A stretch of DNA of 64,000 nucleotides from a virus. Positions 1 to 64,000 of this stretch are shown one piece after another; the stretch's first letter is position 1; the number at the start of each line of letters is the position of its first letter. The notes beneath the pieces are model-generated. The model had not been told where the DNA came from. It saw only the letters and a program-made list of their open reading frames with translations, and did no database searches. The stretch covers positions 1 through 64,000 of the IMG/VR virus record IMGVR_UViG_3300022226_000004; one strand, given 5' to 3'. A program made the position numbers and the translations under genes.

Positions 1-254
1 ACCGAAAGAGCTACTGCTGAGGCGACTAGGTAGTAGCGTTGGCCAGCGACGTATTGACAGCAACGGCAGCGATAGTGCTGGTAGCCGTGACAGCCGGGAG
101 AGACCGGCATTAACTCCCATGATCACATATAGGTTCAGATATCATGACACGTTAAACAACTGTGAGGCTCACTGCTTAGTTGAGGCTTTGAGCCTAGATC
201 ATGCTTACATTAGATTTTGCATCGCTGCTAGGAACCACGTGCTGAAGGAAGTTT

Positions 255-473
255 ATGAGGATAGACAAAATACTTACACAATATCGCAATGATTTTACCG
301 CAATACTTGTCTGCGAACATTGCGGGCACGAAAGGAAGTTGATGACTGGTTACGACGACGCCAACTATCACCGCAACGTTATCCCCAAAATGCTCTGCGT
401 TGCTTGCTTCAAGGACAGGGCTGGCAATACCAAGGCAGCTAAAACCTTGGCCGAGGGTCATACCCCTTCGTAA
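255..473 (+). CDS. small Zn-ribbon protein
   Basis: 72 aa with CEHC and CVAC pairs; AAGGA upstream; converges on the end of the structural operon. Confidence 0.5.
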   Translation: MRIDKILTQYRNDFTAILVCEHCGHERKLMTGYDDANYHRNVIPKMLCVACFKDRAGNTKAAKTLAEGHTPS

Positions 474-1212
474 GTGAGGCCCGTTCACCAAGAGACCAAG
501 GCTTATGCCTGGCATCCGGAACCCCAAACCTCTCCGCCGCTGACAGATACTCTGCCGGCAGGTTCTGATACCTGCGCAAGAAATAATGTGGGTGGCGTCC
601 TGAATGATCAGTGATCTCTGGGGCAAGGTGGATCCTGTTTTGCAAGGCTGTGTTGCGAATGGAGTCCCAGAACACTTCAACAAACTGGTCGTGATATTGC
701 TTGGCCTCCGATATCTGCTTCTCGTAGGCAGCCTTCAGCCACTCAGCCGTTATCACTGACACCTTCATGAACGCCACGTCCGTCAGCATGGCGAACCTAG
801 CGAACTTCGTGTGCCCACGGTGGATTAGCCTGGGGTCAGGACGGTTCGGAAAGATGGCAGCAAGATTGGGGTTGGCGGCAAACCGCTGCTCCACGATCTC
901 CTTGACCTTAGGGTGGATGATCATGAAGCGCTGCGAGACCTTAATTGCCACGTCTGCGCCCACAGCCTTAGCCAAGGCCAGAGAGTCTAGGTAGCATTGC
1001 ATGTCCCCCTGGAAGTGACCAACCGGAGTCTCGTTGGTGTGGAAATAGCACTGGTGCTTAGCTGCAACGGCTTTAGCTAACGTTGTCTCAGGGGATCGAT
1101 CGTCACGAATCGTTACAGGAAGGTCGTTGCCAAAGACAGCTCTGAGGAAATAGACATTGAGTTCAGTGAAGTGGGTGAACCCAGCCGAACCTACACACGC
1201 AGCATATTTCAT
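439..1212 (-). CDS. putative glycosyltransferase-like (GT-A-like) protein
   Basis: 257 aa; N-terminal strand-helix-strand followed by IRDDRS, resembling the hhDDxS motif of GT-A folds; overlaps the stop of the giant gene. Confidence 0.4.
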   Translation of the reverse strand: MKYAACVGSAGFTHFTELNVYFLRAVFGNDLPVTIRDDRSPETTLAKAVAAKHQCYFHTNETPVGHFQGDMQCYLDSLALAKAVGADVAIKVSQRFMIIHPKVKEIVEQRFAANPNLAAIFPNRPDPRLIHRGHTKFARFAMLTDVAFMKVSVITAEWLKAAYEKQISEAKQYHDQFVEVFWDSIRNTALQNRIHLAPEITDHSGRHPHYFLRRYQNLPAEYLSAAERFGVPDARHKPWSLGERASLTKGYDPRPRF

Positions 1213-4200
1213 AAATCCCTGACGAACCTTCGAGACCGCGAACCCCTTAGCCGGCCAAACTCCCTGCCGCCTCTGGCAAATCTTACCTGGACTAATCCAC
1301 CCCCCAATTGCCTGACCTGCTCCCCAGCGCCAGTTGCAAACGTGAGGCTAACTCCGATGACTTCACCGCCGCGCTTCAATAACTCCTCAGTGCGAAGAAT
1401 CTTCTCCCGTTCATCTGGTCGCATTCTGGCCAATGTGGCTTCGCGTTGGGCAGCACTGATCTTTCCCTTGAAAGCACGGGTGTAAGGGTTGCGCGTGGAG
1501 TAAAGCTGCCTCACTGACTGCTCAGGGTTCGCACGCCCAAGACTTTCGGCAACCGTTAGTGCTTCTTTAAATACCTTCTCGAGTTCATCAAACTCCCCAA
1601 GCATCGCATGATTGATCATGCGGTTTCCATAGGGGGACAAAGGCGTTGAGACCGCACCAACCCGCGTGATTCCAGACGGTGGCTTGAGTAAATCAAAAGG
1701 GCCGTAACGAACAAGAAGCCGCGATGCATTGCCTGCCTCCATGACACCCTTTGTCTCAGGTAGGTTGTTCAGTAAAAGCTGCCCAACCAACGGGTTGATA
1801 GACCGCACCAATCGCCCGGCACCAAATGAGATGTCACCGGTATTCACGACACCACCAACGTAGTCAGCTAAAGCAACTGCTTGATTCTGCGCTAGAATCG
1901 TGGGGTCGAACGCCCTCCGGGTCGGTAGATCATTCAAGGCAACGTTGACCGCCGTAGCAACAAAAGGAATAGCCGAGAAGGCATCGATCAAGAACCCCTT
2001 GGCAATACTCTCAGTGCCCTCTCGCTCCCATGGCTGTCGAGTAGATCGCTCTTGACCAATCAAGGAATACCACATGCGGATCAACTCCTCGGTGCCCTCA
2101 TTCGTCAGAGCGCTGGTGACAAGTGATGACAGAAAGAATGCCCCTACTGAGGCCGGCACGAGAACCTTGGCAGCCGCTGAATTCCTTTCCACTGCACCAC
2201 CCCAAGCGCTCAACTGTCGTGACAACGTATTGAGGTTCCATCCCATCAGAGCAAATGCGATACGGTTGAACGCGCTGCGCCGACTAACCTGCGGGCGATT
2301 GGCTGGCGTCGCCACATTGACCTCTTCCATTGTGATCAATGCCAATGACACCTTCTCCTGCCGCGTAAGCCACGGCACTGACTTCCGGTCTGCAACAGGG
2401 GTTGCCTCAAGCCGAGCATAGTAGTTATTGATCGAGCCTTTGAGATCTATGCCGGCCTTCCCAAACCAGTCAACAATCTCATTCATCGAGGTCTTGTCGA
2501 TGTCACCACCAAACCAAGACGGGACAACGTCTGAAGGTTTGAGATCGGTTATACGGTTTGGCATGCCGCGCCTCAGGTTGTTCAAGAACCGCTTCCTTAG
2601 GTGAGCCTCAAGGAAGTTGGCACCAGAAATTGCTGTGTTCGCCGCTGAAACATTAGCAACCAAGTCACCGACCCGTGGGAAGAAAGGCCTCAACAAGAGG
2701 TGAGCATGGAAATCAACAAACGCCAGGAAGCCCTTGCCTGTCTTGCTGACGAAATTGGCGATAGGGCGAGACCTGTCCTCAATACCCTCAGCGGAGATCT
2801 GCCCCCACGTTGACAAGCTCTCAGCCATTGAATCCATGTGATCCTTGTGAGCCATCGGCATATCAAAGCCGCGCTCTCTCAACTCGCGGAAGACATTGGA
2901 CCTCTGAAAGTTGGCGTTCGAAAGATCCTCTATCGACCTGGCAAGTAAGCTGGACTCAGCTAGCAAAGCAGATCGAACAAACTCTTTCCATGCCTTGCTC
3001 GCACGCCCGCGCATGGCTGCGCTTCCCACGTTCTGAACCCCTTCCCATAATATCCCAGCTGATTCCGGAATACGGACAAGCGACTTAGCTGCTGCTGCCG
3101 GGAGGTCAACAGCAAGGCCGCCCAGCCCAGTCACCATGCTTTTCGTGATGCTCCCTAATGCCCACCCGTAAGACCGGAGAGTAGCATTGGTCAGTCTTGA
3201 CATGCGCTGACCAGTATAGAATAGCCCTCCCTGAAAGGCGTTTCTGATCATGGTCGGAACGCCAGTCAGCACTTGCCCGATCATCACACCAGAGAGCCTG
3301 TTGAGGAAGACGGTTTCATCTTCCGCCATTCGGCCGCCCGGACGGAAGTTAGCCTCTAGGTCAATCAGGAATCTCTCTATGCTCTGGATATCTGACTGAA
3401 GCTTGTCGTATTCAACAGTGTCATCGCCTGCCGCAAGCCTCTGACGCTCCAGCTTTCTCTGCCTGAGACGGGCTGTAGCTTCGTTTACTCGCTCTCCAGT
3501 AGGTTGGTTCCGGCCTTCATTAAGTGCAGCGCTCCGCGAAGCCTGCTCTGCCTTCAGGGCATCCGCAACAGATCTAGCTGAGTTGACAATCTCATCAAAG
3601 AACCTGCTGGATCCATTCAGTCTGAAGTTAGCGATGTCGGCTGTCCCACGGAACCCATAGTTGTAGAACCAGTAGTGCCCCAGCCTGCGCCCTCGCCCCT
3701 TAGTGAAGCTGTTGGCGCTCTCCATGAGCTTTGCGTCCACCTTGTTGCTATCAGGCTCAAGTGGGCGAGCCGCAAACTTTTCAACCCTGAGCACCATGTT
3801 GCGGATCTCGCGTCTGAAATTGGTGGCACCACCAAAGTCTGGGTCTCCAGTGGTTCGCTCATTGATAAACGAATCCAGTTCAGCCATGGACACAATCTCG
3901 CCCCTGCGTATTTGCTCTGCTGCCTCAAGATAGATCTCATCTAACCCGGTGCGCTCCGAATAATCAGAAGAGCGATCAGTCAAGAACGGCAGCACGAACT
4001 CCCCGAAGTGAGCATTGAGCAAGTCATCAATCTTCGTTGAGTCCTTCGCATCGTGAAGCTTCTTGTAGATCCTGGAGAACTCCAAGGCAGTAGGGTTAAA
4101 CCTACGGAAGAGCAATCGCTCTCCAATCCTCAGGGGTTTGCGTCTGATCGTAACACCTGGAATCCATTCGCTCTCAACCAGCGAATCCACAAGGAAGGTC

Positions 4201-7200
4201 TTGTTCGCTCTGGTATCAATGCGGTGCGCCTCATCCGTGCTCCGGGCCTGGATTTCCAGTGCTGCAATGTCCTCCCTGGTGACAGTGAGGCCTGAATCCG
4301 GTAGCACATCCCCGGCAGCGAAGGTTACGCCCTGGGTCTGGCTTCGCGCAAAGAGTTCCCGACCGATACGCTCATACCAATCAGCAACAAGCTCGACCGC
4401 ATTAGGGTCTCTTACATCCCTGAATTCCCTGGGGTCAGTCTCGAGATCCAAAGCATGCGAGCGAGAGGCTCGGAATAACGCCACTATAATCTTCGGAGCC
4501 GCATTAGCCTGCCATTGACCGAACTTGATGTGGCTGTCAACCCACGTCTGCATTGCCACCTTTGCTGGCTGGACAGCCCTGACGCCAATCTGCCGGACAA
4601 GCCCTTCCCAAATCTGAAGGGTATTGTTTACCATGGATGCGACCCCACCAAGGTTGAACACGTAATTGCGACCGAAATCAGTGGCCATGGATGACCTTGT
4701 CATGAATGACGCGAAGTCAAACCATGCTTGCCAGAACTTGCGCTCAGGCTTCTGAAGGTTGTCAGCGTTAGCGAGCCACTCACCGATCTTGTTCAAGGCC
4801 TCGTTGGCGGAGACCTGGGCAGCGTTCCATCTCTCAGTGTCGGAATCAAAATCAACCCGGTATGTCTCGCCGGCCGGAGTCGGAATGATAATGCTGGCAC
4901 CGTGCTGGGGTAGCCCGATCTTCTCCCATGCGGACGGGACAAAGATCTCTCCGGTATCCCTGGCAACTAGCTGCCTGAAAGCCAGCCACTCTGGATCAGT
5001 GGTCAGCCTGGTGGTGAACTCAACTCCGGTGTTCAAGACGTTAAACCGATTGATTGCCCGCCTGATCCTGCGGTTGGCTGTCCGATAGAGATGGGCAGCC
5101 CGATCAAGGTCACTCTGCACCCGCCCAGAGAAGTTGATAAGACGATTGACCTCGGCCATGTCGCCGGCTCTCAGACTGGCAGCCAAGCGCGTGGCAAGTC
5201 CGCCTGCCGCTGCGACAATATTGTCACTAGTGGCATAGTTCTGGGCCAGTAGCTCAGCCCTGTGCTTCGTGTTCCTAGCTAGCCAAAGCAAGGCAACATC
5301 CGTGATCACCTTTCGATCGCCACCTTCAAGTAGCCTAGGTGCAACACGCTGAATCACGGAAGCAATATCCCCTGCCTCAAATGTATCCGGTGACATCAGC
5401 ATGGCAGCCCCCTGGTTGTCACCCTCCATAGCTTCGGTCATCAGCTCCACCTTCTGGGCTATGCCACCAGAAACTTCAGCAGCATGCTCCCAGAATCGAC
5501 GCTCCAATAGCGCTTGCTCAACCTGTGACTCGCTTGCGCCATCCTTTTTGGCAGCGTTAATTGCAGCCGCAATCCCTGTGTCAATCTGAGTCCGCAGGGA
5601 TAAGCTGAGCGCCTCCTGGTCGAAGATGGTTTGACGCGCTGTGATAGCTTGCTCTACCAGTTCGGCAAACTTTGGCGAGGTCAGTCTTTCGGCAAGGGTG
5701 TTCCTCTTGTGCACCAGCCTGTCATGCTTGTGCTCATAGAACCTGATCCCGGACAGCATGTTGTTCTTCAGGACTTCAGCCAACGCAGGCGGCAGGTCCC
5801 GAATTGCAGTCTGGTAGGTTTGAGGATCCACGTTGAACGTAGCGCGAATCGCTTCGTTGGTCTCGTGTAGATTAGCTAGCCCGATATCTCGTTGCACAGC
5901 CTCAGTCACTTCGAAGCCGTCATTTCGCATGTCGTCCACTACCCGAGTGAACGCATCCGAAAGCGTGGCATTAGTCGTTGCGAAGATTGTCCCAAGCGAC
6001 CGTCGCGCCGGGGCCAGGGCAAAGCTGAACTCCTGCAGAACCTGCTGCTTAGTTAATGCTAAGTTGGCAATCGGTGCCCGCTTGTTGATTTCGCTTAGGG
6101 CGCCCCCTCTGGCACTGACATCGAATTCACCATTACGCAGCTTTGACAAGACGGAGTCGAAGAAGGCATCTCGAGACCGGTCAACAGATCTGAAAACCTG
6201 CTTGAGCGCCAACACGAATTGATCGAAGAAATTCTTCAGCCAGTCAATGATGCCAGACATCGTTGGGCCGCTCCTGGCTTTCGCTGCAGCCTCAGTAAGG
6301 TGATGGGCTACGAACTCATCATCGTTGATCAACGGGTAGAGATTCGCTAGCTCCGCTGCATTCGGCAACCTGGCGAATTGAGCTGACGTGATCTCGCCAC
6401 CATTCCGATCCAGCTCAGCAAGAAAGTCTTTGGTTCTTTGGTTTGCCTCAGGTGAAGCTCTGAGCGTCTCGATCTCCCTAGCCCTGAACCCAGAAACCTC
6501 TGCGCGAAATGATCGCGGCAAGAAGGTCGCGGCAGCATGAGCAAACTCCTCGGCAACGCCCGTTGCGGAACTGGAGCCAGCGGAAACCTTGATCAATCTA
6601 AGGGCATCAACAAATGTCCCGCCGAATTCAACAGATGAACCAACAACGGTTTGCCTGCCGGGCTGAATAACGAACGTCAGGCCCTCAAGATATTTCGGGT
6701 TCATGTGCTCCAGGAAGCTGATAGCTGTTTCCCTGGCAGAACCTGATAGCCCGTTATTAGGCGCGGATACTAGTTCAAGGATCTGATCCCTTCCAGTTGC
6801 CGGTTGGTTCAGTAAGGCCGGGTCAACGGAGCTGAGCTGAACAACCTCTGTCCCGCGCAAAGAAGCCAACGCATTGGGATCAACCCGCAGCGTATCCCTG
6901 ATCGCCTCTATGGCGTCAGCTATTGCACCCTGAACATCCTCGCCAGGTGCAATGGGCGTTAGTAATTCAACGATCTTCTCCCTTGCCTCAACCCAGAAGG
7001 CATCATCTTCAGGGTCGTGATCAGTTAGTGCATCCGCAAGCTCTGGATCTATCTGCTCGAACCGCTGGACAAAGCTTGTGGCTATACGGGCATCGCTCCG
7101 CGCCTCAGCATTTGTGAACCCTGGGGACTCTACTTCTGCAGGCTCGGCGCCAAAACCCTGCTCCGACAGCTGCGTGGTAGCCTCTTGCTCATCCTCTGCC

Positions 7201-10076
7201 ACCGTGGTAGGCGCAGCAGCTGCAGCAAAGCTTCCTGAAGCAGCAGCTTCGTTTAACGACACAAGCCTTGCATCCTGCCCGAGAAGACCGAAACCTCGCT
7301 TGCCTTTGCCTGCCTGCTTGAGTTCGGAGCCCGGCAGCAAAATATCCTTTTCTCTGGCATCAACTGGAACGAACTGAGATACGTCATTAAGAATCTTGTT
7401 GGACAGGTAGAACCCCTTGGTTGTTGCGGCAGGAATCCACTCTTCAACCAAGCCAGCCTCGATGAGGGGCTGCAGAGGGATGCGAGCAACGGACTTCAGC
7501 TTTGAGCTAGTCTTCTCCTTTGCTCTGAGCACAACCGATCGAACCCCCTTGGTAGTCTGCACCGCCATCCACGTTGCAACAGGATCCCCGGTCTCCCCAT
7601 CAATCAAGACATCGCCGACATCAACGTGGGTTGCATCTCTGACCGTCGCTCTATTCTGGTGGCGCCGAGGCAGATTCTTGTATTCGCTGCTGTTCGGAGA
7701 AAATGACTTCGTGCTTCTAATCCTGAATTCAAAACCCTCCTTGGCTGGGGGAAGCAAGTCAGCCACATGATCAGGAACTTGCTGGGCTACACCCTCCACT
7801 GGTTGGGGAGCCGGTGGAGCTGCAGGCGCAGGAATATCTACGGCCTCCAGATCCTCTTGAGTTAATGCACCCTGGCTGCCCTCACGCTGATTCTGCAACC
7901 CTCCGCTTCCTGTGTTCGTAGCTGCTTCAATCGCCTCACGGAAGAACTGAAGCTGAGGGGTCAGCTCAACGACTGTGTCTGTGTCTTTCTTGGTTCGAGC
8001 AACTTGAATCCGGTTTCGAACAGAAGCTCTAGCAGAAGTAATGGCAGCCAAGTCGTCCCTGGTTTTAACCCGGAGCCCAAGGTTTCTTGCCTGTCCTGTC
8101 AGCGTCCTGCCTTCTGAAGCCCTGCCAGGAGTAGCCACTTCCTCGGCTATGCTCGCAACGTTCTCCTTGGTTATCTCTTCGAGACCCTGAGGGGCAGGGG
8201 CAACCTTTGACGGTTGAGGCTTAGCTGGCTTCTTGAGGTTGGTTTGCCATTCATCAACTGTCGGCAAGCCAATGACACTGTAGCCATGAAGCTCGAGCTG
8301 CTTTGCCCCAAGCGTGTTGCCGGGCGTATTCTCCGCCCATGTGCCGTCAACCACTAAGCTAGGCAATGGCGTGGTCACGCTGACCAATGCCTCGGTGGGG
8401 TCAAAACCCTGCGGAGCAAGAGCCTCAGCTATCCTGATCCCTTCCTCTCCCCGAGCCGTGTTATCTTCATACCCCTCGAACCTGGCCTGAACCACTTCAC
8501 CGGTCTGAGGGTTCATAACCATGACGGTTTGTTGACCAGGTCGATTGTTCGGGAGGCTGATCACTTCATTCGGGTCAGCCGGCGCCGGCTTTGAACTGGA
8601 TTGGATTCTGGCCGCTATTGCTTGGGGCGAGTTCGCTAGCTCCTGAAGTTTCCCAAAGTCAGTATCATTGACGACTGGCTCAGCTACGGCCGCTGCCGCT
8701 TTTCCCTGCGTTCCCTCCTGTGTCGGAGGTTCTGAATCAACATCAGACGGTAGCGGCGGAGCCGGCTGGGATCTGAGGTCCTCTTCGCGTTCAACAATCT
8801 CTTCAACATGTGCTTCCGTGGGTGCTTCGGACGCAGGAACAGAGGTTGGAGGTGGTAGCAACCTAGTAGCCCGCCTGTCTTGTGGTTCGGGTTGACTTAC
8901 TTCCGTCCCGGCAGTTGCCTCTCGTTGAGCTCGTCGCCTTGCCCTGACACCACGGGCAACTTCCCGTCTCGTTAGGTCATCATCAACTAATGGATCACTA
9001 GGCGCACGAATGAAAGCTGGGGCGCCAGCACCGTTAGGCCCAAAAACATCGTCACCGAATTGCTGCCGGAACTGCTCAATCGTCTCGTCAATTTGCTCGG
9101 GGCGACCCTTGATTCGTTGTGCAATTTGAATAGGGGTCTCGACAGCTCCACCTAGTCCAGCCCCAAGGCCCATAGCAAATGCCATCTGGACAGCCAGATC
9201 ATCCGCCGTGAGATCAGGGTTGACCAATGCCTTCTGGTTTACCCACTGCAGAAATTCGTCTGTCGCCTCCTCAATCCCTTCCAGCCCAGCCTGATTGACG
9301 ATATTGCGGAACGCCGACTGGAAAGCAGGTTTGCCGATAGGGCGAGTGAGTCGCTCAACACCAGTCGCTCCAAACAGCCTGGTCGTTAGTCCTGTCGCTA
9401 AGCCGCCTACAATACCTGGGAGCACAGCCATGCGCTCAGCTCTGTCTTGCGACAAGCCTTGCTCAAGGAAATAATCCTTCGACTCCTCGAAGCTGAGACC
9501 ACCTGAGAGCAGCGCGGAAAACCCAACGGCTCCAGCCATGCCGCCAACGGCCGCAGCTGGGATAGACGGTGCACTCAACAGCGCGGCAGTCGCTCCTTCT
9601 TTTGCAATGCGCCCAGCTGGGCCAGAGTTGATTCCTTCCGAAGCCTCGGCAAGCTCTGCTAATTGGAGATCACTTCCGCGAGACAATCGGCGGCCATGTT
9701 CCTTTAAAGCCTCGCTGCCGATGACATTGCCTAGCAGTGTCTCGCCTCCACCAAAGGCTTTAACTGCTAACGGCGCCGCAGCCTCAGCGCCCAGCATTGC
9801 TTGAGTAGTGAGCGTCTTAAATGAATCGGACGGTTGGTTCAGGCGTTTGCGTTCACCCTCAAGCCTGGCGCGACGCATGTCTTGCCCAAACTGTTTCCCC
9901 TCGTCGGTCTCGAGAAAGCCAGTGAAGGCTTGTTTGAATCTCTCTTCAGCAGGTGTAGCTGAAAGCGCCTCTCGAACCTGGCGCAGGGCATTAGGCGGGA
10001 TGCTATCTAGGGATGGATCCGCATCACGGTTTGCGGTCGGATCATCTGAGTTAATCGTAGCAAATGGAGTTGCCAT
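1209..10076 (-). CDS. giant internal virion/ejection (polyvalent-type) protein, ~2955 aa
   Basis: Last of three genes after nozzle and GNAT (T7 gp14-16 / P22 gp7-20-16 position); Gly/Ala hydrophobic segments near both ends, EGIEEATDE motif, zincin-like EEFAH...DEFVAH; ATG at 10076 abuts the upstream stop. Confidence 0.7.
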   Translation of the reverse strand: MATPFATINSDDPTANRDADPSLDSIPPNALRQVREALSATPAEERFKQAFTGFLETDEGKQFGQDMRRARLEGERKRLNQPSDSFKTLTTQAMLGAEAAAPLAVKAFGGGETLLGNVIGSEALKEHGRRLSRGSDLQLAELAEASEGINSGPAGRIAKEGATAALLSAPSIPAAAVGGMAGAVGFSALLSGGLSFEESKDYFLEQGLSQDRAERMAVLPGIVGGLATGLTTRLFGATGVERLTRPIGKPAFQSAFRNIVNQAGLEGIEEATDEFLQWVNQKALVNPDLTADDLAVQMAFAMGLGAGLGGAVETPIQIAQRIKGRPEQIDETIEQFRQQFGDDVFGPNGAGAPAFIRAPSDPLVDDDLTRREVARGVRARRRAQREATAGTEVSQPEPQDRRATRLLPPPTSVPASEAPTEAHVEEIVEREEDLRSQPAPPLPSDVDSEPPTQEGTQGKAAAAVAEPVVNDTDFGKLQELANSPQAIAARIQSSSKPAPADPNEVISLPNNRPGQQTVMVMNPQTGEVVQARFEGYEDNTARGEEGIRIAEALAPQGFDPTEALVSVTTPLPSLVVDGTWAENTPGNTLGAKQLELHGYSVIGLPTVDEWQTNLKKPAKPQPSKVAPAPQGLEEITKENVASIAEEVATPGRASEGRTLTGQARNLGLRVKTRDDLAAITSARASVRNRIQVARTKKDTDTVVELTPQLQFFREAIEAATNTGSGGLQNQREGSQGALTQEDLEAVDIPAPAAPPAPQPVEGVAQQVPDHVADLLPPAKEGFEFRIRSTKSFSPNSSEYKNLPRRHQNRATVRDATHVDVGDVLIDGETGDPVATWMAVQTTKGVRSVVLRAKEKTSSKLKSVARIPLQPLIEAGLVEEWIPAATTKGFYLSNKILNDVSQFVPVDAREKDILLPGSELKQAGKGKRGFGLLGQDARLVSLNEAAASGSFAAAAAPTTVAEDEQEATTQLSEQGFGAEPAEVESPGFTNAEARSDARIATSFVQRFEQIDPELADALTDHDPEDDAFWVEAREKIVELLTPIAPGEDVQGAIADAIEAIRDTLRVDPNALASLRGTEVVQLSSVDPALLNQPATGRDQILELVSAPNNGLSGSARETAISFLEHMNPKYLEGLTFVIQPGRQTVVGSSVEFGGTFVDALRLIKVSAGSSSATGVAEEFAHAAATFLPRSFRAEVSGFRAREIETLRASPEANQRTKDFLAELDRNGGEITSAQFARLPNAAELANLYPLINDDEFVAHHLTEAAAKARSGPTMSGIIDWLKNFFDQFVLALKQVFRSVDRSRDAFFDSVLSKLRNGEFDVSARGGALSEINKRAPIANLALTKQQVLQEFSFALAPARRSLGTIFATTNATLSDAFTRVVDDMRNDGFEVTEAVQRDIGLANLHETNEAIRATFNVDPQTYQTAIRDLPPALAEVLKNNMLSGIRFYEHKHDRLVHKRNTLAERLTSPKFAELVEQAITARQTIFDQEALSLSLRTQIDTGIAAAINAAKKDGASESQVEQALLERRFWEHAAEVSGGIAQKVELMTEAMEGDNQGAAMLMSPDTFEAGDIASVIQRVAPRLLEGGDRKVITDVALLWLARNTKHRAELLAQNYATSDNIVAAAGGLATRLAASLRAGDMAEVNRLINFSGRVQSDLDRAAHLYRTANRRIRRAINRFNVLNTGVEFTTRLTTDPEWLAFRQLVARDTGEIFVPSAWEKIGLPQHGASIIIPTPAGETYRVDFDSDTERWNAAQVSANEALNKIGEWLANADNLQKPERKFWQAWFDFASFMTRSSMATDFGRNYVFNLGGVASMVNNTLQIWEGLVRQIGVRAVQPAKVAMQTWVDSHIKFGQWQANAAPKIIVALFRASRSHALDLETDPREFRDVRDPNAVELVADWYERIGRELFARSQTQGVTFAAGDVLPDSGLTVTREDIAALEIQARSTDEAHRIDTRANKTFLVDSLVESEWIPGVTIRRKPLRIGERLLFRRFNPTALEFSRIYKKLHDAKDSTKIDDLLNAHFGEFVLPFLTDRSSDYSERTGLDEIYLEAAEQIRRGEIVSMAELDSFINERTTGDPDFGGATNFRREIRNMVLRVEKFAARPLEPDSNKVDAKLMESANSFTKGRGRRLGHYWFYNYGFRGTADIANFRLNGSSRFFDEIVNSARSVADALKAEQASRSAALNEGRNQPTGERVNEATARLRQRKLERQRLAAGDDTVEYDKLQSDIQSIERFLIDLEANFRPGGRMAEDETVFLNRLSGVMIGQVLTGVPTMIRNAFQGGLFYTGQRMSRLTNATLRSYGWALGSITKSMVTGLGGLAVDLPAAAAKSLVRIPESAGILWEGVQNVGSAAMRGRASKAWKEFVRSALLAESSLLARSIEDLSNANFQRSNVFRELRERGFDMPMAHKDHMDSMAESLSTWGQISAEGIEDRSRPIANFVSKTGKGFLAFVDFHAHLLLRPFFPRVGDLVANVSAANTAISGANFLEAHLRKRFLNNLRRGMPNRITDLKPSDVVPSWFGGDIDKTSMNEIVDWFGKAGIDLKGSINNYYARLEATPVADRKSVPWLTRQEKVSLALITMEEVNVATPANRPQVSRRSAFNRIAFALMGWNLNTLSRQLSAWGGAVERNSAAAKVLVPASVGAFFLSSLVTSALTNEGTEELIRMWYSLIGQERSTRQPWEREGTESIAKGFLIDAFSAIPFVATAVNVALNDLPTRRAFDPTILAQNQAVALADYVGGVVNTGDISFGAGRLVRSINPLVGQLLLNNLPETKGVMEAGNASRLLVRYGPFDLLKPPSGITRVGAVSTPLSPYGNRMINHAMLGEFDELEKVFKEALTVAESLGRANPEQSVRQLYSTRNPYTRAFKGKISAAQREATLARMRPDEREKILRTEELLKRGGEVIGVSLTFATGAGEQVRQLGGGLVQVRFARGGREFGRLRGSRSRRFVRDL

Positions 10077-10077
10077 T

Positions 10078-11283
10078 TCATCGAGTCCCGTTTTCCTTCT
10101 CAACCCTGATTATGTTTGCGAGCCGGGATCTCGCAGTCTCGGCAGCCTGAGCAATGGCATCCTCAACAGGAACTCCACGACCCACTAGCTCTGCGGCAAT
10201 CTGAGTTTGCGCCCTGTCGAAGAAAGCGACATCAGAGCGTTGAAGAGGCTCAGCCAATCCGTCAACCTCGAACGTGACAGCAGCTCCACTGGTGTCGAAG
10301 AATGGGGAGGTGTCTAGCTCTGGCGGGCGAGATGCCTGAGTGTTCACAAATAGCCCAGCCAAGCCAGTGGGGGACGTTTCGCCAGTAGATGGCGGGCGAC
10401 CCCGAGGAAAGGCCGCACGCGCTGGTATTCCACCCTGTGCGCCCTGCACGATGGGCGAGGCAAATGGAAGACTAGGAACAGGGGTTGCCGCTACGCCTTC
10501 TGGTAGTTCAGGTAAGAACTCCTGTCTTGTGTCGATATTCAACGGGGTTCGGCCAGCTTCAGACCTGGCAACGAACTGACCCTGTTGAGGCACGACCTGC
10601 CTGGAAAGCCTTGGGTCAGTAAGGACATCAATCGCAGCCTGCCGCTGAGCTCCTCGCAACTCATCAGATGCTAGCAAAGCCTGCTGCCTCAGAGCTTGCC
10701 TTTGCTCGCTCAAGTCAGCTTCAGTGGGAGGAAAACCCAACCGATCTTCTACCGACTTCGGTAGAAAGGGAGCAAAAACATTTTGAAAAAACCCTCTTTC
10801 CTCTGCTGGCTGTGCGGCGTTAAGTAATTCGCGGCGGGCAGTAGACACATTTTGCTCGAAAGGTTCGATCAGCGCCTGGTTGAGCGCCGTCGCAACAGCG
10901 GCCTGCTCCTGAGCGGCCTGAACTCTCTGAGCCCTGGCAGCCTGCTGTGCGGCTGACAAGGCCTGCTGCTGTTGTGGATCGAACTGACCAAGAAAAGGAG
11001 CGAGCTCCTGCTCTCCAAGCTGGCCTTGCCTCGCAGCGTTAAAGACATCAGAGAATAACCTATCACGGCGCTGAATCTCGAACTTGTTGCGCTCACTCTT
11101 CGCCTGATCTTCTGACCTGCGATCAAGCGCTTCTAAACGCTTCTCCTCTGCAGCCTCACGCCGACCCTGGAGCCCAACCGTTACGAACCTGTTCAGTGCA
11201 CCCTCGAGCTGCGCTGCAGATGTTCTCCTGCGATCCTCAGCTTGTCGTGCCAGAGAATCAAAGCTGTCCCCAAAAGTTGCCAT
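10078..11283 (-). CDS. putative ejection (internal virion) protein
   Basis: 401 aa, Ala/Gln/Arg-rich, helical, no Cys; positional homology. Confidence 0.55.
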   Translation of the reverse strand: MATFGDSFDSLARQAEDRRRTSAAQLEGALNRFVTVGLQGRREAAEEKRLEALDRRSEDQAKSERNKFEIQRRDRLFSDVFNAARQGQLGEQELAPFLGQFDPQQQQALSAAQQAARAQRVQAAQEQAAVATALNQALIEPFEQNVSTARRELLNAAQPAEERGFFQNVFAPFLPKSVEDRLGFPPTEADLSEQRQALRQQALLASDELRGAQRQAAIDVLTDPRLSRQVVPQQGQFVARSEAGRTPLNIDTRQEFLPELPEGVAATPVPSLPFASPIVQGAQGGIPARAAFPRGRPPSTGETSPTGLAGLFVNTQASRPPELDTSPFFDTSGAAVTFEVDGLAEPLQRSDVAFFDRAQTQIAAELVGRGVPVEDAIAQAAETARSRLANIIRVEKENGTR

Positions 11284-12083
11284 TAGCTTCGCCTGGTTCC
11301 AAAGAGGCCGCCCCCACCACCAACGGCTCGGACGGCACCAAAGTTGAGCAAGCCTCCGCCTAAACCTTGCGCCGCGCCAGCAATCTGGCCAAGCAGCGAC
11401 GGATCTTGCTGAAGCCCTTCAATGCGGTTAGCTCGGTCAGCCTCAGAAAGCTGCCTGAGGGTGCCGATCGTGCTCCCTTGAACCTGCCCTCTCGTCAGCG
11501 TCGGCTGAACGCTGCGGTTAAGCAAGGTGTCAAGCAGCTGCTGACGCGTGAGCTGATTGGCTAGCTGCTGCTGAAGAATGAAACCGAAATCAGCCCGCTC
11601 TTGAGCGGTGTCTTCTAGCGCAGCGTCAATCTCAGCATCCCTGGATAGCCTACCAAACTGTAGATCCAGAAAGGAATCACCTCCCGGAAGCCCACGCCTT
11701 GCACGTAGACGCTGATTGGATTGACGGATCCTGTCTAAGGCACGCTGGGTGGCGCTCTCTCTGGCTCCGCGCCTGCGCTCCCTTAGACCACGTAGCTGCT
11801 GTTCAGTCTGGCCGCCAAACAAGTCCTCTATCGTCCTGACACCTTCGCGAGTGAATCGCTCGACATCAGGAGTCTGCTCCCGGAAGCGCCGGCCGAAATC
11901 AGCAAGATTGCTTTCCTGGAGATTTAGCGTCTCATCGGTTGTTCCAATTTGGCGCCGAATGAGCCGGTCAACTTCCGGGTTTCGGACAATGGACTTCAGG
12001 CGCACATCGCCACCATCATCAAACGCACTGGCAATACTGCCAGCAGCGCCCAATGCCGCACCGATTCCACCTAGAGCACCCAT
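11283..12083 (-). CDS. putative ejection/DNA pilot protein
   Basis: 266 aa; Gly/Ala-rich hydrophobic termini (MGALGGIGAALGAAG; GLGGGLLNFG) around a Gln/Arg coiled coil. Confidence 0.6.
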   Translation of the reverse strand: MGALGGIGAALGAAGSIASAFDDGGDVRLKSIVRNPEVDRLIRRQIGTTDETLNLQESNLADFGRRFREQTPDVERFTREGVRTIEDLFGGQTEQQLRGLRERRRGARESATQRALDRIRQSNQRLRARRGLPGGDSFLDLQFGRLSRDAEIDAALEDTAQERADFGFILQQQLANQLTRQQLLDTLLNRSVQPTLTRGQVQGSTIGTLRQLSEADRANRIEGLQQDPSLLGQIAGAAQGLGGGLLNFGAVRAVGGGGGLFGTRRS

Positions 12084-12101
12084 GCTAAGAGCAGTCTGAG
12101 A

Positions 12102-12275
12102 TTACTTGTCGATGAAGTGAGACCGATTCACTGGGGCACCCTGCGCCAACATCGCCATAACAGCGCTGTCGGTTCGCGCAGGCCTCTTGGGAGCCTTCAT
12201 GATATCAGCTTTAGTAGGCCGGTCTACTGTCTTCGTCCGATTTGTATTTGTTCCACCAATTCCTGGTTTGGGCAT
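12102..12275 (-). CDS. small basic protein (57 aa, below ORF-track cut-off)
   Basis: ATG at 12275 with AGAAAGG upstream; MPKPGIGGTNTNRTKTVDRP...HFIDK*; fills the intergenic gap. Confidence 0.5.
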   Translation of the reverse strand: MPKPGIGGTNTNRTKTVDRPTKADIMKAPKRPARTDSAVMAMLAQGAPVNRSHFIDK

Positions 12276-12289
12276 ATTCGCCTTTCTAG

Positions 12290-12706
12290 TTAAAGGTTCA
12301 CTGTCGAGATAACTTCTCTCGGACTAAATCCTAAACCCTGATAGCGTTTTAGTATAGTGTTTTCTGGAAAATGAGATGTGGCATGGACTCGATGGCAGCC
12401 CAAGCCCCTCAGCAATGCAACCATGTGATCCAGTATCATGATCTCTTTGTTGCTCATGAAATGCCAGAAGAGGATGTGACCATCCAGAAAATCAGTGTTC
12501 CAAAGGAATGGAAAAAGAACAGCCCCAGCTACACTTGCGTCGCCACGTATCACGACGCCGTTAATAATGGTGTTCTCTAAAACAGAGCGAACATCCTGGG
12601 GGTCAAACCTTACCTGGTATGATGGCTCGCCAACCTTGGCCGCCCCGTCCATCATGATGGGCATCAGCTCTTCAACGTCTTCGAGAACTGCAGCCCTGTA
12701 ATTCAT
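12290..12706 (-). CDS. GNAT-fold acetyltransferase-like protein (T7 gp13-like position)
   Basis: Starts YRAAVLEDV, ends RYQGLGF (GNAT-like terminal motifs); between nozzle and ejection genes. Confidence 0.6.
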   Translation of the reverse strand: MNYRAAVLEDVEELMPIMMDGAAKVGEPSYQVRFDPQDVRSVLENTIINGVVIRGDASVAGAVLFPFLWNTDFLDGHILFWHFMSNKEIMILDHMVALLRGLGCHRVHATSHFPENTILKRYQGLGFSPREVISTVNL

Positions 12707-12909
12707 TAGCTCACATCTCTTTCAGGATCTTTGACTTCGAAAAGCCCTTGAACTCTCTCCGCCCAAACCAGGAAATCCCTATTCCAGTCACCCAGCTCTG
12801 GGAACCTGCGAACCATTGCATCAGGTAGCGCAGGAGGGAGGGGAAACTGAGCGTCTCGAACCCGAGCCTGAACTCTTACCAACCTTCTAACCTGGACTGG
12901 AGCTGGCAT
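12706..12909 (-). CDS. hypothetical virion-associated protein
   Basis: 67 aa, coupled by TAATG overlaps on both sides. Confidence 0.5.
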   Translation of the reverse strand: MPAPVQVRRLVRVQARVRDAQFPLPPALPDAMVRRFPELGDWNRDFLVWAERVQGLFEVKDPERDVS

Positions 12910-15335
12910 TACGGTTCCTCACACCTCCCTATCATTGCGTAAGCGCTTGAGAAGCAAATTGACCCACCAGTTCCTTGGATCCTGAGTCGCCATTGAAGAA
13001 AGATCCCTGCACGATGAGGAAACCACTTAGCTTGTTCATCAGCCCGGCTCCCTGCGGCATCATGCTCATCACCGGTAGTCAGAGATCGACAGCCAATAGG
13101 CATCCCTTCAAGGACGTTACCGTCTCTGTCGATAACTCTTTCCTTTTTGAATCGCCCGCAACCAGGCTGAGACCCAAACCCAATGAACAACTCGAGAGTT
13201 GATGGTATAGTCTGAACTGGCGCCGTGAAGTTCACTGAAAAATCAGAGATGGTTTTCTCGAGATCGGTCTTGAAGTCATCTGCCCCGGATTCAAGAACAG
13301 TCGTGTAGCCATCCAAAACATAATCAGAACCTCCCGTAATGCGCTCTCGATTGAAATTGTCATCAGTGTATTCCTTGAGTGCGAAGTCAGTAGCGCTCGC
13401 CATCACAAACCTATCGGACGATTCGCATTCACCGCATAGTTCCGACTCAGAAACAGCACCAATTCTTGAGCACACTGAATCAGGGTCGGCTGGCAGATCG
13501 GGGTCCTCTGTCGCATTTAGGATGTAAGTCGGTGGATCAGTAAAGGGCTCGCTGGTTGCCGGGTTCGATGGCCCTTCCTTGACGGCATCAGCGCTCAGTG
13601 CTTCACGAGTGCAAATCTCTAACTCCTCTAGAAAGGCGGCAATGGTCTGAGCCTTCCTGCCGCTTAGCCAATGGAATGCGGTGAAACCATGGTCAACTAA
13701 ATCCGCACCAAGCTGAGCGTTAGTCAGGTTGAAAACCAAGCTCATGTTAGGACAAACGTTTTCATCGGTTGGCCATGAAAACCAAAGCTCCTTGAATTGC
13801 GGATTCCACCCTCCCACAAAATGCTGGCAAGCATCCTGATTCAGCGGGCCGAACGAAATATCATCGCGCTCAATGCCATCGAATACCACATTGCTGACCA
13901 TTCGCTGCCAATCAATTTCCCTGGGGCGCTTGTCAAAAGACGTGAACTGAAGTAAGCGATCCTCAGACCAATAGTAATGAGCGTCACCTGTATTGACCAA
14001 GCTCCACTTGTATTTGAGTGAGTCCTCACCCTTGTAAATCTGCTCAATGAAAAACACTGGGTCTGTGTCCTGCGAACCAGCTGTCAGGGCAACGCGATAT
14101 ATCGAGAGATCCGTGTAGATGAACATGAAGTCATTCAGGCCCTCAATCCTCAAGATTGTCTCGCCTATGCCTAGATCTTGAAACCCTGCTAGCGAATCAT
14201 CAGACGGGACATAACTTGTCGGGTCATTGAAGTCAGACCAAACAATCCGATCTCGGTGGCGAATACCGTCCTGAACAACATCGCCAAAAAAGATGAACCC
14301 CTTCCACTCGCCAACGACACTTGCCGCCGTAATGTTGAGAGTGTCGAGATCGTCTATCTCAACGGCAGCCCAAAGATCACACCCCTGAGGCTGAGACAGC
14401 ATGTTCCAATAAAGTGGAGGGTTGAAGCCGTTCGTGAAGATCACTGAATTCTCATGGACAGCAGACATGAACTTCGTTTGAGAGCAGTTGTTGCAATCCT
14501 CGTCTTCATCCACAACCCCGCCAAGACCATCGGCCAGGATCTTCCAGTTGCCAGTGTCTTCATTGAGTGCATACAGTCTGCTCTTCGTTCCAGCCACAAG
14601 CATTCTGGCCCCCTCTGAGCTAGTGGCATGGTTCAGCAGGGTGATAGCCTCGAGACACCCGCTCCTAGTCTTGAGCTCATCGCCGCAATAAGTATAGGTG
14701 TATCGAAGGTCAGTCGAGTAAACAGGGATCGGATCCCCGTAGCCATAGCCGACAACTGTTTCGCCTGGGTCGATTTGAACCAGCTTTAGCTCGAAGTAGG
14801 ATGTCTGCCAGTAATCCGGGTATCCAGTCGTGCACGGCGGGTCATAGGCGCCAAGCAGGGTGTCAAAAAAAGCTGGCTGCAGGGTGTAAGGATGCCCTTC
14901 AAAGTATGGTTCGCAAATCGTAAACTCGCCGTCAACGAATGACCTGAAATTGTAGACACCAAAAAAATCAGGGGCAAACCCGCACTCAATTCCGTAGGGG
15001 ATGTTTGTCTGTGTCTCTGGAGTAATTGAAGACGGAAAGAAAAACGGATATTGAACCCCTGTCTGTGTCCCGTCGATCGATATGGGAATGGAAAACTCAT
15101 CGTAGTAAAGCTGCAGACCTGTTAGCTGGTCGTGCAAATCTGAATTGTTGTAAGGATCGTTGACCCCTGAAAATAATCGCCTCCATCCTCCCCGGCGACA
15201 CCGCTTATTTCTGCCACGAATAGATGAATTCAGGACAAGCCTAAACCCGTCGGCCTTCGTTTCATCGGGCTGGGATCTGGTGTCAAAGATTCCAGCAAAC
15301 GACCTGAGCTTAACGCTTTTGAACGGGTTGGGCAT
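12909..15335 (-). CDS. tail nozzle / tubular protein B (P22 gp10-like)
   Basis: 808 aa, beta-rich propeller-like composition, RIVWSDFNDPTS motif, podoviral position. Confidence 0.65.
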   Translation of the reverse strand: MPNPFKSVKLRSFAGIFDTRSQPDETKADGFRLVLNSSIRGRNKRCRRGGWRRLFSGVNDPYNNSDLHDQLTGLQLYYDEFSIPISIDGTQTGVQYPFFFPSSITPETQTNIPYGIECGFAPDFFGVYNFRSFVDGEFTICEPYFEGHPYTLQPAFFDTLLGAYDPPCTTGYPDYWQTSYFELKLVQIDPGETVVGYGYGDPIPVYSTDLRYTYTYCGDELKTRSGCLEAITLLNHATSSEGARMLVAGTKSRLYALNEDTGNWKILADGLGGVVDEDEDCNNCSQTKFMSAVHENSVIFTNGFNPPLYWNMLSQPQGCDLWAAVEIDDLDTLNITAASVVGEWKGFIFFGDVVQDGIRHRDRIVWSDFNDPTSYVPSDDSLAGFQDLGIGETILRIEGLNDFMFIYTDLSIYRVALTAGSQDTDPVFFIEQIYKGEDSLKYKWSLVNTGDAHYYWSEDRLLQFTSFDKRPREIDWQRMVSNVVFDGIERDDISFGPLNQDACQHFVGGWNPQFKELWFSWPTDENVCPNMSLVFNLTNAQLGADLVDHGFTAFHWLSGRKAQTIAAFLEELEICTREALSADAVKEGPSNPATSEPFTDPPTYILNATEDPDLPADPDSVCSRIGAVSESELCGECESSDRFVMASATDFALKEYTDDNFNRERITGGSDYVLDGYTTVLESGADDFKTDLEKTISDFSVNFTAPVQTIPSTLELFIGFGSQPGCGRFKKERVIDRDGNVLEGMPIGCRSLTTGDEHDAAGSRADEQAKWFPHRAGIFLQWRLRIQGTGGSICFSSAYAMIGRCEEP

Positions 15336-15991
15336 CAGGTTTTAATCAGATATCTCATGGCAGCATACGGAGGCATGTTGTCATGTGACCCGCCTCCTCC
15401 AGTGTCTCTTGTCTCACCCAAAGCAGCTGCCACATTGTTGAACTGCCAGTCAACCTCTTCGCCACCGCCCACACGAAGCCTGCCAACCTCGCCATCTGTA
15501 GTGAGCCCATCATCCTCAACGCCAAACGTGTGATTATGGGCTGGGATCTGAGCTTCCGTCAGTGTTACGGCTTTGGCCCCCCCTGTTCCAGCAAGGACGA
15601 AATCGACATCAGTGCCGCTCAGCCCGAAAATGCTTTTGCCCTGAAGGTCTGGAAGGTTGAAAGTTGTGGATGAATCCCCGGCGCCGTAAACAGTCCCCAG
15701 CTTGGCAAAGAGGTTCGCATAGGTAGTTCTGCTGACCTCCTGCCCGTTGCACCATAGCCAGCCATCAGGAATGTCTGCGCCAGCATAGGCCTGAACAATG
15801 CCGGGCGGGAGCTGGAAGACCTCATTACGGAAGGCCTGCGACAAGGACCCATCCGCATTCAGCATGTAGTTCAGGAAATCGCATATCAGCTGTGGCTGTT
15901 GAAACAGAACTCGCCGCAGCGCTTCACATCGGTCTGTCCCCGGTGTCGGCGTCAGTGAGCAAAACTCATCAGGTGTCGTTGGGCTAGGCAT
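15335..15991 (-). CDS. phage tail-collar domain protein
   Basis: PPGIVQAYAG..IPDGWLWCNGQEVSRTTYANLF..GTVYGAGD..TTFNLPDLQG and C-terminal HDNMPPY..RYLIKT. Confidence 0.9.
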   Translation of the reverse strand: MPSPTTPDEFCSLTPTPGTDRCEALRRVLFQQPQLICDFLNYMLNADGSLSQAFRNEVFQLPPGIVQAYAGADIPDGWLWCNGQEVSRTTYANLFAKLGTVYGAGDSSTTFNLPDLQGKSIFGLSGTDVDFVLAGTGGAKAVTLTEAQIPAHNHTFGVEDDGLTTDGEVGRLRVGGGEEVDWQFNNVAAALGETRDTGGGGSHDNMPPYAAMRYLIKT

Positions 15992-17039
15992 CTATTATCC
16001 CGTGTTCGATTAAAATGTTCACAAGGCCTTCCGCAAATTGAAGCTCCGTGAAACGTGATGCAGATTCGGCAGCCAGTAACCCTCGATGCCTAACGATATC
16101 GCGATTACTGTAAGTCCACCGGAGCTGCTTTATCGCTGAATCACGATCTGGCTCCAACCATGTCCCGGACCCTTCGTAGATACCCTGCGCTGGAACAAAC
16201 GAAAAGTCCAGTGGGAACGCATTGTTTCGATCCATGAACATCTGGAGGGAGGTGAATACAGGGCAACAACATGGTCGGCCAATAGCCATCGCTTGCTGCT
16301 GCCACAACCCCCACCCCTCACCCCTGGACATCGAGAAAAAGATGTGCCCACTAGCCAGCCAATCGGCAATCCCTGAGTCACTCATGTTCTCACGCCTCAC
16401 TGCTATCCGCGTGTCGCCCCAGGTTTCATCCAGATCGCACCTCGGGCTGATCTTGACATGCAACTCAACGTCAGGGGTGTCCGGAAATGCGGCAATCCAT
16501 GTTTCGATCAGCTCGGGCAACATCTTCCTGAGCCCGCCAACTTCGCGCTGGCCGGCTGCCTTTACGACAAAAGGCCCATCAATCGCCATTGGCTTGAAAG
16601 AGAATGTGTCCGTATTGATCCCGAGAGGCAGAACGGCAATCTTGCTTTTCACGCCGGCTGCTGAAAAGACGGAGGCATTCCAATGCGACGGCACAATGAC
16701 CAGCTCTGCTTTGTTTAGCTCATCAACATAGGTGCTAGCCAACCCGTTGGTCTCCCACATCGTGAACCAGGCAATCTTCTTGCCCCTGGATTCGCTCAAT
16801 GGGTCAGTGGTTGGCGGATGAAACAAAAGCTCCCATTGCTCTGCTCCAGGCCTGCGGACAAAGCATCGTTTTATCGATTCCGGAATAGCAGGATCATCCC
16901 AGGCAGAAGACACCGTTGGGCGAAGATCTACATGGAGCCCGAGAAACTCGAGATTGGAAACGGCCATCTGGGTAACACGACCCCAGGCTGAATGCCCATC
17001 TACTTGACCACGAATATTGATACGGCGCGACGAATTCAT
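15984..17039 (-). CDS. glycosyltransferase family 4 (GT-B)
   Basis: FTMWET, IVPSHWN, LPLGIN, RK and SRGEGWGLWQQQAMAIGRP motifs. Confidence 0.85.
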   Translation of the reverse strand: MNSSRRINIRGQVDGHSAWGRVTQMAVSNLEFLGLHVDLRPTVSSAWDDPAIPESIKRCFVRRPGAEQWELLFHPPTTDPLSESRGKKIAWFTMWETNGLASTYVDELNKAELVIVPSHWNASVFSAAGVKSKIAVLPLGINTDTFSFKPMAIDGPFVVKAAGQREVGGLRKMLPELIETWIAAFPDTPDVELHVKISPRCDLDETWGDTRIAVRRENMSDSGIADWLASGHIFFSMSRGEGWGLWQQQAMAIGRPCCCPVFTSLQMFMDRNNAFPLDFSFVPAQGIYEGSGTWLEPDRDSAIKQLRWTYSNRDIVRHRGLLAAESASRFTELQFAEGLVNILIEHGIIDA

Positions 17040-17057
17040 CGACGCCAGTCTGCCGCA

Positions 17058-18266
17058 TCATTGGTCCTCAATCCAGAGCAAACTTAACGTTGCGTCCGTA
17101 GTCGCAGCGGTGGCTCTTGCGGCAAAGGAAACAACATCGCCCGGAAACACCCTCGCATTGAGTTCATTCAGATTCAGGGAGAAACCTCGATCCTTTGCCA
17201 CGGATCTGACTATTAGGGCGGTTCCTCCAGTCACCGTTGTTCCAGCGGTATCTTTCTCAGTAAACGATTGCGAGGCGTTGATATCCGCATAAGAAGGAGA
17301 CCCTCCAAGAGTAGGGTTTAGGACAACTCGAATGATGGCCGGCTTCGTCCCGTCAACACCAGCACTAAACAGGATGGGGAGCAGGAGCCCCTTGTTGTTC
17401 TTGCCGTTGAATGTTGACTTAACGCGCAACGCAAAGATGTTCGTGAGCGTGGTGCCAACACCAGTCTTAGTATTGTCCGTTGTGAATCTTGGCCCCAATA
17501 ACCCGCCAGAGACCCCCTGCTGCCCAGCAAACCAAGATGCACACTTAACCACTACATCCGTGGCGTTACTCGTGTTGTTGGACTCAATCGCAAGCGGGAA
17601 TGATGGGTTGTCAAAAGATGGCGCGGTATTGAGATTGGCGTATTTGATCCTGTGAACCAGGTAAAACGCACCAGTATCATTGCGCTCAATATAAAACTGG
17701 ATCTCACCAAACCCAAGATACTGCATTTGGATCCGGTAGACATTGCCGGTCTGCTGGTCAAGCGTGTCGCCACTCGGGCCAGTGCCGTCCATCGGGTCAA
17801 CATTCCATGAGGCTTGAGGAACAAACGTGTCAACGGTTGCTGAACGTCTGAAAATCCCAAAGGTCGTCCCCTGGTAGCCAAACATGACGCCATTATCCAC
17901 ATCAAAGGCGCCGGCATACTGGTTGTTTCCTGAAGCTGGCGTATCAAAAACTGCGGTGAACCGAAAATCAGAACCTTGTCCGGCATCATATTTGGCGATG
18001 CGGCGACTCCTCCCTCTCCCGACAGAACTCGTAGCCGCCCCGCTATGAGCCTCCAGCATGGATGACGCTACTGCTGTCGATCCAGACCCGGAGCTCTCGT
18101 CTGTTACGTTCTGAGCATTAAGCGTGTAGGTGAACGAAGCCTGAACTAACGGTTTGATCGACGTTATGATTTTCTCGCCAAAAGCAGCAATCTGAAAATC
18201 CGGATCAACCGTGGTTTGAGCCGCAATGCCAACGCTTACCGGTGGTGGGGTGATTGTCAAGCTCAT
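17058..18266 (-). CDS. putative virion structural protein (beta-sandwich, lectin-like)
   Basis: 402 aa, Thr/Ser/Gly-rich beta protein in the head-tail module. Confidence 0.5.
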   Translation of the reverse strand: MSLTITPPPVSVGIAAQTTVDPDFQIAAFGEKIITSIKPLVQASFTYTLNAQNVTDESSGSGSTAVASSMLEAHSGAATSSVGRGRSRRIAKYDAGQGSDFRFTAVFDTPASGNNQYAGAFDVDNGVMFGYQGTTFGIFRRSATVDTFVPQASWNVDPMDGTGPSGDTLDQQTGNVYRIQMQYLGFGEIQFYIERNDTGAFYLVHRIKYANLNTAPSFDNPSFPLAIESNNTSNATDVVVKCASWFAGQQGVSGGLLGPRFTTDNTKTGVGTTLTNIFALRVKSTFNGKNNKGLLLPILFSAGVDGTKPAIIRVVLNPTLGGSPSYADINASQSFTEKDTAGTTVTGGTALIVRSVAKDRGFSLNLNELNARVFPGDVVSFAARATAATTDATLSLLWIEDQ

Positions 18267-18799
18267 GCTTTCCTCCCGTAAAATGTAAAGGTTAATGCAT
18301 TGGCAACACTAGACCTGACTGCGACCGCACCGGAACCAGATAGGATTACTGGTCCATCAAAAGTAGCGACCGAACCGGCAGCCAGTTCGACATCCCATGC
18401 GATCGCCGTGGCTTCAGAGTAAGCCGCACCATCGGTGTCAACCATGATCCTGAATGTTGCTGCACTTCCTGACGTGTTAGCCACAACGATGTTGTCAATC
18501 ACTCGCTTCACGGAGGCCTCGGGGTGAACAACAGTGACATTGCTGGTGCCTGTTGGCCTGAATTGACCGAGCTCCGTGAACTCAGATAGGTCATTTATCC
18601 CAGTGACTGCCGCGCTGACGTTGGTCAGCTCACCGAGAGCTGTTTCAAGCGCAGTCAGATCAATACCTGATCCAGCCGTGTTTATCGCGTTGTAAACAGA
18701 AACAACAAAGTCCCTTAAATCCTGAGCGCTAATCTGCCTTGTCACGTTGTCAGGAAACAACGCCAGGATCTGTGCTTGTGTTCTTATCGTGTCTGCCAT
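18263..18799 (-). CDS. putative virion structural protein
   Basis: 178 aa; N-terminal LFPDNVTRQISAQDLRD then a beta-sandwich-like C-terminus. Confidence 0.5.
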   Translation of the reverse strand: MADTIRTQAQILALFPDNVTRQISAQDLRDFVVSVYNAINTAGSGIDLTALETALGELTNVSAAVTGINDLSEFTELGQFRPTGTSNVTVVHPEASVKRVIDNIVVANTSGSAATFRIMVDTDGAAYSEATAIAWDVELAAGSVATFDGPVILSGSGAVAVRSSVANALTFTFYGRKA

Positions 18800-19692
18800 T
18801 ATCCAAATCCAAACCCGACCGCGTTAGGGTCGAAAGAATTGATGGTGTTGCCCTCGGCAAGGTCAACCTGAGGGTGTGGGTAAACTGGAGGGAACATCTG
18901 TGACAGCTGCCCTGGATCTAATCCTTGACTGCAATCCCTGTCAGCCTGAACCCTGCGATGCTCATTGCACCAATACATCAAGTCAGCAAATGCAGTGTTG
19001 GCTTCCTCCCTGAGGTCCCTGGCGTAGGAAGGATTCTTGCGATCCCTGAGAGCGACATCAGCCTTGATCGAAAGACCAACGTAATTCTCGATCGCTGAGT
19101 CATTGGGAATCGCATCATTTGCCGACCAGTTGTATCGGATCCCTTCCCAGTGAACAGCTACTACATAGCCACATGGGAATCTTGGAGCCAAGTAGACCTC
19201 ACCCCCTCGTCCTGTGGCGAAATACCGGGAAGCGCACTTGAACCTGTCATCTGGCTCGTCCTCCCCAGACGCGTAATACGGGTAGCACACTTCAGAGCCA
19301 GCAGTGTAGAGCGTTGTGTCAGGGTTCTGCCACCTGCACCCGTCTTCAGACGCCCAACAGCTAACAAACTGGTAGGTCTTATGATCGTAGAAAAACTTCT
19401 CGCAACCAGCTAGAGGCTTGAAGGCATAGACAGCGTTGATCTTCGCTCTGACCGGGGCGTGGATCAAAGACATCCCGCAATGATCAAACGCCTGGTCCTT
19501 GTAGTAGAAGTTGACCTGGAGGGACCGCCAACACTCATTGTAGGTCTGGAGTTTTGTGAGAGCGTTCTTGAAGTAAAGGTCGTGGGCGGCAGCCATGCTC
19601 TCCCCAGAACCCTCCGGAAAAATCACCGCTCTTACAGCATTCTTGAACGCTGCGTAAGTCGTGTATTCAATGGTCTGTTCTGGGCTTATCAT
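18799..19692 (-). CDS. putative head-tail adaptor (tubular protein A-like)
   Basis: 297 aa, helix-beta-helix layout, second gene after the capsid gene. Confidence 0.45.
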   Translation of the reverse strand: MISPEQTIEYTTYAAFKNAVRAVIFPEGSGESMAAAHDLYFKNALTKLQTYNECWRSLQVNFYYKDQAFDHCGMSLIHAPVRAKINAVYAFKPLAGCEKFFYDHKTYQFVSCWASEDGCRWQNPDTTLYTAGSEVCYPYYASGEDEPDDRFKCASRYFATGRGGEVYLAPRFPCGYVVAVHWEGIRYNWSANDAIPNDSAIENYVGLSIKADVALRDRKNPSYARDLREEANTAFADLMYWCNEHRRVQADRDCSQGLDPGQLSQMFPPVYPHPQVDLAEGNTINSFDPNAVGFGFG

Positions 19693-20126
19693 TATGCTTT
19701 GCCCACCTTCGGCACCACGAACTCCGTTTCAACTGCAAGAGTCTCTGGTTTCTGGGGGGCCGCTGGGCCTGTTGACGGCTGCCCGTTCCTAATATCAGTG
19801 ACCGCAACGGCGGCACCCGCGTTTGGCTGCCTTGGCTTTACGTTGCCAAGATGGGCCGGCCCCACCATTTCCCGATTTCGCAGAGCTCTTGGATCGAACG
19901 GTGTCTGAGCTTTTTTTTTCAAGAACTCCTGGTATTCAGCTTCCGTGATCTCGCTGACTCCGCCTGCTCCACGCGACATGAGCTGCATGAGCTCATTGAT
20001 AATGTAACCATTGGCCGTTGCCAGATACCCGTAATTGTCGTCAGCTGCGTCAAACTCTAAGGGAGACCCGTGTGAAAGCATCACTCGTGTCCTTGGGCAT
20101 TCCTTCTTGAAGTAACGTGTGTCCAT
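19692..20126 (-). CDS. hypothetical protein
   Basis: 144 aa, coupled to the next gene. Confidence 0.55.
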   Translation of the reverse strand: MDTRYFKKECPRTRVMLSHGSPLEFDAADDNYGYLATANGYIINELMQLMSRGAGGVSEITEAEYQEFLKKKAQTPFDPRALRNREMVGPAHLGNVKPRQPNAGAAVAVTDIRNGQPSTGPAAPQKPETLAVETEFVVPKVGKA

Positions 20127-20164
20127 CGGACTTAAACTACGTCACTGGTTGCGGTTGTGCCATC

Positions 20165-20200
20165 AAAAAAGGCCCGGCAGAAAATCAATTCCACCGGGCC
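20165..20200 (-). terminator. intrinsic terminator after the major capsid gene
   Basis: Minus strand GGCCCGGTGG..loop..CTGCCGGGCC followed by T6. Confidence 0.85.
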
Positions 20201-20220
20201 GCCGCAGTCCCCAGGCCGAC

Positions 20221-21915
20221 TTAAACAGCCGTGTAGAGATCAGTGTAATCGCCGCTCTCGCCAGTGTGATCCGGAATGACATCGCTGAAGTTCTCAACGA
20301 TTAGGTTGTCCGGAGGACATTCAACGATTGCAGTCCAGGTTACGGAGTTAAGACTCACTTCCTGAGTCGGGTTCTCCATGACGCAAGCATACGCGCTATC
20401 GATCCTAGCCAAGTCCTCGAGCTTGCCGGTTCGGAAGACCTTGCGATTAGATGCGATGATGCCAGGGTAGATTCCGCCACCAAGATCCAGGATCCACAAG
20501 AAGCGTGCCGTGCTAGTCAGGCCCTCGGTTTCGGCCGCCGAGCCCATGTCATCGAAGAAGAAGTGGCAAATGATGTTCATCGTCACGCCCTTCGGAAAGA
20601 TGAGGTGGTAGCTCGTCCAGCGGAATCCAAGAACTCCGTGCATGCCGCTCTCCATCGCAATGTTGAACCGCGCCAACCCCTCATATTGGGTGTCGTAGTA
20701 GCGGATCATTGCCCGGTGAATCAAGGCTGCCGTGGTCGTATCCGTGTAGATATCGATCGAATCAGCCAACTTGCCTTGGTTCGACCGAGACCGATGGATC
20801 TGATAGAGCGCGTTGAAAAGCTCCTCAAGATTCAGCTGTTGGTTTTGCAGGTCATTGACCTGGCCGCACTCATGCAGCTGCTCGTAAACACCGACAGCGT
20901 TGGCTCTGAATCCTACACAGACAGACTCGTTCGGAATGTAGAGATCAGAACCTCCGTAGGTCTGGATCTGCTCCAATGACTTCCAGTTCGCCAAGGTTTG
21001 ATTGGCGCTGATAGCCTTGTTCCAGAAGAAGCTATTGAGCCACTCCCGCTGGAAAAGCATGCCGTATTGCTTATTGCGCTCTGCGACAGGGACATCACCG
21101 AATTGACGAAAATACTCGTTGGTCTCCATCAACTTAGCGAACCACTCTTCATAGAGGCTATCCACGCACATCGTCCACCGACTGGTCTGCACCCAGAACG
21201 GAACAGACCGGTTAGGGTTGAGGGCCGGGCGATTGTGGCAATACGATTCCCAGTCCGACACGTTATTGGTGCCGATAACCAGAATGCCGGTCGTCGGGAA
21301 TTCAACCTTGGGCGCCGGCGAATTCGAAGCCGCGTTCTCGGACACCATGGTCAACTGAGTGGTGGCACTTCCACCGAACGTGCTGTCCACAGCAGTCACG
21401 ACACGCCAAGCAGTGCGGGTAGCCGTGCCCCCGGCAGTCCGACTGAAGATGAACACCCTGGTATCCGGCACAAACCACGCATTGTCCAACGGAACACCCT
21501 GCCTGGAAAGCACTTGAACGGTGTAGGCGCCGGCAGTCCCGGAACCATCAACGACCGCCCAGTATTCGTCATTAACAATCGACTTCTGCTGCGCAAGGAT
21601 GAAGGGCTCCACTAGGCTGGGAGATCCCCGAACCCGGCGCTTCGTGACGAAACCGGAAAAGCTCCTAGCTGACGCCATCAGGAAATCGAACAGTCCGTTG
21701 ACCCGACTCCCGCATGCCTTGATCTCAAGCTGCGTAAGCAAGAGAGATTGCATGTCACGGAAATCGTTGTTCTCGTCCTGGAAAATCGAAGAGAGTTCCG
21801 AAGGCGTAGCCCCAATGACATCGCATCGAGTCACAGTTCCACATGAATCGAAGGATGTCCCAATGGCTACATCACAACGTCCATCCTCTGAAAAAATATT
21901 GCTTCCAATTGGCAT
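20221..21915 (-). CDS. major capsid protein
   Basis: ~564 aa (ATG 21915; track start 21936); order portal-small ORF-scaffold-this gene-terminator. Confidence 0.7.
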   Translation of the reverse strand: MPIGSNIFSEDGRCDVAIGTSFDSCGTVTRCDVIGATPSELSSIFQDENNDFRDMQSLLLTQLEIKACGSRVNGLFDFLMASARSFSGFVTKRRVRGSPSLVEPFILAQQKSIVNDEYWAVVDGSGTAGAYTVQVLSRQGVPLDNAWFVPDTRVFIFSRTAGGTATRTAWRVVTAVDSTFGGSATTQLTMVSENAASNSPAPKVEFPTTGILVIGTNNVSDWESYCHNRPALNPNRSVPFWVQTSRWTMCVDSLYEEWFAKLMETNEYFRQFGDVPVAERNKQYGMLFQREWLNSFFWNKAISANQTLANWKSLEQIQTYGGSDLYIPNESVCVGFRANAVGVYEQLHECGQVNDLQNQQLNLEELFNALYQIHRSRSNQGKLADSIDIYTDTTTAALIHRAMIRYYDTQYEGLARFNIAMESGMHGVLGFRWTSYHLIFPKGVTMNIICHFFFDDMGSAAETEGLTSTARFLWILDLGGGIYPGIIASNRKVFRTGKLEDLARIDSAYACVMENPTQEVSLNSVTWTAIVECPPDNLIVENFSDVIPDHTGESGDYTDLYTAV

Positions 21916-21966
21916 CTGTTTAGGTCGCGGCGCCACCGAGCAATAGCACCAGCTTTACTAAACAGA

Positions 21967-23514
21967 CTACCTCTGGAAAAGTCGGTCGGTCAACTGAACC
22001 GACCAACTCTTTTCATTGTCTGCAGTGGCTCCAGGGGTTGAGTCTATTTTTGACCCAGACGTTGTAGATGGGGCTGGGGATTTCTTGGGTTTTTGCTGGG
22101 ATTCTGCTCCCTTCTTGGCGGCAGGCGGGGACAGAAGCGCCTCTTCGTTAATGTCCAGCCCTTGTGATTTAGCAAGCTTGACGAGCTCTTGCGCTCTAGA
22201 TTTTGCTAGTTTGCCAGCTAAGGCCACTGCTTCTTCCTGAATCGCAGCAATCATTTCCTGCTCGCCGACAGTCCAATATTGGTCGGCTGCCGCTGGGTTG
22301 CGATTCACAAGACTGGCAAACTCATCAGTCCGCATAAACTGCTTGCCGCCACGTTGGGACTTCCGTGACGCTGCGAATGCATCATTCAGTGATTTCTCAA
22401 TCTGGGCTAGCGTTTTGTGGATTTGGTCAGATGGGTTGAACCTGGTCGATCCGGAGTAAATTTCGACGGTTGCTCGGAGATGCTTGTCCATCTCTTCTGC
22501 AACCTCAGCAGCAACCCGATCCAGGATCCCGCCATTCTCCTTAGCCGCTGACCGTCCGGCCCGAGTAGTCAAGTCAGCACTGACTTTGAATCCGGAAGCA
22601 AACTCCTTGGCAGCACTCTCAATCACCATTGCCGCTTTCTTATCTGCTTCCTGTTTGACCAACTTGGCCTCTAACTCCTGCAGTCTTCGTGTGGACTCGT
22701 CGGAACCACTAGGCTTTAGCACATTGAGCTTGGCCTCGTCGTAATCATCTGGGTCATACTGCACTTCAATAGAATCCAGGAAGTCAGCATGCTCATCATC
22801 CTTCCAATCAAACCGCTTGCCAGGATTGTCTTTCTGCCACTGAGTTCGATAGTCCTTTTTGGAGGTGAGCTCCTCAAGGAACTGAGTGGGAAGACTTGAG
22901 TATTCGCTCGGCCATTTTTTGGCCATGGTTTGAAGAATAGAGTAGGTCCGCTCAGCCTTCCTGTTGCCTTGGATAACCTCTGGAATCTCAGAGAGTTTTG
23001 ACTCTTGCTTGAGCGTGTCCTTTGGTGTGGAAACCGCACGAGTCGCAGCTTCGGTGGCAATCCTGGTGATATCGCTTAGAGATACAGGCGGGGTTTCTTC
23101 TTCCTCCTCGGCGGCAGCAGACTTCGCATCATCCTCTTCAGCCTCAGCGTCATCGGCCTTGATCTCCTCCTCTTCTTCTGGCTCTTCCTTGGTGTCGGGC
23201 TCGTCCTTGGGAGGTTTCCGGCCGAACAGTCTGGCTTTTAGCGCCTCAGCGGCTTTCTTGCGACCCTCATCGTCTGGCCTTCCCTCCTCTTGATTTGGCT
23301 TTCCCTGGTGAACATACTCCGTGCGGGTAGCTCCATGCGTGTCTTTGGTATCATCCCCAAGTTTCTCAACCTGAATCTGCGGCTTGTCTTCCCTGGGTTT
23401 AGGCGATGCCTCTCCCTTCCTTAGGAGATGGCTTCCTAGCATGTCTCGCAATGACGGGGCGCTTGCGGTGGGTGAGGCTGTTTCTTCGGTCTGGGTTCCT
23501 GCGTCTTTTGGCAT
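21967..23514 (-). CDS. capsid scaffolding protein
   Basis: 515 aa, highly charged with an acidic low-complexity tract; directly upstream of the capsid gene. Confidence 0.6.
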   Translation of the reverse strand: MPKDAGTQTEETASPTASAPSLRDMLGSHLLRKGEASPKPREDKPQIQVEKLGDDTKDTHGATRTEYVHQGKPNQEEGRPDDEGRKKAAEALKARLFGRKPPKDEPDTKEEPEEEEEIKADDAEAEEDDAKSAAAEEEEETPPVSLSDITRIATEAATRAVSTPKDTLKQESKLSEIPEVIQGNRKAERTYSILQTMAKKWPSEYSSLPTQFLEELTSKKDYRTQWQKDNPGKRFDWKDDEHADFLDSIEVQYDPDDYDEAKLNVLKPSGSDESTRRLQELEAKLVKQEADKKAAMVIESAAKEFASGFKVSADLTTRAGRSAAKENGGILDRVAAEVAEEMDKHLRATVEIYSGSTRFNPSDQIHKTLAQIEKSLNDAFAASRKSQRGGKQFMRTDEFASLVNRNPAAADQYWTVGEQEMIAAIQEEAVALAGKLAKSRAQELVKLAKSQGLDINEEALLSPPAAKKGAESQQKPKKSPAPSTTSGSKIDSTPGATADNEKSWSVQLTDRLFQR

Positions 23515-23520
23515 AGCTTA

Positions 23521-23817
23521 CTAGTCCTGATTTTGATCAGATCCTAGGACATCGCTGCGCATCTGCAACAATAATATTTCCGCCTTCCGGTAGTTCGCTG
23601 CCTTTCTGGCAACTAATTTAATGTCTTCGATCTGCATGGGATCAGTGGCACCTTCAAGCGAAGCTTCAATCAAAAGGTTCGCGGCCTCGATGCCTGTCTC
23701 ATCTGACAGGCTTGAAAAAGCCTGACACAAAAGGTCAAACGCTTCCGAGCGAAACAACTTCTCGAGCTTTGCCCGGTCCTGACTGCTGAACTCGTCCCAA
23801 ACTGTTTTCACTGGCAC
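23521..23817 (-). CDS. small helical protein between portal and scaffold
   Basis: GTG start with AAGGA; usual podoviral position. Confidence 0.5.
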   Translation of the reverse strand: MPVKTVWDEFSSQDRAKLEKLFRSEAFDLLCQAFSSLSDETGIEAANLLIEASLEGATDPMQIEDIKLVARKAANYRKAEILLLQMRSDVLGSDQNQD

Positions 23818-26113
23818 TCCTTACTATTTGTTCAAGCTTCTGGGAAATCTCCACCAATGCGCTCTGAATGACAGGAACAGTCTCAAGCATCTCCTGCTGC
23901 CCTGCAACAGCCTCGGCCACTGGAGCAACGGTCTGTTCGACAATCGCCTGAGCATCGCCGGCCGCAGCAGCCCGGACTTCCTCGGCCAACTGGGCTAACT
24001 GTTGACGGAACTCATCTCCGCCCTGTCCCTGTTCGACTTGCTCCAGTTGCCTGGTTCGCTCAAGATTGGCTACCCTGAGCGTGAAATCTCTCGGCAGCCC
24101 AGCGATACGAATAATCTGATTGGTCAGAGCAATCGCTTGTTCTGCGCCTATCGCTGTTGCGGTAATTGGATTCGACAACAGTTGGATCAAAATCTGACTC
24201 ATCGAAACGGCAACTTCGGCGTTTGAGGTCCTGTCATCAGCATCCCTCGAACTGGCAAACCCCTCGAGAAGAAGAGCTTCCTTGGGACCCTCGATCTCCG
24301 CATTCTCCCCTTCGTTTGCTGCCGCCCTAGAAACAGTGAACCCAACCTCCTCTAATGCTTCGGCAGTCACTGGATGAACCGTCGCAATCTGCGAATACAC
24401 CGTGTCCTGCCCATACGCCATCAACCCGTCATAAAGCTGCTTCTTCCAAGCCGCAATCCCGTCATCAATGAACCCACCGGTTAAGGCGATTCGGTTGGTC
24501 ACATTGTTGCCGATCACCCTGACCTCTTCAGCTGTCTGCTCATGCGCAGCAACGGCCCCAACCTCCTGGGCTGAGAACACGAGCACTCGCTCCACCATGT
24601 CGAGCAGTGTCCGGAAAGCCCCGAGCAGCTCGACGGTGTTGAATAATGGAAACTTGACAGTGTGAAATGCCTCTCGAATGTCCTGCTGTGACATTCTTAC
24701 CTTCCGTCCGGAAAACGGGATGAAAGGGATGGAACGATACCACTTCTCCCCAAGATTCTGGAGTTCTTCGATGTGTTGCTGGGCTACCAGATCCGAATTT
24801 ACGAACACTGCTTGCGCCAAATTCTTCTTTGCGCTCAGGATTTGCTGCGACAACAAGTTGCTCATGTGATCCTGAAACGGTAGCAACTCAAGGCTCAGGC
24901 TGGCTGGATTCTTCCGCTCTTCGTGGGCGTCATACCCCATGTAAACCGCAGGAGTGTATAGAATCGGAGCCACGTAAAGAGGCGTGTCGTCATTCGCCAA
25001 AACAAACCGCATCCAAATCGGGGCATCGTAATCCCCTAGGCCCCATTGCTTCGGCGTTAGGCGCATGAAGTGATCAGTCAAGACCACTCCCTGATCCCTG
25101 TCCTCTGTCGAAAAGAAGCCCACCCGAGACTCCCTGTCGTTTTCCCCTGCGCCAGACCTGGCGACTAATCCGTTATCATCACAGGATGGAAGGTTGATTG
25201 TGCATGGGCAGATCTGGCGCCTAAGAATGTCCCCCTTGGGAAGGATGCTTCCCGTGTTCTTCGATACTGAATCCTTGTTGAAGAAGGTCTCACTGTCCTC
25301 GATCTCCGAGAACCTAACGACCCGCCAATACCCAAGAAACTCAACCCCGGTATTGGTGTTGATCGTTCCCAGACGATACCGATCGTCGTAGAAAGTTCTG
25401 CTGGGGTGCGGGATATTGTAGCGCAAGCCCTCCTTGATAATCCTGTCTTCAATCGAGTCGTCTTCACCAATCTCCTTGGCAATCTCGGTGAACCAGTCTT
25501 CTGCGGGGAACGCCAGCATGGTCCCGTAATGCAGAGCATGAAAGATCATCTGCCTGAGCGTCGCACGATAGCCCAGCTGGTCAGACATGAAACGAATCCT
25601 GTCGGTAATAATCTCAGTCCTGATTCTGTCCTGCCTGGTGCTCTTTGCGGGCTCATACTTCAGCAATGGGTGAAGGTCGCGATCAGCGAACAGCTTGCTC
25701 CATCTGATGTTCAGGTAGGCTCGGACAAGCGGGATTATGATCTCGTTAAAGGTGGGCAAGTCTAGCTCCTTCTCAGACTTCTCCTCGGTGACACGTGACG
25801 CCAATGCGTTGGTCATGGGTCGGTCATTCAGGATCTCGAGCGCCTCCTTTGACTTGCCGGCCTTCAAGCTACGTAAGGCCCCATGCATAAGAGTGGGGGT
25901 TATCTGGCGAAACGGCGCATCGTAAGCCATATCGATAGCCCACCATGTCCTCCACTGACTCAGGTTGCTGTCCCTGCCGTCTCGACTCCTTGAGCAAAGA
26001 AGATTGAGCAATGTCTTGAGCTTCCCCTGAAGCACCTTGCCCTCAGGAGTGAACTTGGGTCTCAGCTGCTCTGGCGTTAAACCGAACCTCTCTAGTTGAT
26101 CAAATTTTATCAT
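23735..26113 (-). CDS. portal protein
   Basis: 792 aa; HALHYGT and TAEEV motifs plus a Gln/Ala coiled-coil C-terminus, as in P22-like portals. Confidence 0.75.
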   Translation of the reverse strand: MIKFDQLERFGLTPEQLRPKFTPEGKVLQGKLKTLLNLLCSRSRDGRDSNLSQWRTWWAIDMAYDAPFRQITPTLMHGALRSLKAGKSKEALEILNDRPMTNALASRVTEEKSEKELDLPTFNEIIIPLVRAYLNIRWSKLFADRDLHPLLKYEPAKSTRQDRIRTEIITDRIRFMSDQLGYRATLRQMIFHALHYGTMLAFPAEDWFTEIAKEIGEDDSIEDRIIKEGLRYNIPHPSRTFYDDRYRLGTINTNTGVEFLGYWRVVRFSEIEDSETFFNKDSVSKNTGSILPKGDILRRQICPCTINLPSCDDNGLVARSGAGENDRESRVGFFSTEDRDQGVVLTDHFMRLTPKQWGLGDYDAPIWMRFVLANDDTPLYVAPILYTPAVYMGYDAHEERKNPASLSLELLPFQDHMSNLLSQQILSAKKNLAQAVFVNSDLVAQQHIEELQNLGEKWYRSIPFIPFSGRKVRMSQQDIREAFHTVKFPLFNTVELLGAFRTLLDMVERVLVFSAQEVGAVAAHEQTAEEVRVIGNNVTNRIALTGGFIDDGIAAWKKQLYDGLMAYGQDTVYSQIATVHPVTAEALEEVGFTVSRAAANEGENAEIEGPKEALLLEGFASSRDADDRTSNAEVAVSMSQILIQLLSNPITATAIGAEQAIALTNQIIRIAGLPRDFTLRVANLERTRQLEQVEQGQGGDEFRQQLAQLAEEVRAAAAGDAQAIVEQTVAPVAEAVAGQQEMLETVPVIQSALVEISQKLEQIVRSASENSLGRVQQSGPGKAREVVSLGSV

Positions 26114-26406
26114 CCTATCCGTGGGGTTTTCTCCAGGATTCGCATCCGCATCCGCATAGCCTTCGCCTCAATTGGGGCAGACCCCGTAACTGTTGCAATG
26201 ATTCTGGTGGTAACTCTCAACCTCAATGGCACACCATCCCATGTAACTTCCGCCACCGAATTCCTGTCAATGACATGCTGAACAGACCTCTCGCTGCACC
26301 GATGGAGCCTTAGATTCTTAGCCATCAACGCCAGATTTACTGTCCCGTTTTCGTTTTGCGACGCTGCTATTTCAACTGATGCTCTTGTGTCAGGTTTGCG
26401 ACCCAT
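26110..26406 (-). CDS. hypothetical basic protein, first gene of the portal operon
   Basis: MGRKPDTRAS... start at 26406, just downstream of a promoter; ATGA overlap with the portal; the longer track ORF overlaps terL and is unlikely. Confidence 0.5.
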   Translation of the reverse strand: MGRKPDTRASVEIAASQNENGTVNLALMAKNLRLHRCSERSVQHVIDRNSVAEVTWDGVPLRLRVTTRIIATVTGSAPIEAKAMRMRMRILEKTPRIG

Positions 26407-26457
26407 CCTGTTCAATATCCCCTTGAGTCCAACCAATGGCAAGGGGATAATGATTTC
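26407..26457. promoter_or_regulatory. overlapping divergent sigma70-like promoters with a 10-bp inverted repeat
   Basis: Plus: TTGAGT-17-GATAAT-6-ATG (terL); minus: TTGCCA-17-GATATT-7-ATG; inverted repeat TATCCCCTTG (26416-25) / CAAGGGGATA (26440-49). Confidence 0.65.
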
Positions 26458-27993
26458 ATGCCAGTTGACGCGAACGGTAGGTGGTATCCAGATATTTGTG
26501 GAAAGCAACTCGAAGTCTTCAACGCCAGGAAGCGCTACACTCTTGTTGACGGTCCAAAGAAAAGCGGGAAATCCATTGCCAATCTTCATCGCTTAGCGCG
26601 GCACTTGTGGGAGGTGCCCAGTAGAGTTGGAGTTTTCACTAAGACACTCCGCAATGCCAAGTCGGGAGGAGTCTGGAATGACTTGATCGATATTATCCTT
26701 CCGGAATGGTTCGATTCCGGGATCGGCATCCGGTTCACAACCAGAAAATCTGACGGAACCTACGGCCCAAAGCAGGATGCCAACACCAGAATGCAATACT
26801 TCAAAGTCAGAAACTCTCATGGAACACAATCTGAGGTTCAGCTCCACTCCATTGACAACGAGAGGGAAGTCGAATCCATTGCCAAAGGCACAAGGTTCTC
26901 GATGTTCTACTTTGCCGAGCTCTCAAATTTCAAGAACAGGCTAGTATTCGATATTACTAGCGATCAGCTCCGCATGCCATCAATTGCATTCGAAGATCAC
27001 ATGTGGCTTGCCGACACAAACCCTTCTGACGACGGGCCGGATAGTTGGATCTACAAGCTCTGGTATTCATTCTTGGAAATGGAGGACTGCCCCCAGCCAA
27101 ACCTTCAGCGCCACCTCCAACGAATCCAGATAATGATTGAGGACAATCCCTATCTGAGCGAAGAAGAAGTCAATGACCTCAAGGAGCGCTTTGTCTACGA
27201 CCCTGATCTTTACGCCCGATATATCGAGGGCAAATGGGTTCACGCAGTGAAGGACGCCTTGTTCGAAACCCAATTCAAGCCAGCCGTCCACGTCCTGGGT
27301 AACACAGACGCTCTAGATGAGGATCAATGGGAAATCCTACTGCCGTCAGATAACTGCTCCCAACTTCTTTCAGGATGGGATCTTGGAGACCGCTATCATT
27401 CAGCACACATCGTTGAAAAAGTTTCGACAGCTAATGGGCAGACATTCCTTGTCCTTGACGAATGCTGCAAGCTCAACCCGGAGGAGCAAGTCTCAATCAA
27501 GGACTTCACGGAAGAATTCCTGGAGCTTTACGAGTTCTGGATGAAGCGGGCAATCAATGGGCGAGTAGGCCCGGACGGAAAACCAATACTCGAGATCCCG
27601 TGGGTTCACTGGGCTGATTCGCAAGCCTTGAATTCCTACCGCAGTGGAGCAGACAACTACGATGCAAACCTGGTCTACAGCTATTCAGATGCCCGAATCG
27701 CATTCAATGCTGCCCCTAAATTTCCTGGGTCAGTCCAAACCAGAATCCGTTTAGTCAAGACACTGTTGTTTGAGGGGAGGTTGCTGATCTCGGCTAAATG
27801 CCAATCTACAATCCAGATGTTCAAATCACTGAAGGCGGGAAGTGGCGCTAAGCCAATCGCTCCATCAAAACACAGGCATCCTTTTGATTCGTTGTCCTAT
27901 CTCCTTGCCTCAGAAGAGCCATGGGGCCTCCTCGAGGATCTGGATAAAACCGGGAACGACGAAAAAGAGCCGGCCATTGTGATGATACAATGA
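26458..27993 (+). CDS. terL: terminase large subunit
   Basis: Walker A GPKKSGKS, Walker B-like MFYFAE, motif III DTNP, NPYL, RNase H-fold GWDLG and HPFDSLSY. Confidence 0.9.
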   Translation: MPVDANGRWYPDICGKQLEVFNARKRYTLVDGPKKSGKSIANLHRLARHLWEVPSRVGVFTKTLRNAKSGGVWNDLIDIILPEWFDSGIGIRFTTRKSDGTYGPKQDANTRMQYFKVRNSHGTQSEVQLHSIDNEREVESIAKGTRFSMFYFAELSNFKNRLVFDITSDQLRMPSIAFEDHMWLADTNPSDDGPDSWIYKLWYSFLEMEDCPQPNLQRHLQRIQIMIEDNPYLSEEEVNDLKERFVYDPDLYARYIEGKWVHAVKDALFETQFKPAVHVLGNTDALDEDQWEILLPSDNCSQLLSGWDLGDRYHSAHIVEKVSTANGQTFLVLDECCKLNPEEQVSIKDFTEEFLELYEFWMKRAINGRVGPDGKPILEIPWVHWADSQALNSYRSGADNYDANLVYSYSDARIAFNAAPKFPGSVQTRIRLVKTLLFEGRLLISAKCQSTIQMFKSLKAGSGAKPIAPSKHRHPFDSLSYLLASEEPWGLLEDLDKTGNDEKEPAIVMIQ

Positions 27994-28033
27994 CCGGCCA
28001 CTTACACACCCTCACGCCAACCTCCGCTGGCGC

Positions 28034-28288
28034 TCATGACTTCCCGCTCGGTAGGTTGCCATCGGCCGGATTTGGCCATGGCGTATAATGCTTTCCGTTC
28101 TCCTGTGACTTGTCCATGTTCCGGGATTGAACATACATCGCAAGCACAGCCAAGACCAGGGTGGAGAATGTCTCTGGCTCGAGCTTCTCTTCCTTGGTCA
28201 GATCCCAGGAACTAACCACAACAGACAACGCAATCAAAAACCGCGTTGTCTTCGCAAGCCTTGCCACATCCTGGAACGCCTTGATCAT
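28034..28288 (-). CDS. holin-like membrane protein
   Basis: 84 aa, two hydrophobic segments and a charged C-terminus. Confidence 0.4.
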   Translation of the reverse strand: MIKAFQDVARLAKTTRFLIALSVVVSSWDLTKEEKLEPETFSTLVLAVLAMYVQSRNMDKSQENGKHYTPWPNPADGNLPSGKS

Positions 28289-28488
28289 GGGGCTGGCTGA
28301 GTCTGCCCCTTTTTTGCCCTAGCCTCAGTGATGTAATCGTCGTAGCCCTTCTGGGCTGTCTTGAACCAATCATCCATTTGCTGATCCGATATGGAGTCAG
28401 CACGAAACAACATGAACATCTTTTGCGCGGCCGGCAGTCCGTATTTAAGGGCCAGCTGAGCAATGGTCATGATCATTTGTGGGGTCAT
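28285..28488 (-). CDS. hypothetical protein
   Basis: 67 aa, ATGA-type coupling. Confidence 0.5.
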   Translation of the reverse strand: MTPQMIMTIAQLALKYGLPAAQKMFMLFRADSISDQQMDDWFKTAQKGYDDYITEARAKKGQTQPAP

Positions 28489-28904
28489 AATGCGGTAACT
28501 ATAGCGCTAACGATTGCCAGGATGGAAGCGGATGATTCAGATAGGGAAAGGAGGGCGCGATCAACTGAGCTCTTGTCTCCGCCTCCAGAATCACGCGCCG
28601 TTTTGTAGATCTGCCAGGCAGCCTCAGCTGCCTGCATGGCAGACTGGTAATCGCCGTAGGCGTTTCTGACGTTCAATTCATCCTCCTTGAGATCCGAAAG
28701 CAACTGAGCCGATTTAGTGAACGATCCGGCTGAAGCTAAGGTCTCAGCCTCAGCTTCCACTGAAACATAGTAGTCCGCCCATGCCTTCATCGCGGCATCA
28801 ACGGTCTCAGCTGTCGCCCCTATGGTCTTCTTGGAGCTCTGCTCAAACGTCGCACAGCCCACAAGGCTAGCTGCGATCAATACCCATAAAGCCTTCATCT
28901 TCAT
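28485..28904 (-). CDS. lipoprotein (possible spanin/lysis-associated)
   Basis: Signal MKMKALWVLIAASLVG-C with lipobox LVGC; helical body. Confidence 0.6.
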   Translation of the reverse strand: MKMKALWVLIAASLVGCATFEQSSKKTIGATAETVDAAMKAWADYYVSVEAEAETLASAGSFTKSAQLLSDLKEDELNVRNAYGDYQSAMQAAEAAWQIYKTARDSGGGDKSSVDRALLSLSESSASILAIVSAIVTAL

Positions 28905-28912
28905 CGCCCTTC

Positions 28913-29452
28913 CTAACACTCGCAATAGCGCCCGACTTCGACCAACCCAACAGCGACCTGAAGCGCACCTTGCCCCGGAGCACGGAAGCCAACGGAAATC
29001 TTCTCGCCGATGTCAGCCGGCTTGACAAGGTAATGCTCGGCAACGGGTTCGAAATTACCACTGCCCTGGGCAATCGGATGAACCGTAGTTTGGCAAACGA
29101 CATCATCCACGTAAAAATCGATCAGGATCTTGCTCGCGCCAAACCCGTCTTTCCGGCTGCCAACTGACAGCGTAGCCAGATACAAATCGGTTCCGTCAGG
29201 GATCGTCTCGAGCTCTTGCTTGAGACCGTCCGTTTGCCCAGCGTAGGCGACATTGGGAGGAGTCGGAACCTGTCCCGCGTTGAAATAAACAGGGTTCGCC
29301 GGATTCCAAATGCCGCACGTGAAACTGAAGGCAAGCTTCCACAGGGTATCTGCTTCGAATTGCGCCTGGGTCGGTGAGTTGCCTGTTCGGAAGCCATTTG
29401 GAGGCAACGTGATGTTGTTGAAGTTGGCGTTTGCGACGGTTACGTTATTCAT
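28913..29452 (-). CDS. putative carbohydrate-binding-like virion protein
   Basis: MNNVTVANANF..., jelly-roll-like composition; GGGGA upstream. Confidence 0.4.
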   Translation of the reverse strand: MNNVTVANANFNNITLPPNGFRTGNSPTQAQFEADTLWKLAFSFTCGIWNPANPVYFNAGQVPTPPNVAYAGQTDGLKQELETIPDGTDLYLATLSVGSRKDGFGASKILIDFYVDDVVCQTTVHPIAQGSGNFEPVAEHYLVKPADIGEKISVGFRAPGQGALQVAVGLVEVGRYCEC

Positions 29453-29489
29453 ATCCCCCAAAAGTAGGCCAACCAACAACCCTGTCAAG

Positions 29490-30329
29490 CTAGAACACCC
29501 CATAAAAGCCATTCGTGCCCTCCAGGCGGTCTTCCTCGTCCGTGGCGTCAATCGTGTCTATTACGTGGCACTCGGAAAACTTGCCGATCGCGCCGGCTCC
29601 ATGCAAGTAATTCGCACCTATCGTGACGCCAGCAAGCCCGTTAGTCCCTGGGTTTCCACCAGTTACCTTGGCATTGTTGTCAACGCGCAAGAATGAACTC
29701 GCCCCATCAAACCCCGCTGAGATAATCGAGGATGACGCGATCGCCATATCCGTGTTAGCGTTAGCGGACGCCCCGGCATATTGGTCAATCCTTGGAGACA
29801 CGCCCTGAGTCCAAATCAACTGCCTGTTCGTCGCGTCTCTGCCATCCAGAATGCCGCGAGAAATAACCCAGGTGTCATGCTGCCAAACAAGCCAAAGAGT
29901 ATTGGGCTGTGCCAGTGTCCCGGCTACAAAGGCAGTTGACTGAAGGGAATGCGTGCCTCCAAACGAGCAAGCAGGCTCCCCTTCGGCATTCCTGACCACC
30001 ACCCCACCGGAAACAATGGCTGGCTGCAACGCCATTGTCGGCTGCTCAAGATTGGCTGACGAGACTATCTGCCCAATGACCGTTACAATGAAGCCGTTAT
30101 CGGTAGGCCCGGTGCCAACAAACGAAAGAAGGTTGGCGGTATCTAGTCGCCAGTCAGGAGTTTGTGGAATGTTCTGCTCCGCATTGTCAGAGGATCTCCG
30201 AACCCTGATCAATGGGCCATTTGAAAGCGGATTAAGCCGGCGAGCGACAGACCACAGGGCATAGGCATTCTGGGAATAATCGAACAGCCTGGGCGAATGC
30301 AATCCGCCCCTTCTGGGCAATCTTCTCAC
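29490..30329 (-). CDS. LamG/ConA-like (arabinofuranosidase-B-like) virion protein, paralog 2
   Basis: SVARRL..LIRVRRSSDNAEQNI motif; clear paralog of 30655-31491. Confidence 0.6.
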   Translation of the reverse strand: MRRLPRRGGLHSPRLFDYSQNAYALWSVARRLNPLSNGPLIRVRRSSDNAEQNIPQTPDWRLDTANLLSFVGTGPTDNGFIVTVIGQIVSSANLEQPTMALQPAIVSGGVVVRNAEGEPACSFGGTHSLQSTAFVAGTLAQPNTLWLVWQHDTWVISRGILDGRDATNRQLIWTQGVSPRIDQYAGASANANTDMAIASSSIISAGFDGASSFLRVDNNAKVTGGNPGTNGLAGVTIGANYLHGAGAIGKFSECHVIDTIDATDEEDRLEGTNGFYGVF

Positions 30330-30652
30330 ACTGCGGTATCCACGTAATCCCAGTTAGCAGCTCTTGCGGCTGCCTCCGGAAGCATTGTCCCAGCAAAAAC
30401 AAAGTCCGGGATTCCAGGTGGCTTGACCCCGCCGGCAGCCCAGGCAGCTTCGACCTCCGCGAAGTTTTCAATGAATAGCCCAATCGCATGAGGAGGCCCA
30501 GGAATCTGCCTAGCCGGCGCATACCTGAATCGCGTGATCGTGTCAGGATCGGCTATGGTTGCAGGCGTTTGGAGCTCCTGCATCAGCTGGGCGGACAATG
30601 CTTCTGCCGTCCCCGCAGGGCCGGGCGTGGGTAATACTGATCCTCTTGGCAT
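30326..30652 (-). CDS. hypothetical protein between the paralogs
   Basis: 108 aa, coupled. Confidence 0.5.
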   Translation of the reverse strand: MPRGSVLPTPGPAGTAEALSAQLMQELQTPATIADPDTITRFRYAPARQIPGPPHAIGLFIENFAEVEAAWAAGGVKPPGIPDFVFAGTMLPEAAARAANWDYVDTAV

Positions 30653-30654
30653 GA

Positions 30655-31491
30655 CTAATAGATTCCGTAGTAAGCGTTTATATTGTCTAGGCGCCCATCC
30701 TCGTCTGGTGTGCTAACCGTGTTGATCACGAACGCCTCATGAAATGACTGAATTGTCCCTGCACCCAAGATTGCATTTGCGCCAACCGTTAAGCCATCAA
30801 TTCCGGCCGCTCCTGGATTCCCCCCAGTCACCTTAGCGTTGTTGTCAACCCTGGTGAACGAGCTGGCTCCATTAAAGCCAGCTGACACTATGGCCGCTGT
30901 CCCAATGGAAAGCCCTGTGTTAGCATTAACTGAAGACCCGGCGAACTGATCGATCCTCGGCGTCACGCCAGCCGTAATAAGCGCGTTCCGATTCGTCAGA
31001 TCATTGCCATCCATGATTCCCCTAGCGATGACCCAGGTATCCAAAGATCCCACCCACCACAAGGTATTCGGCTGAGCCAATAGGCCAGTAAAGTTGGTTG
31101 TTTGAAGACCCATTGACCCATCAAACCTGGCGCAGGGTTTCCCGGTGGATGACGTTAAGATTGCCCCAACATCAACGATGCCTGGCTGTAGTGAAAATGT
31201 TGCCTGAACAAGGTTGGGCTGGAATAAGTTCTGAGAGTAGACGGTAGTAATCCAAGCCTGGTCGGTAGGCCCGGTGCCAGTGAAGGCCAGAATGGCAGCT
31301 GTGTCTAGGTTTCCAACCCCATCAAATCCAACGTCTAGCTCATTGTTATCAAGACTTCGTCGGATTCGAATCAATGACGCTGAATACGCTGGATCCAACC
31401 TTCTGGATACAGAATACATCCCGATGGCGCTCGCCGTAAGGTCGAACACGTCACCGGAATGAATCCCGCCGCGCCTGCTTAGCCGTCTCAT
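30655..31491 (-). CDS. LamG/ConA-like virion protein, paralog 1
   Basis: YSVSRRL..LIRIRRSLDNNELDVGF; shares LAQPNTLW, PRIDQ and RVDNNAKVTGGNPG with paralog 2. Confidence 0.6.
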   Translation of the reverse strand: MRRLSRRGGIHSGDVFDLTASAIGMYSVSRRLDPAYSASLIRIRRSLDNNELDVGFDGVGNLDTAAILAFTGTGPTDQAWITTVYSQNLFQPNLVQATFSLQPGIVDVGAILTSSTGKPCARFDGSMGLQTTNFTGLLAQPNTLWWVGSLDTWVIARGIMDGNDLTNRNALITAGVTPRIDQFAGSSVNANTGLSIGTAAIVSAGFNGASSFTRVDNNAKVTGGNPGAAGIDGLTVGANAILGAGTIQSFHEAFVINTVSTPDEDGRLDNINAYYGIY

Positions 31492-31494
31492 GGT

Positions 31495-32235
31495 TTATGC
31501 TGTGTCTCCAGCTATGACCCAGGTGTCTGTGTCAATCTTCGTTAGAGTCGCAATCGCATGTTGCGCTCTCAAATTCGCTCCGTTCGCTGATTGGATCGTG
31601 ACCCCTGCCCCGGAAACCTGAACCTGTCCAGCACCGGATTGAAGTATCTCAATGCATGTCCCGATAGCGAAAGCGGCGACGGCATTTGTTGGGATCGTAA
31701 GCGTTACCGTAGTCCCGGCAGTAAACCGCTTGACCTTGCCATGGTCGGCCAAAACGAGCGTATAACTGGTCCCCGCCTCGGTCTCAATGTCGGCAACCGC
31801 AATGTTGGTTCCATGAATGTCACCCTGATCCTCTTGCGCCCAGTCCACGTGCTCGGCACCCACGAACCCCAACAGATTGTCATGGTTCACGATCGCCTCA
31901 ATCTCGCCGGCAGTCATTGACGCCCCGGCACCGCCTAGCGCAGCATCAATCAGGACACCATTAGCTGGCACAATTTGCTTCGCACCGTAGTTCGTGGAGA
32001 TCGCAACACTAGCGGCGCCAGATATCGTGTCGGCTGGAACAAAGGCTTCGATCGTGATGTTGTTCGCGCCAGCCTGGCCATCCGCATCAACCACAAACCA
32101 GCTTGACCCAGGAGGTGCGTTGGGTGGAATCCTTACCGTGATGGCACCTTGAGAGGTCCGGACAGCGATAACCCGATCGGAAACGAATGCGTTGTAATCG
32201 GCGCTGACAACTACTGTTTTTGGTGCAAATGTCAT
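31495..32235 (-). CDS. tail-fibre-like protein with two repeated beta modules
   Basis: Modules ..VVDADGQAGANNITI.. and SYTLVLADHGK..TLTIP..FAIGT..DTWVIAGD. Confidence 0.6.
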   Translation of the reverse strand: MTFAPKTVVVSADYNAFVSDRVIAVRTSQGAITVRIPPNAPPGSSWFVVDADGQAGANNITIEAFVPADTISGAASVAISTNYGAKQIVPANGVLIDAALGGAGASMTAGEIEAIVNHDNLLGFVGAEHVDWAQEDQGDIHGTNIAVADIETEAGTSYTLVLADHGKVKRFTAGTTVTLTIPTNAVAAFAIGTCIEILQSGAGQVQVSGAGVTIQSANGANLRAQHAIATLTKIDTDTWVIAGDTA

Positions 32236-32272
32236 TTTCTTCCCTGTGTTTGCCCTGCCCCAAGATCCTTGG

Positions 32273-32644
32273 TCATGGCTTTTTTTCGATTACTTTTATC
32301 AACTGATCGATTTGTTGTTGTTGCTTGGAAACCCCTTCCTCAATTGCCTCCAAAGCACGAGGGCCAGCCGTGATTGTAGTGTAGGCCTCCTTGACTGCCA
32401 GACCTAAAATCAAAATGCCGACCGCCCACATGAACTTTTTCATGCTGGCAGCCCAAGTCACCAAGCGATCAATAGCGACAACGTGAGATTTCGCGGGATC
32501 GCCATTGCCTATTATGACCTTCCTGATTTCCCCTACATCCCTTTGCATATTCTCTAGAGCCGTCACCTTAACCTGCAAAGCTTTAAGCTCCTTTTCGATC
32601 CGCTCGAAACGTTCGGTCTCAGAGCATGGTAAATGAGTCTCCAT
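32273..32644 (-). CDS. coiled-coil single-TM membrane protein
   Basis: Heptad N-terminus and one hydrophobic helix (FMWAVGILILGLAV). Confidence 0.55.
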   Translation of the reverse strand: METHLPCSETERFERIEKELKALQVKVTALENMQRDVGEIRKVIIGNGDPAKSHVVAIDRLVTWAASMKKFMWAVGILILGLAVKEAYTTITAGPRALEAIEEGVSKQQQQIDQLIKVIEKKP

Positions 32645-32663
32645 TCAATCATCTTAACACTTA

Positions 32664-33521
32664 TCAAATGTCAGTGACAAATGGATAGCGAGGCTTCACA
32701 TACTCTTCGTAAATGGCAGCCATGCAGGCCCTTGTCAAAGCAGTAGTCTCATAGACGGCGATGTCTAGGCAATACCACTCAGCAAAAGGAACCGAGCCAT
32801 AACTGACGCGATCCCTTCCAAGCCTTGTAAGCGTTAAGGTCTGATTGAATGTGCCTTCAGCATTAGCTGTCAGCCTGTTGTTCTGGTAAGCTGACCCGTT
32901 GCCTCCACCATTCTCTCCCCCAACAGCAACAGCTAGGTAGGAGTTCAGGGGTGGCGCGTCTCCATTCGAAACATTGTTGTAGGTAATCGATGCCGAGCTT
33001 CCGCTTAGCCCGATCACCTCTTGCGTTGGATCTTGGAACACCATGTGTGACGTATTGATCGTCAGATTGGCGTCACCAAGAAGAGATCCTGCCTGAACCA
33101 CTCGCCCAATAACTAGGCATGAGTAGTTGGGGTTTGTCAGAGCGATATTGGTGTCAAGTGTAGCGAACTGCCTGGCGTTCGTGAACGTCGAGGTGTTTGG
33201 ACCATTAAAGTAAATGCATGGCGCATCAAATGGGGAAGACCCTCCGGAACCTGACGCCTGCATGTAAATAGGCCCGAATCCAGCCGTATTGTTGAAGGCC
33301 TCATTGCTGGCGATCCTGTCAACCCAGCCATATGTGGGCTTGGTGAGCTCCGTTTGGTCGGGAATTAACGGGTCAAGAGTATCAGCCCTCCAATGGTAAG
33401 TCGGCCCCGCTGAGCATCCGGTGACAGCCTCGAGCTCAATTAGCCCACCCCTTTTCCTAGCGCTCCTAAATAACGGGAGCGCCCTCGTTAAGGTCTGCCC
33501 TGGTAATACAATGCGTGGCAT
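32664..33521 (-). CDS. LamG/ConA-like virion protein
   Basis: HWRADT..WVDR N-terminus and DIAVYETTALT..EYVKPRY C-terminus, as in phage LamG-like domains. Confidence 0.55.
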   Translation of the reverse strand: MPRIVLPGQTLTRALPLFRSARKRGGLIELEAVTGCSAGPTYHWRADTLDPLIPDQTELTKPTYGWVDRIASNEAFNNTAGFGPIYMQASGSGGSSPFDAPCIYFNGPNTSTFTNARQFATLDTNIALTNPNYSCLVIGRVVQAGSLLGDANLTINTSHMVFQDPTQEVIGLSGSSASITYNNVSNGDAPPLNSYLAVAVGGENGGGNGSAYQNNRLTANAEGTFNQTLTLTRLGRDRVSYGSVPFAEWYCLDIAVYETTALTRACMAAIYEEYVKPRYPFVTDI

Positions 33522-33823
33522 CAGTCCGCATAGTAGCTGTAAGCTACGTCAACGCTCCCGGCCCTGGCAACCCTGAGGTCGGATAGCCTGCCGGCCGGAA
33601 ACCATTGTTCAGTATCTGCGTGCACCCAGCAACCATCTGGAGCACTTGGGGCATACACCAGCAACGCTTCATCAGCGCTCTCGTTTGAAATCCTGACCCC
33701 ATTCTTGAGCTGAATGTCGTCCCCAGTCAGTGCAGCCGGTGTAGCCGTAGCCGTCCCCCCATTGCTTGCTGGCCCGACATCCGTAACATTTGGATGCGTG
33801 ATATCTGGTTCGTAAAGAGGCAT
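33521..33823 (-). CDS. small beta-rich virion-type protein
   Basis: 100 aa, coupled to both neighbours. Confidence 0.5.
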   Translation of the reverse strand: MPLYEPDITHPNVTDVGPASNGGTATATPAALTGDDIQLKNGVRISNESADEALLVYAPSAPDGCWVHADTEQWFPAGRLSDLRVARAGSVDVAYSYYAD

Positions 33824-34341
33824 TAAGATCCTTTCGCTACATTGTTGATCTGAATGGCAACTCCCTTCGCCGGCCCATCCCTAAACGACTCAAGCTTGGG
33901 CTGATTACTTGGATCCGTCGCATGGATCTTCAAGATGTTGCCTACCGCTTCATCACGGTCTCTCCATAATCTAGCCTCTAGCTCAGCGAAAGCCAGAAAC
34001 CTTTCGTCTTCATCTTCGCGATCAGCTTTATTGCGGCGTTTGCGACACTTGCGCAGCAATTCGTCCCTGTTCGCATTCGAGAAGACATGCTCAGTAACCC
34101 CTATCCTGTGGAGGCCAATCGCTTGCAATTCACCAGCCATCCCCCTGGCTGCCCTGAACCTCGTTAGTCCAGAGCCCTTCAGCTTCAAGGCCGCGCAAAC
34201 TTGTTGAGCCTCCGCTTCCGTCATGGGAGCGGGTAACGCTTCAGCGACCACGGAATCTATATCGATTTCCTTCTCTCGCCCTTTAGTTGGCTCAGGAGGT
34301 TCTAGATGTGTTTCCGTCATGATCTTCAAGATAGCCCCCAT
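33823..34341 (-). CDS. hypothetical protein (terminase small subunit candidate)
   Basis: Helical, ends VAIQINN as many TerS tails do; start uncertain (34341 or 34320). Confidence 0.3.
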   Translation of the reverse strand: MGAILKIMTETHLEPPEPTKGREKEIDIDSVVAEALPAPMTEAEAQQVCAALKLKGSGLTRFRAARGMAGELQAIGLHRIGVTEHVFSNANRDELLRKCRKRRNKADREDEDERFLAFAELEARLWRDRDEAVGNILKIHATDPSNQPKLESFRDGPAKGVAIQINNVAKGS

Positions 34342-34496
34342 TCAATGCTTCGGGCCAGCCAAAAGTTGGGACTCCGTCGGCCGCTTCCCATGCCCAGCAG
34401 TTTTTTGAGCGATCCGTTACGGCGAAAGGCATAAAGCACCAACACCCTTGACGCTCACCATCGATGTAACTGCCAGGCGTCCCGCAAGAAAGAAGA

Positions 34497-35540
34497 TCAG
34501 TGTTCAGCATCCGGCAGCTGGAGCACGCTGCTAACCTTTGAGTCGATAAGCTCCCTGAGGGATGGTTGCGCTTGAAGAATCTTGGGCTCAGAGATAACAA
34601 TATCGTTGGTGACGCCCTCCATATTGCCCGACAAAGATCTAGGCGATTTTTTGTCCGGAAAAATTCGATGCCCAGCCGTAAGACCAACTTTAGAAACACG
34701 AGCAAAAGGCAACAACGCTCTACTACACCAGGTTCGCAGCGCGACTCGAGCAAACTCTCTAGCACTTTGGATCCGCTTCGCAACATCGCCCGCATAACCT
34801 ACAACCCCTAGCTTATCGAGTCTAGCCTTCTCGGCGCCCTTGCTCGCTTTGCGCCAAAGGTCAGTCGGAACACACTCCAGGTTAGGAGATGCCGTCTTGT
34901 CCTCGGGATCCATTGCTATCAGCTGACGCGATAGCAAGCGATCAGCCAACCCTGAATCAATGAACTCCCTTTCATTCGAGCATGCCTTGGGGACATTCCT
35001 GTGGCTGCGTGCCATCAACTCCTTCCAGTGAGGCCGGTAAGGCAGTAGTCCAAGCTTGCAGAACCCGAGATCCAAGACCTTGCCCTGCAACAGCCATGTC
35101 AAAGCAATCCGCTGGAATAAGGCCCAAAAATAAGACACCTCCTCAACCTTCCACGCACTGGCTTCATTGAATAGCTTCACCACAAACGGGTTGCTAACAC
35201 CAGACATATAGGCCTTCCTGACCTTTTCTGCAGACTCTTGCTCCATCTTGCCATTCCACTTCAACCAAAGCTCAGGGGTAATCCCATCAACTTTCTTCAG
35301 CTTCTTGAATTCAGCGGTTGGCAATAGCCAGCCACCAGTTTCAGATGTCCCTAGACTAATGGATTCCAGCTTAGCCTTGAGCCTGGCGAACCTGGCCAGC
35401 GGTAAAGCCACCGCACATGTGGTCTCGTAAACCCTCCGGTGCCCACCCACAAACCCCGCTCTGACCAACACAGGAACCTCACAGCCTTCTGTGACCACTA
35501 CAACCCTAAGCTTTTTATCGCCTGATACGCGAACCGTCAT
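34497..35540 (-). CDS. hypothetical protein
   Basis: 347 aa, coupled to the upstream HTH gene. Confidence 0.6.
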   Translation of the reverse strand: MTVRVSGDKKLRVVVVTEGCEVPVLVRAGFVGGHRRVYETTCAVALPLARFARLKAKLESISLGTSETGGWLLPTAEFKKLKKVDGITPELWLKWNGKMEQESAEKVRKAYMSGVSNPFVVKLFNEASAWKVEEVSYFWALFQRIALTWLLQGKVLDLGFCKLGLLPYRPHWKELMARSHRNVPKACSNEREFIDSGLADRLLSRQLIAMDPEDKTASPNLECVPTDLWRKASKGAEKARLDKLGVVGYAGDVAKRIQSAREFARVALRTWCSRALLPFARVSKVGLTAGHRIFPDKKSPRSLSGNMEGVTNDIVISEPKILQAQPSLRELIDSKVSSVLQLPDAEH

Positions 35541-35770
35541 TACTTGAGGTCATTGAACACAGTCGCAGGAGACACAGCCATGTTTGACGCAATTGCACGG
35601 ATGGACATGCCGGTGCGCCTCATAGCTATCACCCTGGCCTTTCGCGAAGCAATGCGCTTGGCTAAGGCCTGCTCGCGAGTTTTGGCCCGCTTGGTAGCCT
35701 GCTTTTTCACGAACTCCAAATGCTCCAGCCTTTGCTTCAGGCTCATAATCTGACGGTCTATTCTTTTCAT
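35540..35770 (-). CDS. HTH DNA-binding protein
   Basis: GMSIRAIASNMAVSPATVFNDLK. Confidence 0.75.
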   Translation of the reverse strand: MKRIDRQIMSLKQRLEHLEFVKKQATKRAKTREQALAKRIASRKARVIAMRRTGMSIRAIASNMAVSPATVFNDLK

Positions 35771-36612
35771 TTCTGGGCTACGAACCTGAGTTCCTCTCCT
35801 AGCCCACGCACTTCAAGTTGATTAACGAAATCCACCACAGCTTCAGGTTTCACATCCGGATTAACGCTCGCAACAACCCTGGACACCTCGCTCCTGGTGT
35901 AATCTCCGATGCTTGTCCAAAACGACATGCGCCCGAAGCCAGCCATTCCCAAAGCAGCCTCCAAGGTATCCTTAGTGTAGTGAACGTAGTGGTAGTTCGC
36001 GTCTAGCCAATACCAATCCTTGCCCAAAGTCTTCGAGCAGTAGGATTCGAAATTCGGAACTATCCCAATGAACCACCCGCCAGGCCGAAGTCTGCGAATG
36101 ACCTGGTTGAGAGCCTCAAGCGGTTTCGGCATGTGTTCAAAAACGTGCATCATTGAAATCACGTCAAACCCTGTTTCAGGACAATCCTCGATCGGATCCG
36201 TAGATATCTTGAGCCCAAGTGACTCCCTTCCTCGAAATGCCATCTTGCGACAAATCTCAATACCGGAAACATCCATGCCCTCGTCCCTCAACGTAAGCAT
36301 GAAAGCGCCCCACCCACATCCAACATCAAGCGCACCACCATGCCCGAGCTCAGGCCCGACACCTCTCTCCTTGAGGTCCCTGATGAAATCGTAACGCCGC
36401 AACGCCGAGTCATTTACCTTGTCAATTCCTGGCCATGCCATGTGGCTCCCGTCATCCCCGTAATCCTGGTAGAACCCTATGAAATCCCTGACCGCATTCG
36501 ATTGCGCATACACGAGTCCACAGTGATTGCATTGCCGCACATTCGGCACTACGCTGTAGCGCGGATGGCTCTCCGCACACGCACAGAGCGGACAGTTTGG
36601 CTGAAATACCAT
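35767..36612 (-). CDS. class I SAM-dependent methyltransferase (glycan-locus type) with N-terminal Zn ribbon
   Basis: CPLC..CNHC, LDVGCGWG, FDVISMMHVFEH, LRPGG..VPN, HYVHY. Confidence 0.85.
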   Translation of the reverse strand: MVFQPNCPLCACAESHPRYSVVPNVRQCNHCGLVYAQSNAVRDFIGFYQDYGDDGSHMAWPGIDKVNDSALRRYDFIRDLKERGVGPELGHGGALDVGCGWGAFMLTLRDEGMDVSGIEICRKMAFRGRESLGLKISTDPIEDCPETGFDVISMMHVFEHMPKPLEALNQVIRRLRPGGWFIGIVPNFESYCSKTLGKDWYWLDANYHYVHYTKDTLEAALGMAGFGRMSFWTSIGDYTRSEVSRVVASVNPDVKPEAVVDFVNQLEVRGLGEELRFVAQK

Positions 36613-36626
36613 GACATCTGTTTATC

Positions 36627-36899
36627 ATGAATGGCGAAAAACCGCAATCCCGGTTTAACACCCGCACACTGTCAAGACTTGCCGAGAAGACCGGAGCAAT
36701 GGTGGTCACATTTTCAGAACCAAACATGCCAGGCCCGTTTAATGGATTCTCAACAATCGGTTACTGGGACGGAGATTGCTTCAGAAACGCCCACACCGGC
36801 CAACCATTCGCTGACTTTCCTGTCGAAGTTTCCGCCCTCGACGAAACCTGGGTCATCCCAATAAAGCTTGAAAAGCCGGGCAAGCCAGATGATCGTTAA
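36627..36899 (+). CDS. hypothetical protein
   Basis: 90 aa, divergent from the methyltransferase. Confidence 0.45.
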   Translation: MNGEKPQSRFNTRTLSRLAEKTGAMVVTFSEPNMPGPFNGFSTIGYWDGDCFRNAHTGQPFADFPVEVSALDETWVIPIKLEKPGKPDDR

Positions 36900-36904
36900 A
36901 GGAT

Positions 36905-37189
36905 ATGCCAAACAATGGACCACAACGACGGGGCGGCGAATCAATCGCAACGCCAAGCACCTTTAGTGACACTCCATCACGGGCGCCTGGGGACACCTTT
37001 GATGACTTCCTGAAGCAAACCGGTGGCGATCCAGCTCCCAGAGGAGGACATCAAGAGGCAATCAGTGACCACTTGCGGAAGATCAATGACTTCGGAAAAG
37101 AACCTAGACCTGGTTACGGGCCTGCCCCGGAACCGGAAACCTTTTCCTCGTCCCCAGAGGGAATCCTGCCTGCCGTTCAACCAGAATAA
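36905..37189 (+). CDS. hypothetical low-complexity protein
   Basis: 94 aa with AAAGGA upstream. Confidence 0.5.
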   Translation: MPNNGPQRRGGESIATPSTFSDTPSRAPGDTFDDFLKQTGGDPAPRGGHQEAISDHLRKINDFGKEPRPGYGPAPEPETFSSSPEGILPAVQPE

Positions 37190-37203
37190 AGCATCGAGCT
37201 GTA

Positions 37204-37344
37204 ATGCCCAAAGGCACTAAAGTCGAACGATGCTTCAATAAGCTGAAGCGAGAAGGGAAGCTTCCTGGGTCAGCAGCTAGAATTTGCCAGGCATCAACAG
37301 GTAAGTCGCTCAAAACTGGGAAGCCACCAAAGCGCAAGACTTGA
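37204..37344 (+). CDS. small basic protein (46 aa, not in ORF track)
   Basis: MPKGTKVERCFNKLKREGKLPGSAARICQASTGKSLKTGKPPKRKT*. Confidence 0.55.
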   Translation: MPKGTKVERCFNKLKREGKLPGSAARICQASTGKSLKTGKPPKRKT

Positions 37345-37379
37345 CAAGCTCACGATGCCAGCCAAACTGGCAATGACTT

Positions 37380-37586
37380 ATGAGCGAATATTGTATCGTG
37401 AAATGGTTCGACAACAAGAAGGGCTACGGCTTCCTTCAATGTGGAAAAAAAGATGTCTTCGTGCATCACTCGACAATCACTGCCCAGGGATTCAAAACCT
37501 TGAATGAAGGCGAACGAGTTCTAGCAGAGGTCATTGATTCCCCAAAAGGCCCTAAAGCAGTTTCTGTCACCAGAAACCCCGAATAA
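37380..37586 (+). CDS. csp: cold-shock domain protein (CspA family)
   Basis: VKWFDNKKGYGFL (RNP1), DVFVHHS (RNP2), GFKTLNEG, KGPKA; TTGACA at 37341. Confidence 0.95.
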   Translation: MSEYCIVKWFDNKKGYGFLQCGKKDVFVHHSTITAQGFKTLNEGERVLAEVIDSPKGPKAVSVTRNPE

Positions 37587-37670
37587 GGAAGCCCTCCCAG
37601 CTTTCACCAGGAGGGCCAACCCTAACAACCAAACCGCGCCAATGAGTTCCAGGCGCTGACTCAGCGTATC

Positions 37671-38206
37671 TCACGCAACCCTGAGCGTCAACGCCTTCTT
37701 GCGCCTCTCGTTAGCTTGATCCAACCTCCGTCGCCTTCCTGCCTCTCGCTTGTCTAGACAAGATTGGCACGTTGACATATGGGGCAACCCCTTTTTGCCG
37801 CCGCAAGTCGAACACTTGCCCTGAGCAAGCAGCTTCCTGATTCGCTTTCTCCTTCGCTCCCGAAACCGCATCATGCAGGTTCCACAGTGACTAGCCGTGG
37901 CTTCCTTGTCGCGCCCACAAGAACACTTTCCAATCTTCGCATACTTGGCGTGCCTCCGATCCCTCTCCGCCTTGTTCTTGAGCCGGCACCTCAAACAGGT
38001 TTTTCGCTCAGCATCCGACTCTTTCTCGCCACCACATTGGACGCAAAGCCCTTGATCGAGTCGCTCACCGTAGACCCGCTTCTTCCACTTGCGCTTCTGC
38101 TCCTTTTCAATAGCATCAGGATCCTCGGGCTTAGCTGGCGGCGCAATCAAGTCCGACCTATTTGCCACAATCCTGAGAATCTCTTCCCTCGATGGAACAC
38201 CTGTTA

Positions 38207-38210
<4 letters not shown>
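37671..38210 (-). CDS. basic protein with repeated CxxC zinc-binding modules
   Basis: Three units of G(L/K)C..CG...CxxC separated by Arg/Lys helices. Confidence 0.7.
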
Positions 38211-40654
<2,444 letters not shown>

Positions 40655-40658
40655 AACC

Positions 40659-41264
40659 TTATCTTGCTCTCATTTTGTTGTAGATGCTCCAGAACGTTTC
40701 TGGGACATCCCTTGGCTTGCTGTTAGTGATGTGATTCTTGCGGAAGAACGTTATCCCGTCAAAGGGGCCACTCATGGAAGCACAATATTTTGCCGTCGCT
40801 TCCTTTCCCCATTTCTTTGCCACCTTCTTGATAGCCTTTTCCGGGATCTTCATGCCGGTGATGCCAGCTAGTTTGGTAGCAGTAGCAACAGGATCTGATT
40901 CTATTTCGTTGTATCTAAGCAACAGCACATCATAGAACCATTGCCTGTGCTGATATAGCCACGCCTCATACTCCTGCGACAATATCAGTTGAATGGCTGC
41001 ATCCCTAGGCTTCCTGCCCACCTTGAGTAGACTGGCAGCTTGACTTGTTGCTTCACGGAAAGGGCACACAACCCTGATGTGCTCTTCAGGCAGAAAAATC
41101 GGCCTCCATAAGTGAATCTTGATGACGTTGTCATTTGGCCTCCTTAACTGCTGGTCGATGTCGCCATCCGTTGCGAACCCACCAGGCACGCCCATGAGCT
41201 CACGGAGTATGTTGTAACACCAGGTGCTCCCAACCCTGTAGCCGCTAGTAACAACGATCTTCAT
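40659..41264 (-). CDS. sulfotransferase-like P-loop protein
   Basis: TSGYRVGSTW (5'-PSB-like), KIH, RE..SQAAS (3'-PB-like), LRYNEIESDP. Confidence 0.65.
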   Translation of the reverse strand: MKIVVTSGYRVGSTWCYNILRELMGVPGGFATDGDIDQQLRRPNDNVIKIHLWRPIFLPEEHIRVVCPFREATSQAASLLKVGRKPRDAAIQLILSQEYEAWLYQHRQWFYDVLLLRYNEIESDPVATATKLAGITGMKIPEKAIKKVAKKWGKEATAKYCASMSGPFDGITFFRKNHITNSKPRDVPETFWSIYNKMRAR

Positions 41265-41527
41265 CGAGAACTCTCTGAATCGATCAAGGCCTCCAATACA
41301 TGCTTTGCCTTTTCCAGATCATCGATACCGCCCTTATTGCGCCACCTTGAAACATACTTGATGATCTCCCCCTCAGCCCACCAAAGCCCGTTCTTGATTG
41401 CATACTCCATTGGTTCAATGACCATCCCTTTGTAGTGAACCCCACCTCGCATCTTATCGTTCAACGCCGAGCAGCGTTTCTGCGATTCCTGGCTCGTTTT
41501 TTTGTCTTTGCTGCCGTCTCTTGCCAT
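41261..41527 (-). CDS. DUF3310 (T7 gp1.7 nucleotide-kinase-like) protein
   Basis: GGVHYK..IEPMEY..GEIIKYVSRWRNKGGIDDLEKAKH. Confidence 0.85.
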   Translation of the reverse strand: MARDGSKDKKTSQESQKRCSALNDKMRGGVHYKGMVIEPMEYAIKNGLWWAEGEIIKYVSRWRNKGGIDDLEKAKHVLEALIDSESSR

Positions 41528-41707
41528 AACCTATTCCTTCTTTCGTATTGTATTGCTAACACCTTGGCCATTCTCTCTTGCCATCCTTCAGTAAAATGGT
41601 AGGCACTATCAGGAGGCTGGTAGGCTCCCGGACGAGCCTGGGGAATCTTGTCCGGGATAATGACCTTCCTATTCGGATCAATTTTTAAATGCCTGCCAGG
41701 TTCCACC

Positions 41708-42568
41708 CTAATCCTGTAACGCGTAAACGAAGTCGCACCAAATTATCCTGGCTCCATTCGCGTTCTTCAAGATCGTTGAACTCGAGAAATTCGGGGTGAT
41801 GTTCAGTGCCTGGCCGCCCCATGTCGTCCATGTCGCCTCAAGTGTGTTGTCACTCCCAGGAGCAATCGTCGTAGGCTTGCCCCCAAAGGTAATAACACCG
41901 GGAATCTCGACCTGAAACCAACCCTGGTTCATGCCAGACGATGGGCTAATGTCACGCCAATCACGCACCTTGTGAGCAAAGCCAACCGTGTCGAAGAACT
42001 TAACCCGAATCCCCACCCTAACGTCATACAAGACCGATGGACTTCCACTCAACTGAGCCACCCAAAACGGAGTCTCAAAGTCCGTGTATTGCAAGCTGAT
42101 GCCAGGTTGTGGAGCTCCAGCAGGATGCCAAAACGTAGGCACCTCAACCCGAAATCCAGCAGTGTCAGTCACGCCAGGAGTTTGCACTGGGAAAGAGCTC
42201 GTGCAGGCATCCTGAAAAACACCGTTCAGATAGAACTCCTTGATCCATCCACCCCCAGCGCCAAATGGTGGGCTCAACGGTGCTCCACCAACCCACCAGT
42301 AATCCCGACGGTGCACCGAATTCGCCGGCACATTGACTTGGATGAAGCAGGGACTCCCATAATACGAAGTAGACTGATAATCCGTGGTGGTCGTGGACTC
42401 CGAATAGCTATTGCGATTGAATGCCAGGGTCTCCGTTTTCTTTTTGACGTTCCCAAAAGGTTGGTAGTAATCCTCCACCTGGAAACTCGTGACCGTCAAA
42501 ACCTCTAAATAACCGTCCGCCGCAACACTCATCGCGGCTAATGCTAGTAATGATACTAATTTCTTCAT
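41708..42568 (-). CDS. secreted beta-rich protein
   Basis: Sec signal MKKLVSLLALAAMSVAA at ATG 42568, overlapping the upstream stop. Confidence 0.65.
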   Translation of the reverse strand: MKKLVSLLALAAMSVAADGYLEVLTVTSFQVEDYYQPFGNVKKKTETLAFNRNSYSESTTTTDYQSTSYYGSPCFIQVNVPANSVHRRDYWWVGGAPLSPPFGAGGGWIKEFYLNGVFQDACTSSFPVQTPGVTDTAGFRVEVPTFWHPAGAPQPGISLQYTDFETPFWVAQLSGSPSVLYDVRVGIRVKFFDTVGFAHKVRDWRDISPSSGMNQGWFQVEIPGVITFGGKPTTIAPGSDNTLEATWTTWGGQALNITPNFSSSTILKNANGARIIWCDFVYALQD

Positions 42569-43041
42569 TTCTCTCTGTCTATTTGCTCTTGTTGCTTGAC
42601 TAATGTTCCAGACATCTTCGAAATCATGCCCCAAAGCTGTTTGTTGGTCAGCTTGCGGGCCAATGGATTCACCTGACATCTCCGATATACTTTCATTTTA
42701 TCTCCAAATGGAGTTATTACACCCCAATCGTAGTCCTCGCCCCTGGCTTTAAGAACCTCAGACATGGATGACGCGATTCTCTCCGCCAATTCGCGAGGGG
42801 CCAGATAATAACGCTGCCTAGTAGGCGGGATCAAGCTCACTTTGTGCTTCTTTGAGTCAGCATTGAAGTCACTCCATGTCCTCTTGACCTCAATCTCAAT
42901 AACATAGCACTTGTGGTTTACCCCAACCACGTCCGGGCGCCCAGCATGGTCAAAAACCCAGCGCTCTAACGCCACAATCTGGCATCTTCGGCGATACCGA
43001 AGCCATTTAAGAGCCGCGTGTTCTAGGCTTCCAAAGCCCAT
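42565..43041 (-). CDS. MmcB-like PD-(D/E)XK nuclease
   Basis: RPDVVG..IEIEVKRTWSDFNADSKK..RYYLAP..WGVI. Confidence 0.75.
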   Translation of the reverse strand: MGFGSLEHAALKWLRYRRRCQIVALERWVFDHAGRPDVVGVNHKCYVIEIEVKRTWSDFNADSKKHKVSLIPPTRQRYYLAPRELAERIASSMSEVLKARGEDYDWGVITPFGDKMKVYRRCQVNPLARKLTNKQLWGMISKMSGTLVKQQEQIDREK

Positions 43042-43234
43042 CAGGATGCTCCTGGGATAATGCTCCGAGATTCTCGCGAATATAGCGCCCAACAGGGCTG
43101 TCTGCGTCAAAATCCGGAGCAGTCCACAAATAATGAAGGTAAGGGGCCGGCACCTCCTGCATCAACTTGCCCTTGTGCTTGCCAAACGGCATGGGATCCA
43201 AGTCAGCAAGGGCTTTCATGGAAGTAATCTCCAC
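43007..43234 (-). CDS. DUF3820 / ExoX C-terminal-like small protein
   Basis: MPFGKHKGKLMQEVPAPYL. Confidence 0.75.
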   Translation of the reverse strand: MEITSMKALADLDPMPFGKHKGKLMQEVPAPYLHYLWTAPDFDADSPVGRYIRENLGALSQEHPDGLWKPRTRGS

Positions 43235-43563
43235 TTCATAATGATTCTAGCGTGGTTCGAACGCCTTCTGCTCTTCTGCCAACCCCAGAAATCCCACTTT
43301 CGTCCCTTGAAAATGGATCCAGCAGCATTCCCTAGGTCGCTCGCCGGCGTTCCCTCGGCCTCCAGAGCTTCAATCACGTCATCAGCACTCACTGTGGTTT
43401 GAATAAGCGCCAACCGCTCCGCAATCACCCTGGCTCTCTTCAAGGCATCATGCCTCTTGATCGCCGCTAACTCCATTCCCCGCTTCTTCAGCGCCTCTCC
43501 AAGCTCCAAATCCATTTGTTCAGTCATCGATGACCAAAATAACCTTTCCGCTTGAACAGTCAA
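43216..43563 (-). CDS. hypothetical phage protein
   Basis: SADDV..NAAGSIF..SRRRSNHAR..W pattern; start may be internal. Confidence 0.55.
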   Translation of the reverse strand: MTVQAERLFWSSMTEQMDLELGEALKKRGMELAAIKRHDALKRARVIAERLALIQTTVSADDVIEALEAEGTPASDLGNAAGSIFKGRKWDFWGWQKSRRRSNHARIIMKWRLLP

Positions 43564-43789
43564 GCGCTTTGTGCGAAACTTTTTTCATGGATTGGATACC
43601 TGCTCACGAAATACTCGAGCACCCAGAGTGCTTTTCGGACTCCATGGACATCGTCCCGCTGCTCTTGGCGTTCCCTGGAATGCGACACCCGGAAGTTGGG
43701 CGCTACACCTACACGGTCAATGAATTCTCTGTCATCGGGGCACCTGGCGACAGACGCCCAACTCACTTCATGCCCATGCCAAAGATGCC

Positions 43790-44062
43790 GTGAAAGCGTT
43801 TGAAGTTTGGTTCGGGCCTGCCAGAAGCCATCGGTTCGCCAATCAGTCAGCTATCATGATCGGCGAAACAAGGGAAAAAGCCAAATACCAGTTCTTCCTG
43901 CAGGCCAAGAAGATGGGAACCGTCACCAAAATAACGGAAATCCATGTCCGAAGACGCAAAGACATGGACCGCATCATCGGAAAAGTCACTCCATACAGGA
44001 GCTATACTCATCAATTCGCGACCAAAATCTTGCTCCAAACACGCAGAACGACACTGTCATGA
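43790..44062 (+). CDS. hypothetical protein
   Basis: 90 aa, GTGA overlap with the upstream plus-strand ORF. Confidence 0.5.
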   Translation: MKAFEVWFGPARSHRFANQSAIMIGETREKAKYQFFLQAKKMGTVTKITEIHVRRRKDMDRIIGKVTPYRSYTHQFATKILLQTRRTTLS

Positions 44063-44228
44063 ACGCACTGCCCATGCCAGACCGTCAGCCCGACACCCCC
44101 GAAGCCGTAATTAAACAGATCTGGAAAAATCCTTGCCCTGCTTGCGGAGCCCAGTCCATGGAAGACTCGGAAATAAGATGCCAGACAGGTTACGTCTGCC
44201 TGGCATCAGAACAAAGGGCCTTGGAAGA

Positions 44229-44504
44229 TCAGACCTGAATAATCTGAAGGTTCGTGGGAGCGGGAATCACGAGCGTAATAACGCCCTGGGCCGGCACACT
44301 CTCGTTGAATTGAGCGTCAATCGCCGCAACCTCCACCTCATAGGTCTCGTTCACGTTTAACCCAGCAATCATTTTCAGCCTGTCAGTCTTCGCCACTGAT
44401 GTCTCCACCCAGGTCGGAGCACCTTGAATGCGGTGCCTAACCTTGAATTGAGCAATGAATTGCTCGTCCGATGCCTTGTAGTTCCATGTTACTTGCGCGT
44501 TCAT
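44229..44504 (-). CDS. stand-alone fibronectin type III domain protein
   Basis: VTW..F.VRHR..W..IAGLNVNETYEVEVAAID..NES..PAPTNL. Confidence 0.75.
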   Translation of the reverse strand: MNAQVTWNYKASDEQFIAQFKVRHRIQGAPTWVETSVAKTDRLKMIAGLNVNETYEVEVAAIDAQFNESVPAQGVITLVIPAPTNLQIIQV

Positions 44505-44510
44505 CCAAAG

Positions 44511-44538
44511 AGATTACGAGCAAGGAACCCCTTGTCAA
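44511..44538 (-). promoter_or_regulatory. sigma70-like promoter, probably leaderless, for the FN3 gene
   Basis: TTGACA-16-TAATCT, ATG 6 nt downstream. Confidence 0.6.
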
Positions 44539-44680
44539 CAACGTTCAACCCTCCAGCCCTTTTTGTCGCAATACGCCTTCACCTCTCTTCCCGACCAACC
44601 CCTCATGTAGCGAATTATCGGAGCCGCTCTGACTACCTTGCCACGCCTGATCTCGCCGCCAGCAACAAAATGAGAAGCCG

Positions 44681-45544
44681 TTACACGGAATCCGATGGCA
44701 CCACGTTCATCCACTTGATGCAGTCCTTGATCAACGCGTAAGTCTCCGACACATCAATACCGTAACTCCTGATCTTCCGGTTCGATAAAATGCACTGACT
44801 CCTGGGCGCAAAACATTGCTCACGATACTCTCTCTCGCTAAACCAATACTTCCACTTCTTGTTCGAGTAAGCGCCAGCATCCTTGAATAACCCGACAATC
44901 TCACTCGGCCGCACAGCCCCAGTGTTCACCACGTTGTAAATCCCGCAAGGCACGTTCTTCGTAATGCATTGAAGCGCCGCCGTCACAGCCTCCCCTAAAT
45001 GACTCAATGAATTAGGAACCTCCACCAACTTGTCATACCCCAGGATCTTCATTAAGAAGTTCCTTGGGTTGTTGCTGCCATCAAACGGAATCCTGATCCG
45101 CCACATCCATACTTGCTTGCCTAGAAGTAGCTCCTCCGCCTGCGCCTTGCACCCAGAATAAAAACTGGAGCCAGTCCGAAACGTGAAATTAGGGGGATCC
45201 TCCTCCGTGAAGGTGCCGGGGCCATCGTAAATACATCCAGTCGAAACATGCCCCATCGGAATGCCAGCCTTCTCACACGCGTCAGATACCGCCAACGGAA
45301 GAACAACGTTGGAACGAAAACACTCGATCTTGTTGTCCTCGCATGCATCAACGTTCGGCTTCCCAATGTAACCCGCCGCGTTGATCACGGCTTCAATCTC
45401 TGAATGCTTTTCCAGGAAATTAAACACACGTTGAGAATCACAGAAGTCCATGTGCTCCCTGGTAAGCCCAATGCCTCGCTGACCAAGCTGCTTCAAAAAC
45501 TCCTGGCCAACATACCCATTGCCTAACACCAAAATCTTGTCCAT
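44681..45544 (-). CDS. NDP-4-keto-6-deoxyglucose 3,5-epimerase/4-reductase (RmlD/NRS-ER-like)
   Basis: GNGYVG, NAAGYIGKPNVDACE, STGCIY, SFYSGCK (YxxxK), RIRIPF, PNSLS. Confidence 0.85.
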   Translation of the reverse strand: MDKILVLGNGYVGQEFLKQLGQRGIGLTREHMDFCDSQRVFNFLEKHSEIEAVINAAGYIGKPNVDACEDNKIECFRSNVVLPLAVSDACEKAGIPMGHVSTGCIYDGPGTFTEEDPPNFTFRTGSSFYSGCKAQAEELLLGKQVWMWRIRIPFDGSNNPRNFLMKILGYDKLVEVPNSLSHLGEAVTAALQCITKNVPCGIYNVVNTGAVRPSEIVGLFKDAGAYSNKKWKYWFSEREYREQCFAPRSQCILSNRKIRSYGIDVSETYALIKDCIKWMNVVPSDSV

Positions 45545-45681
45545 CAAAACCAAAGTGCTTGACCCCCTTGCCTTAGTCAAGAAAAAGGCCCTGGGTGTCC
45601 CTCTCCCAGGGCCGAAACGAACGACCTCCATTGGATCTCTCCAACACTGTTAGCCTCGGTGATCCCATGAAATTTGTCCAC

Positions 45682-45731
45682 AAAAAAAAGGCCGCTCACC
45701 GAAGACTCCCCAGCCAATTCAGTAAGCGGCC
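45682..45731 (-). terminator. intrinsic terminator
   Basis: 14-bp stem GGCCGCTTACTGAA / TTCGGTGAGCGGCC (with G-U) followed by T8 on minus. Confidence 0.8.
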
Positions 45732-45825
45732 CGCTTCGCGTTGAGCAACGCCAAGATGAAAAATTAAACCGTAGGCCTAGACAAGTGAGAGCCTTTGGCC
45801 TACGGTGGTGACTGATTATGAAACC
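45682..45825 (-). ncRNA. candidate ~140-nt sRNA divergent from the initiator-like gene
   Basis: TTGACA(45855-60)-17-GATGCT promoter, 10-bp hairpin, terminator, no ATG in the transcript. Confidence 0.45.
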
Positions 45826-45876
45826 GGGATGAGCATCGCTCACCGGCTTCAGAGTGTCAACCACCAAAAAAAGAAA

Positions 45877-46572
45877 ATGACTACAAGAGAAGCACTATTG
45901 GAGCTGATCACCTCAGCTACCGAACCTACCAAAATCGTGACCTACGATATGGCTGACAAACTCGGCGTCAGCCAAAACGCCGTTTTCAGGGCTCTGAAAA
46001 AACTCGTCAGAGACGGGCAGATCAAGCAGGTCGGACCCTCATTGTTCGCAAACCAGTCAACCAGGGTCGAAGAAGGTGTTGTTACGCCTGTTGTTACGCC
46101 TGTTGTTACGCCTGTTGTTACGCCTGTTGTTACGCCTGTTGTTACGCCTGTTGTTACGCCTGTTGTTGAAGGTGTTGTTGAAGGTGTTGTTGACCAACCT
46201 AAGCCGCTTGGCCCCAACACCTTGGAGTCAGGCAGGTTGATAGACGCCGATATTCCGCAAGACCAGTTGGCAACCATGACCAAAGCCGAGCTCGATGAAG
46301 TGATTGCCAGCGGCCCAGAAAGGCACCAGCTGCTATGCTTGAAGGAAAAACAACGCAGAAAACAAGCACAGGACCTCACCAAACTCCCGCAAGGCATGAC
46401 CCTCGATCAATTCTACCGCCAGGAAAACAAGGAGATCTCCAAGAAAAAGGTCGATAGGCTCATCGAAACCATGACCGATGACCCAAAATACGCTGATACC
46501 CTCGGAGTTTGGGCTGTTCCAAATATCACGGAAAGAAAACTCACCCTCCCGGCCCCAGAACCCAAGAACTAA
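45877..46572 (+). CDS. winged-HTH replication-initiator-like protein with internal repeats
   Basis: YDMADKLGVSQNAVFRALKKLVRDGQI followed by (TPVV)7. Confidence 0.55.
   Translation: MTTREALLELITSATEPTKIVTYDMADKLGVSQNAVFRALKKLVRDGQIKQVGPSLFANQSTRVEEGVVTPVVTPVVTPVVTPVVTPVVTPVVTPVVEGVVEGVVDQPKPLGPNTLESGRLIDADIPQDQLATMTKAELDEVIASGPERHQLLCLKEKQRRKQAQDLTKLPQGMTLDQFYRQENKEISKKKVDRLIETMTDDPKYADTLGVWAVPNITERKLTLPAPEPKN
46072..46191 (+). repeat. 12-bp tandem repeat array
   Basis: GTTACGCCTGTT x7 (46081-46164) flanked by GAAGGTGTTGTT variants. Confidence 0.95.
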
Positions 46573-47180
46573 TGCCCCCTGAGATCCATCTCGTTAAAAC
46601 CCAACCACTTATCACAACGGCTGATGTCACTGAAATCTGGAAACGAAATAAGGGCGTCCATACCAAAATCTTTGAGATCGCGAGACTCATGAAGCAAAGA
46701 TCTAGCTACGAACCAAGCTGGCCCGAATTCGAGCTGACCGCCCGCACGATCATCAAGTTCTTTGAAACCATCCCTGAAATGCTGGACAGCGAGTTCAATG
46801 ACCTGGAACTCCTGGCGAATCGCCTCAATAGAGACTTCACCAAGGTCATGATCCCAACCAATTTCTGGGAAGAATGGCTCACAATACACGAAAACCCTCA
46901 CCCTGTTGCCCGCGTCTTCTTCCATGATCGTTGCATGTATCGCTCCTTAGCCAACTTCGTGGAACTAGCGAGTGCCAGAAGAAAGAGCTTCCCAATGCCT
47001 CAATACCAAATCGCAGCGCTCTTGAAACGCCCAAGATCTAATGTCCGCGATAGCATCGATCTCCTTCTAACTAAGAAAGTTATAGCAAAAACCAGGGCCG
47101 CAATCCCAAAGACCAGGGCCGCAGAATACAGCCTCGATCGGAACTGGATCCCACTATGCTCAGAAAACCACGCCACATAG
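46572..47180 (+). CDS. protein with C-terminal wHTH (replication-associated?)
   Basis: FPMPQYQIAALLKRPRSNVRDSIDLL..RAAEY; TAATG coupling. Confidence 0.5.
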   Translation: MPPEIHLVKTQPLITTADVTEIWKRNKGVHTKIFEIARLMKQRSSYEPSWPEFELTARTIIKFFETIPEMLDSEFNDLELLANRLNRDFTKVMIPTNFWEEWLTIHENPHPVARVFFHDRCMYRSLANFVELASARRKSFPMPQYQIAALLKRPRSNVRDSIDLLLTKKVIAKTRAAIPKTRAAEYSLDRNWIPLCSENHAT

Positions 47181-47266
47181 AGAAACCCCGCCGCATAGAG
47201 CGATGACAAAAACCACGCCCTCAGGACCCCTCATGAATCTCCAGGACCCCTCAGGAATCTCCAGGA
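47164..47266 (+). repeat. iteron-like direct repeats
   Basis: AAACC(A/C)CGCC x3 then CAGGACCCCTCA(T/G)GAATCTC x2 plus a partial copy, 20-bp period. Confidence 0.8.
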
Positions 47267-47336
47267 TAGGAGGTGTGGAGGAAAGGCCATCTTTTGTCCA
47301 ACGGACGCTAGCTCATTTGCCATAAAAACCAAAACC

Positions 47337-47525
47337 ATGAAATGTCTCATCATCGGTTCCAGAAACGGGAAGATCACCGACGTAGGCCTAGTCGATCACG
47401 ACAAATGGTTCCATCTCAACCCCCCTGGCGTAGATCGCCTCACCATCATCGATGACTTCAACCCCCTTGACTGGACTAACTCCAGGATCTTCCAAGCCTG
47501 GGAAACCTTGAATCACCTTGACTAA
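47337..47525 (+). CDS. small protein, paralog A
   Basis: Aligns with 47943-48134. Confidence 0.6.
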   Translation: MKCLIIGSRNGKITDVGLVDHDKWFHLNPPGVDRLTIIDDFNPLDWTNSRIFQAWETLNHLD

Positions 47526-47552
47526 CCCAACCACCTAAGCCGCACTCAACCC

Positions 47553-47840
47553 ATGAGTCGTAAATTCAACGAAGGAACTGAGTTCACCGTCAGAAACTCA
47601 AAGTCAACCTACCGAGTCTCTCATCGCTTCGGAAACAAGATCGTCGTTACCGCACTCGACGAACACGGCGATACCCACTTCGAAGTCATGGTCGTCCGAA
47701 CCCATAAACACGACCACACCCTAGAAAACCGGGTCGTCCACCTCGCCGGCGATGAGTTCCTCCCTTCGCCCAACGAATGGGGAACCTACGGATGGACTCC
47801 CACATCCCTGAATCGCGCTCTACAAATCGCTCAGGAATAG
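47553..47840 (+). CDS. hypothetical protein
   Basis: 95 aa; LPSPNEWGTYGWT. Confidence 0.6.
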   Translation: MSRKFNEGTEFTVRNSKSTYRVSHRFGNKIVVTALDEHGDTHFEVMVVRTHKHDHTLENRVVHLAGDEFLPSPNEWGTYGWTPTSLNRALQIAQE

Positions 47841-47942
47841 CCTTTCTTCGTGTATGCACCCACCATATTTTCCATTTGAAGACACCAAGGGTATCTTTTC
47901 ATGATCCCAGCCATCCAAACGCTTAAAGGCGAAAGCACTGAA

Positions 47943-48134
47943 ATGAACCTTCTAATCGCTTCCAAAAACGGGGAAATCACGTCTGTCCTCGCTCTCCAAA
48001 TCCCTTGGATACCAACCTTCAACCCAAACCTCTGTGACCGCATCACCTTCATCCAAAACTTCCGCCCCGGTGACTGGACCAATTCTCCCGTCCTCAAAAT
48101 CTTCTCAGACGCCTTCCCTTCAACTAGCCATTAG
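47943..48134 (+). CDS. small protein, paralog B
   Basis: SKNGEITSV..NP..DRIT.I..F.P.DWTNS pattern shared with paralog A. Confidence 0.6.
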   Translation: MNLLIASKNGEITSVLALQIPWIPTFNPNLCDRITFIQNFRPGDWTNSPVLKIFSDAFPSTSH

Positions 48135-48254
48135 TATGTGTGAGAGGGACCCATTATACTGAAAAGCGACTACCCCCCTTACCCCTCCCCCTACCGGGTT
48201 GTAGATATACTTGTCGATTACGCAAGTAACCTAATGGCAGCACGTTACAAAAGT

Positions 48255-48872
48255 CTCCCTTGACTAGATCCTATTCGTCGAGTTAGGGAGCTGCAGCGAT
48301 TTCAGGCTCATTGGAGCAGAACGAAGTCAACGTAAACGAAAGTTTGCAAGGCCAGACAGGAGTCTGCAAACCAAGCAAACCCAAATGCTGGACGCCACTA
48401 GCATGGGGTTGATCAGAATCGGATGGCCAAGCGGCCGCGACGTTGAATCACGTATCTCTCGACTTCGCTCTATCTGAGAGCAATGAGACGCGAGGAGCAC
48501 GCAAGCCAAGATCCGAGGGCGCCAACTGCTGGAAGTGTTGGTTGCACGCGACGAGAAGATCGCCAGCCACTAGGTGTGGGCCGAAACGAGTCGAGAGACT
48601 GCCGGTGAACTAGGTTTATCCTAGCATGAGCGAAGCGGGGCGTGACGTAAAGGTTAGGTGTAGTGAGCACGGGAGTCGGGAGACAAGCCTCTCACGGATT
48701 CAATGGAACGGGTTAAAGGCCAAAGGGCTTGCTTATGGTGAGCCGGTCAACCAAGAGCGGAACAGTGGTTCAAGACTGCAACAAGATTCCGCCAAGGGAA
48801 AGGCCTTTGTTCAACCGTTCCTTGAACCGAGTCGCAGAAAGCAAGTCATGGTGACAAGCGGGCGATTCGGTT
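48255..48872 (+). ncRNA. candidate large structured non-coding RNA (~620 nt)
   Basis: Nested long-range helices and many local hairpins including a GAAA tetraloop; G-U pairs favour the plus strand. Confidence 0.6.
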
Positions 48873-48884
48873 ACAAGGAATGAT

Positions 48885-49352
48885 ATGAACGCTATTGTAA
48901 GATCCAAGGTCCAAGAGAAATCCATCAAGATTGGCCGACGCGAGGTTCCGCTGAACGATTGCCTAGTGACGCGAGTGACTGCGACAGGAGCCGCGTCATT
49001 GGTTCCGATTAGTCGCAAGGCATTGCGTGAGCGGAATGATTTGACGGCATCGGAGGCCAAGCGGGCGCATCGCGAGGTTTGCATTCATTTAAAGCAAGTG
49101 CAAGCTGGTGTTTTCGCGTCACTATCGGCGAACAGTGATTTCGTGGGGCTTGGGTTCAAGCAGAACGCGAAGGGTAATCGCATCAGTTTTGAGCTCGAGC
49201 ATCGCCTTCCTGAATCGGAGCAATCATCGCGAGCCATCCGCCTAGCGGAGGACAACGCAATGCTCAAGGAGGACAATGAAGTGTTGGCGGCCAAGTTGGA
49301 GGCCATGGAGAAGATGTTACGCGACGCCGGGCTTTTGAAAGACAAGGCCTAG
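48885..49352 (+). CDS. first early gene, hypothetical with C-terminal coiled coil
   Basis: AAGGA immediately after the last predicted RNA helix. Confidence 0.65.
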   Translation: MNAIVRSKVQEKSIKIGRREVPLNDCLVTRVTATGAASLVPISRKALRERNDLTASEAKRAHREVCIHLKQVQAGVFASLSANSDFVGLGFKQNAKGNRISFELEHRLPESEQSSRAIRLAEDNAMLKEDNEVLAAKLEAMEKMLRDAGLLKDKA

Positions 49353-49406
49353 CTCCAGGGTGTCCCTAACGACCAAGCCTAACGACTATGACAGCGAAAG
49401 GAAGTA

Positions 49407-49604
49407 ATGAAGTATTGTGTAACGTATAGAGTCGGTGAACGCATTCACGAGCGGATAGTAGAAGCGAACAGCTATGGGTGCGCCGAGGAACGTGTCATGG
49501 CGGACGAACCGGACGCCACGCACGTTGTGAGCGAAGAATACCACGGCTATGAAGGCTATGACCGGCATGACTGGTCAACGGCGATCACGAACTACTTGGA
49601 CTAA
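49407..49604 (+). CDS. early hypothetical protein
   Basis: AAAGGA upstream. Confidence 0.55.
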   Translation: MKYCVTYRVGERIHERIVEANSYGCAEERVMADEPDATHVVSEEYHGYEGYDRHDWSTAITNYLD

Positions 49605-49650
49605 CCTAAGCCCCTGACAGCCAAACCTAGAGACCACTGAAAGGAGAAGT

Positions 49651-49860
49651 ATGGACAAGCAAGAAAAAGCAAGGATGGACATTCGTTTATTAGCGGAGAG
49701 CGCGAAGCCGGAGCTAAGGGATTTCGCGATGTCGCGCATCAAGGAGCTCGACGAGTGCATTGGCATGCAGCGTGGCACGGAGCAAATCGTGGTCCACGGC
49801 TTCGCTTCGGAGCTTGATGCCATCGTGAGATATTTGGAGTGGAAAGGAGTAACATGGTAA
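49651..49860 (+). CDS. early hypothetical protein
   Basis: AAAGGAG upstream. Confidence 0.6.
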   Translation: MDKQEKARMDIRLLAESAKPELRDFAMSRIKELDECIGMQRGTEQIVVHGFASELDAIVRYLEWKGVTW

Positions 49861-49993
49861 AGAAGTATATAGTGATTGGCGTGCGCTTTGGCGAAACCCA
49901 AGCATGGATTTGCGAGGCCTCGTCCGAGTATCAGGCCCGCGAGAAAGCGAAGGCAAGTGGACTGTGTGTGACCCAAGTATTTGACTGCCCCTA

Positions 49994-50179
49994 ATGAAAA
50001 CCATGACCTACGAACAACAGAAGCAAGCGATACTTGCCAGTATGTCAGCGAGCTATTGGCTGAAGGAAGCCATTGAGCGGCTTGATGGGCGTGACCCATT
50101 GGATGCTCTGCAAGACGCGGAGATCCTCAAGACATTGCAGCACGTAAGGGCACTGGATCTGCTTAGAAAGGAGAAGTAA
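49994..50179 (+). CDS. small helical protein
   Basis: ASYWLKEA..RDPLDALQDAE. Confidence 0.6.
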   Translation: MKTMTYEQQKQAILASMSASYWLKEAIERLDGRDPLDALQDAEILKTLQHVRALDLLRKEK

Positions 50180-51053
50180 GATGGACAATGACGTGCAGTC
50201 TTTGCGCGACCAGTTGAAGGATGCTCGCGTGAAGCATGGCGCTTGGTCAGAAGTAAGGCACGGCGGAGCCACTTACCTAGGCCCAGTTTGGTCTCATCAT
50301 CAAGGAGATTTTCACTGGAGCAAGCGAGTTGGCAACACAGCTATAATGGTTTTGGAAAGCGAGCAATGATAACGACGCTAAAGGATCTCTTTAAGGAGGT
50401 TGGCGTTGACACGCTGGCGGCCCTCAAGAAATCCATCTTCAAGGGCACTGAATGTGGCGCATGGATTGAGCCTGGCGAGGGCTACGTCGTGCTCGGCAGC
50501 ATCGTTGAAGGCAGTGATGCGGAGGCAACGCCCGTGGAATTGTTCTATCCATTCAGCCGGGATGATTTCTGGCAAGCACTTGAAAGCGTGGACAAGGAAG
50601 CCTGCGCATTATGGGAAGAAGCGAACACTGAAGATGATGATGACCTATGATCAACTAATCGCCGGCCTGATCCTCACGCTGGCATTGCTATGGAGCACGA
50701 TGATGCTATGAAGTATGGACTAGTCATCAAGGTAGTGCTGCCTTCCGTGATGGAGGCAGTGCTTTTGGTGGAAACCAAGCGCGGCCAAGGTGCCAAGGCA
50801 TGGTTTCATAACACTGGGCACGGGCAATGGGCCGTGTGTTGGAGGCACAAGAGATGAGTGCAGCAAAGCTATACCCAAGGCTTTTGGTTTACCAGCTGAT
50901 CGGAGGTCAGGAGATTTACGTGGGCAAGGTCATGCTGGAAGGGCAGACCCACCAAGAGGCTGTCGCTGAGCTAAGGAAACGACTATTGCCTCGTCATCGA
51001 GTGGCAACGAAGTCAATGGATAAGACGGGCAGCCTCGAGGTGCTCATATACTG

Positions 51054-51503
51054 ATGACAACCAAGGAGTATAAGGTGGTGGCATTGCGCGAGTGTCCGAG
51101 CAGTGTCAGTCAATGCGACGAGCCCGCGAAAGCTGTGACTTACTGGCATGAGTGCATTGCGAGTGACGAAAGGCACAACCCGGATGTCGAGAACATGGTT
51201 GTCTTGATGCTGACAACCAGAAGGAAAGTGATCGGGCATTACATCGCAGGAGTGGGTGTGCTAGACGGTGTCTTGGTTCACCCAAGGGAGATATTCCGGG
51301 CCGCCATAGTTGCGGCAGCCCATGCGATTATCTTGATGCACAATCACCCGAGCGGAGACCCTGCGCCATCTGAAGCAGATGTCCGGGTTACGCGAGACCT
51401 TCGCTCAGCCGGCCGCATCCTCAAGATGGACTTGCTAGACCATGTCATAGTCGGCTCAGGCGATCGGCCATGGGTTTCGATGAAAGAATTAGGATACTTA
51501 TGA
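51054..51503 (+). CDS. radC: RadC-like JAB/MPN domain protein
   Basis: E..VHPREIFRAAI..HNHPSGDPAPSEAD..LLDHVIVG. Confidence 0.92.
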   Translation: MTTKEYKVVALRECPSSVSQCDEPAKAVTYWHECIASDERHNPDVENMVVLMLTTRRKVIGHYIAGVGVLDGVLVHPREIFRAAIVAAAHAIILMHNHPSGDPAPSEADVRVTRDLRSAGRILKMDLLDHVIVGSGDRPWVSMKELGYL

Positions 51504-51681
51504 CAGAAGAACAGAACGCATTGGTCGCAGAGCTCAGGCAAAAGCTCTTTGAGGTATCGGCCCAGCTCAACGCGGTATTGCATGATCGCAACACTGACGG
51601 GCTGTGGGGAATCCTCACTGATGTCAAGTGGGATTGCGACTACGTCATGGATCACATGCTAAAGCTGATGAAGGATAACAA

Positions 51682-52020
51682 ATGACAAGAGAGGAATACG
51701 AGAAGTATTGCGCTGACTTTGAGCGCGGCACCAAGGGGCTGGAGTTTCTATCGAGCGGAGCCAGTCACAACTGCGGTGAATGCAACCCGGAAGGGCTCAC
51801 TGAGGAGGAGTTCGGGCACGACCATGATCCATGGTTTTCAGCGAGCCCGTGCGACATCTGTGGCGGGCTGGCTGGCAATCGAGAGCCGGCTCATGGCTGG
51901 CTGAAGATGGATAACGGAACCGAAGAGCTGTGCCACATAGATATATGCGTGGACTGTGTTTACTTCATGGAATACGGGCAGCTCGACGACATGACAATGC
52001 TAGACATGGAGGAAGAATGA
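51682..52020 (+). CDS. Cys-rich acidic early protein
   Basis: CGEC, CDIC, CVDC. Confidence 0.65.
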   Translation: MTREEYEKYCADFERGTKGLEFLSSGASHNCGECNPEGLTEEEFGHDHDPWFSASPCDICGGLAGNREPAHGWLKMDNGTEELCHIDICVDCVYFMEYGQLDDMTMLDMEEE

Positions 52021-52808
52021 TACTGAACGACCTTGACCGAACGGCAGTCAACATCACCATGATTTGCGCGGCAAAACTGGATGACAACCTGCTCACCGTT
52101 AATTTCGGGGCAGGGTGGTGGATGACACTGAAATACAGCACCATTGATGGCGCGTATGCGGACTGGCATAGGATCACTGACATAATGGACGATAAGGAGT
52201 ATGAAAGAAAATACTGATCAACAGTGGTGGATTATCCACCTGCGTTCCGGGGAAGCGATAAAGTTCTTCGGAGCCGTGCAGATAGAGTTCGAGCCCGGTG
52301 GTGAGCTCAAGAGATTTAGCTGGAAACAATTTGTCATCAACAAAGGAGACACTGCGTTGATCTATATCAATCCCGAGGATGTAGCCGCGATAACAGCGAT
52401 AGCGGAAGGTGAGTCATGAGACTATTCTACTGCGATCACAATCACAAGGCCACTGAGGTCAGGCTATTGCCTTGCGGTGGTGGGGGCTACGTTCAGTGTT
52501 GCGAGAGGCACTACAAGAAGGAGATGCACTATCGTTTCTCTCGCTTCATGCAAGAGGAGGTGCCGTATGAGTTCCCTTTATGGCGAGACCTCAAGGTGGT
52601 GGAGTGATGACACCTCAAGAAGATATTGAGCAGGTGATGGCCATCGAGGAAGTGGCCATGGTTGAAGACCGGGAGGAATACTTGGCATGCCTCAATGGTA
52701 AGCCAATGGCTGAGCGGCATACCGAACGCGAGGTCAGGGATGGTTGCATCCTAGTGAATCATGTTTACCTTTTTAGAAAGACCCGTAACCCGTGAGTGCG
52801 GTAACAAG

Positions 52809-53032
52809 GCGTGGGTTCTTGGATTGCCCTTCATACTTGCGACGCGTGACGCAAGGCCAACCACTGGGATCACGCAATTACTTTCGGCAGGACATACACT
52901 GTCGTCAGCAGGCTCCCTTCGGGGTCGAGCTGACATGCGTGAGTGCGCAATCCCGTGGGCAAACCACGGACAAGAAACGCTGAGACGAACAACAACAAGC
53001 TGATTAGGGGTGCCGCATCAACACGGCACCCC
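52809..53032 (+). ncRNA. candidate structured RNA (~220 nt)
   Basis: Nested helices, C(UUCG)G hairpin, GCAAA-loop hairpin, terminal 9-bp hairpin. Confidence 0.55.
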
Positions 53033-53842
53033 GTTACTACAATGACAACACTGACATGGATTCTAATGATCATCTTCACTGGCATCGCAGCCCGCCTAAC
53101 GGTGAGAGCCAAGCAGTATGATGCTCGACACAAAGGCAAGAAGCACAAAACATTGCGACTGACATGAAGGACATCGTGGCGGTCGCGATTGCGTTCCTGT
53201 TTGTGGCACTGGCTTTCCTGCTAGTGCTACAAGTTCAGGAAATCACGGAGGAGCAAGGGGCCAAGGAATGGGAGCAGCTAATCAAATGAAACGGAAACTG
53301 ACAGACGCTGAGAAGAACATGCGGGAGTGGATAAAGCAGCACAACAAGCGCAAATGGGCGGACATCAAGCGCCGCAAGAAGTTTGTGCCGCTGCCAGCCC
53401 ACCAAGAAGTAACACTCAAATGAAGGCATGAGTTATGAACCCTGACGAAGTGGTGGCAACGCTGTTCGAAACACCATTCGGGCAGTATTGGGAGGTTCAT
53501 GCACGGGACGGACAGAAACTCGGTGAGGTAGCCGGAACAGTGGTTACTGACGCGCAATTACACTTGCTCTTGGATGAGAGAGCCGTCGAAGAGCACGGGT
53601 CTGTTCGGATCCTGCAAGCAAGGCAGGTTATCTGCGGGGTGGAAAGGCGGTAGCACTGCGATGCATATCAGGATCAATACTTTCGCGGACGACGAGGATG
53701 AGGCTGAATATATCGTCGCGCAACTCACCAAGAAGATACATGAGCAGCTTCGCCGGCCGCCCGCCAAGTGCACGGCACCAGAGGACGCTGACGTGCTACG
53801 CAATCGCAATGGAACAATCATGGGAACCATCAAGGTAAGGAA

Positions 53843-54157
53843 ATGAGAGCCGACATAGACCAAGACAAGAGTTACTGGTGGGGCTCAGGCTCTGGGCGCA
53901 TTGAGTTCAATATGCCTGGGGAAGCAGTCCTTGATTGTCATCATCAAGGGGCATGCGACGAGGACGTGGAATACTGGCTGCCGAAAGCTAGGGAGTGGTT
54001 GAAGGATGTATCGGACGAGCTTCTGAGTGCCGAGCTCAAGGAGTATGGAGCATGGGATGAAGAAGAGCGAGAGGATCGTGACGACAATATCATGCGCCTG
54101 ATCTGGCTCGCTGCCGGCGACATCCAGGAAGATGACGAAGCAGAGGAGGAAGAATGA
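53843..54157 (+). CDS. acidic early protein
   Basis: CHHQGACDEDV..LKEYGAWD..RLIWLAAGDI. Confidence 0.65.
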   Translation: MRADIDQDKSYWWGSGSGRIEFNMPGEAVLDCHHQGACDEDVEYWLPKAREWLKDVSDELLSAELKEYGAWDEEEREDRDDNIMRLIWLAAGDIQEDDEAEEEE

Positions 54158-54570
54158 TCACTAAAGCAAAAGCCAATGAGATCCGGCGGCGCAGTGAGCG
54201 TCTAGAGAAATGGATCACAGACAACGGCTATCGGGACAAGACTGGGTGGGCAAGCTACCCCTCTGACAAGGTGCCAAAGAAGTGCAGAGTCGGCAACACG
54301 GAGTTGTCCGCGCTTGAAGTCTACGAGTGGATGACCAGCCCGCCTGACAAATACTTCCTGTATGTCAGCGAAGACAACGCAACGGCCACCACCTGGATGG
54401 GCGACAAGCTTGGGGCAGTGACGTTCGGCAAACCCTATAGTTCTCCAGGGTTTGGCGGCTTCGGGAGCCAGAGGGTGCCCGTCAGGGTCAAGGGGATCAA
54501 TGGAGTGGAATACTACGGGACATACTACAAGTCATCGGGTGACTACGCAAGGGTGAAGAGATGCAACTAA
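54154..54570 (+). CDS. early hypothetical protein
   Basis: 138 aa, coupled. Confidence 0.6.
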   Translation: MITKAKANEIRRRSERLEKWITDNGYRDKTGWASYPSDKVPKKCRVGNTELSALEVYEWMTSPPDKYFLYVSEDNATATTWMGDKLGAVTFGKPYSSPGFGGFGSQRVPVRVKGINGVEYYGTYYKSSGDYARVKRCN

Positions 54571-55151
54571 TCGACGAACTAAAGGAGCTTGCCAGGAATT
54601 GGCAGCACAAGCGAGACACGGGATCCCTGATCGAAGATCGTGGATTCAACAACGCGAAGGCAATGTGCGCCCACCAGTTGCTGGGAGCACTGGAGCAATA
54701 CGAAAAAGACAATGACATTCAATAAGGAAACGCATACATGGACTCACGACGGGGCGACGATCGAACCAACTAGCGATGGGAGCTTCTTTGTCCCCACGTT
54801 GGGGCGGACGTATTCGTCGCTTGATGCTGCAGAAAAAGCCATTGGAAAAGCTGCCCGCATTGACCGCAAAAAGCCAAAGGTAGAATTCATGTGGGTTAAA
54901 GGCGAGGAAGTCAAGCGGGCAACGTTTGGCGGCATCCACTTCGGTAGCGGCCGGCCAACCATTAACGGAAAGCAAGAATACAGCTGTCAGTATGTCAACT
55001 CCTCCAAGGCGGCCAGGTTGCGCCAAGTTCTTCAACAGATCGAGGCGCTTGTCAAAGAGAAGCAACGACTACTCCGATTAGTGATAACCACACAAGATCC
55101 GGAACAAGACCAGGAGCGCATAGCAAAACTACTAGAAGAAAGCATGAAGTC

Positions 55152-55661
55152 ATGAACAGTATAGACTACGGAACACTGAACGGTAAGATCCTATGCAACA
55201 ACGACGAAGAGCGGCTTGTTCGCTACGGTGTGGTTCACATCAACTCCCTGCACTACGATGTCTGGGACGACCTCGAGGCAGACTTCGGGCTACCTGTGTG
55301 CCAAAAGTGCGGCAATGCAATGGAGGACGTTGAGCCTCTTGACGGTATTTATCATTGCCCGCTGTGCAGGCGACAGAACCATGAGGACGAAGTCTTCGGC
55401 GATGAGCCTGCCTACTACTACTACGTCGGTGAGGGCTGCAAGATGTTCAGCGCCTTCGACAACACCTGCCTGTTCGTGACCAAGAGCACGCACGTCATGA
55501 AGGTTAGGCTGTGCTCACCTTGTGCACCTGGGGCGGGCGACATCGACAGCCCGGACGACGACCATGGATGGTGGGCATACTGTCCTCCGCCTTCCTGGTG
55601 GCCGGACGGCGAGGCGCCTGAGATGCATAAGGTCAGTGAAAGAAAGAAGTGGAACATATAA
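55152..55661 (+). CDS. Cys-rich Zn-ribbon early protein
   Basis: CQKC, CPLC, CSPC. Confidence 0.65.
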   Translation: MNSIDYGTLNGKILCNNDEERLVRYGVVHINSLHYDVWDDLEADFGLPVCQKCGNAMEDVEPLDGIYHCPLCRRQNHEDEVFGDEPAYYYYVGEGCKMFSAFDNTCLFVTKSTHVMKVRLCSPCAPGAGDIDSPDDDHGWWAYCPPPSWWPDGEAPEMHKVSERKKWNI

Positions 55662-55671
55662 GAGAAAAGCA

Positions 55672-56010
55672 ATGAAGAACATGAAACTAGTGGGTCAGCT
55701 TTTGGAACTCCTAACTGATGACAGTTCGGAAGCAGGGTGTCACGCCAATCACATCGATGCCTTCATAGGCAAGTCGGTATTCATCCGCACTGTCACCCTG
55801 TATTACACAGGGCGCCTGGTCAAGGTGGAAGACAAGTTCCTTGTGCTCACAGATGCGGCTTGGATAGCAGACACGGGTCGCCTTAGCGAGGCGTTGATAT
55901 CCGGGCAGTTCAATGAAGTAGAGCCGATGCCCGGACCAATCCTGGTAGCAATTAACGCCATCGTAGAGCTGTCCGAGTTTAGTCACCCTTTGCCAAGAGT
56001 GGCAAAATGA
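55672..56010 (+). CDS. Sm-like (DUF6948-like) protein
   Basis: IGKSVFIRTVTLYYTGRL..LTDAAWIADTGR..EVEP. Confidence 0.65.
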   Translation: MKNMKLVGQLLELLTDDSSEAGCHANHIDAFIGKSVFIRTVTLYYTGRLVKVEDKFLVLTDAAWIADTGRLSEALISGQFNEVEPMPGPILVAINAIVELSEFSHPLPRVAK

Positions 56011-56348
56011 CAGCTGCGTTATTGGCTGGGTGTTGGTTTTCGCCTAGGTCTGAGCCTGCATCTTTGTCTAGGTCTTGGTCCAGGGTTTTGACTGGGTCCA
56101 GGTCTTGGGCTGGGTCTAGGTCTGGGTTTTCGTCTAGGTCTGGGTCTTCGGCTGGGTCTTGGGCTAGGTTTTCGGCTGGGTCTTGGTCTTGGGCTAGGTC
56201 TGGGTCCAGGTCTTGGGCTGGGTCTAGGTCTGGGTTTTCGTCTAGGTCTGGGTCTTCGGCTGGGTCTTGGGCTAGGTTTTCGGCTGGGTCTTGGTCTTGG
56301 GCTAGGTCTGGGCCTAGGTCTGGGTCTGGGTCTAGGTCTGGGGGATAG
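56007..56348 (+). CDS. Ser/Gly/Arg/Trp low-complexity repeat protein
   Basis: ATGA coupling to the Sm-like gene; dipeptide-periodic SRSWAGSRSG. Confidence 0.5.
   Translation: MTAALLAGCWFSPRSEPASLSRSWSRVLTGSRSWAGSRSGFSSRSGSSAGSWARFSAGSWSWARSGSRSWAGSRSGFSSRSGSSAGSWARFSAGSWSWARSGPRSGSGSRSGG
56092..56312 (+). repeat. 108-bp direct tandem duplication built of 6-bp GGTCT-like units
   Basis: Copies start at 56092 and 56200. Confidence 0.9.
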
Positions 56349-57053
56349 ATGGATGCAACCAAAAAATCAAGATATGAATCGTGTAGCTATTATTGTAATG
56401 GCCCTGACGGCAGCGTTCTTTATTACTGTTATCGGGAAAGCACTCTGGTCATGCACTTCCAGGCATCGCAACAATGTCACCCAAAAGAACAAACGTGACA
56501 GGCAGATATGGGAGGCCAGCCGGATTGACTGGGATGCACTGGCTAAAATGCCCATAGAGGAACGAGTGCGGCAAGTAGATAGTCTGCACCAAGCAGGTCA
56601 GCTAGTCGAGAGGGAGGCAGAAGATATATGAAGCCATGGAACTAACACTAACATTGCTTACTAGCGGGCGCGTCTCCGTGCAGTTCGAAGGCGTGACCCA
56701 CTGCGAGACCTCGTTGACCTATGAGGCCGGCGTAAAGGTAGGGCGAATCGCGGCTAATGATGAGCCGACACTCGGCATTTCAATGAGTGTCGCACCTGCC
56801 GCAAATAAAAGTGAATTCGATGCCTTCATTGAAGGCCTTCGAGATGGACAACAACAAGTGAACGAAGAAGTATGAAAGCACAACAGAATGAAGTTTGGGA
56901 TGCACTGTGCAGGCTCTCGAAGCAAGAGCGTTTCGTGGAGTTCTGCGTGTGGGTCAGCGACGCAAGCGAAGATGAGCTCAGGCTAGTGCTGATCGAGGTC
57001 TTGTCTGCGGATGACATGGTGAACTGGAACAGCAAAGTGAAAAGATTGAGACT

Positions 57054-57860
57054 ATGACAGCACAATACATTATCGAAGCACTCGACCTCTTTGAGTCCGA
57101 CATCACGTTCGGTGAGGTAGGGGAACCTGGATACGACAGCGAGCCAATGTATGCGTTCGCCAATTGGAATAGCACACGGGCCTTCGTGCTCGGCAAGGGC
57201 TATGTCGGCGAGAAGGACAACACGATGCCGCGCATTGCGAAGCTGCTCGAAGCTAAGGGCGTTGTGTGCGAGTATCCGGACGAGTGGGCTAGCTGCGAGG
57301 ACTGTGGCAAGTTCTTTCGCACCAGTCCTGATTGTTATGGGTGGCTGCCCACGATCATCATCGGTGAATACGGTGGAGGATCCTGTATCTGCCCTGACTG
57401 CATTGATCATGCGGACTACCTTGAAGAACTTGAGGGCGACCACGAGACCGCACTAAAGGTTGACGCAATCGACCCAGCTGAGCACGGCTACCACAGGGTG
57501 GACGACGAGTTCGAAACCGGGTTTCACCGGGGTCAAGATGACTCCCCCAAGAAGGTTGCCAAGGCGCTGCGAGACCAGGGCATTACTAGGTTCTTGTTCC
57601 GGGTGGATAGCGTCGGGCAGTTCGATTCGAACTGGTCTGTGTGGATCCACGATGAGGAATGGGAGCGCTTCAAGGGCTTGCAGGGCAGTGACACCCGATT
57701 CGATCCCGGAATGTCGCCCTCCGAATGCATGGAACGTGGGCTGAAAGCAGCTACGAATGAGCACAGGGCTGGGCATGTAACGGTGAACCGCATCGACACA
57801 TCCACCGGGGAATGCACGACAGAGTTCAAGACAAAGCAGGAGTTCATAGAAGGAAGGTAA
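57054..57860 (+). CDS. acidic Cys-containing early protein
   Basis: 268 aa; CEDC, CPDC. Confidence 0.65.
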   Translation: MTAQYIIEALDLFESDITFGEVGEPGYDSEPMYAFANWNSTRAFVLGKGYVGEKDNTMPRIAKLLEAKGVVCEYPDEWASCEDCGKFFRTSPDCYGWLPTIIIGEYGGGSCICPDCIDHADYLEELEGDHETALKVDAIDPAEHGYHRVDDEFETGFHRGQDDSPKKVAKALRDQGITRFLFRVDSVGQFDSNWSVWIHDEEWERFKGLQGSDTRFDPGMSPSECMERGLKAATNEHRAGHVTVNRIDTSTGECTTEFKTKQEFIEGR

Positions 57861-57864
57861 CACA

Positions 57865-58287
57865 ATGATGTATTGTTCATGGGTCACAGTCAGCATCCCA
57901 GCGTCAAAGCAGGAGGAATACCTGGAGGCATTAGCGTCACCTGCGCGTTCGCATGGCTCGCCCGACAAACTAAGTGGGGAGACCGGGCGCAAGTATGTCA
58001 CACTGGAATGGGAGCAAGCAAGCGCTTCAGTGTCGAGCTTCTGTGTTGACGGCATTCCCATGGTTGGGCAATGCGGATCCACTGAGGAGTTCCCGGCCGA
58101 GAAGTGGGCGTGGGACGGCACTAGATACGAAGTGTCGCAAATCAACGAGGACGAAGCCCACCTGTTGGCTGTGGGCGAAGGCACTGAGCCGGGATATGTC
58201 GATGAAGACGACCTGAATTCCGGGATCAAAAGTATAGAGAGGTTTCTAAAGTTCATGCACGAATGCGAAAGGATGCTCGATGGGTAA
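57865..58287 (+). CDS. hypothetical protein
   Basis: 140 aa with GGAAGG upstream. Confidence 0.55.
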   Translation: MMYCSWVTVSIPASKQEEYLEALASPARSHGSPDKLSGETGRKYVTLEWEQASASVSSFCVDGIPMVGQCGSTEEFPAEKWAWDGTRYEVSQINEDEAHLLAVGEGTEPGYVDEDDLNSGIKSIERFLKFMHECERMLDG

Positions 58288-58732
58288 CGGAAGAATACTA
58301 TTAAGAAAGGCCTCGACCAACGAGGAAATGTGGTTCAACAAACAGGGAGTGTGGTTAGCTGGAGCCCTGATCTGGGCTGGTGGCTCCAAGATCTACGTGG
58401 TGGCAAACGAAGGATCTGTCATGGAGACGGTTCACGCCCGGCAACTAGAACTAATAATTGAACCGATGCTCAGGCTGCCATGAAACTAGAGGCCATACTG
58501 TTTGTAACCGTGTCTGTTTTGGCCATACTTGGGGCGGTTATCGCGATCAACAAATGTGAGCAGCGCCTCCGTCAAGCCGGGGAAGCGGACAGTGAAACAC
58601 AGCGCCGGCCGCTCGCGCCCAATGCGAGACCGGAAATCAGGTATGACCCGATCGGCATCGAGAAGTTCGTTAAGCCGTATGATGCAAGGCCTGAGATTGA
58701 CCTAGGCAGTGGCATAAAGCTAAAACTCTAAC

Positions 58733-59071
58733 ATGATAGCAACGAAGGAAATTCACATCATACTGCAGGCTGCGCGGGAGAGGATCTGGCGGGGCATGCA
58801 GCAGCTAGAGCAAGAGCTGGCTGTGCATCTCTCGTTTGTCCGTGGCGACGAAAGTGCTTTTCGGAACTGCTACTATTGTCCAGCGCCAGGATCCAAGTGG
58901 AAGAAAAGAGACGAGAGAGCAGGCGAGCTAAGGGAACAGATCGATAGCCATGCCACCATGCTGCAATTCCTGGACGACATCATTGAGCACAGGGGCGACA
59001 CCAAGGAGAGAGCCAAGCTGTTCGCGCAATACCTCAGTGGCGATCGCAGTTTCCTCCAGCCACGAAAGTAG
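58733..59071 (+). CDS. hypothetical protein
   Basis: 112 aa, coupled. Confidence 0.55.
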   Translation: MIATKEIHIILQAARERIWRGMQQLEQELAVHLSFVRGDESAFRNCYYCPAPGSKWKKRDERAGELREQIDSHATMLQFLDDIIEHRGDTKERAKLFAQYLSGDRSFLQPRK

Positions 59072-59072
59072 G

Positions 59073-59257
59073 TTGACAGAATAACGTGGGCATGCAAAGT
59101 TCTTTGGCGGTGGGTGTTCTGTAACTTCACCCACTCCATTGCCGGCGGCCAAGACGAGAGCCCACGCGTCTTGGCTGCCTCACTTTTCCGGGCGCGAGTT
59201 CTAGCGGCGCGGGGCTGCGTCGCCTCAAACCCGGCGGCTACCAGACCGTATCTGGTA
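59073..59257 (+). promoter_or_regulatory. promoter plus structured leader / attenuator-like hairpins
   Basis: TTGACA at 59073; hairpins 59110-34, 59144-79 (13 bp, then TCACTTTT) and 59239-57. Confidence 0.5.
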
Positions 59258-59273
59258 AACAGAAAGATAACAC

Positions 59274-60458
59274 ATGAGTAATACCACACTGATGGGCCAA
59301 GCTACTCGAGCTGGCCTCACACCTGACGCAAGTTCCATCACGACCGCAGAAGCTTGCCGGCAATGGGCGAGCAGACCGGAGGACGAACGCTACGAATCCC
59401 TTGATGCCTTGTTTGATGCGTGCAACTCGCGTCGCTCCCGGTCTCGAGAGGTTCACGTGGAGACAGCCAAGCTCGTTGTTAAGCCGCACGACAGCGGCGA
59501 GCTCGTGATCAATGGCGAAACCAGCGAGTCTAGATGGACACACTGGAGCTTCGGCCAGACCTGCCAGCTGGTCAAAGCACCGGCATCCTACATGCGGACG
59601 CTGCCTGATGTTCTGGTTCAAGCCAACCTGACGCACGGCCTGATGACCACACGGGACACCATGAAGTTCATGACGATAAACCCGGAGGAGGACGATGAGC
59701 TCACCACTCTGCAGGCCGTGACATCCACGACTTATGGCCGGATCTGGGATGCTGACTGCGTCACTGCGTGTCAACGCATCGTGGAGCGCAGCAATGGGCG
59801 CTTCCATAACCCGCTGGCCTATGCTGGTGGAGATTGGATGGGGCAGCAAGGCAGCACACCAAGGCCTAGCGGGCTCTACGCCTCCGATCGTGACGTGTTC
59901 ATGTTCCTCATCGATGGCGGCTCATTGCTTGAGGCTGGGCCTAGGGCTCAACTCAATCGGGGCTTCTTCATGTGGAACAGCGAGGTTGGAAGCCGATCGT
60001 TTGGGATCATGACCTTCCTGTTCAACCAGGTGTGTGGCAACCACATCATCTGGGGAGCCCAGGATGTGAACAAGGTGATCATAAGGCACTCCAGCGGTGG
60101 ACCTTACAGGTTCGAGCAAGAGGGAGCACCAACCCTGGATCGGTTCGTCAATGCCCCGGCCGCCCCGATTGAATCCGCGATCAAGAAGGCACAGGATTAC
60201 CTGCTGCCGAAGGCCAAGGATGAAGACACTGAACTCAAGGTGATCCGTTCGTTTACCGAACGCCGTGCCAAGTTCTCGGGCGCCGAGGTGCGTGATGCCA
60301 TCAGGTTCGCCAAGGCTGAGGAGGGCGATTGCCGCACGCTATGGCAGCTCGTTCAGGGTTTCACCGCAAGTGCCCGCGCAATCCCCCACATGGACACCAG
60401 GATTGACCTCGAGAAGCGGGCTGGCAAGCTCATGGATATCGTGACAGTCGTAGAATAG
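59274..60458 (+). CDS. DUF932-like protein
   Basis: THWSFGQ..AP..Y, YGRIWD, LYASDRDVF, RGFFMWNSEVG..VCGNH..IRH. Confidence 0.7.
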   Translation: MSNTTLMGQATRAGLTPDASSITTAEACRQWASRPEDERYESLDALFDACNSRRSRSREVHVETAKLVVKPHDSGELVINGETSESRWTHWSFGQTCQLVKAPASYMRTLPDVLVQANLTHGLMTTRDTMKFMTINPEEDDELTTLQAVTSTTYGRIWDADCVTACQRIVERSNGRFHNPLAYAGGDWMGQQGSTPRPSGLYASDRDVFMFLIDGGSLLEAGPRAQLNRGFFMWNSEVGSRSFGIMTFLFNQVCGNHIIWGAQDVNKVIIRHSSGGPYRFEQEGAPTLDRFVNAPAAPIESAIKKAQDYLLPKAKDEDTELKVIRSFTERRAKFSGAEVRDAIRFAKAEEGDCRTLWQLVQGFTASARAIPHMDTRIDLEKRAGKLMDIVTVVE

Positions 60459-60467
60459 GAGCCCACT

Positions 60468-60770
60468 ATGGACAGAATCTCTTTAGACAATGGCGGATGG
60501 TTCGACAGGAGTCAGGCCAAATGTTACGAAGAGGACCTATTGTGGGATGGCAAAAACTACATCTCATGTGCTACCCGGTCCCAATGGGAGCATCAATACC
60601 TCTACCACACGACTGGAGGCTCATGGGTCCTGTATAAGTGGAGTCAGTTCCAGGGCTCACTCCCATCCTACACGCAAATCACAGCGCATGAAGCCGTCAG
60701 ATGGCTCATCATGAACGGACACGATATTCCTGACAACCTGAAGGCATTAGCAACGGAACAAGAGCTCTAA
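60468..60770 (+). CDS. hypothetical protein
   Basis: AGGAG upstream; LYHTTGGSWVL. Confidence 0.6.
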   Translation: MDRISLDNGGWFDRSQAKCYEEDLLWDGKNYISCATRSQWEHQYLYHTTGGSWVLYKWSQFQGSLPSYTQITAHEAVRWLIMNGHDIPDNLKALATEQEL

Positions 60771-60799
60771 CCCCTGACGACCATGAGGGACCATTTGCC

Positions 60800-61186
60800 A
60801 TGAAGAAGAAATCGAAACCGAAACCCGATGGGCTTCCGCCGTTGATCGACTTCGGGCAGAAGGAGGTCATTAGACACCGGTGCCTCGTTTGCCAAGAACC
60901 GACCGGCAAAGAGGAACAACGAACCATCTCGAAAGAAGCCGACCCACTCAAGGAGAAGACAGTCGCCGATGTGACCTGGGGCCTTTGCGGCGATTGCGCA
61001 TCCAAGGCTGAGTCCGGTTACACCTTCATTTTTTGTGAGGGCAACGACCCGCGTGTGGCTAAATTTGGCCCAGACCTTTCAAAGAAGCTATTCAAACCCG
61101 AGGCAATTGGCCAGGTTTTACGCGTGTCTGTCCAGGAATTCGATGCGATGCAGGAAAAACTTGGGATGCGCAAAGAAAACACTTGA
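60800..61186 (+). CDS. Zn-finger protein
   Basis: CLVC..CGDC. Confidence 0.6.
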   Translation: MKKKSKPKPDGLPPLIDFGQKEVIRHRCLVCQEPTGKEEQRTISKEADPLKEKTVADVTWGLCGDCASKAESGYTFIFCEGNDPRVAKFGPDLSKKLFKPEAIGQVLRVSVQEFDAMQEKLGMRKENT

Positions 61187-61211
61187 CGTTTAAAGAGAGT
61201 GGGCATAGGCT
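61183..61211 (+). promoter_or_regulatory. sigma70-like promoter, probably leaderless
   Basis: TTGACG-17-TAGGCT, ATG 6 nt downstream. Confidence 0.6.
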
Positions 61212-61217
61212 CGCCTC

Positions 61218-62192
61218 ATGAGTGAACATCTTGAGTCGGAAAGCGCCCCACTAATTCAACCATCCCACCTGTCAGCGATCGAGAAAGCACAGATCGACAG
61301 CCAGGTAGCCACGGCGAAGAAATACCCGAGATCCCTGGCCGAGTGTAAGAAGCGCATGCTCGACGTAGTCCAGCTGGATCAGGAGACAGCAGCGAGTTGT
61401 TTCTATACCCTGCCTGCTCGAGCGGCAGGAACCAAGCCTATCCAGGGACCCAGTATTCGATTGGCCGAGGTTGCTGTGGCTAGCTACACCAACCTGGCTG
61501 CCGGAGCTAGGATAGTGGAGGACGACGGAACATTCGTGACAGCTCAAGGGGTGTGCTTCGACATGGAAAACAATACCAGGGTCACGATGGAAGTGAAGCG
61601 CCGGGTTCGTGACAAACACGGGCGCCGGTATTCTGACGATGTCGTGGGCACAACCATGAACGCAGCGTGCGCCATCGCATTCAGGAACTCTGTGTTCAAA
61701 GTTATCCCCGGAGCTTTGGTCAAACCCGTCTACCAGAAGGCCTTGGAATACGCCGTCGGTGACAAGAAGACACTGGCTATGCGCCGCTCTAAGGCGGTCG
61801 AACATTTCAATAAACTGGGCATCGATAACGAGCGGCTCTTTGCCGCCATCAACGTCAAGGGCCTAGAAGAGATCACCTTGGATAAGCTCGGTGTCCTTCT
61901 CGGCTATCACACTGCCATCAGTGACGGCGACATGACTTTGGACGAAGCTTTCCCGGAGGTAGACAAACCAAAATCCTCCGGGCTCACACCACCACAAAAA
62001 AAAGCAAAAGCGAAGAAGCCTGCCACGCCAGCAGGCAATGGAGGCAAGGAGAAGGAGGTAGCTCCCACTGCTGCAACCGAAGCTGCCCCTTCTCCAACTC
62101 TCCCGGAACCAGACCCAAATGATGCTGCCGATGATGAGCCAGAGCCGGATGAGCCGAACTCATCACAAGACGAGGAACCAGAACTATTCTAA
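61218..62192 (+). CDS. putative ssDNA-annealing/recombination protein
   Basis: QVATAKKYPR..CFYTLP..GPSIRLAE..AFRNSVFKVIP; acidic C-tail ending ELF; upstream of a nuclease. Confidence 0.55.
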   Translation: MSEHLESESAPLIQPSHLSAIEKAQIDSQVATAKKYPRSLAECKKRMLDVVQLDQETAASCFYTLPARAAGTKPIQGPSIRLAEVAVASYTNLAAGARIVEDDGTFVTAQGVCFDMENNTRVTMEVKRRVRDKHGRRYSDDVVGTTMNAACAIAFRNSVFKVIPGALVKPVYQKALEYAVGDKKTLAMRRSKAVEHFNKLGIDNERLFAAINVKGLEEITLDKLGVLLGYHTAISDGDMTLDEAFPEVDKPKSSGLTPPQKKAKAKKPATPAGNGGKEKEVAPTAATEAAPSPTLPEPDPNDAADDEPEPDEPNSSQDEEPELF

Positions 62193-62373
62193 TGAACCAG
62201 CGACGAGCTAAGATGATCAACAGTCTGGCGGCAATCGTAGCTGCCAGTGACCCCGAAGATAGACCAGCCAAGTTTTTTGCCAGACAATGCCGCAAGTCAT
62301 ACCTTCGAGTGCCGAGGCCTCTGCGCTTCCAATGGATGCAGGAACTGGAACAACAAGTCATGAGTGACAGGGC

Positions 62374-63516
62374 ATGAGCGACGAACGAAAAGGGCTGCCG
62401 TCAGCCAGTGAACTCGGCCGCATTGTAGCATGCCCTGGCTACCTCAAGGCGAAGGCCAAGTTCCCGCACACCGAGCAAAAGCATTTGGCTTATGCCGCCA
62501 GTGGTGAGGAGATCCATGACCAGCTTCAGCAAGAGGTAGGTGATGAGACATTCGAATGGCAGAACCTGACCCAGCGAGAGGAGTGGGTTGCTGAGCGCTG
62601 TGTCCGCATCCGAAGGGAGCTCTGCAAAGAACTGCTCGGCCAGGAAGAACCCGAAGACCCTTATGTCGAACAACGGTTCTGGCTCAAGAAGGTAGGCACG
62701 GAGTGCTTCAGCTCCCGCGTTGACTTCGCAGCCTTCTCTCATGATTGGCGCAAGCTGCTGATCGTGGACTACAAGTCAGGGCCAGGCATCTACCCTGATG
62801 CTACGATGAACTGGCAGATTCATGGGAGCATAGCGGCAATGGCTTACAGTGTGGCGGAGTCCGACCCCGAGAAGTTTGACAAGCTGAAGACTGTCTACGG
62901 AGCCATCATCCAACCCTTGGTCACGGTGAAGCCTGAAATCCTCGAGCTTGATGCCGCAGAGATTGCCCCACTACAAACGCAAGTGAGGCATGCGCTTTCG
63001 GCGGCCAAGTTGAAGTCACCTCCGAGGATCCCTGGGTTGCACTGCATGTATTGCCCTGTCAGTGGTGCTTGCCCAGAGGCACAGGCAGCCACACCGTTAG
63101 TCATTGAGACCAGGTGGAAGGATCAGTTGCCTGACCTGCCTCCAGCATCCATCGCAAGGATGTTGCCTTATGTCTCCGTCATTCAACAACGCTTGGATGC
63201 GCTGAAGGAGCGAGCTAAGGACATACTGAGGAAAGACCCGGATGCTCTGCCGGGATACGTTCTTAAAGAAGTAGCAGGCGGGCATGAAGTCAAGGATGTT
63301 AATGCTTTCGCCAAGGTGGTTTCAGATCATGTCGGGCGTGACGACTTGCGCCCGTTGATGAAACTTCCAGTTGCGCAGGTCAGGGACATGTGGGTTGAGC
63401 GATATTCAAAGTCCGCGAACACCACGAAGGTTGAAGCCAAAAAAGTATGGGAGCTCCTTATCGAGGACGCCACGACCCAGAAGCCTAGCCACGAACGTTT
63501 ATTCAGGAAGAAATGA
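62374..63516 (+). CDS. DUF2800 / Cas4-like PD-(D/E)XK nuclease
   Basis: SAS..RIVACPG, G..IH, VEQR, D..IVDYKSG, N.QI, IIQP, HCMYCP...CP (4-Cys set). Confidence 0.8.
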   Translation: MSDERKGLPSASELGRIVACPGYLKAKAKFPHTEQKHLAYAASGEEIHDQLQQEVGDETFEWQNLTQREEWVAERCVRIRRELCKELLGQEEPEDPYVEQRFWLKKVGTECFSSRVDFAAFSHDWRKLLIVDYKSGPGIYPDATMNWQIHGSIAAMAYSVAESDPEKFDKLKTVYGAIIQPLVTVKPEILELDAAEIAPLQTQVRHALSAAKLKSPPRIPGLHCMYCPVSGACPEAQAATPLVIETRWKDQLPDLPPASIARMLPYVSVIQQRLDALKERAKDILRKDPDALPGYVLKEVAGGHEVKDVNAFAKVVSDHVGRDDLRPLMKLPVAQVRDMWVERYSKSANTTKVEAKKVWELLIEDATTQKPSHERLFRKK

Positions 63517-63965
63517 ATGCGATAACAGAACAGGAAAAACTAGTTGCCGCCCTTTACAAGGGGTTGGCTCCGATGCGTGAGAAAACTTCGCTCAATGAGC
63601 AGGAGTCTCAGACGATAGCATGGGCAGCGGTGAGCACGTTCGACTTGCTCAAACAGCACTGGCTCAAGGACATCAGGACGGGGCTCCTCAACGGGGAGGC
63701 CAAGACCAAGATTACATTAGGCCTGTCTATTGACTTCTCGTCAGAGCCGGGATCCATTGACACCAAGATCGTGGGCAACTACGGCAAGTGGGACGACTCG
63801 ACTGGCGCCATCTTCTTGCGGGATGCCAAGCAGTTTGAGCTCCCGTTCATGGGTGAAGCAAGACTTGCGACACCCGAGGACGAAGACAACGACGAGGAGG
63901 ACGACAACGACGAGGAGGAAGACGATGGGGATGCTGAGGACGATGGCACGCCGGATCTTACGTGA
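63513..63965 (+). CDS. hypothetical protein with acidic tail
   Basis: ATGA coupling; D/E-rich C-terminus. Confidence 0.55.
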   Translation: MNAITEQEKLVAALYKGLAPMREKTSLNEQESQTIAWAAVSTFDLLKQHWLKDIRTGLLNGEAKTKITLGLSIDFSSEPGSIDTKIVGNYGKWDDSTGAIFLRDAKQFELPFMGEARLATPEDEDNDEEDDNDEEEDDGDAEDDGTPDLT

Positions 63966-64000
63966 GACACCGGATGCATACCTGGCCGCGAAACTCAAGG

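Follow-up and report, generated by a model that had tools for sequence, protein, structure and literature searches.

A candidate bistable leader RNA preceding an early ORFan gene of an uncultured sediment phage

The 3′ ~370 nucleotides (nt) of a 750-nt gap in the early region of an uncultured sediment phage form a real, conserved non-coding structure. We tentatively propose that this stretch (positions 48516-48884, plus strand) acts in cis as a bistable leader controlling translation of the gene that follows, an ORFan whose product is 155 amino acids (aa) long. The proposal draws on predicted folding energies and on the comparison of two genomes, and we find it plausible, though we would stop a little short of calling it probable. 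Because phage genomes are tightly packed, 750 non-coding bases whose length has been kept in two diverged phages come at a cost and probably serve a function. Should the switch prove real, an early operon of a barely annotated phage lineage would begin with a translational control element of unusual size, and this element would offer a handle on the timing of early expression in such phages.

The gap, its neighbors and its relatives

The window, by which we mean the whole stretch of DNA that was analyzed, covers the first 64 kb of an IMG/VR phage record that is 76,991 bp long. The phage (labeled G000 here) is uncultured and comes from sediment, and nearly all of its proteins lack annotation. 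The gap (48135-48884) lies between a plus-strand gene for 77 aa (47901-48134) and the plus-strand ORFan gene for 155 aa (48885-49352), which is presumed to be the regulated gene. The 155-aa protein has a C-terminal coiled-coil-like tail, and no Pfam or PHROG family and no Protein Atlas lead was found for it. The Shine-Dalgarno (SD) sequence and start codon of this gene (48875-48887) consist of AAGGA at 48875-79 and ATG at 48885, and AAGGA(G) located 5-9 nt upstream of many G000 early genes is the usual SD. Genes to the right of the gap mostly use AAGGA(G), unlike the five plus-strand genes to its left (45877-48134), which have A/C-rich leaders devoid of an SD, and thus the two modules differ in their translation signals. 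The 77-aa protein and a 62-aa protein (47337-47525) are paralogs with a common C-terminal D-W-T-N-S motif. A 75-aa homolog of this pair is encoded at the same place in the relative described below (L005 110-337), and no family is known for it.

The original prediction described the gap as the longest gene-free stretch of the genome. This could not be verified as stated, because an interval of ~1 kb at 36.6-37.7 kb (36612-37671) carries only small ORFs, none of them of at least 100 aa, and thus the studied gap may not be the longest gene-free stretch of the window. The DNA of this other interval is partly conserved in the relative.

The sole retrievable relative with the same locus is a sediment phage of 73,174 bp (IMGVR_UViG_3300022413_000008; labeled G001). 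Its gap of 752 nt, versus 750 nt in G000, is situated between homologs of the same two genes. The structural genes of the two phages are collinear and exhibit 65-73% DNA identity, and their early regions (43.8-55.4 kb) give no blastn match. Within 47900-49400, the only DNA matches to G001 are three collinear short blocks, all of which are located in the gap. The 155-aa protein is 51% identical to its G001 homolog and 86% identical to a copy (P0002) encoded on a 1338-bp Logan contig, which represents a third relative.

Other searches returned little more. Comparison with GenBank phages by blastn revealed nothing, protein-guided scans of IMG/VR and JGI metagenomes yielded G001 only, and DNA-pattern scans of IMG/VR and GTDB genomes yielded G001 plus chance matches lacking the remaining motifs. 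Two distant terminase relatives are 8-13-kb fragments that do not carry the element. Seven sequencing runs, all of DNA from sediment or estuary metagenomes, contain the stretch or parts of it, and the contigs from those runs are short identical fragments with no variants. The large terminase itself (26458-27993) has one relative with 81% identity in IMG/VR, and its similarity to GenBank phages is confined to the haloarchaeal tailed viruses HVTV-1 and HVTV-2 (27.6% identity over half its length).

The gap is non-coding. Its largest ORF (85 aa, 48626-48883) carries no conserved coding signal, as the original prediction had supposed, given that G001 has no equivalent ORF; no Pfam or PHROG match was found for it either. 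A six-frame tblastn search of 47900-49352 against G001 found nothing inside 48160-48880, and this same search recovers both flanking genes (E = 3e-48 and 2e-4). The original prediction had also suggested a possibly new class of RNA. Consistent with this, cmscan with Rfam 15 produced no matches in the whole window at the gathering score, and none for 48100-48950 or its G001 counterpart on either strand at E ≤ 10. Thus, no covariance model for ROOL, GOLLD, OLE or any other Rfam 15 family recognizes the element. ARAGORN detected no tRNA and no tmRNA in the 64-kb window, and no second copy of the element was found in the G000 genome. The element belongs to no described family, and with further members it could qualify as a new Rfam family. 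These results do not show a new giant RNA class, and we tentatively describe the element instead as an unclassified regulatory leader.

Conserved structure and conserved DNA within the gap

All of the complementarities listed in the original prediction were found where it had placed them. The pair 48455-64/48589-98 is a perfect 10-bp inverted repeat, the inverted repeat 48705-16/48810-21 was likewise found, and the pairing 48441-53/48694-705 is used in the full-length MFE fold. Every fold contains 48825-35/48862-72, GCGGAA/TTCCGC and GGCTTGC/GTGAGCC. Excess stability over dinucleotide shuffles was confirmed as well, with the plus strand of 48255-48872 folding at -223 kcal/mol (z = -2.95; matched by none of 20 shuffles) and the minus strand giving z = -1.6. 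When 200 shuffles were used, z was -3.80 for 48690-48884 and -3.02 for 48196-48495. The 150-nt window with the lowest score is 48735-48884 (z = -6.4), and flanking coding windows scatter near 0.

Stable structures also occur elsewhere in this part of the genome. A second compact early-region structure at 52809-53032 (-90.6 kcal/mol, z = -3.75, 0 of 200 shuffles as good) overlaps small unconserved ORFs. In both phages, folding is also unusually stable toward the 5′ end of the gene for the 155-aa protein (48935-49084; L005 1088-1287 in G001), with z = -2.3 and -2.9 to -3.4 in the two, and a 25-nt imperfect inverted repeat (48946-70/49012-36) is located inside this gene.

The notion of a single, multi-domain RNA of ~620 nt did not withstand comparison with G001, because the 5′ ~320 nt are unalignable with that genome and their counterpart there shows no excess stability. 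This variable 5′ half (48196-48515, plus strand) carries hairpins specific to G000, including CTCCCT/AGGGAG, GTAAAC-GAAA-GTTTGC, CAGAC/GTCTG and ATGCTGG/CTAGCAT. It is 39% identical to G001 after alignment, no consensus structure emerged under six MAFFT settings (z of -0.2 to +1.5), and the G001 counterpart exhibits no excess stability (z = -0.17). Two of the long-range helices proposed earlier fare no better. The complementarity 48455-64/48589-98 exists but the helix is not supported, and in both phages its 3′ arm is taken up by a local GNRA hairpin, kept with compensatory changes (AGTC-GAGA-GACT in G000 versus GGTG-GAAA-CACC in G001). Similarly, 48441-53/48694-705 is present in the G000 MFE fold but lacks a counterpart at the matching position in G001, where the upstream partner of 48694-705 is ~440 nt away as opposed to ~250 nt in G000.

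For the 3′ part, a structure shared with G001 and compensatory changes were both found. This half is 56% identical in the two phages, compared to 54% for the neighboring protein gene, and it includes exact blocks of 15, 11, 11 and 9 nt. With a MAFFT alignment made from sequence only, the consensus fold reaches -66.1 kcal/mol versus -37.1 ± 4.7 for column shuffles (z = -6.2, SCI 0.50, 0 of 100 column shuffles as good), and alignment columns 470-620, which hold hairpins H1-H4, give an SCI of 0.77 and z = -6.1; consensus-energy z-scores, like compensatory-pair counts, are measures that have been warned of as misleading (PMC11234323). A hand-curated set of helices (H1-H5, H7, H7a, the H8 inner stem H8i, H9 and an alternative H6), chosen with both sequences in view, comprises 64 bp, of which 46 are identical, five have one-sided changes, 13 have double compensatory changes and none is broken, and for a comparison of two sequences such covariation lies below R-scape-type significance. 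All five one-sided changes stay G·U on the plus strand. Examples of compensation include AAAGGCC/GGCCTTT, which becomes AGACGCC/GGCGTCT, and CTAGG/CCTAG, which becomes GTGAG/CTCAC.

The conserved part begins with four plus-strand hairpins (48516-48624), namely H1 (48522-41), H2 (48567-79), H3 (48580-606), which is nested and has a GNRA loop (GAGA/GAAA), and H4 (48610-24). RNAalifold retrieves all four from the sequence-only alignment, and they carry nine double compensatory changes and one single change, with no pair broken. A sequence-conserved core (48626-48711) follows, which includes the elements AGCGARGC-GGGGC, ACGTAAA, GTAGTGAGC, TCTCACGGATT and GGAACGGGTTA and has exact blocks of 11, 11, 9 and 7 nt common to G000 and G001. 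Within the core is either hairpin H5 (48658-70), which has one compensatory change, or the alternative helix H6 (GTGAG/CTCAC, 48663-67/48691-95), which is invariant and hence offers no covariation. The H7 domain (48695-48829) is a three-way junction with the closing helix 48695-48711/48815-48829, the interior helix H7a (48715-21/48802-08) and the arms H7b (48726-44) and H7c (48757-92). Independent MFE folds of both phages yield the same H7 architecture (-54.0 and -53.8 kcal/mol). H7a has two compensatory changes, the closing helix has three one-sided changes kept as G·U, and H7b, H7c and H8 occupy the same positions in G001 with unrelated sequences.

A one-branch permutation test, in which pairs are predicted from one sequence alone and substitution sites are randomized, gave mixed results that leave the strand and the exact pairs unsettled. 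The structure taken from G001 was significant (P = 0.0008-0.03), as was the minus strand (P = 0.0002-0.05), and the G000 plus-strand MFE pairs projected on G001 gave no signal (P = 0.7-0.9). The latter outcome arises because the global MFE of G000 prefers unshared long-range pairs, a class that includes the helices 48455-64/48589-98 and 48441-53/48694-705. A LocARNA-like structural aligner was also tried; it aligned arbitrary hairpins and counted 91-103 'compensatory' pairs, and this result was discarded as overfit.

The assignment of the RNA to the plus strand, also made in the original prediction, holds in part. Lower energies, changes of the G·U type, gene orientation and the pairing with the SD speak for it, but the minus-strand projection is also significant. 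The predicted folds reach -71.3 kcal/mol on the plus strand versus -58.6 kcal/mol on the minus strand (z of -3.8 versus -2.9), and the consensus folds reach -66.1 versus -49.5 kcal/mol. On these calculated energies, the plus strand is favored for a structured RNA.

Perhaps the region is a decaying spacer with no selected function, whose hairpins and shared blocks are products of chance and shared ancestry. Such a view can draw on the availability of just two genomes, the neutral appearance of the 5′ half and the one null projection test. However, the early region is otherwise unalignable by blastn, and yet the non-coding part is 56% identical and retains exact blocks of 15, 11 and 11 nt. Furthermore, substitutions in helices are pairwise, with 0 of the 64 curated pairs broken, and the consensus fold scores z = -6.2. 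We consider it very unlikely that the region lacks a selected function.

Two DNA segments near the start of the gap are conserved as well. A 30-nt block, CATTAG-W-ATGTGTGA..GGGACCCATTATA (48129-48158), starts at the stop codon of the 77-aa gene, is ~90% identical in G001 (354-383) and is unique in the window at three or fewer mismatches. A C-rich tract (48171-48192), which is G-rich on the minus strand, is conserved in G001 at 407-425. Cumulative GC skew has its minimum at 48 kb, where the value changes from -126 to +91 G-C per kb; this change, at 48.1-48.2 kb, is the sharpest in the genome and is found at the same locus in G001 (L012 1-430). Plus-strand genes at 45.8-48.1 kb have the 'wrong' (C-rich) skew. 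The block and the tract may be a promoter, operator or origin element. Scans of the region for a sigma-70 consensus promoter and for an intrinsic terminator predicted none, and duplex predictions gave no specific pairing between the C-tract and the G-runs downstream of it.

It could be speculated from these features that the region functions as DNA, either as a replication origin or as a packaging region, through single-stranded hairpins or a primer transcript at the C/G-rich tract. The skew switch, the unique 30-nt block and C-tract that adjoin it, and minus-strand structure projections that are as significant as those of the plus strand are consistent with this idea. However, ~330 nt separate the skew switch and the blocks (48129-48192) from the conserved structure downstream. 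Neither iterons nor an AT-rich unwinding region was found, with direct repeats limited to chance-sized pairs, and the skew switch precedes the structure, whereas in a ColE1-like origin it would be expected at the transcript's 3′ end. Moreover, one-sided changes are tolerated as G·U on the plus strand only, and the structure ends exactly at the SD. An element acting at the DNA level therefore strikes us as most improbable.

Predicted alternative pairings at the Shine-Dalgarno sequence

The original prediction had the last helix end just before the SD of the gene at 48885, and the last helices indeed touch this SD. The longest exact match between G000 and G001 in the region is the 15-nt segment TTCAACCGTTCCTTG (48810-48824), which has two possible partners. 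One is 48695-48711, with which it closes H7 (CGG-A-TTCAA-T-GGAACGG versus CCGTTCC-TTGAA-CCG). The other is CAAGGAA (48874-48880), with which it forms H9 and covers the AAGGA SD. In the predicted folds, H9 (48818-24/48874-80) is stacked on the terminal hairpin H8 (48825-35/48862-72), and this plus-strand unit (48818-48880) and the H7 closing helix are rivals for 48815-48829. The H9 and H8 pairings together create a near-continuous duplex of 9 + 11 = 20 bp in G000 and 9 + 13 = 22 bp in G001, interrupted by one small bulge or loop, and the H8/H9 stack emerges from the independent folds of both phages. In G001, H8 is a 13-bp hairpin of unrelated sequence in the same place.

Folds that were forced to contain H7 have energies of -70.9 kcal/mol in G000 and -79.1 kcal/mol in G001, and those forced to contain H9 reach -74.5 and -79.8 kcal/mol, respectively. 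The two forms are thus 0.7-3.6 kcal/mol apart and near-isoenergetic in both phages, and by these calculations the dual pairing is possible in each. The predicted probability that the SD is unpaired is ≤0.06 in the full-length folds of both. The mutually exclusive helices H7 and H9/H8, one of which occludes the SD, are predicted from energies, and because the arms of H7z and H9 are invariant, the switch has no support from covariation.

If the element is a leader, it would form part of the plus-strand message for the 155-aa protein, either at the true 5′ end or in an intercistronic position. In the open form, 48810-48824 would pair with 48695-48711 to close H7 and leave the AAGGA SD free. In the closed form, the same segment would pair with 48874-48880 to form H9 on H8, and the SD would be buried in the 20-22-bp duplex. 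The closed form would be slightly favored at equilibrium, such that translation might occur while the transcript is still being made, or once a trigger has tipped the balance. Since H7 would be transcribed ahead of the 3′ arm of H9, the growing RNA should adopt the open form before the closed one. A factor that binds the core (48626-48711) and a cut by RNase III in the long duplex are candidate triggers. We infer plus-strand transcription, a working switch and the identity of the trigger alike. The context is supportive of a leader, given the same gap length and flanking genes in G001, the neighbors on the plus strand and the absence of a predicted terminator.

It is also conceivable that the element serves mainly in RNA processing or stability, with the H8/H9 duplex acting as an RNase III-type site and no regulated switch. 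In this case, early messages would be separated or activated at the duplex, with protection of the mRNA falling to the hairpins upstream. The near-continuous duplex directly 5′ of the start codon (20 bp in G000, 22 bp in G001), which is kept in place with wholly different sequence and is reminiscent of T7 early-region and lambda N-leader sites, fits this idea. Indeed, H9 and H8 together attain the length of at least ~20 near-continuous bp expected for an RNase III-processed leader, which makes the duplex a candidate for cleavage. However, processing would leave unexplained both the invariant core (48626-48711) and the fact that the switching block has a second, conserved partner. We judge processing as the main role, and the division of labor between duplex and hairpins that goes with it, to be unlikely.

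The original prediction had allowed for either a trans-acting RNA or a giant 5′ leader. The latter fits better than a trans-acting RNA like ROOL or GOLLD. A stand-alone, trans-acting large ncRNA of ~370-700 nt, representing a new class whose 3′ end happens to abut a gene, would be in keeping with a long non-coding gap of conserved length in a dense genome, with the many hairpins, GNRA loops and conserved unpaired core, and with the lack of matches to known families. Such an RNA is nevertheless improbable, given that the 5′ half lacks both conservation and excess stability in G001, that no terminator is predicted between the region and the 155-aa gene, and that the most conserved block pairs with the SD of this gene. 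Furthermore, the region has no tRNA neighbors and no second genome copy.

Perhaps the core and the H7 three-way junction act as sensor in a novel class of large phage riboregulators, or else they belong to an independent ncRNA to which a host or phage factor binds. This idea is unlikely, and either option would so far be restricted to a lineage of uncultured sediment phages without cultured relatives.

Comparison with known systems

ROOL and GOLLD are large, highly structured RNAs of unknown function that are often carried by phages or prophages (PMC12286853). The element examined here would be similar as a large, highly structured, phage-borne RNA, but neither covariance model matches the G000 or the G001 stretch. 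ROOL and GOLLD are often found near tRNA genes, whereas the 64-kb window of G000 has none according to ARAGORN. They also have hundreds to thousands of representatives, versus two in the present case, and here just the 3′ ~370 nt are conserved and are tied to the start of a gene.

Primer transcripts at origins are exemplified by ColE1 RNA II. The likeness consists of a structured RNA of several hundred nt beside a candidate origin and a C/G-rich tract. However, the C-tract is located 5′ of the plus-strand RNA in the phage rather than at its 3′ end, the structure ends at the SD, and neither a promoter nor an RNase H site is evident.

The proposed leader resembles riboswitches and other riboregulator platforms, in that a switching sequence would have two exclusive partners, one of which is the SD. 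As in those platforms, a conserved and largely unpaired core lies upstream, and helices vary while junction sequences are fixed. In contrast to known riboswitches, the element matches no Rfam riboswitch model at E ≤ 10 and is much longer than usual at ~370 nt. Because the presumed regulated gene is an ORFan, it gives no metabolic or ligand hint.

Bistable or RNase III-processed leaders of phage early genes are known from lambda, as in the cIII and N leaders, and from the early RNase III sites of T7. The element described here has no sequence relationship to these leaders, is several times larger and includes a three-way-junction domain. The proposed arrangement has in common with them that alternative folds or a long duplex would govern access to the ribosome-binding site in the leader of a phage early gene, and its 20-22-bp duplex has the length of an RNase III substrate.

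What the first reader, a model, noticed from the sequence alone, without database searches (positions are those of the whole stretch)
52809..53032. Second compact multi-branched RNA structure inside the early operon
Seen: TTCTTG 52816-21 / CAAGAA 52971-76 and GATTGC 52822-27 / GCAATC 52947-52 close a junction holding CTTGCG/CGCAAG (52836-55) and TCACGCA 52870-76 / TGCGTGA 52936-42. The latter encloses GGCAG/CTGTC and GTCAGC/GCTGAC capped by CCC-TTCG-GGG. CCGTGG-GCAAA-CCACGG (52953-69) follows, then an A/C-rich linker and a perfect 9-bp hairpin (53007-32) before an ATG. Inference: a ribozyme, riboswitch or sRNA; with the 48.3-kb element it suggests an RNA-based early programme.
Basis: partly seen in the sequence, partly recalled or inferred. 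Interest (0 to 1): 0.75.

Follow-up and report, generated by a model that had tools for sequence, protein, structure and literature searches.

The report
Conserved phage RNA motif in early-gene gap
A 250-base gene-free gap among the early genes of an uncultured sediment phage folds strongly on the sense strand. It begins with a two-part sequence motif that recurs, one copy per genome, in at least seven otherwise unrelated phage contigs; it is probably a new regulatory RNA element, and its function is unproven.

Summary
The 246-nt ORF-free gap (52796-53041) folds better than all 200 shuffles on the + strand (z -3.4 to -3.75; - strand -1.5 to -2.0). No Rfam 15 family, tRNA or protein family matches.

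The new result is that the gap starts with a 19-nt block, CCGTAA(C/G)CCGTGAGTGCGG (52783-52801). It is followed by AACCACGG: an imperfect copy at 52859-68 and a perfect copy at 52962-69, the only + strand copy in the 77-kb genome. This pair of blocks, separated by 34-160 unrelated nucleotides, occurs once per genome in seven phage lineages. Those lineages share no protein. In none of the 10 chance hits in bacterial genomes is the 3' block present. The blocks can pair (CCGUG-A-GU / AC-CACGG), but they are invariant, so there is no covariation.

The only close relative (G001) has a longer, sequence-diverged, equally structured gap at the same position, before the same small membrane-protein gene.

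I read it as a new phage RNA motif inside a structured leader within the early operon. Its class (regulator, sRNA, ribozyme, riboswitch) is undetermined, and a DNA-level site is not excluded. The scan had not noted this motif on other DNA.

The parts
52607..52795 (+). Upstream early ORF (62 aa). Its last codons and its TGA stop (52793-95) lie inside the conserved 5' block.
   Evidence: Its G001 homologue lies elsewhere in that genome (L063:9161-9307) and is not next to the motif.
52783..52801 (+). Conserved 5' block CCGTAACCCGTGAGTGCGG, which defines the family. It contains TAA and TGA in two frames.
   Evidence: It is the only DNA in 52400-53450 that matches the relative G001: 26 nt at 92%. 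The exact pattern recurs in 5 further viral contigs, all of which carry the 3' block. It is single-copy in the genome.
52859..52868 (+). First, imperfect 3' block AACCACTGGG. It is orthologous in position to G001's CAACCACGG (spacing 57 against 56 nt). It pairs with 52789-97 with a bulged U.
   Evidence: model R1 aligns it, 22.9 bits. This pairing is the minimum-energy fold of the transcript ending at 52870.
52836..52855 (+). Local hairpin CTTGCG-N8-CGCAAG inside the variable insert.
   Evidence: Pair probability about 0.7.
52870..52942 (+). Branched domain: TCACGCA/TGCGTGA enclosing the hairpins 52886-903 and 52904-34 (UUCG-capped).
   Evidence: There is no comparative support.
52937..52948 (+). 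Partial second copy of the 5' block, GCGTGAGTGCGC.
   Evidence: GTGAGTGCG occurs only twice in 77 kb, at 52792 and 52939 (expected 0.29 per strand).
52953..52969 (+). Hairpin CCGTGG-GCAAA-CCACGG. Its 3' arm is the perfect 3' block AACCACGG (52962-69), which can pair with the 5' block instead.
   Evidence: It is the only + strand AACCACGG in the genome. Pairing of the 5' block with 52963-69 is the minimum-energy fold of the transcript ending at 52970, and costs 3 kcal/mol in the full-length RNA.
52974..52985 (+). Block GAAACGCTGAGA, shared with G001 only. G001 has a 13-nt hairpin inserted in it.
53007..53032 (+). Perfect 9-bp GC-rich hairpin without a U tract, ending 10 nt before the ATG. G001 has a 10-bp hairpin of different sequence at the same place.
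53042..53167 (+). Small hydrophobic ORF (41 aa) with a basic tail and no Shine-Dalgarno sequence. It is followed by a second 41-aa membrane ORF at 53164-53289.
   Evidence: The C-terminal similarity to the G001 ORF (K-H-x-T-x-RLT) gives E 0.002.

Best explanation
The gap 52783-53041 is a transcribed, structured stretch between genes of the phage's early operon. Its 5' part is a copy, with a partial internal duplication, of a previously undescribed phage-restricted RNA motif. The motif has an invariant 19-nt block (CCGUAAsCCGUGAGUGCGG) whose CCGUG-A-GU segment pairs with a downstream ACCACGG, closing an insert of any sequence and length. An H-type pseudoknot is possible, with CCGU/GCGG as the second stem. 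Proposed mechanism, inferred and not shown: in this phage three 'CCGUG-like' segments (52790-97, 52937-44, 52953-58) compete for three complementary segments (52860-67, 52870-76, 52963-69). Which pairs form is set during transcription, and by ribosomes that terminate at the UGA inside the 5' block. The resulting fold decides whether the small membrane-protein genes downstream, which lack a Shine-Dalgarno sequence, are expressed. The invariance of the blocks in phages that share no protein suggests that the core is read by a conserved host component (ribosome, RNA polymerase or a ribonuclease).
For: Shown: (1) The gap is ORF-free and folds better than shuffles on the sense strand. (2) The syntenic gap in G001 is 345 nt and diverged in sequence, with z -4.6 on + against -1.8 on -. 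It lies before the homologous small ORF but after a different upstream gene. (3) All 6 viral hits to the 5' block carry A-AACCACGG 34-92 nt downstream, against 0 of 10 bacterial-genome hits. A seventh lineage came from a relaxed scan. (4) There is one copy per genome. (5) Every copy is co-oriented with the gene that follows it. (6) It is not coding: the spacing between blocks is not constant modulo 3 and an indel separates near-identical copies. (7) No protein is shared between carrier genomes. (8) The sense strand has the lower z-score in 6 of 7 gaps. (9) Within the L066/L068/L085 group the 130-nt element has 2 changes, both in a loop or linker, against 7 per 100 and about 14 per 290 in the flanks. 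(10) Truncated transcripts adopt the block pairing as their minimum-energy fold. (11) In L127 the single change in the 5' block (C17G) comes with flanks that form an 8-bp stem presenting the block as a loop.
Against: There is no covariation: the 7 pairs are invariant apart from one U-A to U-G change, in the uncertain member L080. Invariance of the 5' block is partly a product of exact-pattern searching. In the full-length equilibrium fold of the window, pairing of the 5' block with the first (imperfect) 3' block has about zero probability. The motif cores of other members are no more stable than shuffles, with z about 0. The C17G change breaks one pair of the proposed second stem. No expression data exist. 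The upstream stop falls inside the block in only 4 of 7 lineages. The genes downstream are unrelated across members, so a common regulated target is not evident. One more distant relative (G005) gave no hit to model R1.
Confidence: 0.4

Rival explanations
1. It is a stable, processed or separately terminated small RNA that acts in trans, as a decoy or sponge for a host protein or as an antisense regulator. The invariant block would be the binding surface and the insert mere scaffold.
For: In the L066/L068/L085 group the motif is preceded by a hairpin. It is followed by a second hairpin and a classical intrinsic terminator (GAGGGGCGC...GCGCCCCTCTTTTT) before the next gene's ribosome-binding site, giving a discrete unit of about 150 nt. 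In L127 a 61-nt tRNA-like element ends 7 nt upstream, which could direct RNase P or RNase Z processing. There is no shared downstream gene and no shared phage protein.
Against: The window and G001 have no U-tract terminator. No promoter was found upstream of the motif. No host sequence complementary to the 19-mer recurs in 185,579 species genomes; there are only 10 scattered hits in coding sequence.
Confidence: 0.2
2. It is a self-cleaving ribozyme or a small-molecule riboswitch of a new class, with the compact conserved core as the catalytic or ligand pocket.
For: A small invariant core with a dispensable, variable peripheral insert is the usual anatomy of small ribozymes and pseudoknot aptamers. 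In L065 and G001 the 3' block overlaps the 5' arm of the next hairpin, as in the expression platform of a riboswitch.
Against: No Rfam ribozyme or riboswitch model scores at E<=10 in any member. The downstream genes are functionally unrelated. No helix covaries.
Confidence: 0.12
3. It is a DNA-level site, such as a nick or recognition site for a host or plasmid HUH enzyme, an origin, or a regulator binding site. The direct heptamers CCGTAAG and CCGTGAG and the inverted CCGTGGT would be protein half-sites.
For: It is single-copy per genome and invariant without covariation. The block reads as a tandem heptamer repeat plus an inverted copy. From memory only, GTGAGTGCG resembles the nick region of MOBQ-type oriT (GTAAGTGCG); this is a lead, not a test. 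The uncertain hits L077 and L080 lie near a gene that looks, from its sequence alone, like a REP-associated tyrosine transposase and near an integrase-like gene (neither was checked against a protein-family library).
Against: The spacing between half-sites varies from 34 to 160 bp, which does not fit cooperative protein binding. All copies are on the sense strand of the flanking genes. Folding is asymmetric between strands and favours the sense RNA. No carrier encodes a common candidate enzyme. The 32-mer has no match in 72,556 plasmids or 50,697 phage records at E<=10.
Confidence: 0.15
4. The window's multi-branched fold has no function of its own. The gap would be a spacer holding a hairpin that ends or punctuates transcription, and the two-block motif would be a selfish or hitch-hiking sequence.
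For: The interior is not conserved even in the nearest relative.
Against: A structured gap is kept at the same position in G001 although its sequence has turned over, with z -4.6. The blocks are conserved across unrelated phages. Substitution is reduced within the element.
Confidence: 0.1

Closest known systems
HK022 put RNA (cis-acting antiterminator that binds host RNA polymerase; PMC9378689)
   Same: It is a phage early-operon RNA that needs no phage protein and is read by conserved host machinery. It is known from few sequences (ten put sequences in that paper).
   Different: put is a fixed element of about 73 nt with two stem-loops in a V shape and a triplex, placed just after the early promoters. 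The motif here is one helix with a bulged A closing an insert of 34-160 nt, and it lies between genes. No sequence comparison was possible and nothing here shows antitermination.
Translational operator and leader pseudoknots of phage mRNAs (T4 gene 32 leader; MS2 coat-protein operator hairpin). Named from general knowledge.
   Same: A compact helix or pseudoknot in a leader. The helix architecture (5 bp, bulged A, 2 bp) is that of the MS2 operator.
   Different: Those elements are bound by a phage-encoded protein and are conserved only among related phages. The carriers here share no protein, and the 'loop' here is a long variable insert.
Long structured 5' leaders of type I toxin mRNAs (hok, tisB). 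Named from general knowledge.
   Same: In the window and G001 a leader of 250-345 nt with alternative folds precedes a gene of about 41 aa for a hydrophobic peptide with a basic tail and no Shine-Dalgarno sequence.
   Different: No antisense RNA, promoter or terminator was found on the opposite strand. Other members of the motif family precede unrelated genes (an HNH endonuclease-like gene by its sequence, a 139-aa protein, a 307-aa protein).
Candidate structured RNAs predicted in IMG/VR viruses (Fremin, Bhatt and Kyrpides 2023, PMC10690425)
   Same: Same data source and the same kind of object: intergenic phage motifs of unknown function, some placed consistently upstream of genes.
   Different: I could not check whether this motif is among their 10,006 candidates, because the supplement is not held. 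With seven lineages and no covariation it may not have passed their filters.

Membership tests
Any Rfam 15 family (riboswitches, ribozymes, sRNAs, introns, leaders) | Covariance-model score at or near the family's gathering threshold | tested here: not met
   No hit at gathering score in the 64-kb window. At E<=10, no + strand hit lies inside 52783-53041. There was no hit at the motif in G001, L066, L067, G002, G003 or L127.
tRNA / tmRNA | Cloverleaf or tmRNA architecture detected by ARAGORN | tested here: not met
   No genes in the window and none at the motif in the other members. L127 has a weak tRNA-like element next to the motif, not in it.
Protein-coding gene overlapping the gap | A conserved reading frame or a protein-family match | tested here: not met
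   No Pfam or PHROG hit for the four overlapping ORFs. The spacing between blocks is 0, 1 or 2 modulo 3 in different members. A 1-nt indel separates L066 from L085. tblastx against G001 finds only the 8-codon block.
HK022 put-type antiterminator RNA | Two adjacent stem-loops of about 70 nt just downstream of an early promoter, with antitermination through the zinc-binding domain of the RNA polymerase beta' subunit | tested here: not met
   The architecture differs: one helix plus a variable insert. The position is mostly between genes. Activity is not testable with these tools.
Riboswitch (any class) | A conserved aptamer upstream of functionally related genes, with an expression platform | tested here: not met
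   The downstream genes are unrelated across the seven lineages. Ligand binding is not testable here.
Self-cleaving ribozyme | Site-specific self-scission; a known catalytic core | not testable with these tools
   No known core by Rfam. Cleavage needs a bench assay.
Type I toxin-antitoxin locus | A small hydrophobic toxin ORF plus an overlapping or adjacent antisense RNA gene | tested here: inconclusive
   The small hydrophobic ORF and the structured leader are present. No antisense promoter or terminator was found. Toxicity is untested.
Phage-specific promoter or repeated regulatory site | Several copies per genome upstream of genes | tested here: not met
   There is a single exact copy. Matches with up to 2 mismatches are no more frequent than in shuffles: 8 against 5.6. 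There is one model hit per genome.
oriT / HUH nick site (MOBQ-like) | An inverted repeat followed at a fixed distance by the nick sequence, with a cognate relaxase | tested here: inconclusive
   The resemblance is recalled from memory only. The reference plasmid record was not available. The 32-mer has no plasmid match. No ORF is shared among the carrier genomes, so no common relaxase is evident; the ORFs were compared by BLASTP only and not searched for relaxase families.

The most novel reading that the evidence does not exclude
The two-block element is a new class of compact RNA pseudoknot that unrelated environmental phages have acquired independently because it acts directly on conserved host machinery. 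It could modify RNA polymerase or the ribosome, or cleave itself, without any phage protein. That would make it a portable RNA-only module of phage early gene control.
Probability: 0.25. Interest if true: 0.8.

Novelty: new variant of a known kind. Interest (0 to 1): 0.55.

Why it matters
Few RNA elements are known that let a phage act on its host without a phage protein; HK022 put is the classic case. A 19-nt sequence kept letter for letter in phages that share no gene, always on the sense strand and always single-copy, points to a conserved partner worth finding. It is also a small, synthesisable target of about 60 nt in its shortest form, suitable for cleavage, probing and pull-down assays. 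For this phage it marks where expression of a pair of small membrane proteins is probably gated.

Tried and rejected
- Rfam at gathering score and at E<=10, for the window and six other members: nothing at the element.
- ARAGORN: nothing at the element.
- BLAST of the region, and of a 32-mer around the block, against 50,697 phage records and 72,556 plasmids: no match.
- Neighbour proteins as probes. RadC-like gene: 55 loci, none syntenic. The 112-aa and 138-aa neighbours alone: none. The 63-aa neighbour against 5.8 billion proteins: only itself. terL gave the single close relative G001.
- An alignment of the 138-aa protein gave one more distant relative, G005, with no R1 hit.
- Sequencing runs: no RNA holder is listed. 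The DNA runs laid on the stretch showed no variant inside the element, so there is no microdiversity to test the helices.
- The metagenome scan added only redundant copies plus chance hits in coding sequence. L077 and L080/L086 have a 3' block with one mismatch and are treated as uncertain, because about 0.8 such cases are expected by chance.
- Relaxing CCGTAAN gave only 4 chance hits in coding sequence.
- A perfect complement of the 19-mer lies in a membrane-protein gene of an Acidiferrobacteraceae genome assembled from a metagenome, and in 7 related contigs. The match does not extend beyond the 19 nt required by the pattern, so I judged it chance.
- Recoding ideas (frameshift, readthrough, selenocysteine) were rejected: there is no slippery site, and the frame closes 2 codons after the UGA.
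- Protein partner: no ORF is shared by the carrier genomes at E<=1e-3.
- Literature search by sequence returned only unrelated primers. The supplement of the IMG/VR structured-RNA survey is not held. The RSF1010 record is not in the plasmid collection.
- MAFFT could not align the variable inserts, so I made no consensus structure of the interior.

Full report
**Context.** The window is the first 64 kb of a 76,991-bp IMG/VR virus record, G000. It has no relative among 50,697 deposited phage records at the DNA level and only remote structural-protein matches. Genes switch strand near 48 kb. From there on, small + strand ORFs with overlapping stops and starts form an early-type operon. The finding lies in the gap between ORF 52607-52795 (62 aa) and a 41-aa hydrophobic ORF at 53042-53167.

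**The observation.** RNAfold of 52790-53045 gives -97.5 kcal/mol and z -3.41, and none of 200 dinucleotide shuffles is as stable. The opposite strand gives z -1.97. With my own shuffles the whole gap scores -3.75 on + and -1.50 on -. In the ensemble the closing helices are weak: 0.23-0.26 for TTCTTG/CAAGAA and GATTGC/GCAATC, and 0.11-0.14 for TCACGCA/TGCGTGA. The CTTGCG hairpin has 0.7 and the terminal 9-bp hairpin 1.0. That hairpin is one of three perfect hairpins of 9 bp or more in the genome and has no U tract.

**Not a known RNA and not a gene.** Rfam 15 gives nothing at gathering score in the window and no + strand hit inside the gap at E<=10. ARAGORN finds nothing. The four ORFs that overlap the gap have no Pfam or PHROG match.

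**The nearest relative.** terL finds one related record, G001 (73 kb, terL 81% identical). In a 1,051-nt query around the gap, the only stretch of more than 20 nt that matches G001 is 26 nt at 92%: window 52779-52804 against G001 4404-4429.
- In G001 this block ends an unrelated 70-aa ORF.
- A 345-nt ORF-free gap follows, then a small hydrophobic ORF whose C-terminus matches the window's.
- The G001 homologues of the window's two upstream ORFs lie 5 kb away.
- So the unit 'block, structured gap, small membrane ORF' is kept while its upstream neighbour differs.
- The G001 gap folds with z -4.6 on + and -1.8 on - and has no Rfam hit.
- Apart from the 5' block, the two gaps share CAACCAC(T)GG at +76/+77. 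They also share GAAAC..GCTGAGA, followed by an A-rich stretch and a strong GC hairpin of different sequence 10-19 nt before the ATG.

**A family.**
- The exact pattern CCGTAANCCGTGAGTGCGG occurs in six IMG/VR contigs: G001 and five others. All six carry A(A/T/C)AACCACGG 34-92 nt downstream.
- The same pattern in one genome from each of 185,579 bacterial and archaeal species gives 10 hits. All look like coding sequence and none has the second block within 130 nt.
- In 241 million metagenome records it gives 23 hits. Only the copies of the viral members have the perfect second block.
- Two further metagenome loci (L080/L086 and L077) have a second block with one mismatch. About 0.8 such cases are expected by chance, so I leave them as uncertain.
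- Relaxing the first seven letters adds only four hits that look like coding sequence, so CCGTAAG belongs to the motif.
- Relaxing the last five letters adds a seventh lineage, L126/L127, with one change (GCGG to GGGG).
- A covariance model of the blocks finds one copy per genome in G000-G004.
- In G000 the only + strand AACCACGG in 77 kb is at 52962, 172 nt after the only CCGTGAGTG. GTGAGTGCG occurs twice, at 52792 and 52939.
- The window therefore holds a perfect 5' block, an imperfect 3' block (52859-68, the positional orthologue of G001's), a partial second 5' block (52937-48) and a perfect 3' block (52962-69).

**What the family shows.**
- The carriers are unrelated. All-against-all BLASTP of their ORFs finds no protein common to G000/G001, G002, G003 and G004. 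Only L067 shares terL (36% identical) and three other proteins with G000.
- The motif always lies in a gap and on the strand of the gene that follows.
- In L067 it lies within 75 nt of a divergent gene's start, so it sits at the head of a transcript.
- In L066/L068/L085 it is followed by a hairpin and a classical U-tract terminator.
- In L127 a tRNA-like element ends 7 nt before it.
- The genes downstream have nothing in common.
- It is not coding: the distance between blocks is 0, 1 or 2 modulo 3 in different members, and L085 differs from L066 by one base in the insert.
- The segment CCGUG-A-GU of the 5' block is complementary to ACCACGG. This helix is formed in 98% of cells but is invariant, so there is no covariation.
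- CCGU at the start and GCGG at the end of the block could form a second stem. That would make an H-type pseudoknot with a 3-nt first loop and the variable insert as the third loop. This is my inference. The L127 change breaks one of its pairs, but its flanks build an 8-bp stem around the same loop.
- The motif cores are no more stable than shuffles. The whole gaps are more stable, and the sense strand has the lower z-score in 6 of 7.
- Among three near-identical copies, the 130-nt element has two changes, both in a loop or linker, against 7 per 100 nt and about 14 per 290 nt in the flanks.

**How the window copy may work.**
- Folding of growing transcripts gives the 5' block paired with the first 3' block at length 52870, and paired with the second 3' block at 52970.
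- Forcing the block pairing costs 3 kcal/mol with the second 3' block and 7.8 kcal/mol with the first, in the full-length RNA.
- Several mutually exclusive pairings therefore lie close in energy. The upstream ORF's UGA sits inside the 5' block, as it also does in G001 and L070; in L065 the TAA of the block is used.
- I therefore favour a leader whose fold, set during transcription and by terminating ribosomes, gates the small membrane ORFs, which lack a Shine-Dalgarno sequence.
- The steps from 'conserved, sense-strand, structured' to 'gates translation' are inference.

**Rivals.** They are a trans-acting or processed small RNA, a new ribozyme or riboswitch, a DNA site, and a spacer with no function of its own. 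The DNA reading gains from the lack of covariation. It loses on the variable spacing, the constant sense orientation and the strand-asymmetric folding.

**What could not be done.** No run on record as RNA holds the stretch. The DNA runs showed no variants in it. The interior of the window's structure has no alignable homologue, and one more distant relative, G005, gave no hit to the model. Whether the motif is among the 10,006 candidates of PMC10690425 could not be checked.

**Verdict.** It matches no described family. Its function is open.

Noticed in passing
window 48160-48884; L063:384-1137 (G001): The long gene-free stretch at the strand switch has a counterpart of similar size in G001 (725 against 754 nt). 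The two share blocks such as CUCACGGAUU(C/U)AA(U)GGAACGGGUUA and UUCAACCGUUCCUUG but otherwise have little DNA similarity. Fold z is -1.8 for the window and -2.8 for G001, from 20 shuffles each. A 30-nt block at 48129-48158 is 90% identical to G001 354-383.
   Followed up: partly
window 48690-48700 against 52790-52796: The conserved CUCACGG in the 48.7-kb block is the exact complement of CCGUGAG in the motif's 5' block. This could be a trans contact between the two RNAs or chance (a 7-mer in 725 nt, about 4%).
   Followed up: no
L127:8429-8489: A 61-nt tRNA-like element (acceptor-like stem, one hairpin, T arm GGTTCGAATCC) that ARAGORN does not call. Rfam gives weak matches: tRNA-Sec 18 bits and mascRNA 14.5 bits. 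It ends 7 nt before the motif in an unrelated 52-kb phage contig.
   Followed up: partly
window 56013-56378: An array of 12- and 18-nt periodic repeats (16 overlapping copies of a 150-nt register), probably a repetitive coding segment.
   Followed up: no
window 53042-53289: Two consecutive 41-aa single-pass membrane ORFs with an overlapping stop and start (ATGA). The first has a strongly basic tail and the second an acidic one. G001 keeps both types but has a 93-aa gene inserted between them.
   Followed up: partly
L088 and L097 (Candidatus Udaeobacter genome assembled from a metagenome): The 19-mer with C at the variable position lies in a conserved leader-like sequence upstream of a secreted or membrane protein gene, in two soil Verrucomicrobia contigs. 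It has no 3' block and is probably unrelated.
   Followed up: no
L066:4550-4850; L068: A 96-aa ORF that looks by sequence like an HNH endonuclease lies directly after the motif and its terminator. A gene resembling a terminase large subunit follows it in L068. Neither was checked against a protein-family library.
   Followed up: no
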